Shown in pieces: positions 1-64,000 of a stretch of 64,000 nt of DNA (positions are counted from its first letter, which is position 1; every line of letters starts with the position of its first letter). A program made the translations under genes and the position numbers. The stretch is from Eledone cirrhosa (taxonomy: Eukaryota): positions 235,724,001 to 235,788,000 of the forward strand of contig OZ024740.1 in the NCBI GenBank assembly GCA_964016885.1, in the 5' to 3' direction. Under the pieces are notes generated by a model that was not told where the DNA came from, did not search any database, and worked only from the letters and a program-made list of their open reading frames with translations.

Positions 1-12049: not shown

Positions 12050-12258
12050 GGCTACTGTACTTTCAGAACACACACCTCTGCTGTTAATTCAGTCACTCAG
12101 GTAGCAGAAGCTGTCTACTGTTTCTACTGAGCCTTCCCAGAATTTGGTGGTACTTGTTTCCTGTGGTCGTTTGCTGCTTACTGTCCTGGTGCAACATGTA
12201 AAGCCTACATTCTTAGCTAAACTTCCTGAGATTCCACTACATCTCTTGTGTATCCATT
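12050..12258 (-). mobile_element. RTE LINE internal fragment
   Basis: Reverse-complement homology to 47520-47720. Confidence 0.7.
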
Positions 12259-12395
12259 ATTAGTTAGTAGAAATCCCGCTGAGGTTAACTTTGCCTTTCA
12301 TCCTTATGGGGTCGATAAAATAAAGTACCAGTAATGCACTGGGTAATTGCTGGCCTTGTGCCAAAAAGTAGAAACAATTATTAGTTAGTAGAAAC
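12257..12395 (+). mobile_element. 5'-truncated SINE family A with target-site duplication
   Basis: attattagttagtagaaa flanks the fragment on both sides. Confidence 0.75.
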
Positions 12396-12882
12396 AATTA
12401 TTAGTTATTAGATCATCAAAGTTCTTTCATCACACATTCTGTGACCTTCTCAATGACTATTTATTTTCCTTTGTGCCTCCTCTTCTTTCTGGTCTTATTT
12501 TGCTTACTCTATCTTGTCTTTCTGATATATAACTTTTGAAAATCATGAAACTTGTGAAACCAGTAAAGTTATAAGTAAGATTGCATTTGTAAATTATTGA
12601 TACATTCCAGCTGTCAAGTATCTATACAGTTTCATTATGTCCACTTTTCTCACAAGGCCTAGGTTGACCCAAGTCTATAGTAAATGACAATTACTCAAGA
12701 TGCCACGCAATGGGCCAGAACTTTGGATCTCATGGTTGTGAAGCAAACTTTTTAACTACTCAGCTATTTCAGCATATAGATGTATGCCTCTCACTCTCTC
12801 TCTCACTCACTCTCTTTCTCTCTCACTCACTCTCTTTCTCTATCACTCACTCTCTCTTTCTCTCTCACTCACACTCTCTCTC

Positions 12883-12920
<38 letters not shown>

Positions 12921-13267
12921 TCTTTCTCTCTCTCACTCTCACTCTCTCTCTCTGTGAATTTATCTATGTATATGATGTATGTGTGCATATCATCATCACC
13001 ATCCTACATTCTTTTTCTATGCTGGCATGGGTTAAACAGATTGGCCTGGTGGGGGGAATCACATCTTTGGCATAGTTTCTACAGCTGGACACCCTTCCTA
13101 ATACCAACCACTTTACAGAGTACCCAAAGTGCATTGTATCACGGCACCAGTACTACGCTACCACCTACAGAATGTACCGGGTGCAGGAATATTTTCTCTA
13201 CCTTTTCATCAGCATACATTTGATATTTTTATCCATACAAGCCATTCTAGCATGGAAAACAGACATC

Positions 13268-13853
13268 TGGTGATGATGGTGATGATGATGATGGTGGTGG
13301 TGGTGGTGGTGGTTGTGGTGAGGATGATGATGGAGGTGGTGGTGGTAGTGGTTGTGGTGATGGTGGGGGGGGGGGTGATGATGAAGGTAGTGGTGGAGGT
13401 GATGGTGATGGTAGTGGTGGTGGTGGTGGTGGTGGTGATGGTAGTTGTGGCGGCGGTGGTGGTGGTTATGATGATGGAGGTGGTGGTGGTGGTTGTGGTG
13501 ATGGCGGTGGGTGGGGGGGGGGGGGGTGATGAAGGTAGTGGTAGGGGTGATGGTGATTGTGGTGATGATGATGGTAGTGGTAGTGGTGGTGGTGGTGGTG
13601 GTGATGGTAGTTGTGGCGGCGGTGGTGGTGGTTATGATGATGGTGATGGTGATGGTGGTGTGGTGTGGTGGGATGGTGATGATTGTGATGGTGGTTGTGG
13701 CGGTGGTGGTGGTGGTGGTGGTGGTGGTTATAATGATGGTGGTGGTTGTGGTGGGATGGTGATGGTTGTGGTGGTGGTGATGGTGATGGTGGGATGGTGG
13801 TGATGATGATAATGGTGGTGGTGGTGGTGGTGGTGGTGGTGGGAGGATGGTAG

Positions 13854-13884
<31 letters not shown>

Positions 13885-13925
13885 AAAGGTGGTGGAGGTG
13901 ATGATGATGGTGTTGGTGTTGGTGG
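13268..13925. repeat. (GGT/GAT)n low-complexity trinucleotide tract with internal duplication
   Basis: Direct inspection; source of the poly-V/poly-G ORFs. Confidence 0.9.
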
Positions 13926-14299
13926 CATACTATGTTGTTCCATACATTCAGTTTCTACACCTATTTATTATTTATTAATTTTCAATTTTCTATATGCATA
14001 TTTTATTCCCCACCCACCCCCACCGCTCTTCTTAATCTCTTCTTCCAGTGATTTCTTTTTCAAATAGCTGTTGCTTTACCTTAATTTATATTTCAGCATT
14101 TCTTTCCAGCACCCAATTAAAACTTGTTATGATATTCACGTGTTTTCTTCATTTTCTGTCATATAGCAGTTAATATAGACATCAAAATTGCCTCAAAATC
14201 AAAAATAAGAAGCTTGGGATAATATGTGATATTTTTAGCTTACAATAAATATGCTATACATCTTTTCTTTCAGTTTTAGATCTCATCATACTCCTCCTC

Positions 14300-14890
14300 T
14301 TCCATCCACATCTACAGTATCAGAGCCGCAGATTTTTGTTGAGGAAACTCCAACTATATCTAGCCGGTAGCATCTAGCCTCCTCTACTAGTTCCTGCTCC
14401 TTACTTGTTCCAGGTTCCAATTGTCAAGGTTTGCTCCCATCTGGACCCTCTTTGGGGTTTCAGGATACGGAATCCTTGTGCGTTCAACCCACACCTCCCA
14501 GTTTTTTCAGCATGAAATGGAGATTGCAATATATTTTTCAAACAGGCCCTTCTACCTAAGGCCTGAACATGTCCCTTGTTAACCTGCATGAAGGACGATG
14601 TGGTATGGTTATTTTTGCTCCTCTCACCATATTACAGTTGAAGTTTCGGGGTCTTATTCATACCAGTCACCAATCTGATACTTTGTCAATCCTGTGAAGA
14701 CTAGGCTTTTTAGGGGCTGCCTTTACTCACCTCGTCATAGTTATATCAGTGTCGTGAGAGTTTTCTGGGGAGTTACAGGTGTCACCCATTGCCCCATCTC
14801 CCCTACTAGTTTACTGCTGTTGGTCCAGGTGCCGCTTATATCACAACTACCCATTATATCAGGTGGCTGTATCACTATCCATCACCTGTG
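14300..14890 (-). mobile_element. RTE LINE 5' fragment (start of the AP endonuclease)
   Basis: Minus strand LTIGTWN followed by frameshifted KEQELVEEARCYRLDIVGVSSTK. Confidence 0.75.
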
Positions 14891-15326
14891 ACCCATTCTC
14901 TAGCAGAACAGCTCTGCTGAGAATGAAATTGAAGCTGTTATTTAATTTAAATCCTTAAGTTTCATTTTACTCTGCTTATGTCAAAAATACACTTTGAGGA
15001 GAAAGACATGAATGTCACCAAATCTCATTTTCCTTCTTATATGAATCTGAACCATTTTATAAATGTAAGGTATCAATATTTAAATAGTCATATTAATCAT
15101 TTTGTTTTGGTAAGTTCCTAATATTCCAAATTTGAGACCAGTGTATTGAAGCTATTTCTACTTCACTTTGTCTATTAATGACTTTGGGACTGGTTGGCTG
15201 ACACAGTTAACATCTATCATAATGTTCATCTCATATTCCGGCATTTAAAAATCAGGTTCATTTCCAAAAGATTAATAACTGAATAAAAATGATTACTTTC
15301 TACAACTGTTTCTACAGTTGTTTCAG

Positions 15327-15539
15327 TTAACCCTTTAGCATTTAAACTGGCTATATCTGGCCAGAATTCTCTCATCACTTTCTGTTCAAATTGGCTGTAA
15401 CTGGCTGCTCATACTGATGTTAAGGTATTCTTCTCAAAATAAATATCAATATCTCATAGATTCGATATTATGTGAGATAAAGCCTTTACCATGAAAACAT
15501 AATAGTATATATAGAGTAATGTAAATGCTAAAATGTTAA
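15327..15539 (+). mobile_element. piggyBac-type MITE (TTAA TSD included)
   Basis: TTAA-CCCTTTAGCATTTA ... TAAATGCTAAAATG-TTAA. Confidence 0.8.
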
Positions 15540-15623
15540 ATCTTCCATTAGATGCTAGTAATAATATATCCACTTTTACAATAATATATCCACTTTTAAT
15601 GATTTTGTTTTTATTTCATTCAG

Positions 15624-15689
15624 TTCTCCAAGGAACCCTCACCAAAAACTTGTCAAACGAATCATTGCGCTAGAAGGAGACAACATTCG
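15624..15689 (+). CDS. IMMP2L: Internal exon of mitochondrial inner membrane protease subunit 2 (peptidase S26; catalytic-Lys exon)
   Basis: Acceptor tttttatttcattcag| and donor |gtaaga; 66 nt, phase 2 at both ends. Translates (x)SPRNPHQKLVKRIIALEGDNIR, matching vertebrate IMMP2L [22 protein letters not shown] from memory. Paralogue IMMP1L fits less well but was not excluded by search. Confidence 0.88.
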
Positions 15690-15883
15690 GTAAGATATTT
15701 CACAATTTCTTGTTGTTAATGATGTGATTGGTCTTTCTTGTCAATTTGTTGATATGAAATGAGAACTATCAAAAGATTGTGTTCTTATTGGTATTTGTTT
15801 AGATTTGGATGTATTAAATATGTATTAACCCTTCAGCAGTGAGTCAGTATGAATTAGGAACTTAATGGGAAAAAATGATATCA

Positions 15884-16112
15884 TTAACCCTTTAGCATTT
15901 ACATAACTCTATATTTACTATTATATTTTCGCAGTAAAGGCTTTACCTCACATAATTATCTCACATAATATCGAATTTATGAGATTTTGATATTATTTAT
16001 CTTGAGAATAATACCTTAATATCGGTATGAGTGGCCGGTTACAGCCAGTTTGAACAGAAAAAGGTGAGAGAATTATGGCCAGATATGGCTGGTTTAAATG
16101 CTAAAGGGTTAA
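15884..16112 (-). mobile_element. piggyBac-type MITE, same family, opposite orientation
   Basis: TTAA-CCCTTTAGCATTTA ... TAAATGCTAAAGGG-TTAA; the interior is the reverse complement of 15331-15535. Confidence 0.85.
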
Positions 16113-16589
16113 GTGTTATGTTAATGTTGGGGTAACTGAACAAATACCAATACATTGAATACTGTATTCATTTCTGTGGACTTTATCCTTTCTTACTGAT
16201 AAAACCTAATTTCTTTTCTCTGCAAAAATGTCATACTTGATATTTGATCTGTTTTTAACTGGATGTTAATTCAATAATGTGGCACCAGAAGGTGACTCAG
16301 CAGTGTGAATCAGACTGTGACACAATGTGCTGTGGGAGTAGATAGAAATACAGTAATGTCAAAGCAGAATGTCACATAATTGTGCTGCACTAGGTGTTAA
16401 GACATTTGTGTGCTATCAGATTGAGACATTGTAGTGTGAGAAGAGATGGTGACACAATAATGTGGCAATAGAAGGTGATACAGCAAATGTTGACACAGTG
16501 GTGTTAGACCAGATGGTAACAGCATGGTGTGAAAAGGTGTAAAACCAGAAGGTGACAATGATGTGGCACAAGACAAAGACACCTTCATG

Positions 16590-17010
16590 TGATATCAGAT
16601 GGTGTCACAGCACTATAGACACTCTAGTGTCATATCAGATGATATCACAGTACTATAGACACACTAGTGTCACATCAGGTAATATCAGAGTACTATACAC
16701 ACTCTAGTGTCACATCAGATGATATCACAGTACTATACACACTCTAGTGTCACATCAGATGATATCACAGTACTATACACACTCTAGTGTCACATCAGAT
16801 GGTGTCACACCACTATAGACACTCTAGTGTCATATCAGATGATATCCCAGTACTATAGACACACTAGTGTCACATCAGGTAATATCACAGTACCATAGAC
16901 ACTCTAGTGTCACATCAGGTAATATCACAGTACCATAGACACACTAGTGTCACATCAGATGGTGTCACAGTACTATAGACACACTGGTGTGACATAAGAT
17001 GGTGTCAGAG
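16590..17010. repeat. 40-bp minisatellite, about 10 copies
   Basis: Unit acactctagtgtcacatcagatgatatcacagtactatag; degenerate relatives at 16280-16590. Confidence 0.92.
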
Positions 17011-17124
17011 TTGTGCAGGGGAGTCTATGTAGTTATTTGATGTGCTGGATATGGCACCCAAATCTCCTCTGTCTTATCATACCTCAACATCTTAGAAAAG
17101 GAATAATGGAGGACACATTGGACA

Positions 17125-17414
17125 GTCTTGTCCTTTCGGAAACATTTTTTCACGCTCAGAGTTGCTGAAGCATGGAAAAAACTCCCAGCATCAGTTGTTA
17201 GCTGTCGAGACACTGCATCCTTTAAAACCTCCATGCTTCCCGAAATTCACCAACATTACACCTGATAACCCCCCTCCATACACACACACACATGTATATC
17301 ATGACTCATATACTGTTCACTTTCCTGACATTTGTACATTATTCTATGTACTATACATGCACCTTTGATGAGTTGTAGTGCACCTGAGCACTGTACACAA
17401 TAATTACATTATTA
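17125..17414 (+). mobile_element. CR1-like LINE 3' end
   Basis: FRKHFFTLRVAEAWKKLPASVVSCRDTASFK* followed by a short UTR and (att)n. Confidence 0.75.
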
Positions 17415-20250
17415 TCTATATATTAATACACTAATACCTACGTACCGTCCGACCGCGTGTGTCACGCTTTCAGTAAAACAATGGAAGTGGGGTAGTAAAC
17501 AATCTACGAAAATCTGCGGCGAAAGAAAATGAAAGAGCATTGCAACATAGAGAAAGGAATGGGTTTAATATATTTAGAGAGATAGGGGTGTGTGTCATGT
17601 TTTCAGTAATTACATGCTTAACCCTCAGTTTGTTATTTTTTTTTGTTACAAGTTTTTATTTATGACAAACATCATCTCTAACCACTTTCTTATACCAGCT
17701 AAGTGTTCTTCATAATTAATGAAACAACCATTCTTAAAAATGGAAGATAGAATAAGTCAACAAAGAGAGGCAGTGAGAGAGCCATAAAGAAGACAACGAC
17801 AACGGTTATGAGCAGAAGAGAGGCAAGCAATCCGTGACCGTAATTGAGAACAAATGCAAGAAAGGAGGAATGATATGAGCCAAGAGGAGAGAGAAGCTTA
17901 TCTACAGAATAGAAGAAGCTGAGATCATGATAGAAGAAATAAAATGAATCCAGAGGAGCGAGAAGCTCATCTATAGAATAGAAGAAGTGCAGATCATGGC
18001 AGAAGAAATAACATGAATCCAGAGGAGAGAGAAGCTTATCTACAGAATAGAAGAAACAGAGTTCAAGAGCGAAGAAATGACATGAATCTAGAAGAGAGAG
18101 AAACTTATCTACAGAATATGAAAAACAGAGATCACGAGAGAAGAAATGACACAAATCCAGAGGAGAGAGAATTTTATCTAGAGAATATGACAGTTCAACA
18201 GCGACGAAATGCCATAATTGAAGAGCAGCCTTTACGTTTCCATATTGATGATATGAATGTCATTTGTCAATACTGTGAATGTCATTTGTCAATACTGTTC
18301 TCAGGAGAACCCCTGAATTGCTGCCACAATGGAAAAGTATTACTTCCTGCTTTACAAGAATATCCTGATAACCTTAGGCTATTATTTGATATAAATAACC
18401 ACAAAGGATCTAATTTTAGCAACAACATAAAAAATTATAATTCTGCCTTTGCATTTGCTTCTTTTGGTGCCAATATCAAACCTCCACTGGAACGTGGCCC
18501 TTATTGCTTCCGGTTACAAGGCCAAATATATCATTATGCCAGCAACTTGCATCCAAACGAAAATGAACAGAGAAGATATGGTTAGCTCTACATCATTGAA
18601 ACAAATGAAGCAATCCATACCCGAGAAAATGCTAATGAAAATGCAAATTGCTTATTATCGGTGTTTGAACAAATAATGGTTTCAATGAATAATAATCCTT
18701 ATGCAGCAGCATACAATAATATGAGAACTGTTGAAATGCAAGAACAACAGCGAGCTGCAATAGAAAATATCCCTTCTAGAAAAGTAACCATGAAATTCAT
18801 AGCTGGCCATGATGCAAGAAGATACAATAATCCAACAAAGATGGAGTGCCACCACTACATCGTGATATTGTTGTATATCCTATAGGACAACATAAAGAGA
18901 GAATATCGTACATTTCTTGCCACTTAGACCCCATGGTATATCTTCTTCTCTTTCCAAATCACGATCAAGGATGGCATATTAACATGCTGCACATACAACA
19001 TCATCAAACAAGAGTTTGTAACAAAGTAACAATGCAGGAATTCTACGCATTCCACTTGGCCATAAGAGGCAGTTTCAGTGTAATATATCGAGCGCGAAAA
19101 TTATTTCAGCAATGAATTGTTGATGCATATATAACGGAATACTGCTATGTTTTACCGGCGAAGATTCGAAGCCGAATCTGAGCTTTCCCACCTCTGGGAC
19201 AATCTATCGTTGGAAATTCTCGCCATTGTCCTGTCAAGACAACGATGATAAATGTACATTCCATTTGACCTGTGACCCCAATCTCTTGGGAGATGCTAAC
19301 CACAGGTCAGAACATAAATCAACCTCATATATCTATCCTTCTAACTTTAGCACTTATTATAAATACAAGGAGTTGGGGAACCAAAAGGTCAGACTCGAAG
19401 CAAGAGTCAACAAGATAAGCGATATAGGCATTAGCAGAACTTTCACTCTATCTTTCTCCTGGTCCTTACTGGCTTACCCTCTTGGCCACTGACACAGCCA
19501 GACAGGTCAGACAAGAAGCGGCAGTCAACAAGATAAGCGATGTAGCATCAGTAGACCTTTCACTCTATCTTTCTCCTGGCCCTTACTGGCTTACCTCCTC
19601 GGCCACCGAAACAGCCAGACAGCCAGCCATGCCTGCCTGACAGCTTGACCATTACTACTATAAGAATAGGCACACACACACGCATATTGTTATATTATAC
19701 TCTCATCCTATTCTACCGGTAATATTGTATCTGCAAGAGACAACACAACTCATATTATATAGTCTTACATGCATTCACATAGCTCGTAGCAGCTACCAAT
19801 TTTCTGAACGGATATTTTCATGTCATAAATTTTATTATTCAATGTTCAAATTGAATATTGTTATTATAAAATAAACATTGTAAACAACTCAATCATGGCA
19901 TTATTCTTTTCATCAAAACTAACACACAAAGAATACAACTTATCCGTTACTCATATGTTAAAGTAGAGGGATGTTGCTTGAATTTCATTGAAAATAACCA
20001 AGCACAGTTGAGAGTAGCAATGTACTCTGGATCACCTAGCGAGAAACAATGAAATTGATGAGCCAGGAGTCCCTGTTATTCTGCCTTCAATTTTCACTGG
20101 GAGCCCAAGGAATATGCAACAATCATATAGTTTGAAAATATGGAAAACCTGACCTATTTATAACTTATACGTGCAATCCAAAATGCCAAGAAATTACCAA
20201 AAATCTAATGCCTCACGAAACAGCTCAAAACAGGCCAGATTTAGTAGTGT
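17415..20250 (+). mobile_element. Decayed autonomous-type Helitron, 5' half (RepHel N-terminus and start of Rep)
   Basis: 5' TCTATATA; motifs CCHNGKVLLP, NYNSAFAFAS, FRLQGQIYH, DPMVYLLLFP, KLFQQ*IVDAY, VILPSIFTGSPRNM, YGKPDLFITYTCNP, NRPDLVV; stops and frameshifts; no 3' end found. Confidence 0.92.
19130..19951 (+). mobile_element. Solo LTR (Gypsy-like) inserted in the Helitron ORF
   Basis: 4-bp TSD CATA; inverted ends tataacgga/tccgttact; internal direct repeat of about 110 bp; AATAAA near 19870; removal restores GAT GCA TAT GTT AAA (DAYVK). Confidence 0.75.
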
Positions 20251-20339
20251 TTGCTGCACACCAGGTTCGAACATGTGAAATCCCACTTGAAATCCCACTG
20301 TCAACTCTCTCACCCTCTCTGTATTATGAGCAAATGGAG

Positions 20340-20585
20340 CCCCACTTGTTGACCACCCCATGTGTTGGCCACCCCACAGCCTCGGTGGACAGAATGGAGA
20401 AGATGTTTGCCCAGTAAAGGAGATACACTGGAAAAGCCATTCCATCTTGCGAGGCTCACACCTGCGGCTAGCCAGCTCAGTGCCTATGGTAGTAAGTAAG
20501 GAGGTAGCCCTAGGGCCAAGGACACGAGAAGTCTCCACTGTTAGGGGCACGACCGCAAACCTGTCGGAGAGCGATCCTGGTAATG
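20340..20585 (-). mobile_element. CRE-like LINE 3' fragment (restriction-like endonuclease C-terminus)
   Basis: DRFAVVPLTVETSRVLGPRATSLLTTIGTELASRRCEPRKMEWLFQCIS. Confidence 0.7.
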
Positions 20586-20934
20586 TTAGTGGTGGTGGTG
20601 GTAATGGTAGGGATGATGGGTGTAGGTGCTGCCACGACAACCACCTGTATATGTCTGATTCAGATTCATATAACAAAAACATGACCACCCACTTCCATAT
20701 TAAACTCCAGTGGCAGCCAGCTGATAGTGAGGGTGGTGGTGACGGCCATGTTACACTGCACTAACATGTAAACATCTGTACTATCTGTTTCCTCAGCGAC
20801 ACATTGCATGTTGCACCTGTCCACATAGCACTGACGCATCATATTGTGCACCTAATGTATGGCGTCATGTGACATTGAGAAAGCCAACCACAGACAACCA
20901 GAATGTATGTGTGTGTGTCTACATCTATGCATCT

Positions 20935-23900
20935 GTATGTGTCGGTGTTTGTGTGTGTGTGTGTGTGTGTTTCTGTATCTAGTGTTAGTGTGTCTGTGTA
21001 CATGTGTGTCGGTGTTTGTGTGTCGCCGTGTGTGTGTTTCTGTATCTAGTGTTAGTGTGTCTGTGTACATGTGTGTCGCCGTGTGTTGTGTGTGTGTGTG
21101 TTTCTGTATCTAGTGTTAGTGTGTCTGTGTACATGTGTGTCGCCGTGTGTTGTGTGTGTGTGTGTTTCTGTATCTAGTGTTAGTGTGTCTGTGTACATGT
21201 GTGTCGCCGTGTGTTGTGTGTGTGTGTGTTTCTGTATCTAGTGTTAGTGTGTCTGTGTACATGTGTGTCGCCGTGTGTTGTGTGTGTGTGTGTGTGTTTC
21301 TGTATCTAGTGTTAGTGTGTCTGAGTACATGTGTGTCGCCGTGTGTTGTGTGTGTGTGTGTTTCTGTATCTAGTGTTAGTGTGTCTGTGTACATGTGTGT
21401 CGCCGTGTGTTGTGTGTGTGTGTGTGTGTTTCTGTATCTAGTGTTAGTGTGTCTGAGTACATGTGTGTCGCCGTGTGTTGTGTGTGTGTGTGTTTCTGTA
21501 TCTAGTGTTAGTGTGTCTGTGTACATGTGTGTCGCCGTGTGTTGTGTGTGTGTGTGTTTCTGTATCTAGTGTTAGTGTGTCTGTGTACATGTGTGTCGCC
21601 GTGTGTTGTGTGTGTGTGTGTTTCTGTATCTAGTGTTAGTGTGTCTGTGTACATGTGTGTCGCCGTGTGTTGTGTGTGTGTGTGTGTGTTTCTGTATCTA
21701 GTGTTAGTGTGTCTGAGTACATGTGTGTCGCCGTGTGTTGTGTGTGTGTGTGTTTCTGTATCTAGTGTTAGTGTGTCTGTGTACATGTGTGTCGCCGTGT
21801 GTTGTGTGTGTGTGTTTCTGTATCTAGTGTTAGTGTGTCTGAGTACATGTGTGTCGCCGTGTGTTGTGTGTGTGTGTGTTTCTGTATCTAGTGTTAGTGT
21901 GTCTGTGTACATGTGTGTCGCCGTGTGTTGTGTGTGTGTGTGTTTCTGTATCTAGTGTTAGTGTGTCTGTGTACATGTGTGTCGCCGTGTGTTGTGTGTG
22001 TGTGTGTTTCTGTATCTAGTGTTAGTGTGTCTGTGTACATGTGTGTCGCCGTGTGTTGTGTGTGTGTGTGTTTCTGTATCTAGTGTTAGTGTGTCTGTGT
22101 ACATGTGTGTCGCCGTGTGTTGTGTGTGTGTGTGTGTGTTTCTGTATCTAGTGTTAGTGTGTCTGAGTACATGTGTGTCGCCGTGTGTTGTGTGTGTGTG
22201 TGTTTCTGTATCTAGTGTTAGTGTGTCTGTGTACATGTGTGTCGCCGTGTGTTGTGTGTGTGTGTGTGTGTTTCTGTATCTAGTGTTAGTGTGTCTGAGT
22301 ACATGTGTGTCGCCGTGTGTTGTGTGTGTGTGTGTTTCTGTATCTAGTGTTAGTGTGTCTGTGTACATGTGTGTCGCCGTGTGTTGTGTGTGTGTGTGTT
22401 TCTGTATCTAGTGTTAGTGTGTCTGTGTACATGTGTGTCGCCGTGTGTTGTGTGTGTGTGTGTTTCTGTATCTAGTGTTAGTGTGTCTGTGTACATGTGT
22501 GTCGCCGTGTGTTGTGTGTGTGTGTGTTTCTGTATCTAGTGTTAGTGTGTCTGTGTACATGTGTGTCGCCGTGTGTTGTGTGTGTGTGTGTGTGTTTCTG
22601 TATCTAGTGTTAGTGTGTCTGTGTACATGTGTGTCGCCGTGTGTTGTGTGTGTGTGTGTTTCTGTATCTAGTGTTAGTGTGTCTGTGTACATGTGTGTCG
22701 CCGTGTGTTGTGTGTGTGTGTGTTTCTGTATCTAGTGTTAGTGTGTCTGTGTACATGTGTGTCGCCGTGTGTTGTGTGTGTGTGTGTTTCTGTATCTAGT
22801 GTTAGTGTGTCTGAGTACATGTGTGTCGCCGTGTGTTGTGTGTGTGTGTGTTTCTGTATCTAGTGTTAGTGTGTCTGTGTACATGTGTGTCGCCGTGTGT
22901 TGTGTGTGTGTGTGTGTGTTTCTGTATCTAGTGTTAGTGTGTCTGTGTACATGTGTGTCGCCGTGTGTTGTGTGTGTGTGTGTGTGTGTTTCTGTATCTA
23001 GTGTTAGTGTGTCTGTGTACATGTGTGTCGCCGTGTGTTGTGTGTGTGTGTGTTTCTGTATCTAGTGTTAGTGTGTCTGAGTACATGTGTGTCGCCGTGT
23101 GTTGTGTGTGTGTGTGTGTGTTTCTGTATCTAGTGTTAGTGTGTCTGTGTACATGTGTGTCGCCGTGTGTTGTGTGTGTGTGTGTTTCTGTATCTAGTGT
23201 TAGTGTGTCTGAGTACATGTGTGTCGCCGTGTGTTGTGTGTGTGTGTGTTTCTGTATCTAGTGTTAGTGTGTCTGTGTACATGTGTGTCGCCGTGTGTTG
23301 TGTGTGTGTGTGTGTGTTTCTGTATCTAGTGTTAGTGTGTCTGTGTACATGTGTGTCGCCGTGTGTTGTGTGTGTGTGTGTTTCTGTATCTAGTGTTAGT
23401 GTGTCTGTGTACATGTGTGTCGCCGTGTGTTGTGTGTGTGTGTGTTTCTGTATCTAGTGTTAGTGTGTCTGTGTACATGTGTGTCGCCGTGTGTTGTGTG
23501 TGTGTGTGTTTCTGTATCTAGTGTTAGTGTGTCTGTGTATATGTGTGTCGCCGTGTGTTGTGTGTGGGTGTGTGTGTTTCTGTATCTAGTGTTAGTGTGT
23601 CTGTGTACATGTGTGTCGCCGTGTGTTGTGTGTGTGTGTGTTTCTGTATCTAGTGTTAGTGTGTCTGTGTACATGTGTGTCGCCGTGTGTTGTGTGTGTG
23701 TGTGTTTCTGTATCTAGTGTTAGTGTGTCTGTGTACATGTGTGTCGCCGTGTGTTGTGTGTGTGTGTGTTTCTGTATCTAGTGTTAGTGTGTCTGTGTAC
23801 ATGTGTGTCGCCGTGTGTTGTGTGTGTGTGTGTTTCTGTATCTAGTGTTAGTGTGTCTGTGTACATGTGTGTCGCCGTGTGTTGTGTGTGTGTGTGTGTG

Positions 23901-37983: not shown

Positions 37984-39804
37984 TGATATTATTTTTTCCC
38001 ATTAATTTTCTATTTCATACTGGTGGATGTGTAATAGTAATACACTGTGCTGAGAAAGACCCATCCAACCCATACAAGCATGGAAAAGCAGACATAAAAA
38101 CGATGATGATGATATTATATATATTATATATAATAGACTTGGAATCACCACCTTGCCCCCCCCCCCCCCCCCAAAAAAAATTTTTTTTTTGCCTGCCTGC
38201 CTTATCTATTCTGATAAAACCTGTTTTGTTTTTTTTCTAACCTTCCAATCTCCTCTTTCTCTGAACTTTTCTCTTTCCTGACGAAGGACTAATGTCCTAT
38301 ACATTGAAACACTCTTTTCCCTTTTTTAACAAGTATGAAACTAATAAGACTTCATGTTATTGTATCTATGTGTCCGTTTTGTTTCTCTTGAACTATATAT
38401 AGTAACATGCATACAAAGCTGCATGCACACATTCTACATATACATATCTATATGTACATACATACATTTACACCTGCTATATATATATATACATATATGT
38501 AAGCTGATATATTTGGATATATCTACTCCATCATATGCACACATTACCAGATTAAAAGAACAGAAAAGAAAGCCTGATTGATTTCTATATGTGTACTAAT
38601 TTCATTTATTAGTACAAAAGCAGAATAGTGCAGTGTGTACTACAGAAAACAACAGAACAGCAAAGTATGTAGACTAGAATAAAATCTGCTATATTCAGAC
38701 AAATCTAATTATGGTTTGTGCTAAATCTAATTGTATGCAGGTCAGGTATGATATCAAAGAGATGGTCAGTTCACACAAAAGAACTCAGTGGTTGTATGTT
38801 CAAAGTGAGTTAAATCCACCTGAATTTTCCAATACCATTAGTGTAATAAAAACCACAAACATTCCAGAAAACTCAAGACACTTCTTTCTGAAAAGTTAAT
38901 CAACAAATGAAAAGAAAGCAATATTAGTGAAGAAGAAAAATATTGTAAAAATCTTTTGGATGTTACCAAAAACAAAATGGCTGACTGATATGAAATAAAA
39001 GGTAGCCATGTTTAAAGAAATTATATCAATTGTTTCTCTGAGCTACATCGCCATCATCACATAGACTATTAACAAAAGATATCTCTGTCTTTTCATCTTT
39101 ACTTTATCAGCCATACAAAATATTCTATCTGTAAATCGTTCAACTCTTATACAATTGCACCAATCTCACAGTCTAGTTCTAGGCAACAGTTTACATGATT
39201 TATTTTGCTTTCTTTAGATTTTGTTTTCTTTGTCCAGCCTATATATTATGCCATAATGTCCAACTGAATAATGAAGCAAATGAATAATAATGACTGCTGG
39301 ATGTTTTTGTTAACAAGTTCTGCTACCTGTAACAAATGAACCACATTCTTTTAGCTACATACCAACCATTCACTCTTCACCAAAATCATTTCACAAATAG
39401 CTGTGATGCAGCCACTGAGTCATTCAAATGTTGAACTGAAACATCACACATGAATACATCAGAATGGTTGTATTAGGATTTGAACTTTTTGTCGTTTGAC
39501 CAGTAGACCATTGTTTGAAGCAGTCAGCTGGGTTGCAGCTCATTGGAGTGTAGCGAGTATGTGAATGAAATCAAAGAGAGATGATTAAATATTCATAAAT
39601 ATATATAAATACAAAGAAGTAAAGTCTCTATGTTATTGTACATATATCTATAAAGTTCTTTAATACGTAGTTGTCTGTATTTGGCTGCTTATATATGTAT
39701 CATCATCATCATCATCGTCGTTTAAAGTACATCTTCCACGCTAGATGGGTTGGAATGTTTTGTTCCATTTGATGCTTGGAAGTTGGACGTTAAACGATGA
39801 TGAT

Positions 39805-39864
<60 letters not shown>

Positions 39865-40537
39865 TAGGAGTGTATATGAAAGCATATGCTATATGTGTAT
39901 ACGCAAAAAAACATATGAGAGCCTCGCTATCAAAGGAGAATTATTTTTTTTGTTATGAAAAACTAATTTTTCTCTCTTGTACCCTGTGAAGATATCTCAG
40001 TCACCATAGAATGCCCGACAGCACTGGATTAAGCCATTCACTCAACTGGTTCTGAGATGAAAATAGACTAGAGCCTATAAAGATTTTGCATGATGAACAT
40101 TAGCTGAAAACGTTCATTTGCATATAGAGCAAACTTGGCTGATTATAATTTATTTGCAATAGCACTAAGATGGTGTTAAGCATAGTAGGGGTGTATATGA
40201 AATATGTACTATATGTTTATATACAGGATTACTGGATAGATGAACAATCATACAAACTGAAAAATTTGCATTTTGATGAATTAATGGTCTGCATAAGAAA
40301 AAAATCTATATTTTATGTTGATTTCTCTTATATCATCATCATCATCATCATCTTCTTCGTTTAACGTCCATCTTCCACGCTAGCATGGGTTAGTTGTCCC
40401 ACTTGAGGCAAGGTTGGTCGGGTGACCGTGTCTCGCTCATATGAAACTATCTGGCAGGTTTTCTACGGCTGGATGCCCTTCCTAACACCAACCTCATTTA
40501 CAGTGTGGAAGTGATTAAAGATAATGATATTTTAACA

Positions 40538-40707
40538 CCATATTTCCCGGCGTCAAGGATGCTACTTTTTTCCTAAAATAAGTCTCAAAAATCTACCATG
40601 CATCCTGGAGGCCGAAGGTTGTTTATTATTTTTTTTTTCAAATTTTTGATTGTCAAAATTAGGGTGTGTCCTCGAGGATGAAGCATCTTCGGCGCCGGGA
40701 AATACAG
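40538..40707. mobile_element. MITE of the Tc1/pogo type
   Basis: TIRs ccatatttcccggcg / cgccgggaaatacag, TA on the right flank. Confidence 0.7.
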
Positions 40708-40949
40708 TAATCTATTTTGAGGATATAATTTCATAAATGTTTAGCATATATATATTCAAAGAACATACATGATTACATGTATGAGTAACTTTGGGGAAAT
40801 AACTATTAATAGAAACAAATATAGGGTTAGAACTCAGCACCTTGTGATTGGAAAGTGAACTTCTTTTAACAACATGACTAAGATAGGAAATACATTTATG
40901 TGCATGTGTGTGTAAATAGTGTTATAGACAGAATATATATATATATATG

Positions 40950-41004
<55 letters not shown>

Positions 41005-41165
41005 GTGTGTATATGTATATGTATATATATATATATATACATATACATATACACACATATATGCAAAATCAAGACAAGATATTTTTGCGAGCGAGGAATC
41101 TTGATGTCGATTTAACCCCCAAATCTCTTTCCAAACTATATAAGGAACACTTGTGACTGTTTATG

Positions 41166-41202
41166 CCCTTGAGAAGCCCAACTGGGCGAAACGTACGTAG
41201 GT
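41166..41202 (+). ncRNA. Minimal hammerhead motif with a U3-A8 core variant, in a roughly 200-bp PLE-like 3' fragment (41063-41261)
   Basis: cc TTGAGAA GCCC aact GGGC GAAA CGTACG TA gg; lies after a short ORF end and before AATAAA; (TA)n on both sides. Confidence 0.7.
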
Positions 41203-41261
41203 GATATTTTCAATAAACATGTTTTAACGGTCTATTCTCCGATTTTTCACTTTCCCACTTG

Positions 41262-41458
<197 letters not shown>

Positions 41459-41467
41459 TATACATAT

Positions 41468-41498
<31 letters not shown>

Positions 41499-41534
41499 CC
41501 CATGCTAACGTGGAAAATGGACGTTAAACGAAGA

Positions 41535-41595
<61 letters not shown>

Positions 41596-41724
41596 TATAT
41601 ATTATTTTCAACATATATATTTAATTATTTTCAACTGAACCAGATCAATAATGATATATAGTCATCTGATCCAGAAATATTATACGGAGTAGCGAAACAA
41701 TTGTAAACGGACATTATTATTATT

Positions 41725-41905
41725 AGATTGGCAGTATCGGTAGAGGGTCAGACGCTATGCTTTCCAGCATAGTTACGTCCCTTTACGATCTGAGTTCAAA
41801 TCCCGCCAAGGTTGACTTTGCCTTTCATCCTTACGGGGTCGATAAAATAAAGTACCAGTAATGCACTGGATAATTGCTGGCCTTGTGCCTAATGTAGAAA
41901 CAATT
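41725..41905 (+). mobile_element. SINE family A copy
   Basis: Near-identical to 5725-5910. Confidence 0.85.
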
Positions 41906-42020
41906 ATTATTAATATTATTATTATTATTCTCTACATTCCCTACATCAAACTAAAATATGTTGACAATCTTTTAATAATGTCTTCCTGGTGAAATTTGTG
42001 GTCTTGTTTTGCTTAACTAA

Positions 42021-42067
<47 letters not shown>

Positions 42068-42585
42068 TCACACATATAGAAGATATCATTGGTGGAAACC
42101 AGGAACAATAAGTTCAATCCACCATCATGTATACATACAAAAACCTGTCGGTTATTATTATGGTTGATATAAGTTGGTTTATATGTACAGCATGCATGTG
42201 CACATACATTCACATGACAGAACATGTGTTAACACATATATGCAAATATATGCACATATATATATATAAATGTGTGCATATAAGTACATAAGTAAGTATG
42301 TGTAGCTCTTGAAATTGCATAAATGGAAACATACATACACTTAGTTACATGTACACATGCATAATTATATGTACATGCACACCTGTGTGTGTGTGTGTGT
42401 GTATGTGTGTGTATACAAATTCATCAGAATATATATTTGTGTGTGTATGCTCTTGAGTAATCGCATAAATAAAAACACACATTCATTAACACTTGTACAT
42501 AGTTATATGTACATATGCAAATATATGTGTGTGAGAGAGAGATAGATATATAGATATATAGATAGATAGAGAGATAGAGAGAGAG

Positions 42586-42640
<55 letters not shown>

Positions 42641-43399
42641 GATAGAGATAGATAGAGAGGGAGAGAGAGAGTATGTGTTTGGGTACAGGTACATCAGAAT
42701 ATGTATTTGTGTGTGTAAGTGTGTGATCACACAGCCACTCTGACAACACAAGCAAGGCAAGCCCTCTCATTAAGTCGTTGCTGAACAAACTGCATCTATC
42801 AATTTGACGACAATTTTCTCAAGAATATTCTCATTCCATCAATGTTAAATAAAACATTACTGATAATCTCTGTTGATCTGTTCTGATATTGATTATTACA
42901 CACATACCCACACATACAGACAGGGACACACTAACACACACAAACACACATACACATATGACAGAACTTGTACATGTGATTACACAAGTATATGAAATGT
43001 CTTAAATGTTCACTTGTAGTGACACATATTTCATATATGTGTTAACACAGTGAGGATGTTATGTCTTTAGACAACACATATATGTCAGTTCTTACACATT
43101 GTGTTGACATGGTTGTATAAAATCCCTTTAGATCTATATATGTAGTGACACAGCTTTTAAATGTATTTGCACATCTATTCAGAAGGTTTTTAAATTTACA
43201 CATGTAATGACATAACCCTTACATGTTTTACACATCTAAATAGTCTTTCAATTTGCATCTCTTTACATGGCTGGAATGTATGGTATGTGATTTTAGGGAA
43301 TTTGGTTACTATTAATAGCAGGTCAAGCAATCACATAGAAACTTTCTTATTGGTTTGTATAGTTTCTGATAACCTCTTATGAAGATCCTACATACATAA

Positions 43400-44440
43400 C
43401 ATTGCCATGATTATACCTCTAAAAGAGGTATAATCTATCTATAGAGCCAGGAAATACTTCAGCTTTCATCAATTGTTGATCTGCTACAAAGTTCAAGATC
43501 AACACTGGAACACCACTGGCATATATCTGAGACAGTGCTGCTTCTATTACACACATGAACATTCTTGACAATATACAACAAAAAAGGCTATTAAACTGAT
43601 TGTCAAAATCTACTTAGTGTAACACACTAAAAGTATATTGGTTTCTTGGTGTAGTTTCTTATCACTTCCTCTTCTACTGCTACTAAAATGCCCTCTACTA
43701 CTCTGAAATACCTAGCTAAATAATCTCTCCCACCAAACCCACAATTTTTTTGTGAGGTGGGGACACTACTGCTGATGACCTAGTTCTTATAGCTGAATCT
43801 GTGGAAGATCTAGAGAAGACATTCAAGACATGGACACAATATCTAGAATCAAAACAACTCAAAGCCAATTCAGCAAAGACAAAATCTTTAGTAATTTGGA
43901 AAGAAAATAAGCTGCTGCTGCCATCAGAGAAATGGCCATGCTCAATGTGCAGAAAAGGTAGGAATTCCATATAGTGAACCAAATGTTAAATATGAGTACA
44001 CAATATGTGTAATGAGATTGCAAGTAGGCTAACGGTCAACCATCTCATGTATATCAATTCTAGTGTTATCAATAATTGTTCCTACTTTTGGCATAGGGCC
44101 AGCAATTATCTCAGTACATTACTGGTTCTTTATTTTATTGACCTCATAAGGATAAAAGGCAAAGTTAACCTCGGCAGAATTTGAACTCGGGTAACTCTAT
44201 ACCATAAAGCATGGCATCCGATCCTCTACCAATACTGCCAAATCAATAATGATGACAATAGCATTGAATACTGTATATTTAAATTTTGAAGTCTAAGCAC
44301 TCCTGACACTCTTTATCCTTACTGTGTCTCACTAGATCACTCACTAATCACTTTGAAAATTCCTATTTCCCTGGAACTTCAACCATCTGGAACACTCTGC
44401 TTACCTTTTCTAACCGAGAGACATCAACCTACAAATGTTC
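43400..44440 (+). mobile_element. Degraded LINE 3' region interrupted by an RTE fragment (43765-44050) and SINE A (44073-44245, minus)
   Basis: YKVQD...ILDNIQQK and NSYFPGTSTIWNTL; RTE piece ADDLVLIAESVEDLEK. Confidence 0.55.
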
Positions 44441-45221
44441 AGACTGAACAGCAGTCACATTAATCTCACCATACAAGGAGGGTTTGTTCAGGCTGAACAA
44501 CAGCCACATTAACCTCTCCAGATGATGAAGGTTTGTTCAGGATGAACAGCAGTCACATTAATTTCACCAGATGAGGAGGGTTTGTTCAGGCTGAACAACA
44601 GTCACATTAATCTCTCCAGATAAGGAGGGTTTGTTCAGGATGAACAGCAGTCACATTAATCTCTCCAGACGAGGAGGGTTTGTTCAGGATGAACAACAGT
44701 CACATTAATTTCACCAAATGAGGAGGGTTTGTTCAGGATGAACAACACTCACATTAATTTCACCAGATGAGGAGGGTTTGTTCAGGATGAACAACAGCCA
44801 CATTAATCTCTCCAGATGAGGAGGGTTTGTTCAGGCTGAACAACAGCCACATCAATCTCTCCAGATGAGGAAGGTTTGTTCAGGATGAACAACAGCGACA
44901 TTAATGTCACCAGCCAATGAGGGTTTGTTCAGGATGAACAACAGTCACATTAATTTCACCAGACGAGGAGGGTTTGTTCAGGATGAACAGCAGTCACATT
45001 AATTTCACCAGACAAGGAGGGTTTGTTCAGGCTGAACAACAGTCACATTAATTTCACCAGACAAGGAGGGTTTGTTCAGGCTGAACAGCAGTCACATTAA
45101 TTTCACCAGACAAGGAGGGTTTGTTCAGGCTGAACAACAGTCACATTAATTTCACCAGACAAGGAGGGTTTGTTCAGGCTGAACAACAGTCACATTAATT
45201 TCACCAGACAAGGAGGGTTTG
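44440..45221. repeat. 48-bp minisatellite, about 16 copies
   Basis: Unit gaggagggtttgttcaggatgaacaacagtcacattaatttcaccaga. Confidence 0.95.
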
Positions 45222-45465
45222 CAAAGGTCATATGCATTGCTCTTCTTCATTTGAATAACCTCTATATAAACAAGAAAACACACAATGCTATCATACTCCT
45301 TCCAGAACACCATCATGCTTTCCACTGTCACACGCCACAAGATTATTTCTGCAGCACCACTAGATTCTACCAACACCAATTCCAGCACCAACACCACATG
45401 AATACCATTACCACACTATCATATCCTCACACTACAGCAACTCACTATTGCACATCACTAGCACG

Positions 45466-45519
45466 CCACCACCACCACCACCACTACTGCTGTTGCTACT
45501 GCTGCTACTGCTGCTGCTG

Positions 45520-45610
<91 letters not shown>

Positions 45611-45611
45611 C
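45466..45611. repeat. (CAC)/(TGC)/(TAC)n compound trinucleotide repeat
   Basis: Direct inspection. Confidence 0.95.
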
Positions 45612-46130
45612 GCCACATTCAAGCTAGAATCAATAGTTACATTTCTGAGTGATGAAAAACATAGCTGCCTTGACATCTCTGACTGCCTGTCTCTATCTAC
45701 CCCACCCTGCTAAATACACACACTCAAACACACATCTGTGTATGTGTGTATAAATATAATATATGTATGTATGGTATGTGTGTGTGTGTATATGTATGTA
45801 TATATATATATATATATGTATGCTTAATATTGACAGTCACAAGAATGAGTACTCAATACCATAGTAGAGATTAAGATATTCTTTATTAAGGCCAAGTTTG
45901 AGTTTCTCATATATAATGTGAGTCCACAGGAGAAAATCCAGAGTAATAAGACTCAAGCTTGTTGGTTGCGGTCGAGTTCAGTATGTCAAGTTTGAGAAGG
46001 TGGGTGGTCCACATTTAGTTTAGGGTGTTTGCTAAGTGTTTGACTGATTGGAATAACAATAATGGCCTTATTTACATATGTATGTGTGTGTGTATATATA
46101 TATATACACATACACACACACGCATATATA

Positions 46131-47022
46131 CAGGGTGCGGATGATATTTGTTCGCAAGATTACTGTCTAGGAAAAAATAACACAGTAGTTTTATTTTATA
46201 AGATTTATTTATCAAACTTGGGTCAGTTTGTGTTCATGACTTGTTCTTTCAATCTCACTCAATAAACCCGCCATTGGCTTTGATGACGGCCTCATGGCGG
46301 CCTTGGAACCAGCTACAGGCCTTCGTCACTGTCCCCCAACTTAGGCCCCTAAAGGCACTTGTGATCCTGGCCTTCAGATCGTCTTTCATATTACAGATAG
46401 ATCTGTTGGTGTCTCATTCCACTGCGCCGCACACAAAGAAGTCGAGGGGGTTGCAGTCAGGCGAGCTGGGAGGCCAGATGTCAGGTGAAGTGTGGTCAAT
46501 GAATTTCTCTGACAGCCAGGCTTGGGTCTTTTGGCTGGTATGGCAGGGCGCTGAGTCTTGCTGCCACACGTATGGCCTACCTGCGGTTACCTGGTCGATC
46601 CAGGGCTTTACTACCTCGCTCAGAATGTGGATGTAGCCATCGGTGTTCAGCTTGAGGCCCTCAGGGAAGAGGTGAGGTGGCATGACGTCACCTTGACTGC
46701 TGACGACACCTAAGACCAATGTTGTCGCTGGAAACTTTGTCTGCATGACTCTGGGCATGTCTTTGGATGAGACAGCGAGCAACCAGTTGTTCTGGGAGTT
46801 GATCTTCTGGTCTTATTTGTCCTCCCAGCGCGGATTCCAAGAAGAACTCCGTGTCTCTTCCACAAATTTGGAGGTTCAAAATTATTCATAATCAATTATT
46901 CTGAAAATAAATAATGGAAATATACTCACTGTTTTTATGAAGACAAGAGTGACAACGGAAGTAAAAAAAATTTGCATAAAATTAGCAGTTGACAATTGTG
47001 AACAAATATCGTCCGCACCCTG
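46131..47022 (-). mobile_element. Internally deleted maT (DD37D) Tc1/mariner transposon
   Basis: TA TSDs; TIRs CAGGGTGCGGAYGATATTTGTTCRCAA; QQDSAPCH...WPPSSPDCNPLD with 37 residues between the two Asp. Confidence 0.92.
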
Positions 47023-47029
47023 TATTTAT

Positions 47030-48540
47030 ATGACAAAGCCTTCGACAAAGTGCCCTGTGCTATAATCTGGTTAGCTCTTAGAAAACTAGGAGTAGATGAA
47101 TAGCTTGTAAAGGTTGTGCAAGCCATGTATAGGAGAGCAGTCAGCAAAGTTAGGGTTAACAATGACTACAGCGAGGAATTCAGCATACAGGTTGGTGTCC
47201 ACCAGGGCTCCGTTCTTAGCCCTCTCCTATTTATTATAGTACTGCAGGCTATAACAGAGGAGTTTAAGACCAGATTCCCATGGGAGCTTCTGTATGCAGA
47301 TGATCTTACACTTATAGCTGAATCTATGGTGGAACTAGAGAAGAAATTCCAAATATAGAAGCAGGGACTAAAAAGAAGAGGCTTCAAAATCAACCTGACA
47401 AAGACTAAGGTCCTCGTAAGTAGACGGGAAAACAGAACCCAGATCCCCTCAGGGAAATGGGCTTGCTCAGTATGCAGGAAAGGTGTAGGTAGAAATTCCA
47501 TCGTCTGCCCCAAATTAAAACTATGGGTGCACAAGAGATGTAGTGGGATCTCAGGACGTCTAGTTAAGAATGTAGGCTTTACATGTAGCAGTTGTACTGG
47601 GACAGCAAACAGTCACAGGAAACAAAAACTACCAAATTCTGGGAGGGCTCTGTAGAAATAGTAGACAGCTTCTGCTATCTAGAAGACCGAAGTAGCAGCA
47701 GAGGGGGGGGGGTGTTCTGAAAGTACAGTAACCAAGGTAGGAACAGGATGGAAGAAGTTCAGGGAGCTACTGCCACTGCTAACTACAAAAGGCTTTTCCC
47801 TCAAAATGAAAGGCAGACTGTATGATGCGTGCATACGAACAGCAATGTTACATGGTAGTGAAACCTGGGCTTTGATTAGAAAGAAATAAAGCCTGCATGC
47901 TCCGATGGATGTGTAATAGTAATATATGCAAACGGCAAAGCATAAACGAATTAAGAGAGAGACTGAGCATAAAAGGAATCAAATGTTGTGTGCAGGAGAG
48001 GAGATTGCATTGGTATGGAAATGTAATGTGTATGAAGGATGACAGTTGCATAAAAAGGTGCAGAGCACTAAAAGTCGATGGAAGCTTTGGAGTGGGAAGA
48101 CCCAATAAGACCTGGAATGAGGTGATAAAAACTGACCTTGCCCAATTACACCTCTCAAAGGCGATGACACAGGACCGAGACCTCTGGCGTTACGCAGTAA
48201 TACAAAAGACCTGAGTTCCCACGGGTACAAGCTGAAGCTGAAGTATATAGACAATATGCCCCACGTCCCTCCCGCTGTAAAGTTGTTGTGTAGGTGCCAT
48301 GACAAAAAACACCCAGCCCACACTGTAAAGTGATCATGTAAGCGCCACAGTAAAAAAGCACCAAGTACTGACTGTAAATGAGGTTGGTGTTAGGAAGGGG
48401 ATCCAGCTGTAGAAACTGAGCCAAAATCAGTTCCCGTATGAGCAAGTCATGGTCACGTGACCTGGCATTGCCCACAACAGGACAACCCATCTAACTCATG
48501 CTAGCGTGGAGGCATTGACATAAAACGGTGATGATGATCA
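47030..48540 (+). mobile_element. 5'-truncated RTE LINE (RT to 3' tail)
   Basis: KAFDKV, GVHQGSVLSPLLF, LLYADDL, LHGSETW, RRLHWYGNV, GRPNKTW; UTR ends in (gat)n. Confidence 0.95.
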
Positions 48541-49260
48541 GCATTTTTGGAGGTGTTTTTACTGACTGACCTGATCATCAATTTTTTCATGTTAGCTGTA
48601 TTTATTTTTGTTGATGACCATAATTAATTTGTGGGATATATCAATAATTTTGATGACTTTATTGGATGATTTTATGATCGTTAAGTTGCTGATCATATTG
48701 AACTATTGTTAATTACCCTGATAAATTTGTTCAATTTTTGCCACCTCACTACCAAATTCCTTAGAGATTTACTCTACAACTTATTAACCCCAGTTAGCAT
48801 TGAGTGAGACAGACAGTGAGTGACACAATGTTGCAGTACCATATATTGCGTGAAGCACTCCATGGTATTGGGATTTCCTCATCACATTTATATATATACA
48901 TATATATTCTCATGATGTGACAACCCACGCAACCATGGAAAATGGACATGAAACAATGATGATGATATATATATATATCACCATCATTGTTTCATGTCCA
49001 TTTTCCATGCATGCTTGCAGAGCAAACATCACGAATGCTCTATCCCAAAAATTATTTTTGAAAAGCATTTAGAAATGCGCAACCGGTAAAACTTAAAACC
49101 AAAACTGAATACTAACCAATACAATTACTAATTCTCATTTAACCCTAACTGAACTATTTCTCACTGTGAACCATTTGTCAGCATTCTCTATTCCGTTTAC
49201 CAATATATAATAACTTGTGTGTTACACCTCTTTTCTTTTAACTATATATATATATATATA

Positions 49261-49451
<191 letters not shown>

Positions 49452-49455
49452 TCAT

Positions 49456-49780
49456 GGAGGCACATGCCTTAGTGGTTAGATCATTGGCCTTGCAATCGAA
49501 AGGTTGTGAGTTCAATTCTCAGACCAGGTGATGTGTTGTTTCCTTGAGCAAGACACTTTATTTCATATTTCTCCAGTTTACTCAGCTGTAGAAATGAGAT
49601 GATAGGACTGGGGTCCCTATCATTCCACTGCAAAGTGGTCGTGTAGGTGCCACGGAAAAAAAGCACGCAGTACTCACTGTAAATGAGGTTGGTGTTAGAA
49701 AAGCATCCAGCTGTAGAAATCAAGCCAAAATCAGTTCCCGTCTTACCCTTCCAAGCAGGGAAAAGTGGATGTAAAATGAT
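49456..49780 (+). mobile_element. SINE family B copy
   Basis: Near-identical to 6039-6420. Confidence 0.85.
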
Positions 49781-50689
49781 TCACGTCCATTTTCCATGCT
49801 TGCATGTGTTAGATGGGTTGTCACATCACGAGACAAGTCATATCCAGAGACCATGTCCGGCTCATATGGATCTGTATTTTGGCTTGGTTTGTACAGCCTT
49901 ATGCCCTTCCTAACACCACAGTGTGGACAGGGTGCATTTCTGGTAGCACTGAAATGACCACTCTACAGGATGAACTGGGTGCTTATTGCCATGTCACCAA
50001 CATGACCACCCTACAGGGTGGACTGGGGGATTTTATTGTGTCACCAGCATGAACACCTTACAGTGTAGACTGTGTGCTTTTTGTCATGTCACAAACATGA
50101 CTACTTAACAGGATGGATTGGGTGCCCTTGTTGTTGTGGCACCAGATCAGAATATAGGGTGGACTTAGTGCATTTTGGGAGATCAGATGTTGAGCGTATC
50201 CAACTTTTATGGGTTGGACAGGGGAAGTGCATCAGGGGTGAGGATTTGAATTGGGGCAGGGTAGGGTGGGGGGATGGAATTAGGTGCGCAAGTTCGACAT
50301 TGACTAGGTGCATTGGATATTTAGCAGGTGAGAGCAGAGTATAAGACTGGGGAGGGGAGAGAGGATTGGTGCAAACTAGTGTGTCCTCTACATGTTTGTT
50401 TTATTTCATTTTGTGCTCCTGGGAAGGTGGATGTTCTGCAGTACAACATGACACCACAAGTTTTATACATCTGCCTTTCATTTTGAGGGAAACATCTTTT
50501 GTAGCTAACAACGATAATAGCTCTCTGAACTTTTCAATCCCATTCTCACTCTATATCAGAATGTGGCCATTATGGGGTTTGTATGCCCTAATATTAAAGT
50601 ATTTTCTGTAGTCTATATATGGTGAAAACTTCTAATTCTCTTTTTAAAAAAAACAAAGCATTTGTGTGTATATGTGTGTGTGTGTAAAA

Positions 50690-51170
50690 TCATCATCATT
50701 TTACGTGTGCTGTTCCATGCTTGCATGGGTTGGACAGGTTTTTTTCAGCACAGCATCTCCCCATATTGCATTCCTTTGTCATCTCCTCTGTGAGCTACAG
50801 CAATTTGAAATCCGCTCTCATCATGTCTGTCCAGGTTTTATTTGGTCTTCCTTCATTGTGGTTTCCTTCTACTAGGATTTCTTGGTACTTCATCTAATAA
50901 TCATCATCCACGCACATTACATGTCCATACTATCGCAGTCTTCTCTCTTGCTTCATTTCTCTCCAGCCTTTGCATATCCGCTGCATTCCCTACCCATGTC
51001 TCACTACCATCCAGCATCACACATCCTGCACAGTTGTCATGCAGCCAACCTTTCATTCATAGGCAGAAACCTTTTGTTGTCAACAGATGTAGTAGCTCCT
51101 TAAACCTCTTCCATCCAGTCCTTATTCTAGCTACTAAATTCTTGAAGCACCCTCCTCCACTGCTAATTAC
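50690..51170 (-). mobile_element. Degraded RTE 3' fragment
   Basis: Reverse-complement homology to 47700-48210, with a (cat)n tail. Confidence 0.7.
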
Positions 51171-51361
51171 TGCATATACTCGTGTATAAGCTGAGAAATA
51201 TGTGCCAAAAAATAATCGATGATGAAATCAGAGGGGAGTTTATATTCAAGCTCTATATTTTGCCGATTTTCACCAACTTCAAATTCTACATAAAAAAGGT
51301 GCTGAAATATCTGCAGTTATTATTTTACAATGTAACACTGTTTTTTCTATATTTACTTCAT

Positions 51362-51545
51362 CATCGCAGTATCAGTAGAGGGTCAGACACCATGCTTTGA
51401 TGCATAGAGTTACGGCCCTTGCCATTCTGAGTTCAAATCCCGTCGAGGTTAACTTTGCCTTTCATCCTTACGAGGTCGATAAAATAAAGTACCAGTAATG
51501 CATTGGGTAATTGCTGGCCTTGACCCAAAAGTAGAAACAATTATT
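51362..51545 (+). mobile_element. SINE family A copy
   Basis: Matches 5725-5910. Confidence 0.85.
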
Positions 51546-51736
51546 GTTATTTATGCATTCCCTTGAAAATATTTCCTGGATACGGTAATAGACAGGATGG
51601 TCATGGCCTGAACACTATTGATGATAGGTTTGCTTGAACAACTGCTGCAACAAATAAACAGTCTTGTTTCTGCTCACATGGTAATAAAGTAGATGTAAAA
51701 CATTAAAATGAAAGGTTGTAGGTAAGATTTGAACTG

Positions 51737-52105
51737 GTGACCATGGAGTTGGCAGTGGCTCAAGTTAACCACACAATTTGTGTATCTTGTATGGTTGACC
51801 TCTGTTGTAATTCTAATAAAGAGTGTTCTAGTTGTATGAACACCTGGAATAGCTTACTTGTGAAATTAATGTACAAGTGGCTGAGCATTCCACAGACATG
51901 TGTACCCTTAATGCATTTCTCAGGGAGATTCAGTGTGACAAGTCTTGCCTTTTGAATTACAGGTACAACACATTTCGCCAGTTGAGTGGACTGGTGCAAC
52001 ATGAAATAGAATATCTTTCTGAAAGACACTACATGCTATCAGTTATAAAACTCATGTCATTACATCGTGAGTTGAAGACCCTAACCACAAAGTTATGTGC
52101 CTTCA
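51737..52105 (-). mobile_element. Degraded CORE-type SINE
   Basis: Reverse-complement head (ctaaccac...atgtgccttca) and ttgagtggactggtgcaac block. Confidence 0.6.
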
Positions 52106-52444
52106 TGTATCTCATTAGCAGTGATAAAATAAAGTAATTATTTAGTCAGTGGCCATAGGCTAAACTTAAATGTCAAGCTTTAGGTTTTTGCTATCTAATT
52201 TATAAACATTACACTTCCCTAGGGAAGAGTATATTGGCAAAGTCTTTAGAACATTGACCAGAATGCAGTATTTAATTTTATATGCTCTGAGTTCAAATCA
52301 TACTGAGGTCAACTTTTTCTTTTCTCCTTCTAGGATTAATAAAATAAAGTATCAGTCAAGTACTGGGATTGATATAATTAACTATTATAACAGAATCCCA
52401 ACAGTCCAAGATTGTCTACTCACAGTTCCTATTCATCTTTATAA

Positions 52445-52632
52445 TAATTGTTTCTACTTTTTGGCACAAGGCCAGTAATTATCCCAGTTTATTACTGGTA
52501 CTTTATTTTATCGACCCCATAAGGATGAAAGGCAAAGTTAACCTCGGCGTGATTTGAACTCAGATCATAAAGATGCGGTAACTCTATGCTGCAAAGCATG
52601 GCGTCCGACCCTCTACCGATACTGCCAATCCA
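52445..52632 (-). mobile_element. SINE family A copy
   Basis: Reverse complement of 5725-5910. Confidence 0.85.
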
Positions 52633-53602
52633 TCTATATATATAATATAAAAGAGAGATGTTTATTGGTTGGTTGGATCACACAAAAACTACACGCATAC
52701 ACACACATCTGAAGAAAGAGAGACACAGAGGGAGAAGCAGAGCGAGAGAGATAGGCCGTTATACAGAGAGAGATAGGCCGTTATACAGAGAGAGATAGGC
52801 CGTTATACAGAAAGAGATACAATTAAGGTGTTAGATATTCAGAGAGAGAGAGTGACGTCCTACAAAAGTCTAGAACTGGCTTAAAGTATAGATCAAAGTA
52901 TCAGTTGAAGGTTTAACAATATTGCGTTAGCTTTTATAAAGTCGTTTTACACCAGTCTTTGATTTTACAGAACACAGAAAAAATTTATACTATTTGAAAT
53001 TATTCTATGGTGTATATTTCAATATGAAAATCACCAAGAGGCAATGAGAGTTGCAATGAAAACTCGACAAGCACAAAGGACTCTTCAAGGCAGAATAAAC
53101 TGGCTAAGTGCTGCATTTTCATATGATCCATCGAAGAATTATAGAAATGATCCTAAAGTCGCAATTGGTAGCATGGATATTACACTTGGCATGTGTAGCT
53201 TAGGAGGAAAGGTCAGACTTCCACCGATAGAGGACCCTCCAGCTTTTATCCATATACTGCTTAAAGACCGTACTAACGAAGCTAAACACTTCAGAAGCAA
53301 TGTTATGTGGTATATTGCTGCATTTCAGATGACATTCTTTGGAGCTGAAAAAGATCATACTGACTATGGCTATTTCACAACATTTAAAATCCAAGGCCAA
53401 TGCTACCATTTAATCGGCAGTTTACACCCCAGCCTAATAAGGAAGTTTTATGATTGTTTTTTTTAATGTGTCTTGCTCACACACACACATTACAGTCTCA
53501 CGTCATACTATAAACCAGACAACACTTTCAATACAGTTGTTTTCTCTTTTATCCATCTTCTCTTAACTGTTCTTCCGGGTGAAGCCGGGTACCTCAGATA
53601 GT
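52633..53602 (+). mobile_element. Internally deleted Helitron retaining a RepHel N-terminal fragment
   Basis: 5' TCTATATATA; AAFSYDP, GKVRLPP, FQMTFFGA, FKIQGQCYHLIGSL; 3' ccgggtgaagccggg then ATAG (CTAG variant); three 22-bp tandem units near 52744-52812. Confidence 0.85.
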
Positions 53603-53789
53603 TACTAGATAAACTGAAACAAAGTGTATTAAACTGTCATTGCTCTCAATTTAAGTGTCAAACCCTTGAGCTGCTTAATTTCAAAAGATGGGATTTTTAG
53701 TTTATTTTATTGTTCACATGATCGAAAGGCACATGATGTTTTGGCTTTGGCATCTGAAAGACATTTATTTCAAAGACATATCAACTGAC

Positions 53790-54210
53790 TAAAGCTAAAA
53801 TTTAACACATGAAACATGGGCAGTGAATGCAGAGGATATGCAAAGGCTAAGAAAAAAAAATGAAGTAAGCCTGTTTCAGTGGATGTGTGATGCTAATATG
53901 CATGATTGGTGAAGCATAGATGAGTTGAGAGAGAAACTAGATATAAGTGGAATGAAAATAGCCTGCAAAACTGGTATTGTCATGTGATACATATGGATGA
54001 TGACCCTTAGGTGAAAAGATGCCAAGAGTTCCAGTTGGAGGGAAACCATAATAGAAGATGACCAAGAAAAAGCTTGGCAAAAGTGGTGAGCGTGGATTTC
54101 AAAACCCTAAACCTCTCAGAGGAGATGAAAAAAGAGTGCAATGACTGAAGGGTGGCTGTGCTGGTAAAGATCCATTCAACCCATGGAAGCATGAAACATC
54201 AGACATACAA

Positions 54211-54242
<32 letters not shown>
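53790..54242 (+). mobile_element. Degraded RTE 3' end
   Basis: Homologous to 47840-48210, ends in (gat)n. Confidence 0.7.
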
Positions 54243-54977
54243 CTTAATAGAGACAACTGCAGTTATTTTAACACTATCCTGTTAACCACTAGAAGTATTA
54301 TACATCAATTGAAAACTTCATCAATCTGCTGTAGTTTATTAATAAAACATCAATGCATTTGATGCACTCTTGCATGTTGTTACATATCTCTGAAAACTGA
54401 TCTTGTGTTTTACGTCAGCCAATCAGTCACACTACCCTCCACTCAACCTGTCTTGGCCATCAATAGACGTTGGTGGGCCAATCACATTTCTAATTCATCA
54501 TAAATGTCAATTTCCTTATTGTTCATTGCAGTTGGATATAGGGAAAGTGCTGTAAATGCTAAATAGTGCCATGGTGACCTAACAATCTCTTGTCACACCT
54601 CCATGTGCATGCAATAAAGTTATGAGATTGCATGTGCGTGGGATAGAAATAGAGAGGGAGGGATAAAGAGATGGAGAGGAGGAGAAATATAGAGATGGAG
54701 GGAGAGAGAGAGAGAGAGAGAGAGGGGTGTGGATAGAAAGACAGTTAAGGAGGTGTAACTTCACCTGCATTGCCATAAATGGACCTAGTTCCTTGGTTAC
54801 CATGTTTGAAAACCAAATTGGAAGTTATGTAAACAGTTTAAGATGTATGTGTGTGTACATACTGATAACCAAGGAAAACAAAGATTAATGATGATATGTA
54901 TGTATGCATGTATGTGTGTATATATATTTATATATATATACATATATATATATGATGATGATATGTGTATGTATGTA

Positions 54978-56211
54978 TGAGGTGTGTTCAATAAGTAATG
55001 AGGAAATTTCAGGAGAGGTATTAACTATCATTCAATTAGAATGCTACTTCATGGTGAAGTAGACTTACATGTAATGTATAAAATGGCTAACTGGCAACTT
55101 CGTATCTGCCTAGGTTGGAACATAATGGTGTACGTGGTGGAACCAGTGTGATCTGATTCACCAATCTATTGACACATGACAAGATGCAGGGAAACATGGA
55201 ACAACGTTATGCCATCAAATTTTGTATTAAACTTAAGAAAACCAAACGAAAAGCATAGGGCTGAATTGATGAGCAAAGCAAGTTTCTACGGGTAGTTTAA
55301 ATGATTTTCCAAAGGAAATGAACAAGTTAAAAGAATAAAAAATTGAGTAAGTGTAAAGGTTAGGGATACAAGGCCATCAAGCTACTGTGAGGATGATATC
55401 TGAAGCTGTTGGTACTAGTATTAGTACAGTGGAGACAATTCTGACCAAAGATTGGGAGCTCCACAAAGTCTGCTAAGTTCGTGCTAAAGATCCTCTCCAA
55501 CGACCAGAGGCAGTTTCATATGGAATGTTGCATTGAAATTCTTGATATGATAGAGGCTGATTTTGGTTTCCTCAATAAAGTAGTGACTTGCGATGAGATT
55601 TAGGTATTCACCTATGACCCTGAGAGCAAACATCAGAATGTCCAGTAGAAGTATGTGCCCCCCCCCCCCCCCCGGCCCACGAAGGCAAAGATAAACAAGT
55701 CGCAAGAGATGGCAATGGTCATTCCTTTCCAGGGCTAATTCATGTTGAATGAATTCCTGGGGGCCAAACCATCAATAAGGAGTATTACCTTGAAGTTCTG
55801 AAAAGGTTCAGAGAGAGGAGGAGGAAGAGACTACAGTAGTGGAGCATGGGGGTTCTACCAGGACGATGCCCCATGTCACAGGTCAATGCTGGTGACCATC
55901 TGGATGACCAATGAGGGAACAAAAGAGATACAACTCCCACCCTACAGTCTCAACCTGGCTCCTTGTGACTTCTTTCTGTTCCCATTCATGAAAGATAGCC
56001 TCAGGAGAATCAGATTCAAGTGAACACCGGAGCCAAAGGAGGCATCGGTGAATTTCCTGATGGAACTGAAGAAGCAGGACTGGGAAGAGGTCCTCTAGGA
56101 GTGGGAAAGACGCTTGTGCTTGTGTGTAGATGTGAGAGGTCATTATTTTAAGTTTTGTAAGCTTATGAAAATAAATAATGACTCTCCTGAAAGTTTTTCA
56201 TTACTTATTGA
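54978..56211 (+). mobile_element. Decayed mariner (DD34D-type) transposon
   Basis: MEQRYAIKFC, VTCDE, IPGGQTINKEYYL, QDDAPCH, NLAPCDFFLFP; TIR remnants tcaataagtaatg / cattacttattga. Confidence 0.88.
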
Positions 56212-56284
56212 TTAATAACTGTTTCTACTTTAGGCACAAGGCCAGCAAATACCCAGTGCATTACTGGTACTTATTGATTAATAA

Positions 56285-56591
56285 CACTGGTCAACACACA
56301 TTTTGTTGACTTAGGTTTTGTTGTTGTTTTTAGCTAATTTTGAGGTGCTAATTTCAAATATGGCATCCATTTTCCCCTAACACATCATGTTTTCATGTTT
56401 GTCTTTTGCTCAGCTATCCCATAAACACAGGAAACATGGATATTTTGTAAACCTTCCTTGTTGGCAAAGTGAAAACTTGACATGATAGAAAAAAAGTATT
56501 GCCATTTTTAAACTCAGGGACCCCAAATTACTCAAAAACAGGTCTCAAACTTAGGTTAGCAGATAAAAAAGCAAAATGTTATTGACCAGTG
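56285..56591. mobile_element. MITE-like element
   Basis: TIRs CACTGGTCAA / TTGACCAGTG, TA on the right flank. Confidence 0.6.
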
Positions 56592-57410
56592 TAATATATA
56601 TTATTTACATACAACAGAAATGACAATGAACCGCTGTGAGGATTGGAGACATGCTGTGCTGGTGAAAACCTGGCTACCATCCTAAAACTATCACGCCTTA
56701 GTAACTAAATCTGACCCAACCCCATCTACATGCCCCCTGCTTCTTGCTAACACCCTCTGGTTGCTATCCTTACTATCACAGCAACTCCTCCCCTTTCATG
56801 CCCCTTCCACACAAACTACCATGCCATGCCTAGTAGGTGTCCTTATCATCATTGTACATCCCCACCCCTACTCTATCCAGGACCATCCCCACTCCCCCAA
56901 ATCCTAACACCCACATTCTATCCAAAGTCAACACCCAATATCCCACTCTAGATTATCTCCTCCATAACCCTGACATCCCAGTCACAGCTGTAGTAGCTAT
57001 TATCACAGTACCTTCCTACCACCCCTCACTTTGTCAAACCCCTCCATCCTTAGCACATGCCCATGACATACACTCCACCTGCTCCGTAGGATAGAGAGAT
57101 CTCTTCAGTTAAGTCAATGATTGACAACCTCTCTAGTGCTGGTGCCACAAAAAATGCACCCAGTACACCCCCGTAAAGTGGTTGGTGAAAGGAAGGGTGA
57201 CCACTGTAGAAACCAAGCCAAAAGAGTTCAGGGGTCTCTTTAGTTGTGTCAGGAGCATGGCAATTCTCTAGTGCTGGCGATTTACATGCTAAACACACCT
57301 AGTATACTTTGTAAAGAGGTTAATGATAGGAAGGGCATCCAGCCATAGAAAACCTTCTAAAGAAAGGGTCAGGAAGACTTCCCAGCTTATAATATATATA
57401 TCAAATTTTT

Positions 57411-57647
57411 GCTCTACATGGCTGAATACAATAAATGTAATCTGAGTTTTTCAAATATTAATAATAATATTCGATTCATTTGCAATTATGCAAACAAGCC
57501 TCATTTTTAAAGCCATGTCAGTAGAATGACCCCCTCAGGACATGGCTTTAAAAATGAGGTTTATTTGCATAATTGCAAATGAATTGAATATTATTATTAA
57601 TATTTTAAAAACTCAGATTACATTTATTGTATTCAGCTATGTAGAGC
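57411..57647. repeat. Fold-back element 4 (109-bp inverted arms, 19-nt spacer)
   Basis: 57411-57519 is the reverse complement of 57539-57647 with few mismatches. Confidence 0.9.
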
Positions 57648-57659
57648 GAACATTTTTAT

Positions 57660-57913
57660 TTTTATCTTATCACCTTGACCGACCAGTCTGTTGGGCGCAA
57701 ATCGTCACAGCACGTCGTGCTGTTTTAGCCATAAGATAACGCCATCCCACTGGCTGGGCGGGCAGGCCGGTACTCATTTCTACAGCTGAGTAAACTGGAG
57801 CAACGTGAAATAAAGTGTCTTGCTCAAGGAAACAACACATCACCCAGTCCGAGAATTGAACTCACAACCTTTTGATTGCAAGCCCAATGCTCTAACCACT
57901 AAGCTATGCTCCT
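57660..57913 (-). mobile_element. CORE-type SINE with the family B head and a different tail
   Basis: Head and CORE are the reverse complement of 6039-6180; the tail differs. Confidence 0.8.
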
Positions 57914-57915
57914 TT

Positions 57916-57988
<73 letters not shown>

Positions 57989-58319
57989 GTCGTCATCATC
58001 ATCGTTTTTACACCTGCTTTTTCATGGTTGTGTGGGTCCTTCTCAGCACGGCATCTCTCTACTTGTTCTGTTCCTTTGTGATCTCTGCCAGTCTGAGCAA
58101 TTTGAGGTAAGCTCTCACAACCCCCGCCCAGGTCTTTCTTGGTCTTCCTCTACTGCAGCTTTATTATACATTATATATATATTATATATACATAATACAT
58201 ATATATTATATATATAATATATATTATATATATAATATATATATTATATATATAATATATATATATTATATATATAATATATATATCACATATATATATA
58301 ATATATTATATATATATAT

Positions 58320-59462
58320 CCAGGGAGTGTAACGTGGAGTTACTGTAGGTTCACCCAAGTGAGCACTCGATGTTTAGGTTCACTTCTGTGTCGAGGTGTA
58401 GAGCTAGACAGAGTGTATTATAATAAAATAAAACAAGGACGAGTGATTACTCCTTCATTATGTTTACTGGTCAGTGATATGCGTTTTGCCACTGATCAGC
58501 TCAAGGTTTGATCTGTATCGATCTAACCCGACTCTGTAATCCACGGCTCGTCAGACCCCTTTTAATGGTAATGAAGAAATGATTATACATGGCGTATGAG
58601 AAAGTCTGATGTCCCTATGCTGCTCAGTGAGATTTGTTTTGATTGGTAGGTTAGTTCAGAGGGGTGTTTTTGCCTGTAGTCTATGTGGGTGAGTGTGGTG
58701 ATTAGTTGGTGGTGATTAGTTGGTAGGTTGAGAGGGGTGGCAGTGTATGGCGTGCTGATTGTCGCTACAAGCCTCTGCCCATACTGGGGATCTCATCTGT
58801 TATTATATTTAGGAGGTATAGGCCAACGACGTCCATAACCTGTGCGGAGTCACTCAACCCCATAGTAATGTCGAGGCTATCTGGTCTATTTTGTCGCTCC
58901 CATAATTTACCATCGAATTCTAGTATGGTTCTCCTTGCAACTAGTATGATGTCAACCTCCTTTCTAGTGAGGCTTGATCTGTTCATGGCTGAGATCAATG
59001 CCTTGTTTAGGATGACTGGGGATATAGAGGCGTAGTAGTTCGCAATGTCCATTTGGACGAATCGAATGTCCGACTTGATTTCAATGCCTCTCTAGTGCCG
59101 ATTTGGTTTCGATTACCTCTCTAGTGCAGGACCAGAGGCTGAGTTTTGTCCTATTCCTTAGCTCAAGTATTATCCAGTCAATGATGGATTTACTGAGTCT
59201 ACCTAGGTCTGATTTGGAGGGAGCTATGAGTCTGACTGGTAGTTTGCTCTGAAAGTCCGGTTTGTGATCCTTATTTGATATCCTCAGTGTTCTAGGGTTG
59301 TAGGGTTGTGTCCTGTTGTCTATCCTAAGTTCCGTCATTATTGTTTTGGCCTGTTTGTTTATGTGTGCTAGGTTTTCATGTGTTGATATTTTGTATATTT
59401 TAACTAGTTTGTTTATGATGCATTTTTTGTAGGTGCTGTACTCCAAATTGTACAGGCTTCTG
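58320..59462 (-). mobile_element. Internally deleted Naiad-type PLE (RT fragment plus 3' pLTR)
   Basis: KDHKPDF...VRLIAPSKSDLGRLSK, DIANYYASIS, DITMGLSDSAQVMDVVGLYLL; degenerate hammerhead at 58468-58558. Confidence 0.85.
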
Positions 59463-59644
59463 TATATATATTCACACACACATATGCACACAGTTATGTA
59501 AGATGAACAGACAGTTGCATCTTTTACTTTGTCAGATTTTTTGCTGGTGCATAAATTTTTTGCACATTATATATATAATATATATAACATATATATATAT
59601 ATATATATATGTTATATATATGTGTGTTATATATATATGTATAT

Positions 59645-59715
<71 letters not shown>

Positions 59716-59755
59716 GATATTAAACAAATGGAAACTATATTTATAAAACCATATT

Positions 59756-59821
59756 TATTTCATTATACATATTTCGGGGATACCATATTAAAAATATGGC
59801 ATGCCTTCTTCAGATAAAATA
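59756..59821 (-). ncRNA. Minimal type I hammerhead motif in a pLTR related to fold-back element 1
   Basis: Minus strand: tattttat CTGAAGA aggcatgccatatt/aatatggtatcccc GAAA tatgta TA atgaaata. Confidence 0.75.
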
Positions 59822-61465
59822 CAATTTATAAACAGTTTTATAAATAATTTTGACGTACCATAAATATTGACCAACCGTTATGTAAGAAGCTGGTTTGGTA
59901 GTGAGATGTTTATAAATATTTAGTGTTAAGCACAGTTAAAAAGAAAGACGGAGAAAAAGAAGAAATGTATGTAAAGAAAAACAGAGAGAAATAGAGAGAG
60001 ATATGGGAGAGAGAAATAGTGAGGAGGTGAAAAAAGAGACGCAGCTGAGGCAACAGATGAATAATAATAATTCATCATACAAATTGAGAGATTTAGGAGG
60101 GAGGGAGTACTGTAATTATTTAGTTATAGTGTTAAGGACAGTTGGGGGGGAGACGGAGAGAAATATAAACTGAAGAGAAATCAGAGAGAGAGAAAGATAG
60201 AGGTGGGGGAAAAAAAGAGGTAGACCAAATAATAATAATTATATATGGGGAGGTGAGAGAAATAGGAGAGAAATAAGAGGGAAATAAGAGAGAAACTCGA
60301 GAGGCAAAGTTAAAACAACCGATACATAGACTTCATCATATATAAAGAGGGAGGAGAAGAAAGAGCTATATCTAGAGAGAGGGATGATAGATTTACTTCT
60401 TTACGTTATGTCCTATCAATTTGAATTATCAATTCATATGAATTGGGTAATATAATGTAAATATCAATATTCATGAATGAGACATAGATGCATAATGTGT
60501 GAAAATAATTTTGCTCAACAATGACCATATGTTTAGTTTAAAATTCTGAGGTCGATGTACCAAAACTGAGATAAAACTTCAAAAAATACGGAAATATATA
60601 AGTATATACATACACATGCATATGCACTTTCCGGAAAAGGAAAGAAAGAGAAAAAGAGGTCATCTCAAGTTCTAGTTGATACTATAGACATACCCATGAC
60701 TTTACGTGATCAACTCTATAATTTCTTGATTCACAGAAAAAAATTTTTTTCCTTTGTGTTATAAAAGATTTTACTATATATACACATAAAAAAAAATATA
60801 TTAATATTCTTGCCCTCACACATGATTATCGTTCATGTATAGAATATTATGCATATCTGTAACATATCCAGAACTATACCCACACATACATATATATATA
60901 TATGTATGCACACATATAGCTACATGGACATATAAAATAAACAGATAAAATATACTCTGTAATCATTCCATATGCATATTAATACATATGGCCTTTGTAC
61001 AGAGACAACCAGATATCAATATATCAGCACAGAGATATCAAAACGTTAAAAATATTTTCATCACTCCCTAGAGTATCTCGGGCCGTAAAAACACAGTATG
61101 CCCCCCATATCAACCACAGAAATCTACCCTTCCAATTTATCTGACAATATATTGCCAAGTTCATTAGAAGCAATCAGAATCAAAAATGAAACAAAAAAAA
61201 ACAAAAATTACTCAACAAAACTTATTTAGCAGAAATCATTTAAAGGATTTAGGAGACCCTGCTGTTCTACGGATGCTCTTATATTTAGTATAGAAGTTTA
61301 TCTAGCGTAAAATTTATTCAATAGATTGGGAGCATCTACATTTTAGGGTAGTTTAATTACATCATTAGTATATATTTATGAAGAAGGTTTAAAAGAAAAA
61401 GTTGAAGGAATCGAAAGATTTATCGTCAGGTTTCATACATTAATTAAATATCCTAATTAATTATA

Positions 61466-62425
61466 CTACATTTTAAATTTATATTTATATTTAAACGTTG
61501 AGTTCAATCTATGTCTGCAGCAACTGAATAAATTGCTCCTTAAATTAAGGGAATTTTTGGATTTTAATATAAAGAATATCTCCTCCACACAGAGGTCACA
61601 TGTCTCAGATGAGGAATTAAAAGGAATCCCTCTTGAGACAATATTCCAAAACATCGAATACCCAACGTTATCATGTTTAAGTTGCCAGAGTAAGCCTGAT
61701 AGTGAAGTTGAAGATTTTTTGTTTGGATCTGTGAAAGAATTCTTATGATTATTGTAGCGAAGTTTAAATTCTGTCGAGGTGGAACCAACATAGTTAAAAG
61801 AATTTAAGTTAGTTTTAACATTACAATTGTATATTATATTTTTAACTAAGCAATTGTTATTTAACGGACATTTAGATTTATTTCTACAGTTACAGTTGTT
61901 TAATTGAATATTGTTTTGGCTATTATCGGTATTTTGGCTAGGTTTTAGATTCCTATTATTTATTCTGTTAATATTTTGTGCTAAATTTTTGGTGGACGAG
62001 TAGGTTAATTTTATAGTATGTCTATTAAAAATTGAGTGATATTTATGTGTTCTAGGGAAACGTTTGTCAAGAGCCTTAAAAAATAGTTTAGCAATGTGGG
62101 TTTTAATATTTAGTGAGAAGGGGGGGGGGAACCATATTATATTTCTAGTTCTATTTCTTTTCCGGCTTTTGGAATTATTGTAATGTTTTCTATTATAGTT
62201 GTTAAAGTTGTTACCGTAATTAAAATTGTTATTATTTTGGTTAGTTTGCCTATTATTATCGATGTACTTAATTTTATCACTATATCCTGCTCTAGCTGAC
62301 GCTTCATTGTAATACTGCGCTTTTTCGTCGAAAATGTTTTTATTAGATGAAATTCTTGAGATACGTTCTTGAACAGAGTTCACTATAGTATTTTTAACAG
62401 ATCTGGGGTGATTAGAGTTAGAATT

Positions 62426-62432
<7 letters not shown>
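61466..62432 (-). mobile_element. Naiad-type PLE: RT thumb, linker and GIY-YIG endonuclease (open frame, 5'-truncated at (TA)n)
   Basis: SNHP, IIWFPPPFS, CNCRxxxxCPL, IIY...YVGST..FKLRYNNH, CDLCVEE, CRH; ORF-track residues upstream of the TA tract are not homologous. Confidence 0.9.
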
Positions 62433-62895
<463 letters not shown>

Positions 62896-63469
62896 TAATA
62901 GAATGGCTATCTGCAGAGTATCCATCTACCAGACTCCATTCACAGGCATTGATTAACCTAAGGTTACAGAAGACACTTGTTTAAAGTGCCACACAGTGAG
63001 ATCATATTTATCTATATGTATGTGTGTATGGTTGATAAATGTGTGAATATATTAGTAAATTGCACATATGTGTGCACAATTAATCTATCTGTTTACCTTG
63101 TACACCACACTTCCTGTTATGTTAGAGTATTTTTGTGTGTTTTAGTATATGTGTAAATATATTTGACCAGACATATTGACAGATTGAGAAATAAATAGAC
63201 ATATAGATGAATTGATGGATGGATGAATAGCTAGATAAGTGGATAAATTGAAAGAGATGGCTAGATAGATAGAAAAACAGACAAACAAAAGGACACAAAG
63301 ACTTCTTTCCATCATGATGATAATGATCATCATCATCTTCATAATTTTACATCCATTTTCCATCTTATTTGAAATAACTGCCTTCCAAGATGAGTCAGGG
63401 ACTTATGTTCTACATTTACATTCCAGTTTTAGAATGGCTTCTATGGCTGGATACTCTTTCTAACACTTT

Positions 63470-64000
63470 CTAGCCCTGGGTGGCTTGGCTGAGATGGTAG
63501 TTGAGGACCTTCGGTTAATCATTCCAGCTCTAAAACTCATCGGACTTGAGATCAACCCATCCAAATCCGAGGTGATAAATGTTAGCTACAAAGAGCTGAA
63601 TTCCACGATGCTATACTCAGCATCCATCTCGTCTTGTCCAGAGCTTGGCTAATGCCCAAAGACGCCACCTGCATTCTTGGCTATCCAATTCTCTTGAAAG
63701 CCACAAGAGAGTGCTTGGAGACCAAGCACACAGACCTGTCCTGAATGGCAGAGAGGCTGCACCTCATGAACACTCAACTAGCACTCTTCCTCTTGAGTAA
63801 CTGCTTCACCCTCTCCAAATTCTTGTTCACGCTGTGTGGTGCACCTTGTCACCCCCTTCCAGATCCTTTCAGTCAACTTGATGCCACCATCCGACGCTGT
63901 GCAGAAACCATCTGCAATGTCAGTTTCAACAGCGCCGGCTGGCAACAGGTAAAGATCCTAGCATGGTTTGGTGGCTTCACCTTTCGATCTGCTTTGGATT
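63470..64000 (+). mobile_element. CRE-like LINE RT C-terminal fragment (runs off the window)
   Basis: IGLEINPSKSE, ILGYPI, ALFLLSNCF, WQQV...FGGFTFRSA. Confidence 0.8.

Follow-up and report, generated by a model that had tools for sequence, protein, structure and literature searches.

An octopod IMMP2L exon enclosed by inverted copies of an abundant MITE: likely a chance, lineage-specific arrangement rather than a conserved splicing switch

Two copies of one MITE face each other across a short octopod exon that encodes the catalytic lysine of the protease IMMP2L, which raises the question of whether the pair regulates the splicing or editing of that exon or whether it arose by chance. A preliminary description of the locus had raised the possibility of regulation, through altered exon definition, exon skipping, back-splicing or ADAR editing. 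All coordinates below refer to the window, which is the whole 64,000-nt stretch of DNA that was analyzed. The features on which the argument draws are as follows.

15327-15539, + strand: MITE copy 1, 213 nt including both TTAA; left TIR intact, right TIR without its two terminal G.
15560-15598, + strand: 20-nt tandem duplication just 5′ of the branch-point region, from a repeat search.
15593-15623, + strand: candidate branch point, pyrimidine tract and AG acceptor, from sequence and folding.
15622-15623, + strand: AG acceptor, from sequence.
15624-15689, + strand: 66-nt internal exon of IMMP2L with phase 2 at either end, coding for residues 71-92 of the octopus protein (169 aa).
15655-15657, + strand: codon of the catalytic Lys81, in the IMMP2L exon.
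15690-15695, + strand: GT donor site, from sequence.
15744-15754, + strand: weak predicted partner strand of exon bases 15651-15661, about 10 bp with two G-U pairs.
15825-15883, − strand: extension of copy 2, 59 nt, ending in a second TIR-like CCC/TTAA end.
15884-16112, − strand: MITE copy 2, 229 nt including both TTAA, with an internal 13-nt duplication and perfect TIRs of 14 bp.
37768 to about 37984 (to 38022 with a shared 46-nt flank), + strand: MITE copy 3, both TIRs decayed.

The 21 whole codons of the exon were all identical (21/21) to octopod IMMP2L, and the exon peptide was found unchanged in IMMP2L of Octopus sinensis, O. bimaculoides, O. vulgaris and Argonauta hians, homologues that carry the name “mitochondrial inner membrane protease subunit 2.” The peptide matched Pfam Peptidase_S26 (PF10502), and its KR motif, which includes Lys81, aligned with the KR of bacterial signal peptidase I. 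Lys81, which is the catalytic base by established knowledge of S26 peptidases, was kept in 41 of 42 homologue clusters, the remaining one being a truncated model. By its sequence, then, the exon is part of IMMP2L, a peptidase S26 with the catalytic Lys motif, and we saw no protein-level difference from the annotated Octopus and Argonauta IMMP2L (peptidase S26, Imp2). The description of a 66-nt, frame-preserving exon carrying the S26 catalytic Lys holds on the strength of its 2-2 phase, the KR alignment and the complete codon match. Searching the 64-kb window by tblastn with eight octopod proteins revealed no further IMMP2L exon, so the flanking introns extend for at least 15.6 kb upstream and at least 48 kb downstream. 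A PDB search with the exon peptide alone returned 0 matches. Public octopus IMMP2L models (P0002, P0006, P0007, P0008 and P0041) are often split at the intron before the Lys81 exon, likely because this intron is very long.

The MITE copies lie 84 nt (copy 1) and 194 nt (copy 2) from the exon, which confirmed the coordinates reported for inverted, same-family TTAA elements upstream on the + strand and downstream on the − strand. Copies 1 and 2 were identical at 190 of 232 aligned positions (82%, 16 gap columns, E 2e-64), and copy 3, which has no adjoining exon, was the most diverged of the three. That two of the three copies in the window sit less than 200 nt from its only exon was also borne out by the distances and the tblastn search. 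Copies 1 and 2 were each bounded on either side by a TTAA target-site duplication, which copy 3 retained in register; the TIR begins CCCT and is 14 bp long, perfect in copy 2 and decayed at one end in copy 1 and at both ends in copy 3. Copies 1 and 2 are non-coding, with no stop-free stretch above 51 codons in any of the three frames read on the strand of the element.

Published criteria for piggyBac/TTAA MITEs call for a TIR of 12–19 bp with a CC[C/T]T terminus (PMC2872659), and the TTAA target is among the hallmarks of piggyBac (PMC5381638). With TTAA ends, such a TIR, a length below 500 bp and a high copy number with sharp ends, the three copies are a piggyBac/TTAA-type MITE. They share with the coral CMITEs (PMC2872659) the TTAA target, a 14-bp TIR starting CCCT, a length below 500 bp, the lack of coding sequence and a high copy number, but differ in their internal sequence, in having copies of about 213–229 nt, and in the rare extension and second TIR-like end of copy 2. 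The genome of O. vulgaris consists of 66% repeats, with piggyBac and MITE families documented (PMC13282606); we found no name for the octopod family in the accessible text of that paper. No piggyBac transposase was present among the 15 of 41 window ORFs (at least 130 aa) that were scanned, and a degenerate TIR pattern gave 0 matches in metagenome contigs. A stretch of 46 nt in the copy 2 extension recurs in the flank of copy 3 (37977-38022, 41/46 identical), and read depth suggests about one further copy of the extension in the genome run. The common flank may be a rare longer form of the MITE or a captured flank. In a third organism (C; run X6, share 0.04), we observed a sister MITE subfamily with only the first 35–40 nt in common, in a run that did not cover the exon and so supplied no outgroup.

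Folding predicted the stem of about 200 bp, with the exon and both splice sites in its loop, that had been proposed for this pre-mRNA. The duplex between copies 1 and 2 is predicted to comprise 195–198 bp at −282.8 kcal/mol, a prediction that did not change between 37 and 15°C. In the MFE structure, 195 pairs joined the two copies, 12 of them G-U, in helices of 37, 12, 51, 7, 4, 7, 30, 9, 6, 9, 9, and 14 bp, such that the longest unbroken helix measured 51 bp, and positions 15320-16120 folded far more stably than 20 shuffles (z = −23). The predicted 344-nt loop holds the exon and all splice signals, with the acceptor region at least 54 nt off the stem. We then compared folds with copy 2 and after its removal in silico. 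The mean unpaired probability of the exon was 0.46 with copy 2 and 0.44 without it, and the corresponding values were 0.25 and 0.40 for the 3′ splice site, 0.31 and 0.17 for the 5′ splice site, and 0.24 and 0.35 for the pyrimidine tract. The modeled accessibility of the splice signals is thus little changed by the loss of copy 2. The loop alone folded no better than shuffles (z = 0.23, n = 60 shuffles), and Rfam returned only two sub-threshold matches (E 0.11 and 0.25), which we took as chance.

How unusual is such a pair? Counting local inverted repeats with gaps of up to 5 kb, we found that the copy 1–copy 2 duplex was the strongest of 19 in the window; the 18 others occupy the same intronic window, and four of them have duplexes of −225 to −279 kcal/mol. 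None of 30,897 other repeat-free positions had arms of at least 100 nt within 200 nt on both sides, while the share of repeat-free positions enclosed by inverted arms rose from 0.5% at 500 nt to 3% at 1 kb and 16% at 2.5 kb. Assuming uniform insertion, 1–3 copies per 64 kb and 150,000 exons, this MITE family alone would be expected to enclose 0.7–6.5 exons genome-wide in the way that it encloses the IMMP2L exon.

The abundance of the family was evident in run X1, which represents the same species as the window (organism A, 0.87 of sampled words). There, 62,851 records matched positions 14787-16586 at 80% likeness, and contigs passed from the element ends into unlike flanks 1,069 times at 15327, 770 times at 15884 and 652 times at 16112; the summed MITE depth was about 1e5 times that of single-copy sequence, a figure that is not a copy number. 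Contigs joining two family ends numbered at least 24 tail-to-tail (the orientation seen here) and at least 35 head-to-head in X1, and at least 23 and at least 36, respectively, in X4, a run from a related organism. The X1 counts draw on 15 listed joints, beside 838 more, rest on matching sides of 25–33 nt and perhaps include sister families. A MITE pair enclosing an exon is therefore rare locally but expected genome-wide. Since a post hoc scan picks out just such a case and the family is abundant, the pair is likely there by chance. The proposal of a regulatory role is weakened by the same numbers, as the MITE is abundant enough, by the X1 contigs and the expected 0.7–6.5 exons, for chance pairs to occur.

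The preliminary description had suggested looking for the MITEs in related species, and in the one relative compared, the pair is not conserved: the downstream copy is missing and the upstream element is kept. This relative (organism B, run X4) differed from A at 127 of 1,216 aligned letters, nearly all intronic (about 10%). One X4 contig (record 10, 577 nt) aligned across the exon over 15548-15812 and resumed at 16137-16324; 13 letters separated the two matches, as against 324 in the window, so that copy 2 and its extension were absent. This single contig of a single run is the basis for the absence, and its depth of 18.4 equals single-copy depth (17–18). Another (record 9) matched 14787-15367, running through unique upstream flank and then 41 nt into copy 1, and this view from the 5′ side points to an element at the copy 1 site that is common to A and B. 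B also carries deletions at 15748 and 15751, within the putative exon-pairing strand, and short deletions at 15582-15593, in the 20-nt tandem duplication.

These observations can be read as a gain of copy 2 in the A lineage beside an older, shared copy 1, or as its loss in B. Private changes numbered 8/213 in copy 2, 15/213 in copy 1 and 26 in copy 3 (copy 2 vs. copy 3, p = 0.003), and dating by branch length, against half the A–B distance (127/1216), was consistent with a gain but not significant (copy 2, p = 0.49; copy 1, p = 0.26). We favor the gain because copy 2 has intact TIRs and a short branch. It is possible, if doubtful, that the pair is instead old and was once shared, B having lost copy 2 by deletion, perhaps through instability of, or selection against, inverted pairs so close to an exon. 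B has 13 letters, 27 fewer than the 40 expected at a clean empty site; the flank common to copies 2 and 3 occurs at about one further place, and the two copies differ at 37/213 positions, above the A–B distance. However, the AT-rich repeats that flank the site are prone to slippage and contain four TTAA sites, and the perfect TIRs and few private changes of copy 2 also speak against an old pair. Loss in B concerns only the history of the locus and can be true alongside a by-product origin of the hairpin. We separately considered a recent local hop of copy 3 as the source of copy 2, which was ruled out by the 37/213 differences and the decayed TIRs of copy 3.

Whether the exon is included in transcripts was approached through run X5 (88 million letters), whose RNA nature we infer, as it is not on record. 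X5 covered the exon bin at a depth of 5.05 and the bin after it at 0.25 (2.97 nt, up to the donor site), and left the other unique intron bins empty; the bin before the exon had more cover than its 3 exon bases explain. From this cover, a spliced transcript that includes the exon likely exists; a skipped transcript would leave no match on the window stretch, such that X5 is silent on the level of skipping. No in-frame skip of the exon was seen among 42 homologue clusters or among 8 octopod proteins, a weak and biased search in that protein sets favor complete proteins and come from other species. Models P0006, P0007 and P0041 were considered as skip forms and set aside as truncated models, since they also lack all downstream exons.

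An inverted AluY–AluSx1 pair flanking an exon of TBXT is reportedly a case of loop-out skipping, and a comparable event here would have the duplex draw both introns together and a fraction of the transcripts omit the exon without a frameshift, with ADAR editing of the stem tuning the outcome. The predicted product would be a 147-aa protein without the catalytic Lys, specific to the lineage with copy 2. We consider this, the main rival reading, unlikely, although several observations lean toward it: the MITE duplex, unequaled in strength and tightness among the long duplexes of the window, sits on the only exon, a placement matched at none of the other positions scanned, the exon is short and symmetric, the end of copy 1 is just 84 nt from the acceptor, and the 3′ splice site and pyrimidine tract are predicted to be somewhat less open with copy 2 present. 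Primates provide a precedent (PMC13019027; PMC13019944), in that skipped exons show an enrichment of inverted Alus that rises with proximity, and minigenes from which one Alu was deleted showed less skipping (PMC13019944); short exons are also more often skippable (PMC13019027). The octopod locus shares with these Alu cases inverted same-family repeats in both introns, a short exon, a long predicted duplex and one lineage-restricted member, but its repeat is a DNA-transposon MITE rather than a SINE, and its skipping is hypothetical. Moreover, skipping in primates accompanies short downstream introns (PMC13019027), whereas no exon follows here within the next 48 kb. Inverted Alu pairs are common around constitutive human exons as well, and MFE barely separates the skipped and constitutive classes (d = −0.12; PMC13019027). 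The likely exon-including transcript, the lack of a skip form among the clusters and octopod proteins (weak evidence, as above) and the absence of the pair from B weigh on the same side, the last being also compatible with a lineage-specific effect. A fuller version, in which the copy 2 insertion created an ADAR- and temperature-tunable switch to a protease-dead IMMP2L isoform that the relative lacks, and with it a DNA-transposon equivalent in cephalopods of loop-out skipping by Alus, is in our judgment decidedly improbable.

Back-splicing, in which reverse complementarity between the inverted MITEs would circularize the exon alone, is an idea to which we give almost no credence. Inverted repeats of 30–40 nt suffice for circularization (PMC4201285) and long flanking introns are found at circRNA loci (PMC6376117), so that the octopod locus resembles the repeat-driven circRNAs of ZKSCAN1 and HIPK3 in having inverted repeats near both splice sites and long introns (PMC4201285). 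Its exon, however, has 66 nt, against medians of 169–253 nt for single-exon circles (PMC6376117), and is far below the lengths that circularized, ZKSCAN1 exons of 400 nt or less having done so poorly or not at all (PMC4201285). The suggestion that the MITE pair promotes back-splicing is thus disfavored by exon length (PMC4201285; PMC6376117), and no back-splice junction was present among the 15 contig joints listed (of which there are 838 more).

Editing of the MITE arms themselves is plausible by analogy with squid, in which ubiquitous editing falls mostly in introns and UTRs and overlaps repeats, and coleoids recode heavily (PMC9068888). Among the changes listed at 80% likeness (with 117 further entries), A>G and T>C accounted for 10 and 17 of 50 in X5 and for 9 and 15 of 43 in X1, matching spectra in which paralogues dominate X5 and editing is inseparable from paralogue differences. 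The MITE family was itself abundant in the probable RNA run X5, with 107, 102, and 87 contigs passing into unlike flanks.

The idea that the MITE pair leads to recoding of Lys AAA codons is weakened by the folds: the predicted pairing of the exon with either MITE was 0.000, and the catalytic codon lies only in the weak exon–intron stem of about 10 bp, with one bulged A, the other AAA codon being unpaired. It would still be conceivable, though very improbable, that the duplex loads ADAR beside the stem 15651-15661/15744-15754 and thereby recodes Lys81 to Arg, Glu or Gly. Inverted Alus induce editing several hundred nt away (PMC4053975), coleoids are heavy recoders (PMC9068888), and the position of the Lys81 codon in a predicted stem with a bulged A would suit such a scheme. 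As in the Alu editing inducers of NEIL1 and GLI1 (PMC4053975), a long repeat duplex lies no more than a few hundred nt from an adenosine in coding sequence. Unlike those inducers (PMC4053975), the octopod codon appears to lack a credible or conserved short stem, given its two G-U pairs, the shuffle-like loop and the deletions of B inside the partner strand, and editing at this locus is hypothetical. The third A of the codon is synonymous, and Lys81 is near-invariant, so that recoding would only inactivate the enzyme. The term IMMP2L was absent from one supplement of PMC8382921; larger cephalopod editing tables may list it.

We consider it probable, on balance, that the pair is a chance by-product of independent insertions, with a hairpin of about 195 bp that is likely ADAR-edited in its arms, an exon that is likely still included and probably few consequences for the protein. 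Two copies of a very abundant MITE family would have inserted independently, in opposite orientation, on either side of the exon, and the nascent pre-mRNA would form the hairpin with the exon and splice signals in its 344-nt loop. ADAR would edit the intronic arms, to which the edits would presumably be confined and with which they would be lost on splicing, while exon definition would bring the exon into the mRNA. Any skipping would probably be minor leakage, given that its product would have no catalytic Lys and that the introns on either side are long. The splicing or editing regulation proposed for the MITE pair is unsupported, and the arrangement is likely a chance, lineage-specific one rather than a conserved splicing switch.

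As it stands, the locus is one instance of a common arrangement, an inverted transposon pair across an exon. Cephalopods are the animals with the most mRNA recoding, and if skipping or recoding did prove true here, repeat-driven loop-out would extend from primate Alus to cephalopod MITEs and transposon turnover would be linked to mitochondrial protein processing. A natural experiment is available in these two octopods, whose introns differ by about 10% and only one of which has the second repeat; with this presence–absence pair, Alu-type loop-out skipping could readily be put to the test in cephalopods. A literature search, conducted mostly without full texts, found no paper on MITE-flanked octopus exons or on IMMP2L in that context.

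The window held several further features. Near-perfect palindromes lie in the IMMP2L introns at 7171-7441, 7782-8095, 30104-30229 and 57389-57670 (87–98%; 61–144 predicted bp) and are likely foldback elements and further sources of dsRNA. An inverted pair of another abundant repeat (51366-51545 and 52443-52625; 86% alike, 897 nt apart, −258 kcal/mol) has no IMMP2L exon between its arms. On the − strand, a 389-codon open frame at 61469-62635 had no Pfam match; by its motifs it presumably resembles the C-terminal part, with the GIY-YIG endonuclease, of a Penelope-like retroelement. A 202-codon frame at 17977-18582 (+ strand) combines a 69-nt tandem repeat with a Cys-rich part, again with no Pfam match, and we take the Cys-rich part to resemble a Helitron Rep N-terminus. 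We also identified a remnant of a hAT transposase dimerization domain at 31510-31923 on the − strand (Pfam PF05699, E 1.9e-6), and a 6.9-kb array at 20950-27803 composed of 105 copies of a 64-nt TG-rich unit with 95% matches.
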